Below, one piece after another: positions 1-64,000 of a stretch of DNA of 64,000 nt. The notes beneath the pieces were generated by a model that was not told the DNA's origin, ran no database searches, and was given only the letters and a program-made list of their open reading frames with translations. How positions within the stretch are numbered: position 1 is the first letter of the stretch; each line of letters opens with the position of its first letter. Source of the DNA: Chara braunii (taxonomy: Eukaryota > Plantae > Charophyceae); the NCBI GenBank assembly GCA_003427395.1, contig BFEA01000021.1, positions 5,186,108 to 5,250,107 of the forward strand. The letters are read 5' to 3'. The translations under genes and the position numbers were made by a program.

Positions 1-20
1 GTGGAAAAGGCGGAGAGATC

Positions 21-362
21 CCAATGGGGGTATCAGAAATCCTTCCCCTCTCCTTCTGAATCTACTGGCCTCTTGGAAACCTTACGCCCCCTACGTGGCT
101 TTCGATAGTTCACAGATGGTGAAATTGCTCATGTTTCTGTCCCGTCATTGAGCAACGGGACAGAAACATGAGCANACGTGGCTTTCGATAGTTCACAGAT
201 GGTGAAATTGCTCATGTTTCTGTCCCGTCATTGAGCAACGGGACAGAAACATGAGCATTTTCACCATCTGCGAACTATCGAAAGCCACGTAGGGGGCGTA
301 AGGCTTCCAAGAAGCCAGTAGATACCGAAGGAGAGGGAACGCCTTTCTGATACCCCAATTGG
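21..362. repeat. Long inverted repeat (hairpin MITE-like)
   Basis: 21-145 is the imperfect reverse complement of about 238-362; internal duplication around the N at 175. Confidence 0.85.
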
Positions 363-414
363 AATCATACGGGTTGGGGTCAACAATGGCAATGGCCGGA
401 CAACCTGCTTTCAA

Positions 415-1090
415 TCCTTTCTATGGCCCATCGTTGTAACAGTAGACAGGTACAGATTGAGTTCGCTGCTGGGAACATTTGCGCGAACGGGTTGTCCATG
501 GTAAGACGCTGCTTTCGACTCGCTACAGCACGCTTAAGCAATGCGACTTCAGATTGTCAGTGGTACAATCCGTGGTAAGACGCTGCTTTCGACTCACTAC
601 GGCACGCTTAAGCGATGCGACTTTTCCACTTAAGGAACTGTCCTTTCTATGGCCTATCGCTGTAAAGTAGACAGGTACAGATTGAGTTCGCTGCTGGGAA
701 CATTTGCGCGAACAGATTGTCCATGGGAAGACGCTGCTTTCGACTCGCTACAACACGCTTAAGCAATGCGACTTCAGATTGTCAGTGGTACAATTCGTGG
801 TAAGACGCTGCTTTCGACTCAATACGGCACGCTTAAGCGATGCGACTTTTCCACTTAAGGAACTGTCCTTTCTATGGCCTATTGCTGTAACAGTAGACAG
901 ATACAGCTCGAGTTCGCTGCTGAGAACATTTGGGCGGACGGATTGTCCGCGGTAAGATGCTGCTTTCGACTCACTACAGCACGCTTAAGCAATGCGACTT
1001 CGGATTGTCACCGGTACAATCCGTGGTACGACGCTGCTTTCGACTCACTACAGCACGCCTACGCAATGCGACTTTTCCACTTAGGAACTG
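415..1090 (+). repeat. Tandem repeat, 3 x 225 bp with a 71-bp internal subrepeat
   Basis: TCCTTTCTATGGCC recurs at about 415, 640 and 866; GGTAAGACGCTGCTTTCGACTC occurs twice per unit. Confidence 0.92.
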
Positions 1091-1399
1091 AAGGAAGTAT
1101 TGCAGGTAGGCATTACTGTGAAGCTAGGTCAGGTGGTCTGCACTCCTAAGGGTAGAGCTGTGTACAAGGGGCATTTGCAGTTACTCGTACAACAGCCTTG
1201 GCGGAGACGGCTACTCAATTTCGGACTGTAGACACTCTGATCCGTTGGTATCTGTGATTTCTCGGGAAAACAGACGTGGTCCTCATTGAAGGGGGTTCTA
1301 GCACGGGCTATTAAGGCGAAGGATACATAGATGTGCGACGTAGATTGGTGGTTTGTATGATGTTTGATCATCGACTCGACACTGCTATGGTGCATGGCT

Positions 1400-1860
1400 T
1401 GATTTTGAAGGTGCCAATTATAGTAGCTCGCCTGTCTCCGTGGTTGAGCTCATCAGGATACGTTTTCTTTGGACTAAGAACAGACCGGTTTTAAGTTTCC
1501 TTTGGAATTTCCATAGGTTTGTGAAAAGTGATCGATTGGATATGCAACTGTCACTTGGAGCCGGATTGGGGTAGAAATGTCATGCACATCGAAACACCGA
1601 CACCCCAATTATCTGTCCGCTATTGTACAAGCACCGCTTGTGCATAACATTTAACTGGAATCAGTCCTTCATGGCCACGACGTTGGATGAAGGGCTACTC
1701 AAATTAATGATGCGTTCAAATTTTGATGGTCTTGGCTTGCAATGATTGGGAAAATGGGATTCTGCACTCACATGTTCTTCCTGAGCACAAGGACATCTCC
1801 GGATGGCGACCTGTTTCTCCCACATGTGCTGAACCAACCAGATTGGCTAGCGGCCGAGTA
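1400..1860 (+). mobile_element. Degenerate Penelope-like RT fragment (N-terminal part)
   Basis: RNTDTPIICPLLY followed, after a frameshift, by SHVLPEHKDISGWRPVSP, resembling the PLE YxLPKxK...RPI motif. Confidence 0.55.
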
Positions 1861-1999
1861 ACCCCGCACTTAATTGTTCGCTTTTCTCGCTTCCCATTAG
1901 GCCGAGTTCAGTCTCAAGGCGGTAGGTGATTTTGTCCCTGGATTGGCAGATATAACGAAGTGCTTCACCAGATTGCATGGACTTGTTGATTTACTTTCA

Positions 2000-3500
2000 C
2001 GGTCATTCGAAATGAAGGACATGTTTGTTTCCTAGCCACACGAGGATATCATTCATGCTCTCCACTGGTTGATCGATGTCTACTCCTCGAAAGGGTGTGG
2101 GGGAGTGAAGGTGGCTAAACGAGAGAGAGACGTGGTTATGGTCCGGAGGGCCACGGGACGACTGTATCACAATCACGCTGGATGACAAGGGCCTGCTTGG
2201 CAACCAATGCCAAGCCCCAGATGCCAAAAATGCTTCCACAACCTCCGCTGCCTCTTCCCCCATCTTGCAGCCAAATCAACGAAAAGTGGAGCGCACAAGC
2301 CTATGTGGGTATCCTCTGATCACGAGTTCCCTCTTAACTGCAAGGCAGGCCTCCTGCTGACCCCATACATCGCTGGACCAGCGAAACGCCTGGTGCAGCG
2401 TGCTGAGAATAGCTCCAATCTTAGCACACTTGTCATCTCTAGGATACTTACACGAGTTTTGGTAATCCCGGGTCCTCGGCATGGTCATGGCGGCGATCGT
2501 AGAATCACACCCTTCGGCCTTTGTATTTTACTTCGTAGTTCTAGGATGATTCTGGAATTTGGCAGAGGCTCTGCAGGGCCCTTCAGGTTTCACAATGGGG
2601 CCATTTTTGTGATAACAGCCATGCTTGCCCAATTTTTGCCTCGCCCGATCTACGAAGCGGGCTGCCCCCCCTCACAGGCTGTGGAATTTCACCTATTCTG
2701 GTCTCAGGAAGACCAACTTTTGCATCAGTTCTACTGTTTGAGGCAGGTACAGGTTACATTTCCCCACGATAGGCGGATGTAAGCATCGGACACAGCGCGG
2801 TTTCCAGGACATCACAGGCGGTACTCGGCCTTCATCCGGACTCCGGATTCCATTATGAGCAGCAGCGCTATATACATCACAGCACCTGTTCACAAGGTCT
2901 CTTATACGTTCGCAGTGTGCCCGGACAGTTGGTGGGTATGGCTGTGGCACCGCTGTCGTCGCCGCAGCCGAAGCGCAGATATGGTGACAGAACGCGCACA
3001 TTCGCTATCAGTGTCACCTTCCTACCTTCATCTAGGAACTGGCATTGTCCCTTCTCCCCTCCTGAAGGCTCCGACACAGCGGAACATAGTGGTCGTGTGC
3101 TCTCTGCCCGTGTGTTGGCTTTTTTGTGTGTTGTCTGCCCTGGGTTCTTCGCTTTGTTTTGTGACGTGGGCACAGGTAATCCCTGGGGCTGCCTGTCAAG
3201 ATCAATGGCTGAACTGCACTCCGATTGGATTACAGTTGCGAGGTCTCTTAAGATAGTGACACTGATCGATCGTCGGGGTTGTTTCTTCTGTTTGATCTGT
3301 GATGTCTTTGGCCGAAGTTGTGATTCCCTGATGGATACAATGGATAGGACGGGAGTAGGATAGTATAAAGGGGCAAGGCACTGGAATGTCCCCAGGATTG
3401 CATCCATGTATTCAAACATGTTCTCGCAGGAAGGAATTCTCCTAACGAGTCTGCTTGCAGGGTAGACGAAACGCGTCGAGGTGTGGCCGCGAGGCTGGGA
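2000..3500 (-). mobile_element. Degenerate Penelope-like RT (thumb region recognisable)
   Basis: ORF 2276-2488, KIGAILSTLHQAFRWSS...AVKRELVIRGYPHRLV, resembles the PLE thumb ELxxxGYP motif. Upstream frames are broken and boundaries approximate. Confidence 0.55.
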
Positions 3501-4173
3501 TCAAGTGTCTATGCAATATTGGTTGCGTGCGTAACGGAGTGCTTGAATTGGTGTCGTTTTCTCTCCATTCTCATGCTCTAGCTGTCTTGCCGGGCAGTTT
3601 CTCTCTCTCTCTCTCTCTCTCTCTCGGATGACAGTGGTTTAAGAAGAAGATGAAGCTCAACTGGCAGCCCCTCTCAGGTTGCCCCCTACTATCTTTGGCT
3701 TTTTTTTCGAAAGAAAAGACGGTGAGACTGCAACAGGCTTGACTCAACACTGTTCTAACTTACTAGTTTCAAATCTCCAAATCTGTTGACTTCAACAAAC
3801 AAACAAACAAACAAACAAACAAACAAACAAACAGACAGACAGACAGACAGACAAAGTTCTGAGGGACACCCGCTGTTTTTTGGATGAGAGACTAGAGTCT
3901 ATCATAATTCTCTCTCTAATCGTGGATGGGCTGGCTTGTCTTTTTTTCGGGGGTTGTCGGTGACATCGCTGCACTATTTTGTCTCTCTCTTTCGATGTTT
4001 GGTTTGGTCCCTGGTCTGACTCTTCTCCTTCATTATTGTGGTGTGTCATGGAATTTGCTTATGGGTGGATCTTTATTTTCCATGCTCATGCAAGTGGCTG
4101 TTGTGCCGAACAACTTTTCTCACTTTCTCGCTCTGACTCTCAGTTTCTGCATACCCATGCATAGAATACAAGA

Positions 4174-4324
4174 TTTTTTTTTTTTTTTTTTTAATTTTAA
4201 ACAGGGCCCTATGGTCCTGGCTCCTTCTATTCTGGGGAGCGTCAGTCCGGTTCCTATTCCACCGGCAAGTCAATGTACAATACAACCATTCACTCACGCT
4301 TCCTTCCGTTCGGCCGAAGGAACT
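4174..4324 (-). mobile_element. 150-bp retroposed LINE 3' tail with 13-bp TSD
   Basis: TSD ATAGAATACAAGA at 4161-4173 and 4325-4337; poly(T) 4174-4192; body matches 55090-55230. Confidence 0.88.
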
Positions 4325-4931
4325 ATAGAATACAAGAATTAACTCAACATTAACTCAGATTCAAAATTCCAATCACGAACTTCAATCAAATGAACCACCC
4401 AAATAAGAAAAGAAAAAGAAGAAAAGAAAAAAAAACAAACCACCAAACAGAGTTCAGTCCGGTTCCTATTCCACCGGCAAGTCAATGTACAATACAACCA
4501 TTCACTCACGCTTCCTTCCGTTCGGCCGAAGGAACTATAGAATACAAGAATTAACTCAACATTAACTCAGATTCAAAATTCCAATCACGAACTTCAATCA
4601 AATGAACCACCCAAATAAGAAAAGAAAAAGAAGAAAAGAAAAAAAAACAAACCACCAAACAGAGTTCTGCATTTGTATATATAGATACAATAGATTACAA
4701 GAAGTAACAGAACACTGTCCGGACTCCAGAAAAGCACGAAACAACAATAACAAAGTCCATTCTTGACTCCGAAACCTGAAGAAATCAGCGACAAACATAA
4801 GTGAATGTGCACGGGCTCGAAAACTTCACTGTCCAAAATCTCAAAACTGTCTCACAGGTCTCCCAGAAATTTCACAGAACTGTCAGTGCTCTCTCTCTCT
4901 CTCTCTCTCTCTTTCTTCTCTGTTCTCTCTG

Positions 4932-4983
<52 letters not shown>

Positions 4984-6508
4984 ATCTCCAAGCTTTTCTC
5001 AGAACTCTTGAAAACTCAACAGAGTGACCTCTAAACACTCCCGCACTGCCTAATGAAACACAAGTACACAATGTTCCAAAGCTAAGTGTTCTAGACCGAA
5101 AAAAGAAAAAAGAAAAAAAAACTTCAAAAAAGTGCTCTAGAGCCAAACGGCCCCCTCCCTCTCTGTGTGCAGACGCACCAATCACACCTCTCCAACGTAC
5201 AGCCTGGCAGAAAATCTCATTTGGAATGCATGTTAAACCTCAGAAGAATCTTAGGGGCAGGTGCTGCTTTCCAACAAGAACGTGGTTAGTCTTACGGTCA
5301 GATTCGTGCTCCTTCAACAACGGACAAATAACTCCCGTAAACCCTGGCACCAATTCTCTAGACTCCTCAGACCTGCCCTGCAGGTCACAAAAAGCCTAGT
5401 GCCCACCCCTCCCAGCTTCAAACGAGCTCTTCCCAGGCCTGCACAACTGCATCTCCTCTGAGCTTTTCAGAGGTTCACCGTTGTATCCTCTGGACAAGAA
5501 CCTGGACATTATTAGGGCAAGGGTCCATGCTTTCCAAGCCGGCCCTTAATCCGGCCGAGGGTTTCTCTCTTACACATCCTCAGACGAACTCGCGCAGTGG
5601 TCAGCATGTGCTCCCAATGGTCAAGTGTTCGAACCTCAAAACTCGCACAGTTTGATCCAGCCACTCAAGGTATTTTCCGAAAATATTCCACCCCCCCTCA
5701 TAGGCTCCGAAAAGACCTCTCGCAGAACTCTTCATGTAATTTCCCAGGCCTCCAGTGCCCTAATTAACCAACAGCTGCACCCCGACACTGGGCCTACCCT
5801 GATGGACTGAACACCGGCAAGACAGAACAATGCAGCCAACAGTCACAGCCCAAAATGTGGACATGCTTCTTTGACCCATGATACTTTTTGAAGCTCGTCC
5901 TTCATTGAAACAGCAAGACGACCAACAAGATATCGGACTGGTACACATCGGAACCACAAACGAGACATGCTCCTAGGGAGCCTACATGGGACGGGCACAC
6001 GGGACTGGCCATGGGACAAGCACATGGAACCAGGGATAGGACTGGCGCACATAGGAACAACGAAAGACCTATTACTGCAGAGCCATCACAAGGCAAACAA
6101 ATTAGGATCACCAACTAGACCCGGGCAGCATCGGGAACCAGCAAATTCAAGCAGCCAACATCCTACTCCTGCGAAGCCATCACATGGCAAACAAAGTACG
6201 ATCAGCAACTAGACCCGGGTGGCATCGGGAACCAGCAAATACAAGCGGTCAATGTCCATGCCGAACTGCCCATGCGATAAGCACATGGAACCAGACATGG
6301 GACTGGCACACATAGAACGAGCGAAAGGCCTATGAAACAATGAGGCAAACAAATTATGATCAGCAAGGCAAATAGATTATGATCAGCAAGTAGAACCGAA
6401 CAGCATTTAGGACCGGGAAATACAAGCAGCCAACAAACAAGGGGCTAGCAGATAGAAGAAAGAAAAAGGGACCATGGGACAAGCACAAGGCCCCCGGGCC
6501 GACCCCGG

Positions 6509-6570
<62 letters not shown>

Positions 6571-9500
6571 CGGGACCATGGGACCAGCACAAGGCACCCA
6601 TTAAAAAAGAACCGCCAGAAAGGCAAATACATAGAATCAGTAGATAAGACTCGCCATGTCCATCCTCGGCACCACAAAAATGGCCCTATTGGAGACCATC
6701 AAATAGAGTCGGAACTACATGTGCGTTTAGCAAACAGAAGCAGCCAGTATGTGGGACTGGTGCAAGGTCCATACATGAGGGAAGGCAAACATACCAGGCC
6801 AGCACATCAAACTGGCCACGCCAATTTTTGGGAGCAGCACACAGACTTGGCCTACATTTCTACATTATTTGTGTATCCGTAAATGGCCAACATTTGCGTC
6901 CCGAAAGACGTAAAACGACATCAACATCTGAGAACTGCAGGGGCACACTCGTATGGGACCACCGTGAAGGCCAACACATAAAGGCACGACATGAGGCAAA
7001 CATACGGGGCCAGCACATCGAACTGGCCCCATCAATTTTTGGGAGCAGCACATAGACTTCGCCAGCATTTGCGTAACAGCAAATGACCAGCATTTGTGTC
7101 CCGACAGGCGTAAAAGGGCATCAAGATATGGGACCTGCAGGGGACACAATCGTAGAGACCAACGCGACGGCCAACACCTAGGACAACAGCCACATCACAA
7201 ACGCAAACATACACAGGGATACCAGATTGAACTGGCCGTGTCAATCTCTTTGGGAGCAGCAAGATATTGCAAACACAAAAAATGGGTACCAGCAAATGTA
7301 AAAGGGCGTCGCCGTCAACATGCAAGTCTGAGACGAACTCGCACGGGACCAACACAAAGCCAACACACATGGGCTAAGCACATAGAAGGCCAAGCCCTAC
7401 AACCAGCACATAGAACCAACACACAGGTCAACTCATGGGCCCCACAAGTGGGACCCTGACTCATGGGCCCAGAAAGTGGGACCATGAGGGGACCCAAGGC
7501 AACAAATCCCCCAGAATTCTGAATTATTCTTTCTAGGCCAAGCCTGCGAAAGTCAAAGACACAACTGAAGTTGGTGAATATAGTGGACAAAAAAACAAGA
7601 AAAAGAACAGAGCGGCTCACCGTAGCCCGATATCTGGAGCCGGTGCACTCCGCTCTTCAAGAATCCTTCTCGCTCCAGCCATCACCGGGCGACCAATCTG
7701 ATCTCTCACATGTAATGGGATTCGCATATTCTCCACTCGAAACATGAGGCCCTGACAAAAAGGATGATGACAGGGCAGAGTGCCTGCAACATGGAAGACC
7801 CCAATGCGATCATCGCATCCATCCACTTGGCGCTCTGAGAGCTCATTACAATTGATTAAATATCAAGTGATCGACCCATCTCTAGTCTATCTAAGCCTCC
7901 GCTGGTCGGCTGAACAACTGAGATCTCCCATCTCCTGGTCTTAATCAATCTCCGTGACAGACAATTTCTGCCATTTACCCTTATCGCTTGGTGACGATCG
8001 AAACCCTTATCGCTTGGTGGCGATAAGGGTAACCTGATAGGAGACATTTTCGGAGTACGTGGGGTTTGATGGATTGGCTACATATCATAAATTCCTCCCG
8101 TTTCCGGTGTTTCACAGCCGCCGACATAACACAACTCCACACTATTAAGATACAGAGAGGGTATAACCGTATAACGCCTCTCAATAACGACCTCAACCTG
8201 TCCCAGCATCAATCTACACTTCTACAGCCCACTAACCTGGTTTAAGTCTACTCAGCAAGTGCACATTAAAATGAGCCACTAACCTAGTTTTTAAATCTAC
8301 TCAGCAACTGCAACATTAAAATGAGTACACGGACAGAGACTGGGCTCTTGGCCATTGATCAAGACCTGGCCTCCTGGCCTTTTTTTTTTTTTTTTTGGAG
8401 GTCCAACTGGGGAACATGTATGTCATCCGACAGCAGATTTGCAACAAAGCTGCCTCGACTCTCATCCGACGGCAGATTTGCAACAAAGCTGCTTCGACTC
8501 TCGAGTTAAACTTTCGTAAAGGGGTAGCCATTAACCTTCGTAAACCCAACGGGCTTCGAACACCGGATCTTTCTGTCAACAGCTGCGTTGCACTGCGTAC
8601 CTGTACATGGGATCGGCATACGTACGCTCGTACATCTGGGGAACAAGTATGCACTTCCGTTACATGCACGCCATTGTACCGACTTCTTTTTTGACCATTT
8701 TGGGAGGGGGGTTTGGCTACCGGGGAGGGGGGGCACGGGCTATCGAGGCGGAGGGGGAGGGTCACGGCGCCTCGAATTAGTCCGCGTACGCGTACACCAA
8801 AGCCACAATCTTGGCCACACCCGTGCGCTCACACAGAATTATACACGCATTCGCAGGTCAACTCGCAGTTGTAGGCATGCACGGTTCAGGAGCCTGAGCC
8901 AGGTGATGCCGCCTCGAATTAGTCCGCGCAACTGGGGCAAAACAAATGGAGCCAGTGTCAGACAAAGAAAGGAGTGACATCGGACTCTAGCCTTTCGCCT
9001 GCAAGAACACAACAACTTCTGCCATGCTCTCGCGTTCCTCGATATTCGCCAAGAACTTCTGATGCGTTTCTCAGACTCAGAAACACTGACCCGATTGGAT
9101 ACGGGGCATATTCAAATCCCAATTCCTCCAAAAGCCGAGAAGCGGTAGACCCACAACCATGACACAGGCTTGCCAGGCTCTCAGGTCCATCAACATTTGT
9201 TCAAAGCGCGGCTGCTGGACGGCGGCCATTCCACTGACCATCTGATTGCACAGGTTTGGCACACGTCCAATAACCCTTTGGTTCCCCATCCCTGTGAAAG
9301 CAGAGGCTCTAGTGTATTCCAAAAAGCCGCAATCTTGGCCACGCCCGAGCGCTCACTTCACCACTACCTGCCAGGTCGAACGCTTACCCTTGCCCTTCTA
9401 GAGAAATCTCACAACTATCTCGGCCAAACCCGCGCAGTTCCGTTCCTTTCCCATGCATCATCTGTCATCTCTGCTTGCCCTCAAAATATGCTTCCACTTC

Positions 9501-10726
9501 GAGAGACCAGAGAAGATCCCAGTCTGACCTGGAATGCACAGAGCAGGTCCACACCCATGTGATCAGATCTGACAAATCTGACCATAGAATCAAATCTAAC
9601 CCGAGTGTGCAATCCCAACAGTCATATGTAAATCAAAGCTCGAACCTAAATCAACCGCATACGAACCACGACAACACAAACTGAGCCTGAAGGATCTTAT
9701 TCTCCTTCAATCTGGTTGGGTCTCGTTCAACAATGGACCCGATGTGACCTGAACAGAGTCCGAGCTGGCTTTCCAGTCCAGCAGAACCTTGTGCAATCTG
9801 TCGAAAACCAACTGCCCGAACCAGCAGAACCATCTTCTTTTCCTTTTTATTTTTTCACGACGGCTGGCAGCAGACGTGGCCTCATATGGATCCTCATTTT
9901 AGCAGTGCGCAACAGTTTGATTTCGCTGCTGATGGCACCAGGCTCGAAAGAGTCCAGCAGTATCGCTGTTCCATCTGCTGATGCTTCTGATCTGATCTGG
10001 TAAACTTTGATCCCATCTTCAACTCTTATCTGATTGAGACTCAATCCTGTATCTGGATCCGGTTCGATAAGATGTGATCTGAATTCTAATCCATTGCAGA
10101 TTTGCAATCTGGAATCACATCGGAACCGAGGATGACACCTAAGCTGAGCCTCTCCAGTTTCAAACCCAATCCGTTGATGGCGCGCCAATCCGGGAGGCTG
10201 AAACCACATGTCAGCTAGGGTGAAACCACAATGTCATGTCATTAAGCTGACCATAATCTCAAAACGCCGATTCCAGTTCATCAAACTGGAAGCCACATAC
10301 GACACCTACGCTGAGCCGCTCCAGTTTCAAACCCAATCCATTCATGGGGCTCCAGTCCAGGAGGCTGAAACCACATGTCAGTGTCATTTAGCTCACCAGA
10401 ATCTCAAAGAGCCGATTCCAGGTGATCAGACTCGAAGCCACATTGATGTCGGGCCAATCACAGAGGCCGAAACGACATATCAGCATGGACAAGAGTCTCC
10501 AGTTTCAAAACCGATGCATTGACGGTGTGCCTGTCAGAGAAGCTGAAGCCACATGTCAGCGAGGTCAAAAGCACAGTGTCAAGTCATTTAGCTGACCAGA
10601 ATCTCAAAGAGTCGATTCCAGTGGACGGAACAGGAAGTGGATCTGCAGGTGTAATGTGATTTCCCTGGGAGTATAATATATACATATATATAGTCTATAT
10701 ATCGTCACAAACAGAACTGCCCGGTA

Positions 10727-10802
10727 AAACCGTAGGGTTCAGCCTCCTGATGAGTCGGTGAAACTCCGACGAAACAGTTTGTCACAGCCCCTCGTTTGTT
10801 GT
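10727..10802 (+). ncRNA. Second hammerhead copy, 5'-truncated/rearranged, opposite orientation
   Basis: TTCAGCCTC-CTGATGA-GTCGGTGAAACTCCGAC-GAAACAGTTTGTCACAGCCCCTCG is identical to the 13.8-kb copy; the original 5' arm is replaced by AAACCGTAGGG. Confidence 0.8.
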
Positions 10803-10836
10803 GTGGTATATATATACCACATGAATATATATATAT

Positions 10837-10940
10837 CGTCAAATAGAACTGCCCGGTAAACCGTAGGCAGAGAGGGAGAAGAGGACAACAAACGAGGGGC
10901 TGTGACAAACTGTTTCGTCGGAGTTTCACCGACCCATCAT
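10837..10940 (-). mobile_element. Third copy of the hammerhead element, catalytic core mutated
   Basis: Aligns to 13689-13795, but the core reads AUGAUGG instead of CUGAUGA and stem I is absent; abuts (TA)n. Confidence 0.8.
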
Positions 10941-11150
10941 ATCAGACTCTACCTGGATTGAAAGCAGAGAGGTCTCAAAACTTGTTGGCGGATGAACAGC
11001 TCGCACAAAGGGCTTGATAAGCCAGCCTCCATTGCTCCAGTACGCATGGATGGATGCGAATGACAACAAGTCTGTGCCGCTCAGCACCGCATCTAAACCT
11101 GTGTCTGGTACAATTGGCACAACAACAACGTAACGGACAGTTGGGGGGCA

Positions 11151-11798
11151 TCATATTGATCCATATGACCTCAGAGAAGACATAATAATGTAGAAGGCCC
11201 AATGCAGGAGCCATACGATGCTTGAGATTACAGCGAACTTGCGTGGACCTCCCAGTTCTCCACCAAATACATATCGTCTACCAAGCATTAGCGCGGTGGC
11301 GCTGAATTCTGCAATACAGAATATCATAACGGAAAATCCTGTTCCTCGCGATGCAATGGGGAACTCCTGATTGAGAACTAACCTGTTGTAAATAGAGGCA
11401 ACCAACCATGGACATCCCAGGCCAACAAACACATTGATGCAGTTGCTAGCATTTATATTCGCGATGGCAGAGTCAGCAGTTACTTCATTCTGTGCAGCGA
11501 TGTAGCTCCCAATCAAGTCAGGGAGACATGTGCCAGTCGCAAGGATGGTGATGGCCAAAACGAACGGATCCATTCCCGAGGCACAGCCAAACAGATTTGC
11601 CAGGTCAATAAGCACGTACGACATTGCCATGATCCATCCCACAGCACAGGCAAATGCAATGCGCCCATGCCAAATTTCTGGTGGGGGGATGAAAGCAAAC
11701 AGAACCTTCCAGAAAAAACAGATGAAGTGAAGTATGAAGTCGGTAAATGAGGGATCTGCAGGTTCCTCTGAGTCGTCGCCACTTGTTGTTCCTTTCAC
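11151..11798 (-). CDS. MHX: Magnesium/proton exchanger, last exon (C-terminal TM half with alpha-2 repeat)
   Basis: Translates VKGTTSG...FWKVLFAFIPPPEIWHGRIAF...LAITILATGTCLPDLIGSYIAAQNEVTADSAIANINASNCINVFVGLGCPWLV...GGELGGPR...YIIMSSLRSYGSI*, typical of plant MHX/NCX. Acceptor AG at 11800-11799; 648 nt, phase 0. Confidence 0.95.
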   Translation of the reverse strand: MKGTTSGDDSEEPADPSFTDFILHFICFFWKVLFAFIPPPEIWHGRIAFACAVGWIMAMSYVLIDLANLFGCASGMDPFVLAITILATGTCLPDLIGSYIAAQNEVTADSAIANINASNCINVFVGLGCPWLVASIYNRLVLNQEFPIASRGTGFSVMIFCIAEFSATALMLGRRYVFGGELGGPRKFAVISSIVWLLHWAFYIIMSSLRSYGSI

Positions 11799-11948
11799 CT
11801 GATCATTTTCCCACACCCAACCCCCAACAACATAGAGAGGAACAGAGCCAGACGAAAGAGCATAAAAGGGAGGGAAAGGACGGCTCGTGTGTGTGTGTAT
11901 TTGAGATAGAGAGAGAGAGCGAGTAAAAGGGAGGGACAGAACAGCTGA

Positions 11949-12023
<75 letters not shown>

Positions 12024-13748
12024 AACAAACAATCGCCAAGATTACATCAGTGAATGCAACACTGTTGGCTTCTGAATGTCAGAAAAAACGGAGGACAAAC
12101 CTTGAGCAACATAAACAGGGGGAGCAGTCGGGTCCACAAAATACAATAAACATTATAAACTCGGATAAAGACAGGTAGTTTGTTTTTTTAACTTTTCTAA
12201 GAAAAATTTCCTTTGAGAACAGGTCGGTTTTGGAAATTAAATTTCTGGCAAAATCATGGAAGAGATCAGGACAAGAAAACAGTCTCATTCTTCGTTCTAG
12301 GAAACTCAATTTCTGGTAAACCGTGGAAAAACTTAGCACTAGAAAGTAGAAAATAATAAAATAGTCCAAAAAAAAAAACATCCCAAATTCAGAAAAAATT
12401 CCAAAAAAAGAAAATCAAGAAAACACAGTCTCATTGATGTCTTGAATCTTCGACATGCCATACTCCACTTCAAGAACGAAACAGGATGATGTCTTTTCTT
12501 TTCTCCACCCCGTAAAACAGGACCTTATGCCCTAGCTCCATAACCATTGTCCTAGCTCCATAGCCATTCTGGAGAGCTCCATTCCTGTACCTTTCCCGTG
12601 GAGTGTCATTCCTGTTCTTTTCCCACCGGCAAGTCCCATCCAATGTCACAATTACATTACATCACTGGTTACTCAAAATCATGGCTATTCTGTCGACTTT
12701 TCCTTTTCTTTCTTTTTTTTTTCTGTCGACTTTTCCTGTTTTACAATTGCTATATCATTTTCAATATTCAACAGTAAATTGTTAGACTACAGCTGTAAAA
12801 ATTGCTATATCACCGGCAAGTCCCATCCAATATGTCGGCTATTCATTCTTGTTTGGCTCTTCGATTGAGATCTACAGACTCTCGAAAAACTATTTTCTTC
12901 TTATTTAATATTTACCACATTGCCTACTTTATTACCTTTAATAAAGTTCAATTCTTGTTTCTCCTTCCTATTAAACTGACGACGACGCTATGACTTTGTT
13001 CATAGTATGACGCACCCATGCTTCCTTCGATGGAGGCCAAACTTCGCCGCTGAAGGACACCCGATCAGCATGGATACATCCATGGCTTCGAGGATCGACT
13101 GTCAGCTGGAAGTTTTCAATTCCTCACAGCTTTCTTACTAGTTGCCAGATATTTTTGAGACCAAGAGTTTCAGCGAGTAGTCCTTGCAAGACCCAGTTCG
13201 TGCTGCTGCTGACGCCGAAATTATCGAGGCTCTCTGCAAGGTCTGCAGTTCTGTCCCTGAGCAGCCATCACTGCATGCTTTGGAAAGAACTGGCTATGGC
13301 AAAGATAAAATCGCGACTACAAACGATAACATTGAAGTCAGCAATGGGATGTATCTTAAACCACCAGTACACCTGGGCCTGCAGGTGCCTGACTGCACGC
13401 CAAGCTTTTACAAGCCGCCAGTGGAAAGAGAACAACAAACGAAGGGCTGTGACTATATATATATATATATATTGTCACATCACTACAAACTAAAAGAGCG
13501 CACTTTGCGGAACAAAGAATAAAAGCAAAAAACGGGCACAGTGATAACATGCAAAAATAAAAATAAAAATAAAAACAAAAAGAAAAAACAAGGGCAGATT
13601 GAAACCATTAAATTTCTCATTCTTCTTTGAACTCCACCTCCACTGTGCCTCTCACGTGCAAGGCTCGCCACGTATATAATATTATATATCGTCACAAACA
13701 GAACTGCCCAGTAAACCGTAGGCAGAGAGAGAGAAGAGGACAACAAAC

Positions 13749-13830
13749 GAGGGGCTGTGACAAACTGTTTCGTCGGAGTTTCACCGACTCATCAGGAGGC
13801 TGAATCCTCAACAGTCTGCAGAATCCCCTC
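13749..13830 (-). ncRNA. Type III hammerhead ribozyme, intact core
   Basis: Minus strand reads GCAGACUG-UU^-GAGG[AUUCAG]CCUC-CUGAUGA-GUCGG[UGAAACU]CCGAC-GAAA-CAGUUUGU. Stem III is 8 bp (two G-U), stem I 4 bp, stem II 5 bp, with an outer GAGGGG/CCCCUC extension. Confidence 0.9.
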
Positions 13831-14301
13831 ACTGATTACACTGTAAATCATAATCTACCTTAACCAAAATCAAAGTAGACTATCACACACCCACACCAGA
13901 TGAAAAACTCTGCAGACTGTCGGTTCACACCCCATCACAAGCCAGCAAAACATCCACGAAACAAAGAAAGGTCTGTCACAGCCAAAAAATACACTCCAGA
14001 CACGCCGCTGGCACTAGAGGCACAGCATGGCTGCCTAGTAACGGCCCCGACCACTGCCGCTCGACCTGACCGGAACAAACCGTAGCAGGAAGCCAGCGAA
14101 GTCGTAGCATATTATAATATATATATATAAATAACACTGGTTGCATAAAACAAAAAAGGAGCCTTATAAAAGAGCCTGATGGGCCTGATTCCATTTCCAA
14201 ACCCAAATGTAGTAGATTGTGCAGGAGAAGAAAGAGAGAGGAATAAGCAAAGGAAAGGAGAATAGAGAAAACAAAAAGAACAGAGGGGGGAGGTCAGGGC
14301 T

Positions 14302-14474
14302 TTTTTTCTTTAAAAAATTGGAACGATTGATGCATGTCATCCTTGCGCAGGGGCCATGCTAATATTCTCTGTATCCTTCCAATTTTAATCTGCGGCCTAG
14401 CTCAGTTGGTAAGGCACGCAAGTGCCATTTAGGAGGTCTTGGGTTCGATCCCCATTGGCCTCATCTACCTTCCT
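14302..14474 (-). mobile_element. Chimeric retrocopy: inverted tRNA/SINE head + U6 core + poly(A), 16-bp TSD
   Basis: TSD GGGGGAGGTCAGGGCT at 14286-14301 and 14475-14490. U6 on minus at 14324-14388; tRNA-like sequence on plus at 14392-14463 with A box TAGCTCAGTTGG and B box GGTTCGATCCC. Confidence 0.88.
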
Positions 14475-14941
14475 GGGGGAGGTCAGGGCTCGATAACTAA
14501 TAATGACTAATAATAATTCAAAAAAGAAAAAAAAAGAGTTCCAAGTCGTTGAACACTGTACGTGAGGCATTGCTCGTCACTCTAGTGGAGGGACTTCTGC
14601 AGAGAAGGGGGCTGAAGAGGAGGAACTGGATGCCCCACACTCTACTGGAGGGACTTGATGAGCAGCACTCTCCAGCTCAATGCGCCACACTGTGCTGGAA
14701 AAGAGGGTAACAGACTGAAAAGGCTGTGCATCAAAACGACTCTTAAGTTCTGAACACGTTTCCAAAGCATGAATTGCAGAAACCTTCAAATCCGACATTA
14801 CATCATTCGCACACACACAAATGGTGCCTCGCGTAGTACACCCTCCGCGACGTGAACAGAGTAGACAAAATCCGAAAAACTTCAATAATACATCTCTTGT
14901 GGCACTTGTGTTGCATTTCGACCACCACCTTTGCCCGGGGC

Positions 14942-15480
14942 TATTCAGCCTTCCCCAAACCCAAATTGACATCATCGGGTCGGTCAAGCCGACCCCCATG
15001 TCACGTTGCCGGAAAAAGTGGACGGGAAACTAAAGACGTATACCCTAAATACTATCTACGTCAAACTTACCAACAACTCCACTGTCTGTGTCCACAGACT
15101 CCACACTGCTTTGCATATTCAGCCTTCCCCAAAACCAAATTGACATCTTCGGGTCAGTCAAGCTGACCCCCATGTCACATTGCCGGAAAAAGTGGACGGG
15201 AAACTAAAGATGTAAACCCTAAGTACTATCTACGTCAAACTTAACAAACAACTCCACTGTCTGTGTCCACAGACTCCACACTGCTTTGCATATTCAGCCT
15301 TCCCCAAACCCAAATTGACGTCATCGGGTCGGTCAAGCCGACCCCCATGTCACATTGCCGGAAAAAGTGGACGCCGGAAAAGGCGGACGGGAAACTAAAG
15401 ATGTAAACCCTAAATACTATCTACGTCAAACTTAACAAACAACTCCACTGTCTGTCCACAGACTCCACACTGCTTTGCAT
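14942..15480 (+). repeat. Tandem repeat, 3 x about 175 bp
   Basis: TATTCAGCCTTCCCC...GCCGGAAAAAGTGGACG...CAGACTCCACACTGCTTTGCAT repeated. Confidence 0.9.
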
Positions 15481-17879
15481 CTTCGCAAAAACTTTACCAG
15501 CACCTTCTAGGAAAACCAATCTGGAGACTCTCCGTAAAGGCGGCCACTTTTTGACGTCTACGGGTCCAGGACCTGTAGTCCTGCCCGATTCTGATCCCAA
15601 GGACTTCAGATTCCCAGATCGTACCTTCATTTTTGACCTTCTGTACCGACCCCCGAAACCGAAGTACAACACTCGTTCTACACCCCAAAAACTCCCAAGA
15701 CCCCGACTAGTCATCAGTTCTCTTTACCGTCAAATTCCGTGGGTAGCACCTTGCAAACCACCGTCTGATCTGAATCCCTTTCAATTCCCACGTCGGCAAG
15801 CAATGGAAAGGGAAACGTCATCCACCAAGCGGAAGCCGCAGAACAACTTCCGGTCGACACCAATGGACCCCGGAAAACGCTACCCCGAGCATCCAAGAGT
15901 ACTTTTCCCAACGCGGACATAACCCTGAGCCTTAGAAGCACTCCCGACGCTGTGGTTAAGGGTACGAGCCCCACAGATCAAAAGCCACAAACTCCCTTAC
16001 TTCAACTACGGCCACAAGCCACCAAACGGAACCCGCACACCAACTTTCGATCAACACCATTGCACCAATGGACCCCAGAAAACCTCACTCTGCACATGCA
16101 CACATGATGCATGCATGCGAGTGGCAGATTCATAATTTGCCCATAGGCCATGGCGACATAAGTTACATAACCCTCAGTAACAGTATGAGCCAGCCACAAA
16201 CTCGCTTACTTCAACTTATGTCCACAGGCCACCACTGCTATACATTCTTAAAAATCAAACAATGTACCCTTTCCTCCTGGATCGAATGGAATCCCCTTTA
16301 TAAGTTCATACCTTCTCAGACAAGCACCCTGGCCTCTGCGATTGACTGGAATCGACCTCCTACCTTTCGAGAAAAGCACTGTTGCATACTTGTGAATACT
16401 TCAACAAGTATGGGCAGAACCAAAGATCAACCAATTAAGGATGAGCATGTATGCAGCGGAAGTCTGAGAAATGGACTGACTCACATAGACTGAACTCATA
16501 CAGATATCACTCAACACACAAACAATCGTGAGATGGTGGGGTCTGAGCCAATCATAGACGATGCTCAGGCCCCGTACAACCATGCACAGATGAAAGGTGG
16601 GAGGAGAGACGAAGGAGGTGGGAGATGTAGGCAGCGCCAGATGTCACCAAGATAGAATCCAGTAGGTCACCGATATGGCAGTCCAAAATGTCATCGAACA
16701 AGATCAAAATGTCGTGGACAATAAGTCACCAATGTCGGAGGTACAGAGTCCTAATGTAACTGGTGCCAAATCTGTGATGCCGCCGAGTATCAATCCCAGC
16801 TACCTCCAAGTCTCGAATCCGGTAAGTACCACAGCCTCTTACCATCCAAGTCCGAACACTGATCTCGGTCCAACTCGAATCCAAATCTCCAATCTGAATA
16901 AGAAGATGAAGAATGAATCCGAAGAAGAAGAAGAAGAGTCGGAAGAAGGAGAAGAAGAAGAGGGAGAGGAAGAGGAGATAGCAGAGGAGGAGGGAAAGGT
17001 GGTGAGGTAGGGAGGAGGAGAGTCCTCACTACCCTGTCCTGGCCCGAAGCCTTACCTGCAGGATGCAAGGTGGCGCCTTGAATAGAAGCCCTCTGAAGTC
17101 GAAGTCCTCTGAAGCTATGGCGCCACAGGTAAGTACCAGGTAAGTACCTCGCTCGCTCTCTATCCCTAACTGGCGCTAACCTCGCACTGCTGCTGTAGCG
17201 CTGCGCTCTAAACAGAAATAGCGCAGCGCTCCTCCGAAATGCTGCTGCTCCAGAATGCCCAAGGGGGCGGCCTCCTGGTACCTAAGTACCGGTGTGGAAG
17301 GCCGGCCTCTATGCTGCGAGGCCGAGCCGTGATCTGAATCGTCAAAAGTGACGATTCAGATCAGACCAGCGGGCGGCAGCCTCAAGAGCGCCGCCAGGCC
17401 CAACGGTAATGTCGTTTGGGCCTGCCCGTCTGGTCTGGTCCTAAATCGTGGCCTAAAGGCCAACCGGGGGGCCTACAGTGGCGCCTCCGGTCTAAAGGTC
17501 CGGCCTTGGGCCTGGACCGGCCTCCGAACCCCTATCTGTCGGGCCTAACCGGGCCCGTGTGACAAGTGTGTAACAAGCACACTCTACAACCACCACTCCA
17601 CACGCCTCCATCACCTCAAAACATGCACCAAACGAGGAAACATGTGTTTGACATCAAATGAGGCTGACACAATATGCGCCTGCGAACAATAACGGCTAAA
17701 CTTCTCATTAGCCTTCTTTAACCTCCTCAGTGTCCTCACCACCTCAGACACAGCAGGAAGGTGAAAGTGCTAGTCCTGTGGAACACACAATAGCATCAAG
17801 TAGAGGGTGAGTGATACCCTCTTGGTCCGGTGAAAGTCGGACAGAAAGGGACCAAACAACGATGAAGTCGGATAAACCT

Positions 17880-18645
17880 TCCTTTTTTTTTATTTTATTA
17901 AACACAACCTTTTGGTTCTGGCTCCTTTACATTTCTGGGGAGCATCAGTCCGGTTCCTATTCCACCGGCAAGTCAAAAGGAAGTACATTTAGGACTCACA
18001 CACGCTCTTCCCCTTGAGGCCTTTTAAGGTAGGAGAACGGATGGCATTGATTACTTCTCGCCGGAGGGATGTACCACCCCTCACCCTTGCGGGTACCACG
18101 GATCTTCTGCGATCCACCTGCCAAAGTTAGCCTGGTTCCTTTTATTTTGACTCTAAGTGATCTAAAAGAGCCCAGAATTATGGACCCTGTAGGCTTGCTT
18201 CAGGGAGGCCTCATCTCACCTGTTCCTCTAAGTACTGCCAGATTCTCTTTAAGCACGAGAACTGTAGACTTGATCATCCTCAATAGGTATTGGTACAACT
18301 CTAAAGAGTCTAAACCCTCCTTGGTCTAGTTACTAATGCCAATGGGTGAGATTAAAATCTCTCATCCTTTTATCATCTTTCCACATCTACAAAATCTACC
18401 TGGCGCTAAAACCTAATCCCTGGCTAATTTAGCTAGCCTGGCCTGTTAATCTTTACTTGAAAAATCTCTTTTCATGGTCTGTAACCCGGATCCTAAGTTA
18501 TTCTCGTGTTAAAAGGATAAGAGAGTCGTTTCAGGAAGTATTTGTGGAGAGGAACTCGTACTGTTTTGCTAGCTTGACAAGAGACTGCGTGGGGTGTTTG
18601 TAGGTCTAGGTTGTAGGATTGGATGGCTGATGTGTTCGGGTGTGT
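17880..18645 (-). mobile_element. 5'-truncated LINE 3' fragment
   Basis: Poly(T) at 17883, shared structured tail at 17901-18020, flanking duplication GATAAACCT (17871 and about 18646). Confidence 0.7.
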
Positions 18646-18942
18646 GATAAACCTATTAATGTGATAAACCTATTAAATCAATTTAAATGAAAATTTTAAA
18701 TCATAAATCCTGTTTTTTGGAATTACCTAACTTCATCCCACCTGCGCATCCTTTGCCCACTTTCCCACCAACAAAAGCAACATTAACCATTGTCCAATTA
18801 CTAATAATCCCTCTCGCCTACCGCAACATACCCTTCATTCCAAGAGGCCACTGACCATGTACGACTTGACATCACTCGTAGCAGTGCCATGTCACTCACC
18901 TAAATCGACATTGTCGAGCATTGGAGATGTGGAGCTCCAAAT

Positions 18943-18995
<53 letters not shown>

Positions 18996-18996
18996 N

Positions 18997-19074
<78 letters not shown>

Positions 19075-19618
19075 TCGGACAAAATTGGACCTGACCCAGA
19101 AAACTTTCCTACAGGCAGCTGTTAATGTGGCAACAATTGGCACATAGATCTGAGACTCCTCAGTCACCTAGGCTTGGATTTCCTTTCATTTCTGATGTTC
19201 CATCACTGTTGTGACCCTACCTCCCTCTCAAAGACTTTTGACACACGCACATTGCAATCAAAATGTTCAAACTTCCATCACCCGCACGCACTCGACCCCA
19301 ATCCAACAGCACAGCAACAACTCCAAGCTCTCAGCAAACAGTATTTCAGGCACGCCTTCCTTCCCAGCCTCAGAGACGAAGCCTATTTCATTTCAGTCAA
19401 GTTGAGAGTATATCGTTCAAAAGAAAAGAAAAAATAAAGGAACAAACTTCAACAAAGGGATATGCGATCACAGATAATCACCGCAGGTAAATCAAACATA
19501 TTCGACGATGGCTCGTCATATGGTGTTACATCCACACTTGCCCACTTAATCTAGTCCACTACTGTCATTATCACAAGAAGAAGATTCTGATTGAGTGTAG
19601 AAGAGGGAAGGGAAATAC

Positions 19619-19857
19619 CGTCATTGCATCGCAGAATTGATCTCTCCACAAGCTCTTTATGTCCTCCCAACCGAGAGGCTCAACAAAAGATAGAGCTCTA
19701 GATAGAGGTGGAACGTCCTGTGCTGCACATGAGGGAGGAGGTTGGTGGTCTTGCAAAGCAACGGTATGGCTGCCAGATTGCCTGCCAGCTCCTCTGTCAA
19801 TGCTCTCTGTCGCTCGCTTATGACAAGGATTAATGCTGCTCTCATGATTCACCGGCG
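19619..19857 (-). CDS. MHX: MHX internal exon (end of cytosolic loop)
   Basis: Ends ...WEDIKSLWRDQFCDAMT, matching the MHX WxxQFxDA motif. Donor GT at 19618-19617 is phase 0 and joins the last exon. The 5' boundary (AAGCAG acceptor at 19859-19858) is uncertain. Confidence 0.8.
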
Positions 19858-20458
19858 CTGCTTCATGGCAACAGAGCAAGGAGAACAGAGACACCAATGA
19901 TCAACGGCAGTGCACGTCTTCAACATCGAGAGCAGAATACACAACTGCAACCTATGAATTCGATGTTTCCGAAAACCAGTTTCGATTTGATGCATCTGGA
20001 GATCATCATCATGCGCCACACATGTTCAGGAAGGCGGGTGCAGCATCCTTGATGATGGCATATCGCATGTTCATCTCTGCCAGCCCAATGGTAGAGACTC
20101 TAGAGAGTAGTAGAGTACTACCATGGCTGGCTGTTCATTACATGTGCTCACCGTCAAAAGGTCTTCTGAACTGAAGGACCGCTTCCCGTTATGGCACTAG
20201 GAAGAACCTAGAAAGGCCATAAGGACCTGTTTTGATTAAAAAAAAAAAAAATAATAATAATAAAAATATGGGCACAGATTTGGTGCAGCGTTAGCAAGTC
20301 GAGATCGTGGGGAATGATTTCGCCACAGCGTCTCGACCTGCCCAGATTTCTCATTTCTGGCCTTCGATTTGGTGTGATTTTTATTTTTTATTTTTTTTTG
20401 GTGCTCACTATCGGACTTAAATAACCCGTAGGGGCCAACAAAAAAATGAAAAAAGGAA

Positions 20459-20564
20459 GGCCTTCAGGACATCCGTTAAAATTGGAATGATACAGAGAAC
20501 GAAGATTAGGATGGCCCCTGCGCAAGGATGACACGCATAAATCGAGAAATGGTCCAAATTATTT
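20459..20564 (+). pseudogene. U6: Near full-length U6 snRNA pseudogene (plant type)
   Basis: GGACATCCGTTAAAATTGGAATGATACAGAGA..GAAGATTAGGATGGCCCCTGCGCAAGGATGACACGCATAAATCGAGAAATGGTCCAAATT. Small insertion after the ACAGAGA box, catalytic AGC changed to AGG, A-rich tail. Confidence 0.93.
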
Positions 20565-20604
20565 AAAAGAAAGGAAAGAAAAATGATAAAAAATCTAGGT
20601 AGGC

Positions 20605-20648
20605 TAAAATTGGAACGATACAGAGAGATTAGCACGGTCCCTTGCTCC
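20605..20648 (+). pseudogene. U6: U6 snRNA fragment
   Basis: TAAAATTGGAACGATACAGAGAGATTAGCACGGTCCCTTGC. Confidence 0.8.
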
Positions 20649-22452
20649 AAGACCGCGCTGATGGACTGTGATAGGTACGTTTTTCGGATTCTCAGGTACA
20701 TATTCCGTACAATGTCACAATTGCTCTTTTCTGTAATTGCAATAGTAGGCTACTGTCTTCGCCCGAATAGGATGCCCCGGTCATCATCGCTGTATCTAAG
20801 ATGGAAAGTAGCACCAAAACGGCTGTTATGACCGGATGTTCTATTTGAGTGAAGACAGTGGTATACCTTCCGCAGCTGGAGGTCGCAGAGCCTGTCCCTG
20901 CCCTGCGCAGTAGCATCTACTAAATCACAGAAATAAAAGTTGGGGGGCCCAAGAGTGATTCCCTTTCACCGGAATACATACACTTCATCGTTTTCCGTTT
21001 TTCAAATTCACCCCAATGGAATCCTGACACCCAAAGTCGTCATTCCTGGTTTTCCTTTTTTAAAATACACCCCAATGGATCTAATCTTGCTGTCAGTCTA
21101 TTGGTATTACCAGACACAACCCTTCACGACATAGAAATTGATAGGATAAGGAAATAGGTTCGGGGATTTTGGACGCACACGTCTCTACATAGCATGAGGT
21201 TATAGCCATGGGATACCCACAAACCCTGACTAGTATACGATAATTCTATCTAAAAAAGACAAAACTATTTGATACTATAGCCTTTTCTACACATATAGCC
21301 TATTTTCTTAACAGGGTGACAGCCTTGCGATATCATCATCGAACTGACTGGCCCCCTGTAGTTCAGATTTTTTATTTTTATTTTTATTTTTTTTTTAACT
21401 GGAGGGAAGAGATAAATTCAAAAAGGGCCCAGTAGTTCAGAATTATTTCATGCCATTCATCAGAATTATTTAGCTAAATGAGCCTAAAAAGGCCCTAAAT
21501 CACTTTTTCGGAAGTTTTCCCAAATTAACTGGGGCTGGTCAGCTCAACATCTCACTTTTTCGGAAGTTTTTCGAGGAAGAAGAGAGAGAGAGAGAGAGAA
21601 ATAGAACAATTGAACATATCCAGTAGTACCCACAAAGAACAGCTTTCAAAACAGAACTTCAGAAAAAGAAAAGTCGCAGAAGCTTCTGAGAACTGTCAAC
21701 AAGTCAAACGTTCGTGTTGAGCGTCTTTGGACTTGTGCTGCACCCCGTATGCAAAATGATACCCCGACGGGCACTCGCCACGCCTAGGGCCTCGACCAGT
21801 TATGTCCAGGTGAAGCCCCGGATCATCCAAAACGTCCCAAATGCAATTTGTCCCACTTTCGGTCTGGACTCCATGAGGCCTGAATCTTCTGGTACCTGTG
21901 GACAACTGTTAGATCATTCCCAATTGGCGGCCAGAGTTTACCTTGCCACTGCCTGAACAGTCAGTCTTGCGACTTGCTTGCGGCTACGACGCTGCACGTG
22001 AGACTTGAGAGGAGGTGCTGGCGCCAGACTCCTTGATGGGCGCCAGCCAGACACTGAAGTATAGAGAAAGGGAGAGGGCGGCAACGGCCGCAACCATAGA
22101 TGACGGCGAGGGAACGAGGAGAGGGAGAGAGAGAGTGTGGGTGATGTGAGTCGTCGTGCGTACGTATGTGGTTTCATCAGAAGCTGCTGCCGATTCTGCT
22201 CACTATTGGGGGATCGTTTGTCTGTGAGGGGCTGCTTCCACATCATCCACGTGTTACACAAGAGTACAGATTGCTGACATGGTGCATAGAGTACATATTG
22301 CTGACGTGGCACATGAGTACAGAGTGCTGACGTGGAACATTAAGTGCAGATTGCTGACGAGGTGCATCGAGTTAAGATTGCTGACATGGCACATTGAGTT
22401 CAGATTGCTGACGTGGCAGAGGTGGGGAGCCTGAGGGAGAAGAGGGCCTTAA

Positions 22453-22617
22453 ACCACCAGTACACGACATATCAGCCTGCACGTGTCAGCATGAAACCCC
22501 ACCACTTCGGAGGCCACCAATTTTTTTTTTCAACGGCAGGCCTGGCTGCACGGCGCCTCCAAGTTTTGCTTGTGGCGACAAAACCTTTCTGCAAGGCTGG
22601 GGCCGTGTACTAGCGGT
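22453..22617. mobile_element. TTAA-flanked MITE (ACCACCAGTAC TIR family)
   Basis: TTAA|ACCACCAGTACACG ... CGTGTACTAGCGGT|TTAA. Confidence 0.8.
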
Positions 22618-23118
22618 TTAATTGCTGTGCTACACTTCTCCTTCCAACTGTCTATTCTCCCCTCCTCTCTTTTCTGGATACTGTGGACTTGGAGACACAC
22701 ACGTGATAATGAAGAAACATGTACTTCAACGACTTTGAACTGATGGACTTGTTGGATTGATCATCTCCCAACATTGCACGGCATTGTTAACTGCGATATG
22801 ATTGGATGACGAGACTGGGTTCATTACACTTCGCTGAAGATGGCTTCATAAAGAATATCTTTCACGAGTCGAACGTTCGTGTTCAGCGTCTTTGGACTTG
22901 GCTGAAGACGATTTCATAAAATATATCTTTCAGACTTACCATAACATTCTCAGGGCAAACTCGCAAAGACAATTTTCCTGGACGTATCTGCCTTAAATTA
23001 CATCCAGATTCATTCACACAAGTCCTGTGCGACTAGCGCCTCAGAAACTCCGCAGAGAAGTGCACATCAGGTTCCTGACTGCAGAGAAAACAAAGAGAGT
23101 AAACAAGCTGTGCCGATT

Positions 23119-23270
23119 GGCACCCTGTAGCTCAGTTGGTAACCCCATGAATTATGGAATACAGACCTCCGTTCGAATCCTCACGAACTCAGATGGGTGA
23201 ATAACTCAAAATTTTTACCTGTAATATCCTAAGGCCATAGCTCTTTCACACACACACACACACACACAAA
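23119..23270 (+). mobile_element. tRNA-derived SINE
   Basis: A box TAGCTCAGTTGG, B box GTTCGAATCC, family tail and (CA)n. A partial repeat at 23345-23483 ends in poly(A). Confidence 0.75.
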
Positions 23271-23439
23271 AGGTGCAATGCCTATCCGTACCTGATGCGC
23301 GACGGCTAGGAAAGTGATCTGCATGCTCACCTCCTGGCTCTATAGAACTCAGATGAGTAAATAACTCCGAATTTACCTGGGGAAGGTCAGTTTGAACTTT
23401 GAAGATAGTATCTCAACTTCACAAGGCCATCGCCGTTTC

Positions 23440-23488
<49 letters not shown>

Positions 23489-23948
23489 AAAAAACCCTTA
23501 AAAAAAGAGTAAATAAGCAGCAATGCCCATCCATACCTGACGGACGACGGCTAGGATAGTGATCTGCATGTTCACGTCCTGGCTCCATAGGCATGGGCGA
23601 CATCCTTATACTGTGCCGATGCATCCAAAAGTCCTGGTGCTGTGGGTGCATCGCCCCCTCTACTTGGAAACTTGGTCGACGAGAGCCAGAGAATTTGTGA
23701 TGAGGTGGCGAACTCCAACTCAGCCGCCTGGGAAGTCAACAAAGAAAAAAAAGAGGGAAATCAGAGAGTGCCAACAGAGTCATCATAAGAACTCCAAGTC
23801 AACATTCCATTGGCTCCATAGACAAGAGGTTCTCAATTTCTCACACTGTGCCGATGCATGCACAACTCTGAGAGCTGTGGCTGCATCGTCACCGCTACTT
23901 GAAAACTTGGTCTACCACAGCCACAGCATTTGAGATGAGCTGGCAAAC

Positions 23949-24137
23949 TTTTTTTTTTTTTTTTTGGTTGAAAAATCCCTGTACCGGTGTGCTGGAGGGG
24001 TGATATGAGCAACCTCCTCTAGAAGCACCTGCTGCGGGTAGCTCCGGTCTATTGGTGGGGAGCAGCACCAGCTGGAAACCGACTAAAGTGTCTCATCATA
24101 TCACCGTGTAGTTCAGAACACCGCGGCCTTTACCCAG
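23949..24137 (-). mobile_element. Short retroposon of unknown origin with TSD
   Basis: Poly(T) 23949-23965; duplication TGAGCTGGCAAA at about 23937-23948 and 24138-24149. Confidence 0.75.
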
Positions 24138-25679
24138 TGAGCTGGCAAAGTCTTAAGGGTTGGGAGGCGTCGGGGTTATGACTCAGGGAGGAAGTCCGGC
24201 AGGGGGCTTCACGCGCCGGGTTCAGCCCACCTGTTGGCATAGCGGACCCTCCCACTTACTCAGGAATCACTTAAGATCGGAGCTCTCGGAGAGGGAGGAG
24301 AAGAGAGACCTTGCAACACACACCCGACACCCGGGAGCAGAGTCTAACTCAGCCACCTTGGAAGTTGAAAAAAAGTGGAAAACAGAGAATAACAACACAC
24401 CTTGGAAGTTGAAAAAAAGTGGAAAACAGAGAATAACAACAGAGTCAACAAAAGAACTCCATGTAAAGATTCTATACATCCTCACCTTCGCGTGCTACCT
24501 TTTTCTTTGTCCTTTCCTTCTTTCCTTCTTTTGTTTCTCCGAATTTCTCCAAATTTCTCGCCCTTTCTTGTTTTCTTTTCCCCCCCATCTGATTCCAGTG
24601 CATTGCAAACTCAGGTCTGCATTTCAATTGCTGATAGGTGTACCAACTGAGCTAGGCCAGTCGGTGCCTCAGCATGTTTACCTGATGATCTGTCCAGCAT
24701 TTCTTCTTCTCCCCACTCCTTACCATTCGTTCAATCGTCTTTTTCATTACCTGGTTTGTGCCCGACCCATAGACCTCAGTACCAAGGTTCTTTATGTGTA
24801 GTCAGTTTTATGTCTCAACAGACTAAACGACTATTTAATTCCTTGATGTGCATCCTCTTCTCACACTGCGCTATACCAATTCCGGTGCATCCTCTTCTCA
24901 CACTGCCAATATTAATTTCGGTGCATCCTCTTTTCACAGTGTTGCTGATTACCACCGCTTTGCAGCCTATTTAACTTGAGCGGGACACACAACCAACCCC
25001 TCACCAGGTTTGAGTCGGTATCTCAAGTATACCGACTCAAAGCACACCATTCTGTGTCTTATTTTTTCTGTGGTATTACAAGCATTTTTGCTGTTTACGA
25101 ACTTTACGTAGAGCAGAAGGGGTAGATACGAGTGATTGGCTAAGATAATCTAGGCTGCTTTTCCGGGAGCCCGGGCACCCAACTTATGCCCGGGTATACA
25201 CCCGGGTGCCTGGCCGGGCATGACCTCCAGGCAGCCCCAGCGCAAAAAATAACAATAAGAAAACATTCAAAAATTTCCGGGAAAACAATATGTCGTGTAG
25301 AATTGCAATACAAACGACTTTTGGCCGAGGGTCACATTAGAATTCCTCTCAGAATCGGAGATAAAAAAAGAAGATAACAGAATCGCTCCAAGGCACCCCC
25401 CTGTAAACCCCTTTAGCCCCTTTAAAACCAATTTATACCCCCCTCCCCTTCCCCGCCCCCCCCAACCCGTGACAGCCAACGAGCCTGGATTTGGGGTCCT
25501 CTGGGAGAGCGCAGAGAACCAAAAAAAAAAAAAAAAAAAAAATCTTTCTTTTTATTTTTTTGCACTACCGGGTGCCCGGCCGAGCAGCACCGGCCGGGCG
25601 AGAGAATCTTCCTAGAAGATTGTAGTACGATTCGACCGGTGCGGATTAAGAGAATACTGCCCCTATTTTCTTTTTTTTT

Positions 25680-25872
25680 TTACTGCCAGTACACGGGCCC
25701 CGGCCTTGCTGAAAAAGAAACTTGTCGCCTACAGAAATTTTGGAGGCTCGGCCTACCGGACGACAATGGCTGGCAGCGCCAGCCAAAAAAGAAAAAAAAG
25801 TGAGCCGCTGACGGTTTGGAAAAGCTTGGCACGCAGTAAGGCACCTGCAGGCCCGGCGTACTCGTGGTTTAA
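25680..25872. mobile_element. MITE of the ACCACCAGTAC family
   Basis: Reverse-complement homologue of 39573-39758; right end GTACTCGTGGT|TTAA. Confidence 0.75.
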
Positions 25873-26078
25873 AGGGAAAAAACACTGAACCTAGTACACC
25901 CTACGTATTGAATCTAAGATCAGCATCTGTTAATCTCTTCAGGTGGAATCTCAGCCATTGATGGGGTTCACGGGACTTGCAGAACAAGTCCCGTTCCATT
26001 CACCCCACACAGAAATGAATTGCATTCCAATTTTCCATGCATGCTACTAAATGACAAATGGCATAAAGAATCAAAGCA

Positions 26079-26125
26079 GTTTCCTGGACTTTGGCTAATA
26101 TCAAGTGTAGTAAATGCTCTGATCA
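26079..26125 (+). pseudogene. Degenerate U2 snRNA 5' fragment
   Basis: TTTGGCTAATATCAAGTGTAGTA versus U2 UUUGGCUAAGAUCAAGUGUAGUA, including the branch-site motif GUAGUA. Confidence 0.65.
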
Positions 26126-26137
26126 AACTTGATAATA

Positions 26138-26250
26138 AATAAACAGTCGCTACCCCCTGTTATGTGCCACTTTTGCAAAGAAAAGCACTCCTCCTTCCCA
26201 AGCCACGGAGTCACTTTGCTGAGTTCCTTCAACATGGTTATCTCAAGCGC
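26138..26250 (-). pseudogene. Organellar (probably mitochondrial) LSU rRNA fragment, NUMT
   Basis: AATAAACAGTCGCTACCCCCTG...CGGAGTCACTTTGCTGAGTTCCTTCAACATGGTTATCTCAAGCGC is the reverse complement of a conserved 23S/26S rRNA segment, recalled as mitochondrial type. Confidence 0.7.
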
Positions 26251-26257
26251 AATATCT

Positions 26258-26341
26258 TTTTAATTCCCCCCCCCCCCCCCTCCCCTTGCCCATGCTAATC
26301 TTCTCTGTATGGTTCCAATTTTAACGGATGTCCCGAAGGAC
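26258..26341 (-). pseudogene. U6: U6 5'-half retrocopy with G-tract/A tail and 17-bp TSD
   Basis: Minus strand GTCCTTCGGGACATCCGTTAAAATTGGAACCATACAGAGAAGATTAGCATGG. TSD TCTCAAGCGCAATATCT at 26241-26257 and 26342-26358. Confidence 0.92.
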
Positions 26342-26409
26342 TCTCAAGCGCAATATCTAATCCGCGATCCATCGGGGGAAAAAAAAAAGGAGCAAAAAAG
26401 GAGTGAAAC

Positions 26410-26583
26410 CTGGTTGGGCCTACAGTAGCTCTTCAGTTGGTTCACCCATGAAATGTTGAAATGCAGACTGAAGTTTGAATCCCTATACAACCAGATGACC
26501 ACAACAAAATCATTCTGTGAATTACCTGGGGACCAGCCAGTTCAATAATGATATCTCAAGGCTGTTGCCCTTCCGCAAAAAAA
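26410..26583 (+). mobile_element. tRNA-derived SINE (same family)
   Basis: Head similar to 23119; tail TTACCTGGGG...GATATCTCAAGGCTGTTGCCCTT; flanked by A-rich GGAGTGAAA duplication. Minus-strand relatives at about 21311-21367, 26951-27080, and 45258-45310 plus 55266-55332. Confidence 0.75.
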
Positions 26584-27132
26584 GGGAGTGAAAGCGGTTC
26601 TCACACAAGTGACACTGCCCTTGACATTATTGCACACTGAGGTTTGGTCTTCAGACAAATCAATTGACACATGTAGGTGTGAAGTTGTGAAACAGTTAAT
26701 AGCAGAAATTACCAGAGCAGCCGAGCTTGCAAAACTTTTCTATCGCAGATTGTGACAGTAGTCGAACGCCGACACCACCCCTGGTCATCATAGTCCTCTC
26801 ATCAGGGTTTGAAATACCAACAACACATCAGTCGACATATGCTGCAGGACCATATTAAGGCCCTGTTTGGGAAGACAAAAAAGAATCTATCTTTTGATTC
26901 TTTTCTGATCCATTTTCTTTTCTTTTCTTTTTTACCCTGCCTAAAAGGACAGGGCGACGGCCTTGAGATATCATCATCGCAATGACCGGCTCTGGGTTAT
27001 TCAGAGTCGCAGTGTTTTTAACTGATTCACTCGTTTGCTTCCTGCGGAGTTCAACTCATAGTCTCTATTTCAACAGTTCTGATTCTCTTTCTGGAATATA
27101 TAGATCAACATAGCAGGCTGGATGAATCTTAC

Positions 27133-27407
27133 CTGTCTCCACCGCCCTCTTCTTCTACCTCAATGTGGCCGCTGTGGTCAGCACTTGACGGCAGGACATG
27201 GTTCCTCGCATCATCCGCATCGTCCAGTGGTGTCAGCGAACTTGCAGAGTGCAGGGTTTGCCTCTGCATGATGGCTCTCCACACTTTCAACCGATTGCCC
27301 GATGAGAACCATTTCTTATCTTGTCCATACGCATGGAGGATCAGGACTGGAAACTGTAGTATTGTCATAACAGCCTCAGTCACAGTGATCACACCTGGTG
27401 TCCACAC
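27133..27407 (-). CDS. MHX: MHX internal exon
   Basis: VWTPGVITVTEAVMTILQFPVLILHAYGQDKKW... matches the MHX VWSPxVIT/HAYAQDKRW segment. TTGCAG acceptor at 27409-27408; AG|GTAAG donor at 27132. Confidence 0.92.
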
Positions 27408-27700
27408 CTGCAACACAAAGCATGTGCACAGACAACTTGATAAGGCCATCATTCTGGTGTACCAAGGAGCACGACAAGGTCCAATGAACTGTTGTGCTAC
27501 CCTCAGTCTGTACTTTATTTGCCTCAGACCTCATCCCTGCATGTGCGGATTCGAACCGGCGACCTCAGCCTCTAGAGCCAAGTTACCCCCAGTCAAAGGG
27601 AAACAAAAAGTGAAAGAAAGAAAAGCACCAAGCCGATGAAACAGTAGCACACCCAACTACCACAGGTTACGCTTACGATGGACTGCTTTCCGAACCCTAA

Positions 27701-27910
27701 ACCACCAGTACCTCCGAGCCTCTTCTCTGCCGAGGCAGAGTTGCGCTGCACGCCAAAGATGAAACAAACATGGCACAGTGTCGTTTTCGCTTTGGCTGGA
27801 GCTGCCAGCCAAAGATGTCCACGAGGCCAACCCTGCTCACGCCCCCGACGAACCCAGAATGCCAACCCTGCTCACACCCCCGGAGTTTTCCGGGGCAGTG
27901 TACTGGTGGT
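27701..27910. mobile_element. MITE of the ACCACCAGTAC family with CTAA TSD
   Basis: CTAA|ACCACCAGTAC ... GTACTGGTGGT|CTAA. Confidence 0.85.
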
Positions 27911-29399
27911 CTAATAGAAGAAAAAAACAAGACAGAGATCTGCAAAACAGTGGATTTCCTTAACTAGGCAGACAAGAGACGTGATCAACTCACGCACCAT
28001 ACTTTCTGATTACAACTCAGTTTCGTAAGTTTCAATATCAAAAACAGGAAAAGATGAAGGGAGAGAAATGTGCAAGGAAAATGAGTGCGAGTGAATGAGA
28101 GAAATCCAAATTGCATCGTCACATTGAGAACCAGATAGTCACGTGTCGCACAGAAAGCAGAAATGCACCAATTTGGCAATTAGTAATTACACACCAATAA
28201 GAGCGAAGCAATGGACCGAGTCGTCGATGTCAGCCCCTTTTCTCGCCACCATCAACAAATTTTCCAATGTCGCTCTTCCATCTGGCGCATGGCGCCCAAT
28301 CTACAGACTCGACGACCTATACTAGCCTATCAGCTACAACCATGCAACCGGAAGACCGCAGCAGCAGAACTGGTGTACATGCAGATGTTGCCAATGCAGA
28401 CCTCCGAGACTACCAGGAACATCCTTCTCTCACTCTCTCTCTCATTCCTCTTCTGTCTGCCCGAACATGCATGTTGCCGTGTCCCAAGGACTACCAACTA
28501 ACCACCACCGGCAACAAGGAGCAGCAGCCCGGCTATGGCTGCTCTCCAGCACTGCATCCAGCAGCGCTCGTCCAGCGCCCGCGTGCACACAACCTGGCCA
28601 GCGCTCGCCTGCCCAAATCACAATGTGGCAGGGCTCGCACAGCAATGTGCCAGCCAGAATGTCTGGCCAGGCTGTGAGCACGCACTTTCCTTTCTGGAAA
28701 GTGCCTACTGCATGGACTTCCCTGGGCTGGACGTCGCTGGTTCCCAGTAGCTTCAAGATCAGTCCCAGTATCTGCGCCCAGTCCCAGTTCCGACAGCGGC
28801 GTGGGACCGAATCAGTTACAGTCGCCCAGCCGTGCGACGTAGCACGCACCGTCTCCAGGACACCCTTTGGCTGAGAGCCAATGTGCGACGTGGTTCCCTC
28901 AGGTGCGGCCTGGGCGCAAGGCTGTGGTCTCACACGGCCTCCGTAACCAACTGGCGTCCAGTAACTGTCTGGGGTGCCCCACATTCTTAGATAGGCCAAA
29001 AAATAGGTCGCGTTGGCAAATGCAGGCCCACCTTCACTTAGGGTGGGCACAGTGCTTGTCAATGGGGCCCGTTGGATGCTGCTGAGGGTTCAGACCCTCG
29101 CAAATGTGTTACAGAAGGCACTTGATTTACATGCACCACGGTAAGCACCGCCACTAGGAAGTGCTAATACAGCATGCCCACACAACACCCATCGCAGAGG
29201 CAGAAATTGTCAGCCAGGACATTGAAGCCATGCAACAGTCAGCACCTTTGAGCATGCATGCACCCCCCAACTCCAGAGCCTGGTGCGGTTCGCCGTTGAA
29301 AGAGCACTGAGGGGCTGTGTGAAAATGAGCACGGGATATGCGTCACCATGAACGTTCCCCTAAAAAAATTGAGATCAAGCCCCGGATATCCTGTGAGTT

Positions 29400-30848
29400 C
29401 CAAAATGTCTCGGCCCCAGTATTCCCTAGTAGGGTGGCACATGACACAAGATCGCAGGATAGAGCCGCATCCAGAAACCCATCTTTTCTTGTCCAGCCAG
29501 CCATCAAGATCCCACCCAGCCAGCCAGTCAGTAAAGACGCAGCCACTCCTCCCGACTATATTCCTGACTCTCCCTCATAGATTGCCAAAAGACAAAGCAA
29601 CTCTGGCACGATATGGAATTAACCTGGAACAAGCACTCTAATGAAACCATCGCGATCAACCCAGGCACCCTATTCCTAGAAGTAGAACAAGACCCACCCC
29701 GCAAAGGTTTTGAGCTTTTCTTCTTCTCACTCATCAGGAAATCGACCCTTTGGACTATCTGGAAAAGGAGATGCACAGCACCCTTCGGCGACAATAGTAA
29801 CACCCCTGAAACCCCCTCATAGCCATTAAACATATGTTGGAAACCGCAATCCAAGCATGATGGAACATAACATACACGAAACTCCAGTCCCTACAAAATG
29901 CCCCAGATAAGAAACAAGAGATCATTAATAAATTCATTTCCCTGAATCTAGGCAACAGGAAACTAGGAACAGTAGAAAAAGAACAGACACCGATATATAA
30001 ACCTTACTATCAACCCAGCCTAACCACCTACCGCCGCACCCGCCCCCCCAACCACCTACCACCGCACCCCCCCCAACCACTGCCCAACATCAAACTTCTC
30101 CCGAAACCTCACCATCTAAACACCTTCCCATCCTTCAGGTCTCATTCCCACACCACAAACCCAACTCGCCTACGTCATCCACTCCACATTAAATTCTAAC
30201 ACCTATTACCCACCACACCAACCCCCCATCAAGATAAACGGTCCAAGCTCCCAATAACGGCTCAGTCAACGCGCCTCCTGCCTCCCAGATCTCTAGGTTT
30301 TAGGGTTTTAGCTTCAGATGCTTCTTTCAAGGTAGCTTTCAGACGTTACTCTCTGAAGTTACTTCAGCTTGGTCAACATGCGGACCCTGTTACCGAGGGT
30401 TTAGGGTTTCAGCCTCAGACTTTACTTTCAAGGAAAACTGCTCCAAAGGATTGCGGAATTAGAGCAAAAGGGTCCATCACACCCACAGTCCCAGGAAAAC
30501 ACAGACACGTCATAGGTCCAATCGACAGTGAGGAACAGACAGAAAAGAGACCGGAACTGTCGAGCAAAGTCAAGTAGCAGACACATAGCTTCCAAGGAAA
30601 ATAACAGCCTAGAACAGGCCAACTTAAGCAGGGTGAAGATCAGTACATCCTACTTCAAGGAAGTAATCAATGCCGTCATCTGGGCCTCCGCACCATAAGG
30701 GGGAGGAGCGTGAGTGAGTAAGCATTGTACTATCTTGGACTTCCCAGGGGAATAGGAACCGGGCTGATGCTCCCCAGAATGGAAAAAAAGCCAGAACCAT
30801 AAGGTTCTGCTTGGGTAAAAAAAAAATAATAATAATAATAATAATAAA
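29400..30848 (+). mobile_element. 5'-truncated degenerate LINE of a related family
   Basis: LIRKSTLWTIWKRRC resembles LLRKLALWVIWKRRC of the long LINE. Carries the same 3' tail at about 30700-30815, followed by A/(AAT)n. The 5' limit is approximate. Confidence 0.75.
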
Positions 30849-31177
30849 ATCCTGACTCTCCCTTCTTCTGATCTCTCCATCAAACGCATGCATTCCATCG
30901 CCTACCAATGCTACCATCATAACCACGGCCTCCTCCACTTCTGCTCTTCAGCCCCTACATAATCGCTGCCGTGCCCCACACCAAAAGGTCTTCTCTGCGT
31001 CCCTCGACTTCTGGTCTTCAGTCCTTACATAATCCCTCCAGGCATATGCTCACAGGCAGCTGAGCGGAGCACTGGTCGTTTAGCCATTGGGGAAAGGGAA
31101 GGTGGGGCAGAGGGGGACAAAGCACATCACAGGAAAAGGTAAGCCAACCCATGCCATCAATGTATGTCCTTGTTTAC

Positions 31178-31353
31178 CTGAACAATGAGGATCAACCAGA
31201 TGTATGCCCATATAGACCATGTGAATTCCACCACCCAAACTCCGAAATTCTGTATCTTCTTGATGCTTCCTGCCTTCGGCACAAGAACACATACAGCAAG
31301 AATCGGAAACACATTGAAGGCGGCTGACCCAATAATGGTTCCCGTGCCGAGAC
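31178..31353 (-). CDS. MHX: MHX internal exon
   Basis: (G)[58 protein letters not shown], read by hand in a frame not listed in the ORF track. TGCAG acceptor, CAG|GTAAAC donor, phases 1 to 0, compatible with neighbours. Confidence 0.94.
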
Positions 31354-32119
31354 CTGCACAATGGAGAGGAGATCAGTACTTTTTTTTCTTTTTTTTTTCC
31401 TTTACTTTTCCCACCACTTCTTTTAAATACACTTTCTTGAGGTTTCTTCACACAAGCAGGGTGAAACTGGGATGACGGAATTTCAAATGGGCATCGGTCA
31501 TGCTTCAAAAAGGCTACACTAAAAGGTAAATGGCAAAATGCAGTTCAGGTAAGAGGCAGCAATTTTCTGTTTGGAGAATCATTCCATCTCCATCCCTGTA
31601 ATCACAGCAATGTCAATGGAAATGATTTGTTTTTTTTTTTTTTGGGGGGGGGGGAGAAATGGTGCAGAAAATGTGCAGTGTCAAAAGAACAGAAAAGAGG
31701 TGCATACTCTTACTACAAAAAAATCTCTGACCAAAAAAAGTGCTCTTCTTGCAAAAAGCTACTTTCTTGTCAACGTCGAGACCGGCAGACTCACTCCATG
31801 GTGGACAACGAGGTGCAAGAAAGAGAGTCCACAGTAGTACTCATAGCAGACTCCATCTTCAGCACGAGTTCAGCATAATCCAGATCGAGATGGTCTGTCA
31901 CAGGCATTAAACCTTCGGCTGTTAGGCAGGGCAATCCAAGAAGCGTGCAAAGAATGTCTGAGAGCAAAAGTCCTGATCTGTTTTCGGGAATGCTGTTTCA
32001 GGGAACCGCTCAGGCGCGTAGAGGGAGGGGTTATGGAGTTATCAGTCTGGGTGTTACTGAATGTTAACCCTTCCGAACAGAAGCACTCAATGCTGACAGG
32101 ATATCCCCTGAATGTTGAA

Positions 32120-32522
32120 ATGATGCTTCTGAGTGAGTAGCAGTATTTCGTGGCTTGGCAGTGGAATAGGAACCAGACTGACGCTACCCAGAACAGATGG
32201 AGAAGTTCTTCCTTAAAAGAAAAGGTCAGAAGGGAAAAAAAAAAAAAAAAAAGGAAGCACGAGACGAGAACACAGCAGAGGAGAAGAGAAGCAAGTTCAG
32301 TGCCTACCCAATGGCTGCATAGTGCACACATGCAACAGTTGACTGTTGATAGACAGGTCGNACCCAATGGCTGCATAGTGCACACATGCAACAGTTGACT
32401 GTTGATAGACAGGTCGCGAGTTCAAAATTCAAAGCCACATGGATGCAATAACGTCAAGGGACTGCTCCCTTCAAAATAAAACAAAAATTAAAAGATAGAT
32501 AGATAGATAGGTAGGTAGGTAG

Positions 32523-32579
<57 letters not shown>

Positions 32580-33700
32580 GACGACAGAAACAGTTCAAGG
32601 AACAACAAGAGAACTAGAGCAGCGAAGTAAGAAACAAGAAGAGCGGAAGAGAAGCGAGGGTTGCACTCACTCTTACGAAATCACCCGGCAGCCATTGCCC
32701 TCGAGCAAGCTGAGAAGTGCAAGGCACCCAGCATTACCTGCATCTCCTAGCCATAAGGGGAGAAATGAATGTGTTTATATAATTATATGATTATTATTAC
32801 CATAATATACAATAAGGCATCGTAATTCCTGACTTGATCTGCCAGTCACCACAGTGAAGAGAGCCATAGCCATGAAGCTATGTCTCATTCCCTTTTTAAT
32901 ACAGGAAAGGGTTTGCCATAGAGAAGGGAGTGACCCCGCTAAAATGTGTGAGTACGTGGGTGAGTGAATGAGCAAGCGAGCAAGGGAGTGAGCATAGCAT
33001 GCATGTGCATGAGAGAACGAGCGAGTGAGCGAGCGAGTGAGCGAGTGAGGGAGTGAGGTGCATGCGAGTGAGAGAACGAGTGAGTGAACGAGCAAGCGAG
33101 GGAGCGAGGAAGTGAGGGAGCGAGGGAGTGAGTCCGTGATTGATCGAGGGAGTAAGTCAGTGATTGATTGATGGAGCAAGTGAGAAAGTGAGCAAGGGAA
33201 GGAGCAGGAGAACGAGCAAGGGAACGACTGAGGGAATGGCTGAAAGATGAGCGGAGCGAGCAAGTAAAAAAAGTGTGAGCGAGCAGGTGAGGGAGCGGTT
33301 GAGGGAGCACATCGGGGAGCAGGGAGGGAGCACGGGAGGGATCACGCACACTTGCAAGGCATCGCTGGCAGTCCAGGCAAGCAACATTATAAATGAGTGG
33401 ATGCTTCTGAGTAGGTAGCAATTTTGTGGCTTGGCGGTGGAGTAGAAACCAGACCGACGATCCCCAGAATAGACGGAGTTGTTCTTCCTTACAAGGAGAA
33501 AAAGCCAGAGGGAAAAGAAAAGAAAAGAAAGCACGAGAAGAGAACACAGCAGAGGAGAAGAGAAACAAGTTCAGTGCCCGCCCAATGGCGGCATAGCACA
33601 CACATGCAACTGTTGATAGACAGGTCGCGAGTTCAAAATTCAGATCCTCATGAACACAATAATGTCAAGGGACTGCTCCCTTCAAAACAAAACAAAAATG

Positions 33701-33733
<33 letters not shown>

Positions 33734-33767
33734 CACAATAATGTCAAGGGACTGCTCCCTTCAAAAC

Positions 33768-33812
<45 letters not shown>

Positions 33813-33854
33813 ACAATAATGTCAAAGGACTGGTCCCTTCAAAACAAAACAAAA

Positions 33855-33888
<34 letters not shown>

Positions 33889-33997
33889 ACAATAATGTCA
33901 AGGGGCTGCTCTCTTCAAAACAAAACAAAAAGTAGAGAGAGAGAGAGAGAACACAATAATGTCAAGGGACTGCTCTCTTCAAAACGAAACAAAAAGT

Positions 33998-34032
<35 letters not shown>

Positions 34033-34251
34033 ACAATAATGTCAAGGGACTGCTCCCTTCAAAACAAAACAAAAAGTAAAGAGGAGAGAGAGAGAAACAC
34101 AATAATGTCAACGGACTGCTCCCTTCAAAACAAAACAAAAAGTAAAGAGGAGAGAGAGAGAACACAACAATGTCAAGGGACTTCTCCCTTCCAAACAAAA
34201 CAAAAATTAAAGAGGTGATGGACAGAAAGTGAAAGAGAGAGAGCACAATAA

Positions 34252-34292
<41 letters not shown>

Positions 34293-35130
34293 GAAAGCAG
34301 TTAAAGAAACAACGTGAGAATGAGAGCGGTGGAGTAAGAAACAAGAAGAGCGGAAGAGAAGCGAGGGTTGCACTCACTCTTACAGAATCACCCGGCAGCC
34401 ATCACCTTCGAGCAAGCTGAGAAGTGCAAGGCACCCGGCATTACCTGCATCTCCTAGCCATAACGGGGAGAAATGAATGGGTTTGTTTAATTACTTGATT
34501 ATTATTACCATAATATGCAATAATACATACTAATTCCTGACTTGAACTGACGTTCACCACAGTGAAGAGAGCCGTAGCCATGAAGCTATGTTTCATCCCC
34601 TTTTTTTAATATAGAAAAGGGTTTGCCAGGAAGGTACGACTTCTTACTAACTGCGTGAGTGCATGGACGAGTGAATGAGCAAGCAAGTGCGCAAGTAAGG
34701 GAGCGAGAAAGTAAGGCAGTGAGCAGTAAGGGAGTGAGTATAGCAAGCATGCGAGCGAGGGAGAGGGAGTGAGGGAGGGCCGGAGTGAGCAAGTGAGTGA
34801 GTGAGCGAGTGAGCGAGTGGCGAGCGAGCGAGGGACTGATTCAGTGAGGGAGTGAGGGAGTGAGTCAGTGATTGATTGATGGAGCAAGTGAGAACGCGAG
34901 CAAGCGAAGGAGCAGGGGAATGAGGAAGGGAACGAGTGAGGGAATGGCTGAGAGGATGAGCAGAGCGAGCAAGTGAAGCGTGCGAGCGAACGTGTGAGTG
35001 AGCAGGTTAAGGAGCGGGTGAGGGAGCAAGTGAGGGAGCAAGTGAGGGAGCGCGCCGGGAAACAGGGGACGGAGCACGGGAGGGATCACAGGCACTTGCA
35101 ATGCATTGCAGGCACTCCAGGCAAGCAACA
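32120..35130 (+). repeat. Diverged tandem duplication (about 32120-33390 and 33400-35130) with a minisatellite expansion at 33654-34260
   Basis: Both units carry a degenerate LINE tail, a GGGTTGCACTCACTCTTAC block and GAGC/GAGT-rich DNA. About 10 copies of CACAATAATGTCAAGGGACTGCTCCCTTCAAAAC+(GA)n in the second unit. Confidence 0.88.
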
Positions 35131-36169
35131 TTGGCACAGAGTAGCTAAAGCTTGCACCCCAAAGAAAAATTGGCACAAAGTTTAGACACCAGATATGTAA
35201 ACGTTAACACCACTACAAGAACTCTTCAACAAGCCTGAGGTGATCTCAAGAGCAGAAAGAGCACTCTGAGAGTGGACATAGACCAAACACTGAAGCTCGA
35301 TCACAAAGCTCAGCCTTACATCGATCTGCTACCTTGCCATGGCAGTATGTGGATGCACATAGCCTTGTTCCAAACACTCTACCAAAATATGGCCTGTTGT
35401 GGGCTTGTGCCCTTTCCACTCACTGAGAAGAGGCGTGCGCTTGGAAGTCTTGCACGCTCGGATATCCCAATCTTCTACAGCGCGGTAACCAGGACATCTG
35501 CACTACCTGCATGCATTCTACTATCGTCGTCTTTGTAAAAAGCGACCGACCGTATAAGAGGCCGTGTTCCAAACACAAATGGATCTACTACCTTGCCCCT
35601 CCACTACCTGCATGCACACAACTATAGTCACGATCCAAACACCAAACACCATATGGCCTGTCATGGGCGTGTCTTTTACATGCGATGATATATCCCAACC
35701 TTCTACAAGGAGATCAGTGATTCAGTGGTTTAAAAAACTGTGCAGATCGCTTCCTGCCAGGTTGAATACTTCCTCTCTAGTTCCAAGTTAGAATCTGAAG
35801 ACAATCTAACTTGAGCCGATATAACTGCCACCCTGTGAAACACCTCTTCTACAGTTCTCCCATCATCTACACTCCCAATTGAATGGAGCAAATGGGAGCC
35901 CACCCATGATAAGTCAGTCAAAGACAGTAGTCACAACCAGCTGTGTCTGATCAAATTCTGCCCTTTTTTCTCCATGATTTGCACAATTTCCATAAATATG
36001 GTTAATAATTCCCTCTAGCCCAACAAATGTTCTGCACACTTTGCATTCTTTTACGCATTTTCCTTCACGCCACGCGGTTTTATAAATGTCAACGCACTTT
36101 TTTATGTATTTTTACTATTTTCTTTCATGCCCATATTCTCTATTAAAAATTGAAGTCCTAAAGGAAAAG

Positions 36170-38640
36170 AAAGCCAGGAAGATGGATGTATCATCCCAGC
36201 CCCAGTCTGAACTTTGTATATGGACAACACCACATCCTCAGGTGCATGATCTGCATCTGGACGGTGCTAATGTTTGGGTCCATTCAAACTACCACCTTTT
36301 TCTCTAATAGAAGTATTAGAACCACCTCTTCCTCTATTAGCATTATTAGAATTAATAGAATTTTTAGATTTATAATAAAAAAAAGAATGGCAGGTGGACG
36401 GATGCATCATCCCAGTCCCCATCTGAACTATGTAAACGGGCAGGGCCAGGTGCATGATCTGCATCCGGATTGTACTAACTTTTGGGTGCATCCAAACTAC
36501 CAACATTTTTCACTATTAATTTATTAAATCCTAAAACGAACGCCAGGAAGATGGATATATCATGCCCAGCCCCTGTCTGTAAGTACGGACAGCGTCACAT
36601 AAACAGACCAGGTGCATGATCTGCATCTGGACGGCACTAAGTTCTGGGTGCATCCGGACTGACCAGTCGATAATTCACAAATCTCCTCCGTGATCAGTGG
36701 ATCGTTCACACAAACTAGAGTAGCTCAACGTAGAAAGTCCACTCTTCACAAACGAGAAGAATAGCTAAAGCTAGGAAGCACCTACGATAATTCACAAATC
36801 TACTCGGTGCAAGCACAGACTCGCACTGGCGACTTCGGCCTCAAGAGCCAGGAAGTGAATCTGGTCACAGATTCGAACTGGCGACTTCGGTCTCAAGAGC
36901 CAGGAAGTGAATCTACTCGGTGACCAGTCGATAATTCACAAGTCTACTCCGTGATCAGCGGATTGTTCACAAACAAGAAGAGTAGCTCAAAGTAGAACCA
37001 GCCCGAAGTGATGGCGGGACGAGCATATAGAAATGTATGACGATAACGAAAAAGCTTAAACCTGGACACATGCAAATGAAGCAAGAGCTCGAGGATCTGG
37101 GATCAACTAGAAAAGAGACAAAGCATAATCATCTGTGTGAGTCCCCAGGCAGCCCGGCTGGGGGAAGGTCTCCAGGTACCCTCCCAGGCAGCCCGAGTAG
37201 GGTCCTGGGCAATCCCAGCGCATTATACTTTAACAAATAGACAATAAAAAAAATCAAAAAAATCCGAAAACAAAATATGTTCTGTAAAATTGCAATACAA
37301 ACGACTTTTCGCTGAGGGCCACCTCGATAATTTTAAGATAAAAAAATATATGAGAAAACGTGAGCCCAAATGTACCCTTTTAACCCCTTTAGTCACTGTT
37401 TACACCCCCCAAACCCCCCTGGATGACCCATCACCGAAACCGGAGTTAGGACCGGATTCTGACTGCTTAGGCCAAGCGCAATCCTGGCCCGAAGTCTTTT
37501 TTGGGGGGGGAGGGGAGGGGGGCGGATCCTTGCCTCTTTTTTGACCCGTCTGGTTTTGCTGGGCGACCTCCCGTCTGCCCAACTGGCCAGGGTGTGCCAG
37601 GCCGGGCGACGGCCCAACATAGTTATTCATAGAAAACAACTGACAATAAAGCAAAGGCTTGACGGTCGCCAGTTCATTAGAAAGTGAGATGAAAATAAAG
37701 CAAGGGCTTGAAGGTCTTTTGAATCCACTAGAAAAGACATATCTACCTTCTCATAGAAAAGAGCTGGCAATACAGCTAAGGCTGAAAGGTCTGTATTCAC
37801 TAGAAAAGAGAGATGCAAATAGAGCAAAGACTGAAAGGTCTGGAGTCTAGTACACACAGAGACATGCAAATAAAGCAAAGGTTTCAATTTTCAAGGTCTT
37901 TTGGCAATAGAGCTAAGGCTGAAAGGTCTGTATTCACTAGAAAAGAGAGATGCAAATAGAACGAAGGCTGAAAGTCCTGGAGTCTAGTACACACAGATAT
38001 ACAAATAAAGCAAAGGTTTCAATTTTCCAGGTCTAAAGAATCAATTATTTAAACAGCCACTTCACCCAAAGCAGAGTAGAGCAATACCGGTTTACAGAGG
38101 AAGAGCATTTTAATTCAGGCCACGTCTGTTCACGAAAGCGGCAGGCCACTTTGAGGAGGAGCGGTTGCAGGCTCGCGCGCCTTGGAAGGTAGCTCCGCCA
38201 ACTTAGGCTCATGTGAACTGCTGGTTTATAACTTTACACCACAAGTTCACACAAACTTTAGTGCTCTTGCTGGCATACGCGATGATGGCATTTCGATTCG
38301 GACCTGGGCTGGTAGCGAAAAAGGTGGCAAGACACTTTGACAAGGCACAGTTGCAGGCTCGTGAGCCTTGGGTCGCTAACCAAACATGTGAACTGGTGGT
38401 TTAAGAGAGATATCCCTGACCAATTCTGTTCACTAACTTCACTCCTCTTTACTAATCAGACATTCCCTAGTATGCAAATAAACAAACGGTTTAAAGTTTA
38501 AAGGTCTGAAATCCACAATTCCTTTTTCTTTTTTTCTTTTGGGAAAATTTTGGTCCAATCTATTTGTGGCATCTACCACTTTAAGAACAGAGATATACAA
38601 ATAAAGCAAAGGGTTGGAGGTCTCTTGAAACCGCTAGAAA
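36170..38640 (+). repeat. Several adjacent degenerate tandem repeats
   Basis: GGTGCATGATCTGCATC x3 (36170-36660); GATAATTCACAA units (36660-37000); ATGCAAATAAAGCAAAGG units (37640-38640). Confidence 0.75.
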
Positions 38641-38651
38641 AGTGTACACAC

Positions 38652-38789
38652 CTCCTGGAGGCTGTCCTAGTGTTTGCACTGCATCAATCAATGCCAGTGA
38701 TATCTGTGGCGCCGAAGTACCGAATGCCAGAAGCGTGATGTCAGCCACAGTGTTGTTCCATATTCTCCCCACATGTTTGTCCAGATGAC
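38652..38789 (-). CDS. MHX: MHX exon containing the alpha-1 repeat (most 5' exon found)
   Basis: [45 protein letters not shown](G). Pyrimidine tract plus ACAG acceptor at 38791-38790; phase-1 donor GT at 38651 fits the next exon. Confidence 0.93.
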
Positions 38790-39260
38790 CTGTTCCAACA
38801 TAAATAATGACGAGGGCAGAGGGGGCGGAGGAGTGGGGAGAGATGAGAAAGGGAGAAAAAGTTCAGAAAGACCAACACGCCACGAAATAAAGTTAATCAA
38901 ACAGACATGACGGGGAATATAGGACAAAGAAAGCTTTTGCCATTGCAATTCTTCATCATTCCTGTAAGGCTTGGCCCTCCAAATCACAACATCTCAAAAC
39001 GAGCGGCCAGATCGAGTCCCTCTTTTACAAGGACTCAAATCTGACCGCTCATTTTGCCATTTTGCGATTTTGAGGGCCGAGTGTGAGTATGCCCTGGCAA
39101 AGCCATCCATTTGGGTCTGATTGACCCGAGCCTCCAGACTTTTCGGAGGGGCTCTCTCATTTTCTCTCAAGTTGCCTGGGGCCATGTACTCGACGTCGTG
39201 GAAAAAGCAGTTGAATTGCAAGAGCAACCCGTATGACCATCACACACGACAATAGAAAAA

Positions 39261-40199
39261 ACATCAGTACCTCCGAGCCTCTTTTTCCAGATCCAGATTT
39301 CAGCTGCGAGCCAACAGAAGAAACAAATTGGCGCAGGTGCATTCGTCCTTTTCTTTTTTCCTGGACAAGCATTAACAGCCGCCTCAGCGCGAAATAGATG
39401 GGAAAGGTATACGTGGTTTAAAACTTCATTGAAACTGAAGAAGTGTTGGACGTGCTGGAATGAACGGGCCTTGAGCGCTGGCACAACTTCATTCAAGTGG
39501 AAACTTTGCGGCACTGTATCAATGGCTGGCAGAGCATGCATGCCTCGACCTACAGAAGCACTGGTAGTTTGAACCACCAGTGCACCAGGGCCTGCAGGCA
39601 CCTTACTGCGCACCAAGCTTTTCCAAACCGCCAGCAGCGCACTTCTTCTCTTTTCGGGCTGGCACCACCAGCCATCGTGGTCTGGTAGGCCGAGCCTCCA
39701 CAATTTTCATAGGCGACGAGTTTCTTTCTCAGCAAGGTCGGGGCCGTGTACTGGCGGTTTAAGGAAGTGGACTTCCAATCCTGATAACATTGTCAAGGAC
39801 CAATGGTTGGACAGGCACTTTCATTGTTGTTTGCCTCATTTCCATTCTTGGAGCATCGACCACCACTTCCGGAGAAAAGAGTGCCAGATTTGTGGTTCAA
39901 ACCATCAGTACCTGGAGGTCTCCAGACTCTCCACCACTCCTTTTTTCTTTGCCGCTTCGAATGAACGCAGACCCGTATCGCAGGCCGATTCATCCACATG
40001 CTATCTGGCACATTGTAACTGCTGGAGAAAGCGGTAGGTACTGGTAGTTTAAGCCACCAGTACTTTTGCCATACATCGGCCACAGGACCTGCCCGCCAAG
40101 CTTCCCGGATGCATCTAGCTGCCGCCGCCAGCCGGGTAGGGCCTCCGTGTTAACCGGCACACTATTTTTACTTTAGTGGGAAAGGTATTGGCGGTTTAA
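39261..40199. mobile_element. Cluster of about five ACCACCAGTAC-TIR MITEs, several abutting
   Basis: Units at about 39261-39417, 39422-39568, 39573-39758, 39901-40048 and 40053-40195, with shared TTAA/TTGA junctions. Confidence 0.7.
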
Positions 40200-41603
40200 T
40201 GCCTTGTTTCCAGTTTTGGCACCTCAACAACCTTCCTTGTGGAACACAGGGGATTCAGAGGCAGAAAGAGGGGTTCACAATGGGTGTGACAGCGGTGCCA
40301 GGTTGGAAGCGTGGTCAATACCCACACTGGAGGCAAGACTCTGAGCGCTTGACGTTTCCCTTTTTCAGGAAAAAAACATGGGGGTCTGTACAGGGCTGGC
40401 GAAAAAGAAGTCAAATGGGGAAAGGAAAGGGACGATTTGCATTTCGCGGCACTTTTGCCCTCAAATGCAAAATTCCTCTACGGATTGCTGTGTGCTATCT
40501 TTGTGGCAGGCTCCCCTCAGAACGTTTCATAGCTTTGCACCATCCCCTGGGCCTCCCACCGCCAGACCCGAGGGACCAATGGCTAAAAGTGTGGGTCATC
40601 CAGCATAGTCGAACTGACACCTGAAGAGCCAAACCAAAAGCATGTTGGGCCCAGTCAACAAGGGATAAGATCTGCACCACAGGGAGAGAATATAGGCCTC
40701 ACCGCATCGGTCACCAGAGTGGAAAATTGTTGGTGAATTCTCACCAAAGTGGAGAGGGCCTAAGAACTCCCCAAACTCATACATGGCCATAACACTCACC
40801 AAAACACGGAACACACCAATCGCACACAAAACACGGAACACACCAATCGCACACAAGGACAAACAAGTTCCTCGCGAGTGCCATGAAGTGGACCTCACTT
40901 CAACAGGAAATAACATTCTTGCCTGTACCTGACCCAACTGGCCGATAGATTCGCTCAAATGAAGTCCTCAGCCATTCCCAAATCTGATGAGTAAACCCCA
41001 TCACTAAAAACAAACCAGTCCAGACCGGCAGTATGGACTAGTCCCAACCTCGCTAAGGAAGTGGTGTGCCATTCCCAAGTCTAATATAAACCCCATCACT
41101 TGAAACAAACCGGTCCAGACCAGCAGTCAGGACCAGTCCCAACCTCACTAAGAGGTGGACCCCACAGCTTTGCGGTAACGCTCTGGAAGAAGATTTGTGA
41201 GAGCCCACATTCATCTGCACTGAAATTACGGGGCAGACGTTTCACTCAGTTGCATTTGCACGTTCCTCGCTGTACTGAGCTTCCTGAGGGAGTAGGGGNN
41301 NNNNNNNNNNNNNNNNNNNNNNNNNNNNNNNNNNNNNNNNNNNNNNNNNNNCCCTCAATACCATCCCATGTGGAAAGGGGAGCCAGGGATTGGGTGAGAA
41401 CTGAGACAAGAAGATGGGAAGCAGGTAACCAACAACAACAGGCTCGTCGAAAATCTGGGCTACGATGGGGTCCGGTTTCTCTTTCCAATCGACAGGACCT
41501 ACAATTTGGCTTTGGCGGAAGCTTTCCAGGCGCGAAGCTACCTCCAGGCAGTTGGGTCCACGCCTAAGGAAGTGACCTGCCGTTCCCAAATTTGGCAACT
41601 TAA

Positions 41604-44600
41604 ACCACCAGTACCTGGCCCAGCTATCGGCCGCGGCGCTTCCCGTATACGCGCCACGCCATTTGGGCTTCGGCCTGCCGGACCGCTTTGGCTGGAGGCC
41701 GCAGGCAAAACGAAAAAGAAAATTGCGACGGCGGTTGGGCAGGCCTTGGCACGCAGCGTGCTGGGAGGCTCGGATTCAATAGCTGAGCGAGGTACTGGTG
41801 GTTTAACCTCGTCACTACAAAATCAGTACAGACCAGCAGTCTGGGCCGGTCCCAACCTGACCAAGGAAGTTGCCGGCCAAACCTCCTACCAATTTTTTTT
41901 TTTTTAAATTGCAGTTGGGGAAGTTTCCGGGTTTGTGAGAGCTCGCAAAATGAGAACCGCTCCATGTCTGACAACTTTCTGACATCTCAAACTTGGGTTA
42001 GTGGCGCGGCGGCCACTGCCTGACCAAAAGACAGGCTTGCATGGCGAGGCCCAAAAATGGAGTGAAATTGCTGCACTACCATCCCCTGTCCCAAAAAATT
42101 GTAGAGTCCTTGGAGAGCTGTCGGACTATCCAAAAAGCAAAAACACAATCACCGCTCCACTTACTTTCAACATAAGGACTCTCCGAATCGACAAGAACTT
42201 GGAGAGCACAAAAAAACATCTGCAAGCCCCAGTTTGTCCGCCCAGACTTGAGGTGGACTCCCTTACTTTGGGCATCCATTGGCCTCCCACACTTGGACTT
42301 GCAAATCACAGTTTTTGCAGGCAGGGAGGTCTTAAACCACCAGTACTTGGCCAAGCTATCGAAGCCAAGCCTCCCAGCCCCCTGAGCGCCAAGTCCTACC
42401 GAACCAACGTCGTTAAATTGTTTTCATTTTGGCTGTGGCCCGCTTTTTTGTTTTCATTTTGAATGTGGCCTCCAGCCAATGCGGTCCGGTAGGCCAAAGC
42501 CCGAATGCCGCAGCGCATTAACAGGGAAGCACCGCGGCCAATAGCTGGGCCATGTACTGGTGGTTTAAGCTTTGTGCCTTTCAAGGTTGTGCTCCAACAC
42601 GAAAGGACTCTCTGAATTGACGAGTACTCGGAGCACAAAGAGACATCTGCAAGTCCTGGTTTGTCCACCAAGACTCTAGGACTCTCGGATTTTGGACACT
42701 CGTGGGCCCCTCTCGGCGAGGACTCTCCAAATAACAGCTTTTGCAGGCGGGCAGCTCTCCAAGCTTGGAGAATGCCTTTCAACGACGTGTTGTGACAGCT
42801 CTCCAAGTGTTTTTCCACCCCGAAATAGAGTAAGCGGAGCGATGGCCCACTATCAAATTTCATGTGTGAAGAGCAGTGGAGCAAGACCAAATATTCCAGA
42901 GAAAAAACACTGAAATTGTTTGCAGAAAAGTTAGTCTGTCAACATCTCGCCGTTCTCCTATCAAATGTTTCCCAAAACGGCAACTACCACACATCCCCTT
43001 TTCTAGAGGATGAACAAACTCCTGTATACAAGGCGACCTTTTCCATCCTAGAACAAAGTTCTGTATACAAGGTTACCTTTTCCATCTAATGCAGCCACTA
43101 TGCCCCAGCTATGTCCGGCCCGAACAGGCCTCAGGTGCAGTGCCATAGACCATTTGAGGCCTCTAACAGCCCCATTACATCAACGATGATATGATCTCCT
43201 AGTTAGTGATATATTGGCATGCAGACCTGACAAGGTGCCTTTTCGTTTTCTTTGGGGCCCTTCGCGGCAGGTATATCAAGAAAAAATTTGTCAGGCCTTG
43301 CAAACTTGGGATTCCCTTTTCCGACTCATTTTTTGACACTTCCCCAAAAGAGCACACTCCCAGACCAGTCCTCCCATGAAAGTTGGTCAGTACTCTAAAC
43401 AGCCAGTACTTCGGCCATATATCGGCCGCAGGAAAAAAATCGAGTGGAAACATTTCCAGTCCGATGAATTTGGGCGCTTTCCGTGTGGCCCATTCGTTCA
43501 GCCCGTGGCCGGCGCGTTAGCAGGTACTGGTGAGATCCGGGGCACGGCAGTTAACACGGAGGCCCAATTCTGCCTCCGGCGCCGACCAGATCCATCGGCC
43601 GCGCTTGGCCCGCAGCGCCCGCGGCCAATATATGAGAAAGGTACTGGCAGTTTAAACCATCAGTACTACCTCGTCCAGCTATTGAAGCCTACCCGGAAAA
43701 TGCCCTGTGTGCCAAAGAAAAACGAACCGGCGCGGGCCTCATTTGGCTGGCGCCAAACCAGCCATTTTGGTCTGGTACCCCGACCCTCAAAAGTTGCGGC
43801 CGTCCAGGGACACGTATTTGTTTTTCAAGTGGGGAAAGGCACTGGTGGTTGAAACGTTTTTGTGTGTTGTTTGGCCGAACAGTGATCACAATGGGTTTAT
43901 ATGAGCATGCTGGAGATACAATTTTGGGAAAACTAGCACGCAGTCACAGTTTCAGTTTGAAAATGCATTCAGTCACGATTTCACAAATGTTGAGTCAAAG
44001 CGAGGAAAATCGTACATATACACAACCTAGCTTTAGGATTGGGTGGGGATGTATTGTATTCGAGGGATGCCTGAAGTGGATTTTTAACTGAAATCGTGAC
44101 TGCACCCTGGTTACCCCCACAATTTTTCATTGGTCCTTAAAGGTGCTCTGCAACACCTGTGTATTTCACGCGTTGCACACTCACAACCTAAGGGGCTCAC
44201 ACTAAGCAATGCGGAAGGAATCTTCGGACACCTTGCAAATTGGGTTTGCCCTCGAAACCACGAGGTTGTGTAGGGAATGCAGAAGGCAAAACGAAAGTGA
44301 AACACACAAGGCAAAACGAAATTCACAACTTACAGGCTTGGAACCAAAAGGGCTCACGAACCCAGGCGAAAGGAATTTTCTGACAGCTTGCAAATGGGTT
44401 CCCCCACAAGATGTCCCGAGGAAACAAAAGAGAATCAATGGGCCTCACGCCCCTACTCGGCTGAGCAATTTTAGAGAGTGGAGCATCGCTCCACTTGCTC
44501 TCAGCCCGTCCACTCCCGAAATTTGATTAAGAGTTGTCAGAGAGAGGCCTTTCGAGAGGCTCACCATTTTTTCAGAGTCTGCAGCCTGCAGCACTCTCAA

Positions 44601-45254
44601 AAGTCTAGAGTGCTCTTCGGACCCTCAACTCCCAACATACAATCATGAGTGGTTAGTTCTTTTCTTTTTCGAGTCTGACAGCTCTCGATTCACTTTCGGT
44701 TTTGGAAATGAATTGAGAGTGGTGGAGCGAGGTCCAAACCTTTCTCCTCTTTTTTAAAACCACCAGCACTTCGCCCATAAATCCACCGTGGGCCCTTGAC
44801 ATTAAACCACCAGTACTTGGCCCAGCTATCGGCCGCAGAAAAAATAGAGTAGAAACGTTTCTAGTTGGATGAGTTTGGGCGCTCCTGTAGTGTTAACGGG
44901 CACGACTTTAGCAAGTACTGGTGGTTTAAACCACTACTACACAGCCCCAGCCTTCCAGGCCGAAACATCAAACCTTGGCCCTGCTGTTGATAAATTGGAT
45001 CGGTGGTTGCATTTCCATTCCGCGCTTCCAGAATTCAAAGTTTCAGGCCCGCGGATCAGGTGCCCATGTCCCGGTGCTTTAAGGCGCCACTTGAACCGCG
45101 CTTTAGGGCTACCGGATCACAATAGCTGGGCAGCCGCTTCAGCCGAGCTTTGAGGATACCGGATCACAATGGCTGGCAGTGCGGAAAACAATTGTCACGC
45201 CGGGAGTCTGACAAAGCTTGGTGCGCAGGGCATTTGCCCCAGAAGACTGGTGGT
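41604..45254. mobile_element. Cluster of ACCACCAGTAC-TIR MITEs
   Basis: Units 41604-41802, 42336-42564, about 43535-43651, 43656-43849, 44806-44925 and 44930-45254, each with TIRs and mostly TTAA flanks; other repeats are interspersed. Confidence 0.78.
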
Positions 45255-47028
45255 TTAAAGGGCGACAGCCTTGAGGTATCATCAGGACCCAGGTAATTTA
45301 GAATTATTTTATTCTGACCGAGCCGAAGTTAAACAGAGATGTTTTCCAAGCCAATCGCGCCCGCGCCGTCGGTTAGCGCAAAAAAGCGCTGCGCAACTTC
45401 GCGCTAGCGCCCGGCCAAGGCCCACGGGCCGACGCCAACTGGAAACCGCCAACGTCGCCTTCCCGCCCATCCGCCCGCGCGCCTCGCCAGCCCAACTTTG
45501 AACTGTTCGAAGTAGGGCGGCAACGGCCGCCATCGCCACGACAGGGTGGAAACACCCTGATCAAGCGCGCGCCCAGCGCGCGTCCCATCACCAACAGGGT
45601 GGAGACACCCCGTTCAAGGCATAGCCGCGAAGGAGAAGCAATCTATCCCTCCAGCTCATGCCGACCTGACACCTGTAGCGCCCGGGGCGCTCGATCAGGA
45701 GGAGATATCCAGTCCGACATCTGGCCCGAGATAGCAGGCCAGCAACTACGACCTCCCGGGACCTTGAAAGGAGCGACATCACTGCGACACGCAGGCAGGA
45801 CGTCATCCCGTCTATACTCCAGGAGCAGAAGAAGAGGAGGATCAGCTGCAGCTGCATGGAGGCCACGAAACAGCAGTCGAGTATCAAGACTAAGTGAAGT
45901 CGACTAACACCAGGCGTCTTCTCCTCCTATCCTCACCCTACGCCCAACCTTCTATCTTTCCCCTGCACATCCCATACCCTCCTCCTCCATATCCATCTAA
46001 CCCCAGCGTCGATCCCAACTCGACTACTCTCCCACAACCTTCTTCCACATCCACCCAACGCTCGGACCTAGTCCAGCGAAGGGTCCGTGACATTCCCCNN
46101 NNNNNNNNNNNNNNNNNNNNNNNNNNNNNNNNNNNNNNNNNNNNNNNNNNNNNNNNNNNNNNNNNNNNNNNNNNNNNNNNNNNNNNNNNNNNNNNNNNNN
46201 NNNNNNNNNNNNNNNNNNNNNNNNNNNNNNNNNNNNNNNNNNNNNNNNNNNNNNNNNNNNNNNNNNNNNNNNNNNNNNNNNNNNNNNNNNNNNNNNNNNN
46301 NNNNNNNNNNNNNNNNNNNNNNNNNNNNNNNNNNNNNNNNNNNNNNNNNNNNNNNNNNNNNNNNNNNNNNNNNNNNNNNNNNNNNNNNNNNNNNNNNNNN
46401 NNNNNNNNNNNNNNNNNNNNNNNNNNNNNNNNNNNNNNNNNNNNNNNNNNNNNNNNNNNNNNNNNNNNNNNNNNNNNNNNNNNNNNNNNNNNNNNNNNNN
46501 NNNNNNNNNNNNNNNNNNNNNNNNNNNNNNNNNNNNNNNNNNNNNNNNNNNNNNNNNNNNNNNNNNNNNNNNNNNNNNNNNNNNNNNNNNNNNNNNNNNN
46601 NNNNNNNNNNNNNNNNNNNNNNNNNNNNNNNNNNNNNNNNNNNNNNNNNNNNNNNNNNNNNNNNNNNNNNNNNNNNNNNNNNNNNNNNNNNNNNNNNNNN
46701 NNNNNNNNNNNNNNNNNNNNNNNNNNNNNNNNNNNNNNNNNNNNNNNNNNNNNNNNNNNNNNNNNNNNNNNNNNNNNNNNNNNNNNNNNNNNNNNNNNNN
46801 NNNNNNNNNNNNNNNNNNNNNNNNNNNNNNNNNNNNNNNNNNNNNNNNNNNNNNNNNNNNNNNNNNNNNNNNNNNNNNNNNNNNNNNNNNNNNNNNNNNN
46901 NNNNNNNNNNNNNNNNNNNNNNNNNNNNNNNNNATCAAAGAGGCCGAAATCCTTCCATCAACAGCGTTCAAGGGGCTAGACCACAAGCCCATCCAACTGC
47001 TGCTCAACTTCAATGGACCAGTGGAAAC

Positions 47029-47066
47029 CTGTCTCTTATACACATCTAGATGTGTATAAGAGACAG
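47029..47066. other. Nextera mate-pair junction adapter (artefact)
   Basis: Exact CTGTCTCTTATACACATCT+AGATGTGTATAAGAGACAG; the preceding 46935-47028 duplicates ORF2 sequence at about 51071-51164. Confidence 0.98.
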
Positions 47067-47331
47067 GCCACATTCCCCGTGACAGCCCACCCCAAAAAAC
47101 ACCCCGCAATTTATACATCGCACCACTCAATCCCAGATTCAGAAAAGGGAAAAAGTAAAAGAAAAGGAGAAAAGAAAAGAGTAAAAACGAAAAACAAGCC
47201 TCAGACGTAAAAAAGGGGGAAATACTGAAGAAAAGCAAAAACAAATCAGACAAGTAGGCCAGCAGGGACATAAACCAACAGCAAAAGCGTGAAAGTGGAA
47301 TACGGCAGCCGGACCCTCCTCCACACAGACC

Positions 47332-50035
47332 ATGATGGCCACATCAGCACCAATCACATCCCAGCGCCGCTTCTCATCAGTAGTGGCGTACAACGCAAAA
47401 AGTGCAGACAAAAACATGCAGTCAAACGGTGCACTGGTCGACCACGAAACCCTCCGCTTTTTACTAGAATCACCGCAAATTAAGGGAGAGAAAATAATAA
47501 AGAAGGTTCAGCAAGAAGGGGAAGAAAAAGAAATCACGGTCTGGTGCTACCCGAAGGAAAAAATTGAATCGACCAACGCAATGTACGCGAAACACGGGCT
47601 AGTTTTCACTTTCTCCAACACAGGGGCCCACCTTCCAGAGATAGAAAAACGCAAATGGATTACAAGGACAGTGCAGGGACACGAGAATCTCAGATCCAGC
47701 ACGGACAAATTCTCCATACTGGCACTCAGCAGAAACATGATGATGGTCGTCTTCAAGGATGCCGATCAGGCATCCAACCTGATCAACAGACACACCACCC
47801 TGAACTACAACGGGTCAGTGTGTTCTCTGTCCCGTTGGAAACAGGAAACAGCACTGAAAGCCATGGTTTCCCCGGCAACTGCGCAAAAACAGCGACTCAT
47901 GAGGGACCAATTCTGGGTCCAGTTTGATAACATCCCGATTAGAGGGCACCCACTAATCAAGGACCGACTGGAGGTGGAATACCCAAACAACAAAGTGTTG
48001 AAATGGGTACTTCCAACTCCGGAATTCCTGGCCCCACACTGTGATTAAACACGGAATCAAACCCCGAATTCCCTGAAGAATGGGAATTTTGCATAGGGGA
48101 GGAAGCATCTTCGGTAACAGTCTCGACGAAAGATGCCCCCATCTGTTTCAGGTGCAGAGAAAGAGGACACCTGGGCATAGACCCAGCGTGCCCGAGATCC
48201 CCAGAACACTCCAAAGAGAAGAAACTGAGACAGAACATGCTTGTGGAAGTCGAAGAAGCAAAGGGAATATGGTTCGTTAACGACCAGGACTACAACGGGT
48301 GGGTCTTCGACGACACCATCCACGACCCGAAATGGATCTGAACATACAACACGAACCCATCAACAAAACAGCCAGACATATTCCCCCCCTCTGACAGCAG
48401 ATGGCACGCAGTGGGAGCAAAGAAAGTAACAGGTATCCCAGGAAAAATCCACAAAGATCAGATCATCGACCCAAGAGCGATCAGGGAAGAGAAAAAACAT
48501 GAAGATTTGTTGTGGGACATGGAGACAATCAGGACCAAGACAGCAGAAACATGCCTTAACACCAACCTGGACAACGACACCCTGCTGCAGGAAGCGAAAC
48601 AAGCCCTCGAGCACCGCCACCCCAAACCAGAGCCCCCCCCCGCTCTCAAGCGGAATGCCTCTCCCTACAACAAGAACTCCCAAGAGGGCAGGGCAGGTCA
48701 GAAGAGAAGGGCAACGGAGGACGGATCAGGTAAGACTCTCGAATCTGAACTCCCCCCCACCGACGACACCCCCCCTGGGACAGACCCGAACTCAACGAAT
48801 ATGAAAACAGGAACGGACACCTCACAAAGCAAAGCAAGCCCCATTCCTTGGCTCGAACAGTACCTGCAGCGAGCAAAATACGAAAGGAGGAAAGAATTCA
48901 ACGTTAGGCTGGCATGCATGAAACACTTGGAAAAGACAGGGAAGCCAGCCAAGGGAAAAGCAGTGGCCGGAATCCCACAATCCAAGAACTTTTTCGATCT
49001 GCTGCGCATGAACTCTGAGCTCTCGGAGTTCAGCGCCTTCAGATATTACGAAAAAAAGAGAGAAAGAGAATTTGCTGGGACAGACAGCACCACAGGCTTC
49101 GATCCCCAAACTTCGACAGACTCCATCAGAGACATGGTTTCCAAAAACTGGAAACCATCGAAGGGAAGGGACAAGAGGCCAAAGGATCCCCCCAAGGACG
49201 AGGCACGCAACAAGAACGAACAGCGCAGACTCACGCAGGACATTGCAACAGTGGCAGCACAGACAAAAGGTTGTTCGACCAGAACCAGGACTACAAAAAG
49301 GAGCAAGGAGAGAAGCTCATAACAGTTCGGATGATCGCGGAGAACAAGGCGCCCGACGTCCCCAAATCAGCAAGAGATGATAGGAGGGCGGTAAGACCGC
49401 TGATCCCAGTTAGGTTCAGAAACAAATTCAATGAGTGGCAGGTGGCCACAGACGCAGCGTTCACGATCCCCACCCTCGACGACGACAAAGCCCTGGCCAA
49501 GAGCATCAGGGACAGTATCTCAACGGAGGTCCCACTGGGGGTGTTCGAAGTTCCGCCACGGGAGCAAACAGTCGAAGGGAAGGCGCGGGGTGAACTGATC
49601 CTCACTCCCTTCGATCCCATCTTGGCCAAGCTCGACGAGAAAGCCAAACTATGCGAAGGCCTGACATGGAGAGCCTGGGACACGATCACGATGCTGCCAT
49701 ACAACGTGCTGAACGGAAGGTTTAGCACAACCGACATCATCGCAGACTCGCTGGCCGACATCATCAGGACCCGCATACTGACCTCCAAGACCTCGCTGCA
49801 GGACGAGGCGACCCCCATCGAAGTGGATATGGGGAGGGAAGAATCAGACATGGATGACAACGAGGAAGACGATATGGATGTGGGCGACAAGATCTCCCCT
49901 GGGGGAGACGACGCAGGGGCTGCCTCGACTACGGAGAGCAGCGCTGGCGAGTACAGCCTGGGATCCTCAGCGACAAACGAGGACAGCAAAGACGAGGACA
50001 CCGACGGCAGCAAGACCCAGGCAGCAGTGGACTAA
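47332..50035 (+). pseudogene. LINE ORF1 (gag-like), split by frameshifts
   Basis: Consecutive + ORFs 47332-48048, 48411-49322 and 49271-50035. The alternate frame at about 48140-48195 gives CFRCRERGHLGIDPAC (CCHC knuckle). Acidic C-terminus. Confidence 0.75.
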
Positions 50036-50134
50036 TAACTCACCATCGGTAAAAATGGACAGCAAACTCTCAAAGCACATACCAAACAAACGAACAACAA
50101 TCTGAATTAAGAAGGTAACACCGTAACAGGAATG

Positions 50135-50168
<34 letters not shown>

Positions 50169-50242
50169 AAACAAACAAACAAACAAACAGATACCAATGC
50201 AGAACCCCGCAAGGAGCAGAACGGGCAGGAACGCCCACCAAG

Positions 50243-53200
50243 GATAGACTGGTACGCTAAGGGACTCCAGGTAGTAAGCTGGAACGTCAACGGCTTGGGC
50301 AACATACTAACTGAGGAAGACAAGCTAAGGGATATCCGAACAAGCTTGGTGAGTAAAGACCTCCCCAGACCCGACCTCATACTTCTCCAAGAGACTCACT
50401 TGTCCAATCTGCACAACCACCAGAAGATACAACAAAAAATGGAGAGAATGTTAGGAGGTTGTGCTTTCGCACTGTGGACCAACAAAGAAGGCCAGAGCAA
50501 TAAAGGGACGGCAATNNNNNNNNNNNNNNNNNNNNNNNNNNNNNNNNNNNNNNNNNNNNNNNNNNNNNNNNNNNNNNNNNNNNNNNNNNNNNNNNNNNNN
50601 NNNNNNNNNNNNNNNNNNNNNNNNNNNNNNNNNNNNNNNNNNNNNNNNNNNNNNNNNNNNNNNNNNNNNNNNNNNNNNNNNNNNNNNNNNNNNNNTGGGT
50701 GGACATCAAATGGCAAGAAGAAGACGTGAGAATAATCAACATGTATGCACCTAACGCGGAATCCGTCAGACTGACTTTCTTCGAGAGTATCAAAACTCTA
50801 ATCCCAAAACACCAACCCGTTGTCATCGCAGGGGACTGGAACACCACCCTGAACCCAAACCTGGACCGGATATCAAGAGCAGCTTTAATGGGACCCACTA
50901 GAGCAGGTACCCAAATCCGGAATCTGATGACCGAGTTTGAACTCATCGACCCCCTCAGATCACTGTACCCAGCCAAAAAAGTTTTCTCCCGGATAAGGAA
51001 AAATCAAGCCAACCGGACATCCCTGTCCAAGATAGACTTTTTCCTCATCTCCGAGAGCCTACTCGGCACAATCAAAGAGGCCGAAATCCTTCCATCAACA
51101 GCGTTCAAGGGGCTAGACCACAAGCCCATCCAACTGCTGCTCAACTTCAATGGACCAGTGGAAACAGGCCAGGGGTTTTTCAGACTGAACAACTCCCTCC
51201 TAAAAACCGGAAGAATGGCTGAGGCAGTCAAAGAAAACTGGGCCCTCAACAAACAGCGTGAATCCAAACAGACGAATAGCCATCAATGGTTCATTGATAG
51301 TTATGCAGACCTAACACAGACGGTATCAGCGGAATCCCGAGAAACCGCCAGAGACCGCAAGAAGAGAAGGGAAGAACTCCAACTTGCAATAGTTGTCGCA
51401 GAAGCAAATCTGGCAGAAGACCCCTCCAGCAGATTTTATCAAGAACTACTCGACGACACCAAAGAGGAACTGAATGAGTGGAGAAGATGGGAACTGAGAG
51501 GTCTGCAGATCAGAGCGAGGATGACAGACTACACACTTAATGAATCCATGACAAAATTCTTCTTCGCCAAAATAAAAGCGAACGCAAGGAACAACATGAT
51601 AGAAGTTCTCCAGGATCCAACAAATTCCGGGAACATTAAAACAACAGGCCCACAGATGGTAAGGATAGCAAGATCACTCTACGCAGAATTATACGAATCT
51701 AAGACACCATCACCCCCGACCACAGCGAACACAGCAGCTCGACGGCTAATGCTCTCGTATCTCGACAAGACAATCTCGACTAGTCAGGCGAAAGACCTGG
51801 ACGAACCCCTGACCCTGGCGGAACTACACACAACTCTGACCCAAATGGGAAATGACAAAGCTCCGGGCATAGACGGGCTCACCAAAGAGTTTTGGAATTG
51901 CTTTTGGCCGACCCTGGGAAAAAACCTGCTAGACTTCTTCAACGAAAGCTTGCGCAGAGGAGGCCTAGGAAAAGAACTGAGTACCAACGTGGTCTCACTG
52001 CTGTACAAGAAGGGAAACAAAGAAGACTTGAAGAATTACAGACCCATTTCCCTCTTAACCACGCCCTACAAAATCCTAGCCAAGGCACTCGCGAACAGAA
52101 TTACAAAGCTAACAAACAGCTGCTTTCACATAGATCAAGCAGGCTTCATCCCAGGAAGGTACATCCTAGACAATGTAATGACCCTGAACGAGGCAGCAAA
52201 AAAGATCACAGAAAAACGAATAAAAGCTGCAATCTTATTCTTCGATTTCGAGAAAGCCTACGACCAGGTCAATTGGGATTTCCTCCACTTATGCATGGAA
52301 AAAATGGGGGTAGGCCTGTACTTCAGGAGTTGGGTCAGAATACTGTATGCTGACGCAAGAGTCCAGGTCAACAGAATCCTATCCGACACCTACCCCATCT
52401 CGCGATCTGTCAAACAAGGCGACCTACGGGCCCCTCCCATTTTCCTTTTCATCATGGAAGCCATAGCCTCCTTCCTCCGTAAAGACCCATCCATCGATCG
52501 CCTCACTGAACGGAATTCCAACCCGCTACACGACTTCGCCCTTCCCACTACACTCATGTTTGCCGACGACCTCACTGTCTTGATTCGCGCCAACAACAGC
52601 TCCTTCCAAGCCCTAGTAAGGGCAATGGAAGCCTTTAGACTAGCCTCAGAAATGAGGGTCAACTGGAACAAAATCGAAGGTTGGTGGCTAGCGGAGGGCA
52701 CCCCCCCTCAACCATCAGACATAACCACACCGATGACATGGACCACGGGAGAGCAAGCATTAAGGTTTCTAGGCATCATGATCAACAAGGAAGGGGTATG
52801 GCCAGGAATGGGCCAAAATCTAATTGCTAGGACAATCACCCGCCTGGCCCAATGCAAGAGCGCGCAGGCCTCTCTAATCGGACGGGCGTTACTAATTAAC
52901 ACAGCTATCTTCTCCACACTGTGGTATATGGCTTCCATCTGGTCCCCCCCTGACGACGACATCAAAAAATTGAAGAGCAAGGTGAGATGTTATCTGTGGA
53001 CAGGCGATCCTAACAGGACCACCTGTATAAACAGGGTGGCGTGGAANCACATCACCAGAAAACCACAGGAAGGGGGCCTCGGGATCATCGACCCCAAACA
53101 GGAATCCATAGCATTGCAGATAAAATGGATCCTCAAGATCTTGACTAGACAATTCCTNCCGTGGACCCAGATGGCGCTTGACANCANCANAAACCTAGCC

Positions 53201-54750
53201 CCCATCAACTCCCCCCNGAACATGAACGGTCTGTTTTGGCTCATGGCAAAGGGCTGGACAATAAAATNGGGCAGACCACGCANGAAAAACCCCGCACAGC
53301 CTAGCACAAACCCCACTCCAGCAGCCAGCCCATACTGGACCCCCACCATCAAAGCCTGGCGGAGAATGATGCCAAACAAACACGGGGCACCGGAAACAGA
53401 GAAGAAGTCCTGAGACAACCTCTTTTCTGCAACACGTGGATCACCGACCCCAGCGGAGAGGAATGGACCCTACGCTCCAAGGACCGCAGGTGGCTCTCCT
53501 GGGTAGAAAGAGGCGTGTGGCAAGTCAGACACATCTGGGAAGAAGACCAAGGACGATGGGCTACTGACCAAGAACTACGCAATGTCCTAAGAGGCTGTCA
53601 TACCCTCTCTGACAACCTTAAGCAGATACAAAATAGCATCCCAACAAGCTGGCTCCCCCTCCTAAGTGAGAACTTCTCATGGAAAGCGGGGGATTGGGGG
53701 GTACTGATAGCCCAAACTCAGCCTACCAGAGCATACAGATTCGTTGCTAAGACCAACCCATCCGATTATCTATCTAAGTTCTTCTCCTACCCAGTAGCCA
53801 AGCACACCACCAATGAGTTGGAAATCCAGAGCAGAGACCCCCACTGCGAGACACTAGACACATTTCGGCTGAGGAAAGTGAGAGTATCAAAGAACAAACC
53901 CTGGATACTCTTCAGACCGGACCTCGGCATCTCTAAGCTAGAGTTCGATCCGAAGGAATGGGATTGGAAACAGGACAAAACAGGTAGAACGAGAAGGATA
54001 GATGAATACGACGTCAAATTCGGTTATGAGTTGGGCCTACAAACCACAGACCCGGATCCCAGACTCAAAGAAAAATGGAGGGAAATTCTGAGCTTAGACC
54101 CTTCGGTCCCCGTGTCCATCCCGTGGTCGAAGTTCCTATCCATTAGACCAGTTAGGATCCGAAGTATGCAATGGCTCATAGCCCACGCCGCCCTGCCAAC
54201 TAACCAATAGCTCCACAAGAGGAGGAAGCACACAGACCCCAACAGCACCGACCTGTGCAAACTCTGCTCTGTTAACATCCCCGAAGACATACCCCACTGC
54301 CTACTGTACTGCTCGGAAGCAAAGTGGATCTGGAACAAACTGTGCAACCTGTGGCACAACCTCTTCTCGTCACCCCCCCTGCCCACGACCCCCCTCAACA
54401 TCTTGCTCTTATCAATCAACACTAACAACCTTAAAGGTGGAAAGGAGGTCTGGTACCATCTTCTCAGAAAGTTGGCTCTGTGGGTGATTTGGAAGAGGAG
54501 ATGCACCAAGACAATCGAAGAAACTGAGGTCCCAAGAGAAGAAATGTGGGCTCTACTACTGAAAATGGCGGAAACAGAGATTCGAGTCAGATGGAGGGAT
54601 GTGTCTGTGAGCACGAAAGGCAGACCAGAAAGGATAGCCGCAAGGAGACGAGTTCTTATAATAGACTGGCTTTTACAAGGGAAGATCGCCAATGTGGTGG
54701 ACAATAGATTGATTTGGAAGAAGTGGTACACCACAGGGACAGGGATGTAG
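50243..54750 (+). pseudogene. LINE ORF2 (APE endonuclease, reverse transcriptase, C-terminal Zn finger), disrupted
   Basis: Motifs SWNVNGL, LLQETH, AGDWN, KIDFF, DHKP; KAPGIDG, NYRPISLL, QAGFIPGR, DFEKAYD, KQGD, FADD, FLG; CKLC...HCLLYC. Frameshift near 53405 and stop at 54208-54210. Confidence 0.93.
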
Positions 54751-54833
54751 AGGAAAACGAACTGAGATTGTAACCCCAACAGCAAAGATATCTCTCCTCT
54801 TTTCTTGGTAAATACGGAATATCTGGCAGAGAC

Positions 54834-54871
54834 CTGTCTCTTATACACATCTAGATGTGTATAAGAGACAG
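54834..54871. other. Nextera mate-pair junction adapter (artefact)
   Basis: Same 38-mer, separating a false duplication of about 140 bp (54694-54833 and 54872-55013). Confidence 0.98.
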
Positions 54872-55222
54872 GTGGTGGACAATAGATTGATTTGGAAGAA
54901 GTGGTACACCACAGGGACAGGGATGTAGAGGAAAACGAACTGAGATTGTAACCCCAACAGCAAAGATATCTCTCCTCTTTTCTTGGTAAATACGGAATAT
55001 CTGGCAGAGACATAGGAGACTCTGAGAGGAAACGGGGTAGGGCAAGCTGACAGTCAATCCTCCTTACAAGGAGCAATCAATGCTGGTCAGGGTTCCTTCG
55101 GCCAGACGGAAGGAAGCGTGAGGGTGTTCACCATGTACTCCAGTTTTCGACTTGCCAGTGGAAAGGAACCGGACTGACGCTCCCCAGAATGGATAAGGAG
55201 CCAGGACCATAAGGACCTGTTC

Positions 55223-55269
<47 letters not shown>

Positions 55270-56787
55270 TTCATCTGATTCAATCTGAAATCGAACTTGG
55301 GTCTATATTTCAACAGCTCAAGGGTGTACCAACAATACTTTTATCTGCTCCTGAGCAACTCTGAAATTTTTTACTTGCAGCCTGGGAACCCATGGGGCTC
55401 ACATAAACCTAAGCGAAAGGGAGTGTTCTGACACCTCCAAACTCGGTTTGCCCTCAAAATGTGGTCAGGTTGTGCGGCAAAGACAACCAAAACGGCCTCA
55501 CAACAAGGCCGTTTTGGTGAGTGGCCTCACCGCTCCACCACTCACCACAAGTGTCTGAGGAACTTTGTTTTGCATGGTGCGTGGGATGCGGTGACTACTC
55601 AACGCGGCGCTGGTTCTCCCGCCTCAGCGGCAGGGTTGTGGTGCGATCTCTCCGCCTCTCACCAATAGCAGTCCACTCCCACGCTACAACACAATGCCGG
55701 GGCCAGTCTCAAGGCTGGGGCCGGTCTCGACTAGCGCCGGCCTTGTCTTGTAGTGTGGTGAGTGAATTCCCATGGTGAGCGGTGGAGCGAGACGGCGTTT
55801 TTGTGTGAAAAGTCCTGTGGTGAGTACTCACCAGGGGAATTCGAGTTTGGTGAGTGGTGGAGCGAGGCTCAATTCCATGAGAAAAGGTTTCATGAATAAA
55901 CTAGTTTCCTGTGCCATGCGGCGAGGCCCTCTTTGTTGTGTGAACGAAGGGGCGGGGCCCTATTCGGTCATTCGAACATTAGGGACCTGTCTGAGTTCGC
56001 AGCCCGTAGGGGCTGCATTCGCCACCATTGGCTTTGTTGTTTTGTGTTGTGGACTCCAACTGTCGTCAGGCATCTACTGGTAGTCAGGGCGTTGGGAGGT
56101 CGTCTGAAAGGGGGAAGACAATGAGAAGGGATCTGGCAGTCGGGGTGTTGGGAGGTCGTCCAAAAGGGGGAAGACAATAAGAAGATGAGATTAGAGCGGT
56201 GGGCAATCGGCACGGTCAGCGTCCAGAATTTCGAGGGTTGGGCGGTGGAGACGGGTCGGTTGTGGGAATGGGTCTGGAAGGAGTTTGTGTTGGCTGTTTC
56301 ATTGCTTGTTTTTTCCTTCTTTGGTTGGTTGGCCATGTTTCTTTCCCCGTGGTTCTCGTTTTGGTTTGTGCTTTTTTTAAGTTATATTCCATTGCATTTC
56401 TAAGCTTGTGGGTAGCACCTTCAGGAAGGCACAATTTGTCTGTGGTATTTGTGAGGCTGCATCTGATTAAAATCACATGCAGAGCCAGAAGAAAGTGGAA
56501 CGCACCAACAGACTCCGGTTGGTTGGTGCATCCGTTGTGTGCATCTGAGCGCAATGGAGTCCTAAAACACTGCGCTTCACTTCTCACTTTTTTTTTTTTC
56601 CCCCCCCTTTCTGAATTGCATTTCCAAGCTTGTCCGTGTCTGTAGCACCTTCGGGATCTGTTGGAGCGACCATTAGGTGGTTCGAATTAGTCCGGTGCCT
56701 CCTTGTGTGTTCGAGGTTCCAGTTCTGCAGCGGAGGACGCCAGCCAAGTCAAATTTCTGAGCGCCTGCAGGCCAGCGACCATCAGCT

Positions 56788-57010
56788 ATGGTTTCTGTTC
56801 GCGTGGTGACTGTCTTTCTCGTCCTGGCCCTGTCTATGGCCGTCTCGGAGGCTTACTCCTGCTGGTCCCAAGTACCCTGCACACGCGCAGAAGTTTGTCA
56901 CGCAGATCCTTGCCAATCCGAACTTGAAGATATTGGCGACAGCTCTCGAGGCCACGGACTTGGTAGAGCCATTGAAGGGCCTGGCTACGCAGGGAGTCAC
57001 TGCCTTCGCA
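56788..57010 (+). pseudogene. Fasciclin (FAS1) domain protein gene fragment, frameshifted and truncated
   Basis: Signal peptide MVSVRVVTVFLVLALSMAVSEA, then in the +1 frame from 56855 TPAGPKYPAHAQKFVTQILANPNLKILATALEATDLVEPLKGLATQGVTAFA (FAS1 N-terminus up to the H1 TxFAP motif). Confidence 0.72.
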
Positions 57011-57771
57011 AGCTGCATTTTTGAAACTCACAAGATGGTAGTGCGTTTCCGAACCTCACAAGCTACAGTATTAACCACAAGCCACAAGCTGCACTTCTGA
57101 AGCTACAAGCTGTGCTTCCAGATCTACAGACTGCATTTTCGAGGCTCTACACTGCTATCCACTTGAGGCTCATGTCCACTCATCATTTCGCCTCAACAGA
57201 CTGCATTTTCGAGGCTCTACACTGCTATCCACTTGAGTGCCCCATGTCCACTCATCATTTCGCCTCAACAGACTGCATTTCCAAACCTACAGTCTGCATC
57301 TCTGGAGCTATGCACTAGTACTCGGAAATCCAGTCTGGATTGGCCAGCTTACGGAAATCCAGTTTGGAAACAGCAGAAGTGTCGAGAAAGGCAGCCACTT
57401 GAGGGTTTGGGCGGGGAGTGGGGGGCAGATGGCGGCATTCGGGGAGGGCGGGTCGGAAATCGCTCATGAAACTTTCAATTTGAAGGTGTTCACATGAAAA
57501 CAAACAAAAAATGAAGCCCAAAAAAAATAGAAGGTAGCACCTTCACCTTCGGAAAGGCACAATCTGTGAAAAAAAATAAAAGGGGGAAAGGCACAATCTG
57601 TCTGCGGGATCCGTAAGGCTGCATCTGACTTTAGTCACGTCCAGAGGTGCTTCGTTTTCTGTTTTCCTTTCCTTTCTCTATTTTTCTTTCTTTTTTTCTG
57701 TTTTTTCCTTTTTTTTCTTTTTTTTCTATTTTTCCTTTCTTCGTGCTTAGTTTTTTTCAGGTGGTGTGGCG

Positions 57772-58295
57772 AGGCCGCATCAGTCGGAGAAGCTTTGTTT
57801 TCTTTTTTTCTTTCTCCTTGCTTCGGTTTTTCCCCCTTTCTTGTTTCATAACGTCCAAGGCACGGACCAGCAGTGGTCTACAGCTGCGTGCCATGACGCA
57901 GTGGAGCATGGCCGGTTACATCTTCTTTTCCGTTTTTTTGCTCGTGGCCCAGGTTTCGATGTGTCGGCTGGTCTTATCATTCTGTGGGGCTCGCCACACC
58001 ACTGTCGAAATTCGACAGCCGTCAATTTTTTTTGCCTTTCGACTGTGGTGTGGCGAGCCCCACAGAATCATGAGACCAGCCGACACATTGAAAACTGGGC
58101 CACGAGCCAAAAAACCGGAAAAGAAGATGTAACCGGCCTCGCTCCACTGCGTCATGGCGCGCAGCTGCAGACTACTGTCGGTCCGTGCCTTCGACGCTTT
58201 GAAACAACAAAAGGGGAAAAAACGAAGCAAGAAGAAAGAAACAAAGAAAGAAAAAAAAGAAAAACATAAAACGAAGCTTCTCCAACTGAGGGCCT
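57772..58295. repeat. About 520-bp foldback inverted repeat
   Basis: Arms about 57772-58010 and 58037-58295 are reverse complements around a loop of about 25 nt. Confidence 0.9.
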
Positions 58296-58299
58296 ACCG

Positions 58300-61200
58300 G
58301 TAGTTGAATTTGTGGCGGATGGGTGGAGGGTGAAAAAAAGTCAAAAACATGAGAAACGTGTCGAACTGGAGGCCTGGTTGCACTTGGGCCTCGCCACACC
58401 ACTCTTGAAACGGGGAATTTTTTCAAGAGCTGTCAGACATTCTCAGGAGTTGGGTTTTCAAGAGTTTTCGGCCCCATGCCACGCAGCACTCTCGAAAGGG
58501 CGATGGTGTTAGACTAAGGATGAAAAACGACAGTCAAACATCGTTGACTTTTTTGCATGGCGTCAGGATAACGGCCTGACAACTCTTGAAAATCGATAGT
58601 CAAGGGGCCTCGCTGCACTACTCTTGAAAATTGATAGTCAAGGGGCCTCGCTGCAAATTTTCTTCCCGTCTCCAATTTCGATAGCCTGTGTGGCCAAAAA
58701 AAACTATCGAAAATTGTGTTTTCGACAGTGGTGTGGCCGGGTCCTCTATGAGCCTCAGCTTACGCACTTGCAAATTTTCTTCCCCTCTCCAATTTCGATA
58801 ACCTGTGGCCAAGAGAAACTATCAAAAATCGTGTTTTCGACAGTGGTGTGGCGAGGTCCTCTATTGGCCTCAGCTTACGCATACATAGCACCTCGCTCCA
58901 CCACTCACCACATGCACAGACGACAAAGTGTGTCTGTGTATCTTTCCATGATCTAGCGGACGATTCATTCTGATTTTGCACATTTGGTGAGAAGTGGAGT
59001 GAGGTCCATACCTTCGAGCCCACGGCTACGCGGTATGTCAGTATTTTCAGCATTTTTTGACATGGCTGAAGTATCGCCACTCTTTGGCTGATCGAACCAG
59101 CCCTGAACATTCCTCTCTGAGTATTTTGAGCATTTTCGGACATGGGCAAACTATCGCCATGAGATTCAGGGTCTCGCTCCACTACTGTCCACTGTACAAA
59201 ATTGCGGACAGTTTGTGACAGCTATGAGAGCGTACCAAAATTGTGGAAATGCGACATCGTTCCACTTGCTGTACGCTATACAACGGGTCTCGCTCCACTA
59301 CACTAGACTCATGAAAAAATGTGTGAGTGCTTCTAGAGCTGTCAGATGTCTAGAACTCTCGAAAAAAGAAGCATCGGTCCACTTAGAGGCTCGCCACACA
59401 GGCAGGTGTCAGAAAAAAATTGAAACTCTGCGGTCGACAGTTTACCCCCCCTTCACCACATAGGCTGTCGAGGGGCAAGGTTTTTGGTCATGGCCGCCTT
59501 TCGACAGGGCACGGGTGTCCCGGAACAGTCCCTGACAATGCAAAATCGAATGTAATTTTTGAAAGGTCAGCGGGACACTGTCGAAATCCGTCACCTTCAG
59601 GCTGGAGGAAACGATTGCTGGAGGGTGGCTGTCGAAAGTATCATTCTGACACCTGTCGAAATTTTTTTGAGCCCCAATTCTTCGAAAGTTGTGTGGCAAT
59701 GCAAAATTGTCGAAAACCTGGTTTTCGCCAGCCTGTGTGGCGAGCCTCTTACTCCAGACTCAGGACACCTATGGGCGACTTGCTGTGCACTATACAACGG
59801 GTCTCGCTCCACTACACGACTCACAAAAACATGTGTGAGTGCTTCTAGAGCTGTCAGATGTCTAGAACTCTTGAAAAAAGAAGCATCGGTCCCCTTACTA
59901 CAGACCCAGGGCCTAGTTACACTACTCGCCATCGGCCACAATTCGTGGCGGATGGGTGGAGAGTGAAAAAAATAAGAATCGTGTCGAACTTGAGGCCTGG
60001 TTGCACTTACTGGCCACAATATTTCATCTACAAAAACGTAAAAAATTGTCCGCCTGCCTGATGTCGACTCTTGAAGCCGCGCACTCTCCAGAGAGTTGTT
60101 TTGTGGAGAGGTCTGAGGACCACCCATCACAAACTAGCCTGCACAGGCGGGGAAACCGAAAACACTCAGTGCAACTTGTGTCGCCGTGTGTGGCGAGCAG
60201 TCTGACATATTTTTCATTCGCGGCGAGTAAGTGCAACCAGGCGCCTACTCACCAAACTTGGCGTATGGAGAGTAGTGCAACCAGGCCCTCAAGAACAATA
60301 GAAGCACTCACAAATTTCGCAGCGCTACATGACAGCCCTTCTACAGCGCTAGATGACAGCGCCAGCTCGTTCTGATGGTCAGCGCAAGAGGCACACACGG
60401 AAAAAAAGAGGCCGGAGCGGTGGTAGGAGGGAGAACGCTAGAAAACCTGAGGGTTGCAGGCTGTGAACCCTTCGAGAGCGCTTTCTGACAGCTCTCGAAG
60501 GGTGTTGTCACAAGTTCCAGTCTAGAGTAAGGGCCTCGCCACACCTATGTCAAAACGGTAAAGTTTTCGACAACTGTCAGAACTTTTTCAACATAAGTTT
60601 TTTTTATAGAAAACCCACCTCCGCCACACAGCACATGTAGAAGATGCGCAGAATTGAGGTGGATGAACGTTGACATCTCCAAGTCACCCTGAATCGACCC
60701 TGACACATGTCGACAGCGGCACACATTTCGCTACCCCAAAACGCTGGTGTTCAATTCTGGCCCTCGGCAGGCGGGCGGTTTCACACGAATGTTGAAACCC
60801 TTTCCCTGACAATTGTCGAAGTGGTTTTCAACTTTTTTCTTCGACAGTCTGTGTGGCTAAGAAAAATTGTCGAAACCAACATTGGTGTGGCGAGGCCCTA
60901 AGAGGCTCGCGACACAGGCTGTCGAAAACCCGGTTTTCGACAAGTTTACATAACACAGACTTTCGAAGAATTGCAGCTCAAAAGCTTTTCAACAGGTGTC
61001 AGAATGGTACGCTCAACAGCCACCCTCCCCCATTCATTTTCTCCCGCCTGCAGCAGAATTGTGTTCGCATTTGCATTGTCAAGGACTTTTCCATGACGGT
61101 CATGACCAAAAACCTTGCCCCTCGACAGCCTATGTGGCAAAGGGGGGGTAAACTGTTGACCGCCGACTTTCAAAATTTTTCTGACACCTATGGGAACTCA

Positions 61201-61995
61201 AGTTTCGACAGCCTGTGTGGCGAGCCTCTAAGTGGAGCGCCACAGGCCTTTCGAGAATTGCGTTCGCATTTGCATTGTCAGGGACTTTTCCGTCACTGTC
61301 ATGACCAAAAACCTTGCCCCTCGACAGCCTATGTGGCAAAGGGGGGTTAAACTGTCGACCGCCGACTTTCGAAAATTTTCTAACACCTATCGGAACTCAA
61401 GTTTCGACAGCCTGTGTGGCGAGCCTCTAAGTGGAGCGTGGCGTTACTCTCAAAACTTCGGGAGTTTCCTGACAAATGTCAAAGTGGTTTCAACATTTTT
61501 CCTTCTACAGTCTGTGGCGAAGAAAAATTGTCGAAACCTCGATATTGGGCCTCGCCACACCAATGTCGAAACATCACGACATTTAACATATGTCAGGAAA
61601 TTCTCAACATTCGTGGCAAGGCGTTAGGGCCTCGGCACACCAATGTCGAAACATCGCGACATTCGGCATTCGACATATGTCAGGAAATTCTCCACATTCC
61701 CTCTTTCGAAAGAAAAACCCTCTTTGCCACACAGCATATGGAAGTGAAGAACTCACGAGTCCTACGCACAAAAGAGACAAACTGGGGTGAAGATAGGACA
61801 AGCGTTGGTCCGTTCTCCTTTTCGAGATTCGGGCAAGAACTCGACATCCCATCCGAGCGAGGACTGTTGAAAATGTTGCAGGCTGGAAAACGCCCCCTTA
61901 TCGAGAGGTGTCGAATTCCCCTGACAGCTCCTGAATTTTCTTCACATCTCGGATTTCGACATGCTGTGTGGCGAGGAGAAAATGTCAAAAATGCA
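58300..61995. repeat. Complex array of GTGTGGCGAG / TGTCGAAA motif repeats with direct and inverted blocks
   Basis: Many motif copies in both orientations; 59385-59745 is inverted relative to about 60900-61230; 61045-61240 is duplicated at 61255-61440. Confidence 0.8.
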
Positions 61996-63000
61996 GTTTT
62001 TTTTTTTTTTTTTTTTTTTTTGAGAAGTTGATCTTTAATACGAATAGCAGAAAATCAGACAAGGCCGGGGACCTCACAATTCGACCCGGAAGAACCTACT
62101 GACTGGGGCCATTACCCAGCTTCGGCTAAACTGGAAACGGGGTCCAGTGTCCCATTTCTCCCGTTGTCATCTCCAAAAATCTTCTCATGAAGTCCCTTCA
62201 GGACCAGTTAAAAGGTCTAAGTTATGGAAACCGGGTCCGGACACCCTGAACCATTTCAACTCCAGAAATTTCCAAAAGGACCATCAAAGCTGAAAACCCA
62301 GCTCCCTATTAGGAGAGTAATTTTTGAGTGTCTAAATCGACAGAACCCTTAACGTGTCTAAATCGACAGAACCCTTAACCTATCGCCGACTCAAGATCAA
62401 TATTCAAACAGATCTATAACAAGAGAATAGCTCTAGCCTATGCCAACAGCTAGAAATTAAAATCTGCTAATTCAAGTAGTAATGGCCATAGTTTAAAAAA
62501 AAACTCAACCCCAATAGATAAAAACCAGCAATAGATCTCTACGTAAGGCCGGCAATCCGGAGAATTCCGAAGGAAAATTCACCAAACAGGTGAGCTCCTC
62601 CCGACAGCACTCCCACCACTGCCAGTTGCCTTCCCACAGCGCCGCTGTCTGAGTCGCCAATGGCCACGTGATAGATCTTCACATTCATCAACATGTAATT
62701 TCCATGTATTTAGCCCGGAAAGGGGTTAAATACCGCAGTTGAAATCTCTAAAGTTCTGAAAGTCTATGCACTAAGGTTACATCCCATAGAGCACCGCAGG
62801 GTACCAGAAAATCCCTTCCTCTGGTCTTCCACAAAGGAGAACGCCATATCAACCACTGCGCGGGAGAAGGTTGACACCTCGGGATTTATGAAAAGAACGG
62901 TCTCTAACCCCACACACCAATGCCTAGGCTTAGCTGCCGACGTCAACGTGCCGCCAGTCTCTGGCGGTGTGAGCGCCGGTATGGCAGCGCAGGCCAACGT
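61996..63000 (-). mobile_element. Probable old degenerate LINE 3' fragment
   Basis: Poly(T) 61996-62021 preceded (minus sense) by stop-ridden coding-like sequence; no strong motif. Confidence 0.35.
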
Positions 63001-63357
63001 GCTACCAGTCCCCCCCAACCGTCAACAATTATGGAAAGAACAGAAAAAAAAAAAAAAACAGCGGACGCGGCATGTTTTTGAGTTCCTAAAGGCACGAAAA
63101 ACAGGCCTTCGGCGACTGTGTCAGGGCCTGAGTTTGAAAAGGGGTTCGTGACTCAGGCCGGCAGTGGTGTCAGGGCGGAGGTTTCATTAAACCACCAGTA
63201 CCTGGCCCAGCTATCGAGTCCGAGCCTCGGCCGACCGCTTAGACAATCCGTGTCGAGGCTCCGACTACCGGGCACAGGCATCCCGAACGTCGGAGTGAAA
63301 CGAACGAAAAAAACGGAAAAAAAAAAACAAAAAAAAAATGAAAAAAAAAAACGAAAA

Positions 63358-63449
63358 AAAGTATGGCAGTGTATATTCCCACGCTATAGCACCAGATTCA
63401 TTCGATTTTGCTCATCCTATGGAGGGCGCAGTACCATGAGGCCAGCCGC

Positions 63450-63489
<40 letters not shown>

Positions 63490-63527
63490 GGCGACCTGCA
63501 CGGAGGGTCGCGGCGAACTCGCCGCCC

Positions 63528-63562
<35 letters not shown>

Positions 63563-64000
63563 AAAAACAAGTATGGCAGCAGTACCATGAGGCCAGCCGC
63601 GACGAGAGAGAGAGAGAGAGGTGGCGACCTGCACGGAGGGTCGCGGCGAACTCGCCGCCCCTCTCTCTCTCACACACACACACACACAAAAACAAGTATG
63701 GCAGTGTATATTCCCACGCTACAGCGCAAGATTCATTCGATTTGGTCATCCTAGCAAGGGCGCAGTACCATGAGGCCAGCCGCGACGCAAGAGAGAGAGA
63801 GAGACCTCGCCACCTCTCTCTCTCTCTCTCTCTCTCACACAAAAACAAGTAAGGCAGTGTATATTCCCACGCTATAGCGCCAGATTCATTCAATTTTGCT
63901 CATCCTAGCAAGGGCGCAGTACCATGAGGCCAGCCGCGAGAGAGAGAGAGAGAGAGAGAGGCAGCGACCTCGCTGCCCCTCTCTCTCTCTCTCTCTCTCT
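63358..64000 (+). repeat. Compound tandem repeat with (GA)n and (CA)n
   Basis: GCAGTACCATGAGGCCAGCCGCGA x4 and GTATGGCAGTGTATATTCCCACGCTA-like blocks; runs off the window end. Confidence 0.9.

Follow-up and report, generated by a model that had tools for sequence, protein, structure and literature searches.

Chara braunii carries three types of Chlamys Penelope-like elements, two with canonical hammerhead ribozymes (one 3'-terminal), and the hammerhead-bearing elements reach very high copy number in this alga (Craig et al. 2021, PMC8557442). Penelope-like insertions target microsatellites, are frequently truncated at the 5' end, include adjacent inverted truncated copies and have tails of 30-40 bp; the main text of that study does not give the type of the hammerheads and does not mention a masking hairpin (PMC8557442). 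In animals, the hammerheads associated with Penelope elements are minimal motifs of type I, whereas the type III form belongs to plants, their retrozymes and viroid-like RNAs (PMC7761336). In the retrozymes of plants (Cervera, Urbina and de la Pena 2016, PMC4918200; PMC7761336), which are non-coding LTR elements, the ribozyme processes the element's own RNA. Self-cleaving motifs also occur on the sense strand of introns, as in the amniote RECK and C10orf118 hammerheads and the HDV-like ribozyme of CPEB3 (PMC3088659, PMC10919898).

We analyzed a 64,000-nt stretch of the Chara braunii genome (the window), in which a type III hammerhead lies inside an exchanger gene. The reading that we consider likely makes this motif the ribozyme of a short, non-coding Chara braunii retroelement, one copy of which inserted into a (TA)n tract of the last intron and persists there as a presumably masked passenger. 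The argument starts from the motif itself.

The hammerhead lies on the minus strand at 13760-13819, or 13749-13830 with an outer 6-bp helix, as defined by its sequence, by Rfam RF00008 and by its fold. Its conserved type III core is complete (C3 U4 G5 A6 N7 G8 A9, G12 A13 A14, A15.1-U16.1, and an H17 that is not G): CUGAUGA occupies 13795-13789 and GAA 13771-13769, followed by the A15.1-U16.1 pair (A13768-U13811). The cleavage triplet is GUU, with U17 at 13810, and the predicted cut falls at 13810|13809. Stem I has 4 bp (GAGG, 13809-13806, with CCUC, 13799-13796) and is closed by the 6-nt loop 1, AUUCAG (13805-13800), while stem II has 5 bp (GUCGG with CCGAC) and spans 13788-13772 including the 7-nt loop 2, UGAAACU (13783-13777). 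Stem III is open and has 9 bp, formed by GCAGACUGU (13819-13811) and ACAGUUUGU (13768-13760); in the fold it is lengthened across an internal loop by the outer helix, GAGGGG (13830-13825) with CCCCUC (13754-13749). The minimum-energy fold of the isolated 82 nt is this three-way junction, with stems I and II loop-closed and stem III open (-33.8 kcal/mol, z -3.7), and the pair probabilities in the isolated 82- or 136-nt hammerhead are 0.86-1.0, except for the outermost pair of stem III at 0.68.

Comparison with RF00008 (Hammerhead_3) gives 44.9 bits over all 54 model positions (13817-13762), with E-values of 1.3e-8 in a 601-nt search and 1.4e-6 over the whole window. This score is 3.6 bits below the curated gathering threshold of 48.5 bits, and the motif is absent from the default Rfam listing; the core and the helices make it a hammerhead despite the sub-threshold score. 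The pattern CTGATGA-N(8-36)-CGAAAC occurs twice in the window, against 0.02 occurrences expected. The sequence-only reading had described a complete type III hammerhead, had placed its cut at the same position and had suggested an Infernal search with Hammerhead_3; the full core, the three stems, the full-length match and the three-way-junction fold all bear it out. On these features the motif is a genuine, apparently intact type III hammerhead, for which self-cleavage is predicted.

The host gene is CBR_g22437. An HMMER search returned a 100% match to GBG61639.1 (P0008), a protein of 1009 aa deposited as "hypothetical protein", and tblastn against the window places its residues 463-1009 in seven minus-strand exons running from 38793 to 11154. 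Residues 1-462 have no placement within the window; the deposited model is possibly a fusion or extends to very distant 5' exons. The last exon (11154-11798, minus strand) encodes aa 795-1009 at 100% identity, with the second Na_Ca_ex domain (Pfam PF01699) and the stop codon. The last intron (11799-19618, minus strand; 7,820 nt), delimited by tblastn of P0008 and by reading of the splice sites, separates it from a penultimate exon that ends at 19619, and has GT and AG at its ends. The hammerhead lies on the sense strand of this intron; from its cut site, 2,011 nt remain to the start of the last exon at 11798, a distance measured against the deposited, predicted protein model; the earlier placement in sense orientation about 2 kb upstream of the last exon fits that model.

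The closest relatives of the deposited protein are streptophyte proteins of ~500 aa (Closterium, Spirogloea and Marchantia; 46-51% identity). A cluster with the Vitis "magnesium/proton exchanger" is 39% identical, and animal NCX proteins score similarly. By these similarities, CBR_g22437 would encode an NCX/MHX-type exchanger, and the specific MHX label given to it from sequence is plausible; the exchanger class stands, while the narrower label meets a deposited name of "hypothetical protein" and a Vitis cluster at 39%. The gene also has exon-like duplicates: residues 510-527 match twice, at 100% and 94% (32685-32738 and 34392-34445, minus strand), and for residues 651-692 an additional match of 48% identity lies a short way upstream of the real exon (23839-23964 and 23535-23729, minus strand).

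The hammerhead is part of a repeat, of which the window holds three copies within 3.1 kb, plus a fragment. The complete motif lies in a putative single insertion of ~421 nt, non-coding, at 13688-14108 (minus strand), which is delimited by its sequence and by a shared 3' boundary. This insertion consists of a 5' region, a hairpin that contains the hammerhead, and a 3' tail with the terminal sequence ...GTTTGTGACGA, and is flanked by (TA)n-type tracts at ~14133-14109 and 13687-13673. Its 3' boundary is common to copy B and to the tail piece of copy A, both described below, and its putative 5' boundary follows from the (TA)n flank alone; the segment 14108-13809 has no second copy in the window. 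Neither an ORF nor a protein-family match is present in the ~421-nt element, and ARAGORN found no tRNA-like promoter or primer beside it. A scan for bacterial-type promoters and terminators stayed at chance level and is irrelevant to a eukaryote.

The two other copies lie just past the stop codon of the exchanger gene, ~2.9 kb from the complete hammerhead. Copy B (10824-10939, minus strand) is 94% identical to 13794-13678 and reaches the 3' end of the element beside (TA)n. It is 5'-truncated inside the CUGAUGA core, where A9 is replaced by G, and is without stem I and the cleavage site. Copy A (10687-10802, plus strand) is a composite, in which a hammerhead piece in the opposite orientation (10734-10802, plus strand; 98.6% identical to 13808-13740) is fused via an AGG microhomology to a minus-oriented tail piece (10736-10687). 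It scores 39.7 bits with Rfam at 10727-10780 and lacks a proper stem III or cleavage site. Among the three copies, only that at 13688-14108 has the cleavage site together with the 5' strand of stem III, and all 3' ends of the element (...GTTTGTGACGA) adjoin (TA)n. The inverted piece of copy A stops 1-4 nt from the ribozyme cleavage site, which fits a template RNA with a self-cleaved 5' end. Copy A would then be the expected product of twin priming on self-cleaved RNA, and as a single case it is only suggestive. A 28-nt fragment at 13426-13453 (minus strand), of the same kind as the sequence that immediately follows the hammerhead on its 3' side (GTCACAGCCC...), comes right after another (TA)n tract and may be a Penelope-type "tail" or a remnant.

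Several features of Chlamys-type insertions are present here: copy B is 5'-truncated, copies A and B are arranged in inverted orientation, and (TA)n is found at every 3' end and at the presumed 5' end. The element resembles Chlamys-2_cBra / PLE-X (PMC8557442) in its organism, in a hammerhead near the 3' end, in abundance, in insertion into microsatellites, in 5'-truncated and adjacent inverted truncated copies and possibly in a short "tail". For the family we observed three copies in the window, and genome-wide abundance is taken from Craig et al. 2021. The ~421-nt copy differs from Chlamys-2_cBra / PLE-X in having no ORF for a gag-like protein, a GIY-YIG nuclease or a reverse transcriptase, and the two are likened by description. 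The missing ORF points to a non-autonomous derivative or to a heavily 5'-truncated tail, and no ORF for a reverse transcriptase with a GIY-YIG endonuclease lies in or next to the copy. By analogy, the element fits the description of a member of the hammerhead-bearing Penelope-like type of C. braunii; our literature search found no paper on a short non-coding hammerhead derivative in Chara. The nearest reverse-transcriptase ORF in the window, at 50699-53413 (plus strand; 904 aa, RVT_1 1.5e-30, weak endonuclease match), belongs to a LINE-type retrotransposon that has no relation to the hammerhead element.

The plant LTR retrozymes share with the Chara element a non-coding sequence, a type III hammerhead, the plant lineage and a ribozyme that processes, or here would process, the element's own RNA. 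Unlike them, the Chara element does not have two direct long terminal repeats 600-1000 bp apart, each with a hammerhead, and its flanks are microsatellites instead of a 4-bp duplication. A tRNA-Met primer-binding site, TGGTATCAGAGC (at most 2 mismatches), does not occur within 5 kb of the element, and the count over the whole window is that of chance. With a single cleavage site at the locus, no unit-length circle can be released, again unlike retrozymes. We therefore reject a plant LTR retrozyme on its one complete hammerhead, the lack of paired direct repeats and the lack of the primer-binding site. The hammerheads of animal Penelope-like elements and Terminons (Cervera and de la Pena 2014; PMC7761336) are, like the Chara motif, tied to a Penelope-type retroelement, where they lie in terminal repeats. 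They are of type I, lack helix III and contacts between loops, and possibly act as dimers (PMC7761336), in contrast to the full type III Chara motif, in which stem III has 9 bp and loops close stems I and II.

The hammerhead does not stand by itself within the insertion. Alignments and folds place a diverged antisense copy of it upstream on the same strand (13905-13983, minus), and the two form a long, strand-specific hairpin of ~240 nt (13743-13983, minus), with the hammerhead in the 3' arm. Of ~80 aligned positions, 53 agree between the upstream arm and the complement of the hammerhead arm; the core of the upstream arm is mutated, such that it is not a functional ribozyme of opposite polarity. 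Its differences from a perfect complement are strongly one-sided: 14 transitions preserve a wobble pair (G-U in the sense RNA) and 2 create a mismatch (A-C), an asymmetry with a probability of ~0.002 under an even split. Folded as sense RNA, 256 nt form 97 pairs, including 20 G-U pairs, at -120.0 kcal/mol, and the antisense RNA of the same 256 nt reaches -66.9 kcal/mol with a single G-U pair; the fold in a 426-nt context has a z of -7.6. Since copy A and the hammerhead arm are 98.6% identical, whereas about a third of the upstream arm has diverged from the complement, the asymmetry would be older than the insertion and thus a property of the master element.

In a 136-nt context the ribozyme fold remains the optimum. 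Once the upstream arm is included (201-801 nt), the probability of stem III drops to 0 and the ribozyme fold lies behind the optimum by 15.7, 39.6, 32.7 and 35.6 kcal/mol at 201, 256, 426 and 801 nt, respectively. The hammerhead is thus predicted to be masked in cis by the long hairpin. This masking is a thermodynamic prediction, and helicases, co-transcriptional kinetics or proteins could permit the ribozyme to fold. In the Avsunviroidae and viroid-like RNAs, the strand of the type III hammerhead is also paired in the most stable fold, and cleavage proceeds in a transient alternative structure. The Chara motif resembles those of Avsunviroidae in this pairing and differs from them in that its competing arm lies upstream, is made first and has a mutated core, with no ribozyme of opposite polarity. 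Because the competing arm is transcribed before the ribozyme, the nascent pre-mRNA would offer no free time window, unlike the case of viroid hammerheads.

Based on the repeat structure and the folds, we propose the following sequence of events for the likely reading as a passenger copy. At the family level, the element RNA would carry a type III hammerhead ~120 nt from its 3' end, which, when folded, would cut after GUU and leave a 5'-OH end at GAGG. This RNA would be copied into microsatellites by a Penelope-like (Chlamys) reverse transcriptase/endonuclease, and copying back from it would yield copies that are inverted, composite or cut short at the 5' end. Both the full-length RNA and the host pre-mRNA would contain the earlier-transcribed, wobble-rich arm, with which the hammerhead strand would pair, so that the catalytic fold is predicted to be rare. 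The copy at the exchanger locus would then be a passenger, with at most incidental cutting of the intron. The sequence-only reading had allowed that the motif may just be a chance insertion, and it is this fallback that the repeat copies and the (TA)n flanks favor.

The hairpin itself could instead be the functional unit, in which case the near-perfect stem of ~240 nt would be diced to small RNAs that might, for instance, silence the family of the element, and the hammerhead would be no more than one arm of an inverted repeat. The great stability of the hairpin and its strand specificity speak for such a role, as does a weak Rfam match of part of it to a miRNA precursor (MIR6140, 16 bits, E 3.7), although this match is not significant. 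Against dicing, no catalytic nucleotide has been lost from the hammerhead arm, which is 98.6% identical to a copy A that has no hairpin partner, and we regard this explanation as unlikely.

The next alternative is that the ribozyme is active in the nascent transcript, where it would cut the exchanger pre-mRNA and lower the mRNA, either incidentally or as a Mg2+-responsive feedback. The intact core, the correct fold of the isolated motif, and the sense orientation with a cut site 2,011 nt before the last exon all agree with it, and part of its appeal comes from a possible contact between loops 1 and 2. Watson-Crick pseudoknots between loops I and II are predicted in ~40% of hammerheads (Perreault et al. 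2011, PMC3088659) and accelerate natural hammerheads at 0.5 mM Mg2+, and the shortening of one from 6 to 4 bp cost ~20-fold in rate (PMC3088659). In the Chara motif, UUCA of loop 1 is complementary to UGAA of loop 2 over 4 Watson-Crick bp. A run of at least 4 Watson-Crick bp between loops of this size is expected by chance in 4% of random loops and 9% of shuffled loops. The complementarity on which a kissing loop had been proposed is thus present, but at these chance levels the contact is unproven.

The stem II/loop 2 half of the proposed contact also occurs elsewhere. An identical 29-nt string covering the core, stem II and loop 2 is found in two phage-like metagenome contigs (L001, 8195-8223, minus strand; L002, 3461-3489, plus strand; IMG/VR contigs L003 and L006 are the same), in type III hammerheads whose loop 1 is AUA. 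A further contig, L004, holds a type I hammerhead in which the string has one loop change and the loop 1 is unrelated. Across L004 (5000-5028) and L005 (2344-2372) the string has one or two letters changed. The hammerheads of L001 and L002 sit just upstream of the start of an ORF. The exact 29-mer search returned phage-like contigs only and no relatives of the Chara element, and a metagenome scan for family members with the loops left free gave 0 matches. This likeness to phage contigs probably reflects a consensus-like module, not shared descent. The same stem II and loop 2 beside an unrelated loop 1 in phage hammerheads make loop 2 a generic module and leave the loop-loop contact hypothetical.

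Whether cleavage in an intron matters depends on its speed. Fast ribozymes in introns abort splicing and slow ones have no effect (Fong et al. 2009, cited in PMC10919898), and the CPEB3 ribozyme, which tunes its host mRNA from within an intron, is matched to the time taken to reach the next exon (Chen et al. 2024, PMC10919898). From the polymerase rate given in that study, we estimate that the 2,011 nt to the last exon take roughly a minute or less. With so short a transit, the ribozyme would have to be fast and to fold freely in order to matter; the hairpin speaks against this, as its competitor arm is made first and it is ahead by 16-40 kcal/mol. The Chara motif shares with the RECK, C10orf118 and CPEB3 ribozymes its sense-strand intronic position and a possible effect through a race between cleavage and splicing. 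Those ribozymes are single-copy and conserved across mammals or birds, whereas the Chara motif is a young repeat copy with predicted masking; the window holds several copies of it, in contrast to the single-copy state expected of a co-opted intronic ribozyme. A motif that is a copy of a repeat family instead of a unique conserved element, with a loop complementarity within chance and a generic stem II/loop 2, makes an active ribozyme in the exchanger pre-mRNA distinctly improbable in our judgment.

The regulatory form of this alternative had been raised in the sequence-only reading, as a Mg2+-dependent ribozyme that could feed back on a Mg2+ transporter transcript. Such a feedback, or any other dedicated role in the gene, is left unsupported by the repeat copies, the (TA)n-flanked insertion and the fold deficit of 16-40 kcal/mol. 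Only the name of the host gene ties the element to Mg2+, and the hammerhead does not appear to be a Mg2+ sensor for the exchanger gene.

A further possibility is that the wobble-rich, strand-specific hairpin is a built-in off-switch, which would silence the hammerhead in the full-length and read-through RNAs of the family; we give this very little credence as it stands. If true, it would explain the tolerance of intact sense-strand copies in introns, and melting or unwinding of the hairpin by temperature, helicases or ionic change would cut many host pre-mRNAs at once. We know of no description of ribozyme control that is conditional and genome-wide in this way. A DNA transposon (MITE) with a chance resemblance to a hammerhead in its terminal inverted repeats could account for the inverted arms of ~80 nt, which start with GGCTGTGACA and end with TGTCACAGCC, and for the TA-rich flanks further out, but we reject it as scarcely credible, given that copies A and B run ~70 nt past the hairpin to a common 3' end and are truncated on the 5' side only, that inverted repeats at the DNA level leave the 14:2 strand asymmetry of the arms unexplained, and that the hairpin ends are not directly bordered by a target-site duplication.

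As a single locus, the passenger copy in CBR_g22437 is a further representative of a type of hammerhead-bearing retroelement known from Chara braunii before and has little weight alone. The interest lies in the design of the family, which would combine a type III ribozyme, Penelope-style insertion and a strand-specific masking hairpin. A full type III hammerhead, the form of plants and viroids, in an element that inserts in the manner of Penelope is relevant to the proposal that plant retrozymes descend from Penelope-like elements. The predicted pairing of the ribozyme with a G-U-rich arm, which folds in one strand only, offers a testable reason why intronic sense-strand ribozymes are tolerated.

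Tracts of (TA)n, (GT)n and (GA)n are common all along the last intron, and a long compound (GT)n(GA)n microsatellite (11887-12032) lies directly upstream of the acceptor region of the last exon. Three to four U6 snRNA-like sequences (80, 74, 32 and 45 bits) all lie in introns of the exchanger gene, at 14312-14405 (minus), 20460-20563 (plus), 20586-20684 (plus) and 26290-26341 (minus), the last being a 5' half. In that at 14312-14405 the 5' stem is replaced, and on the minus strand it is directly preceded by the reverse complement of a tRNA-like 3' half; ARAGORN reported no tRNA at this sequence. These may be U6 genes, pseudogenes or chimeric retrocopies. Finally, two tandem-repeat arrays, each of three ~170-190-bp units that are 70-96% identical, lie downstream of the stop codon of the gene (10134-10637) and in the last intron (14895-15484).
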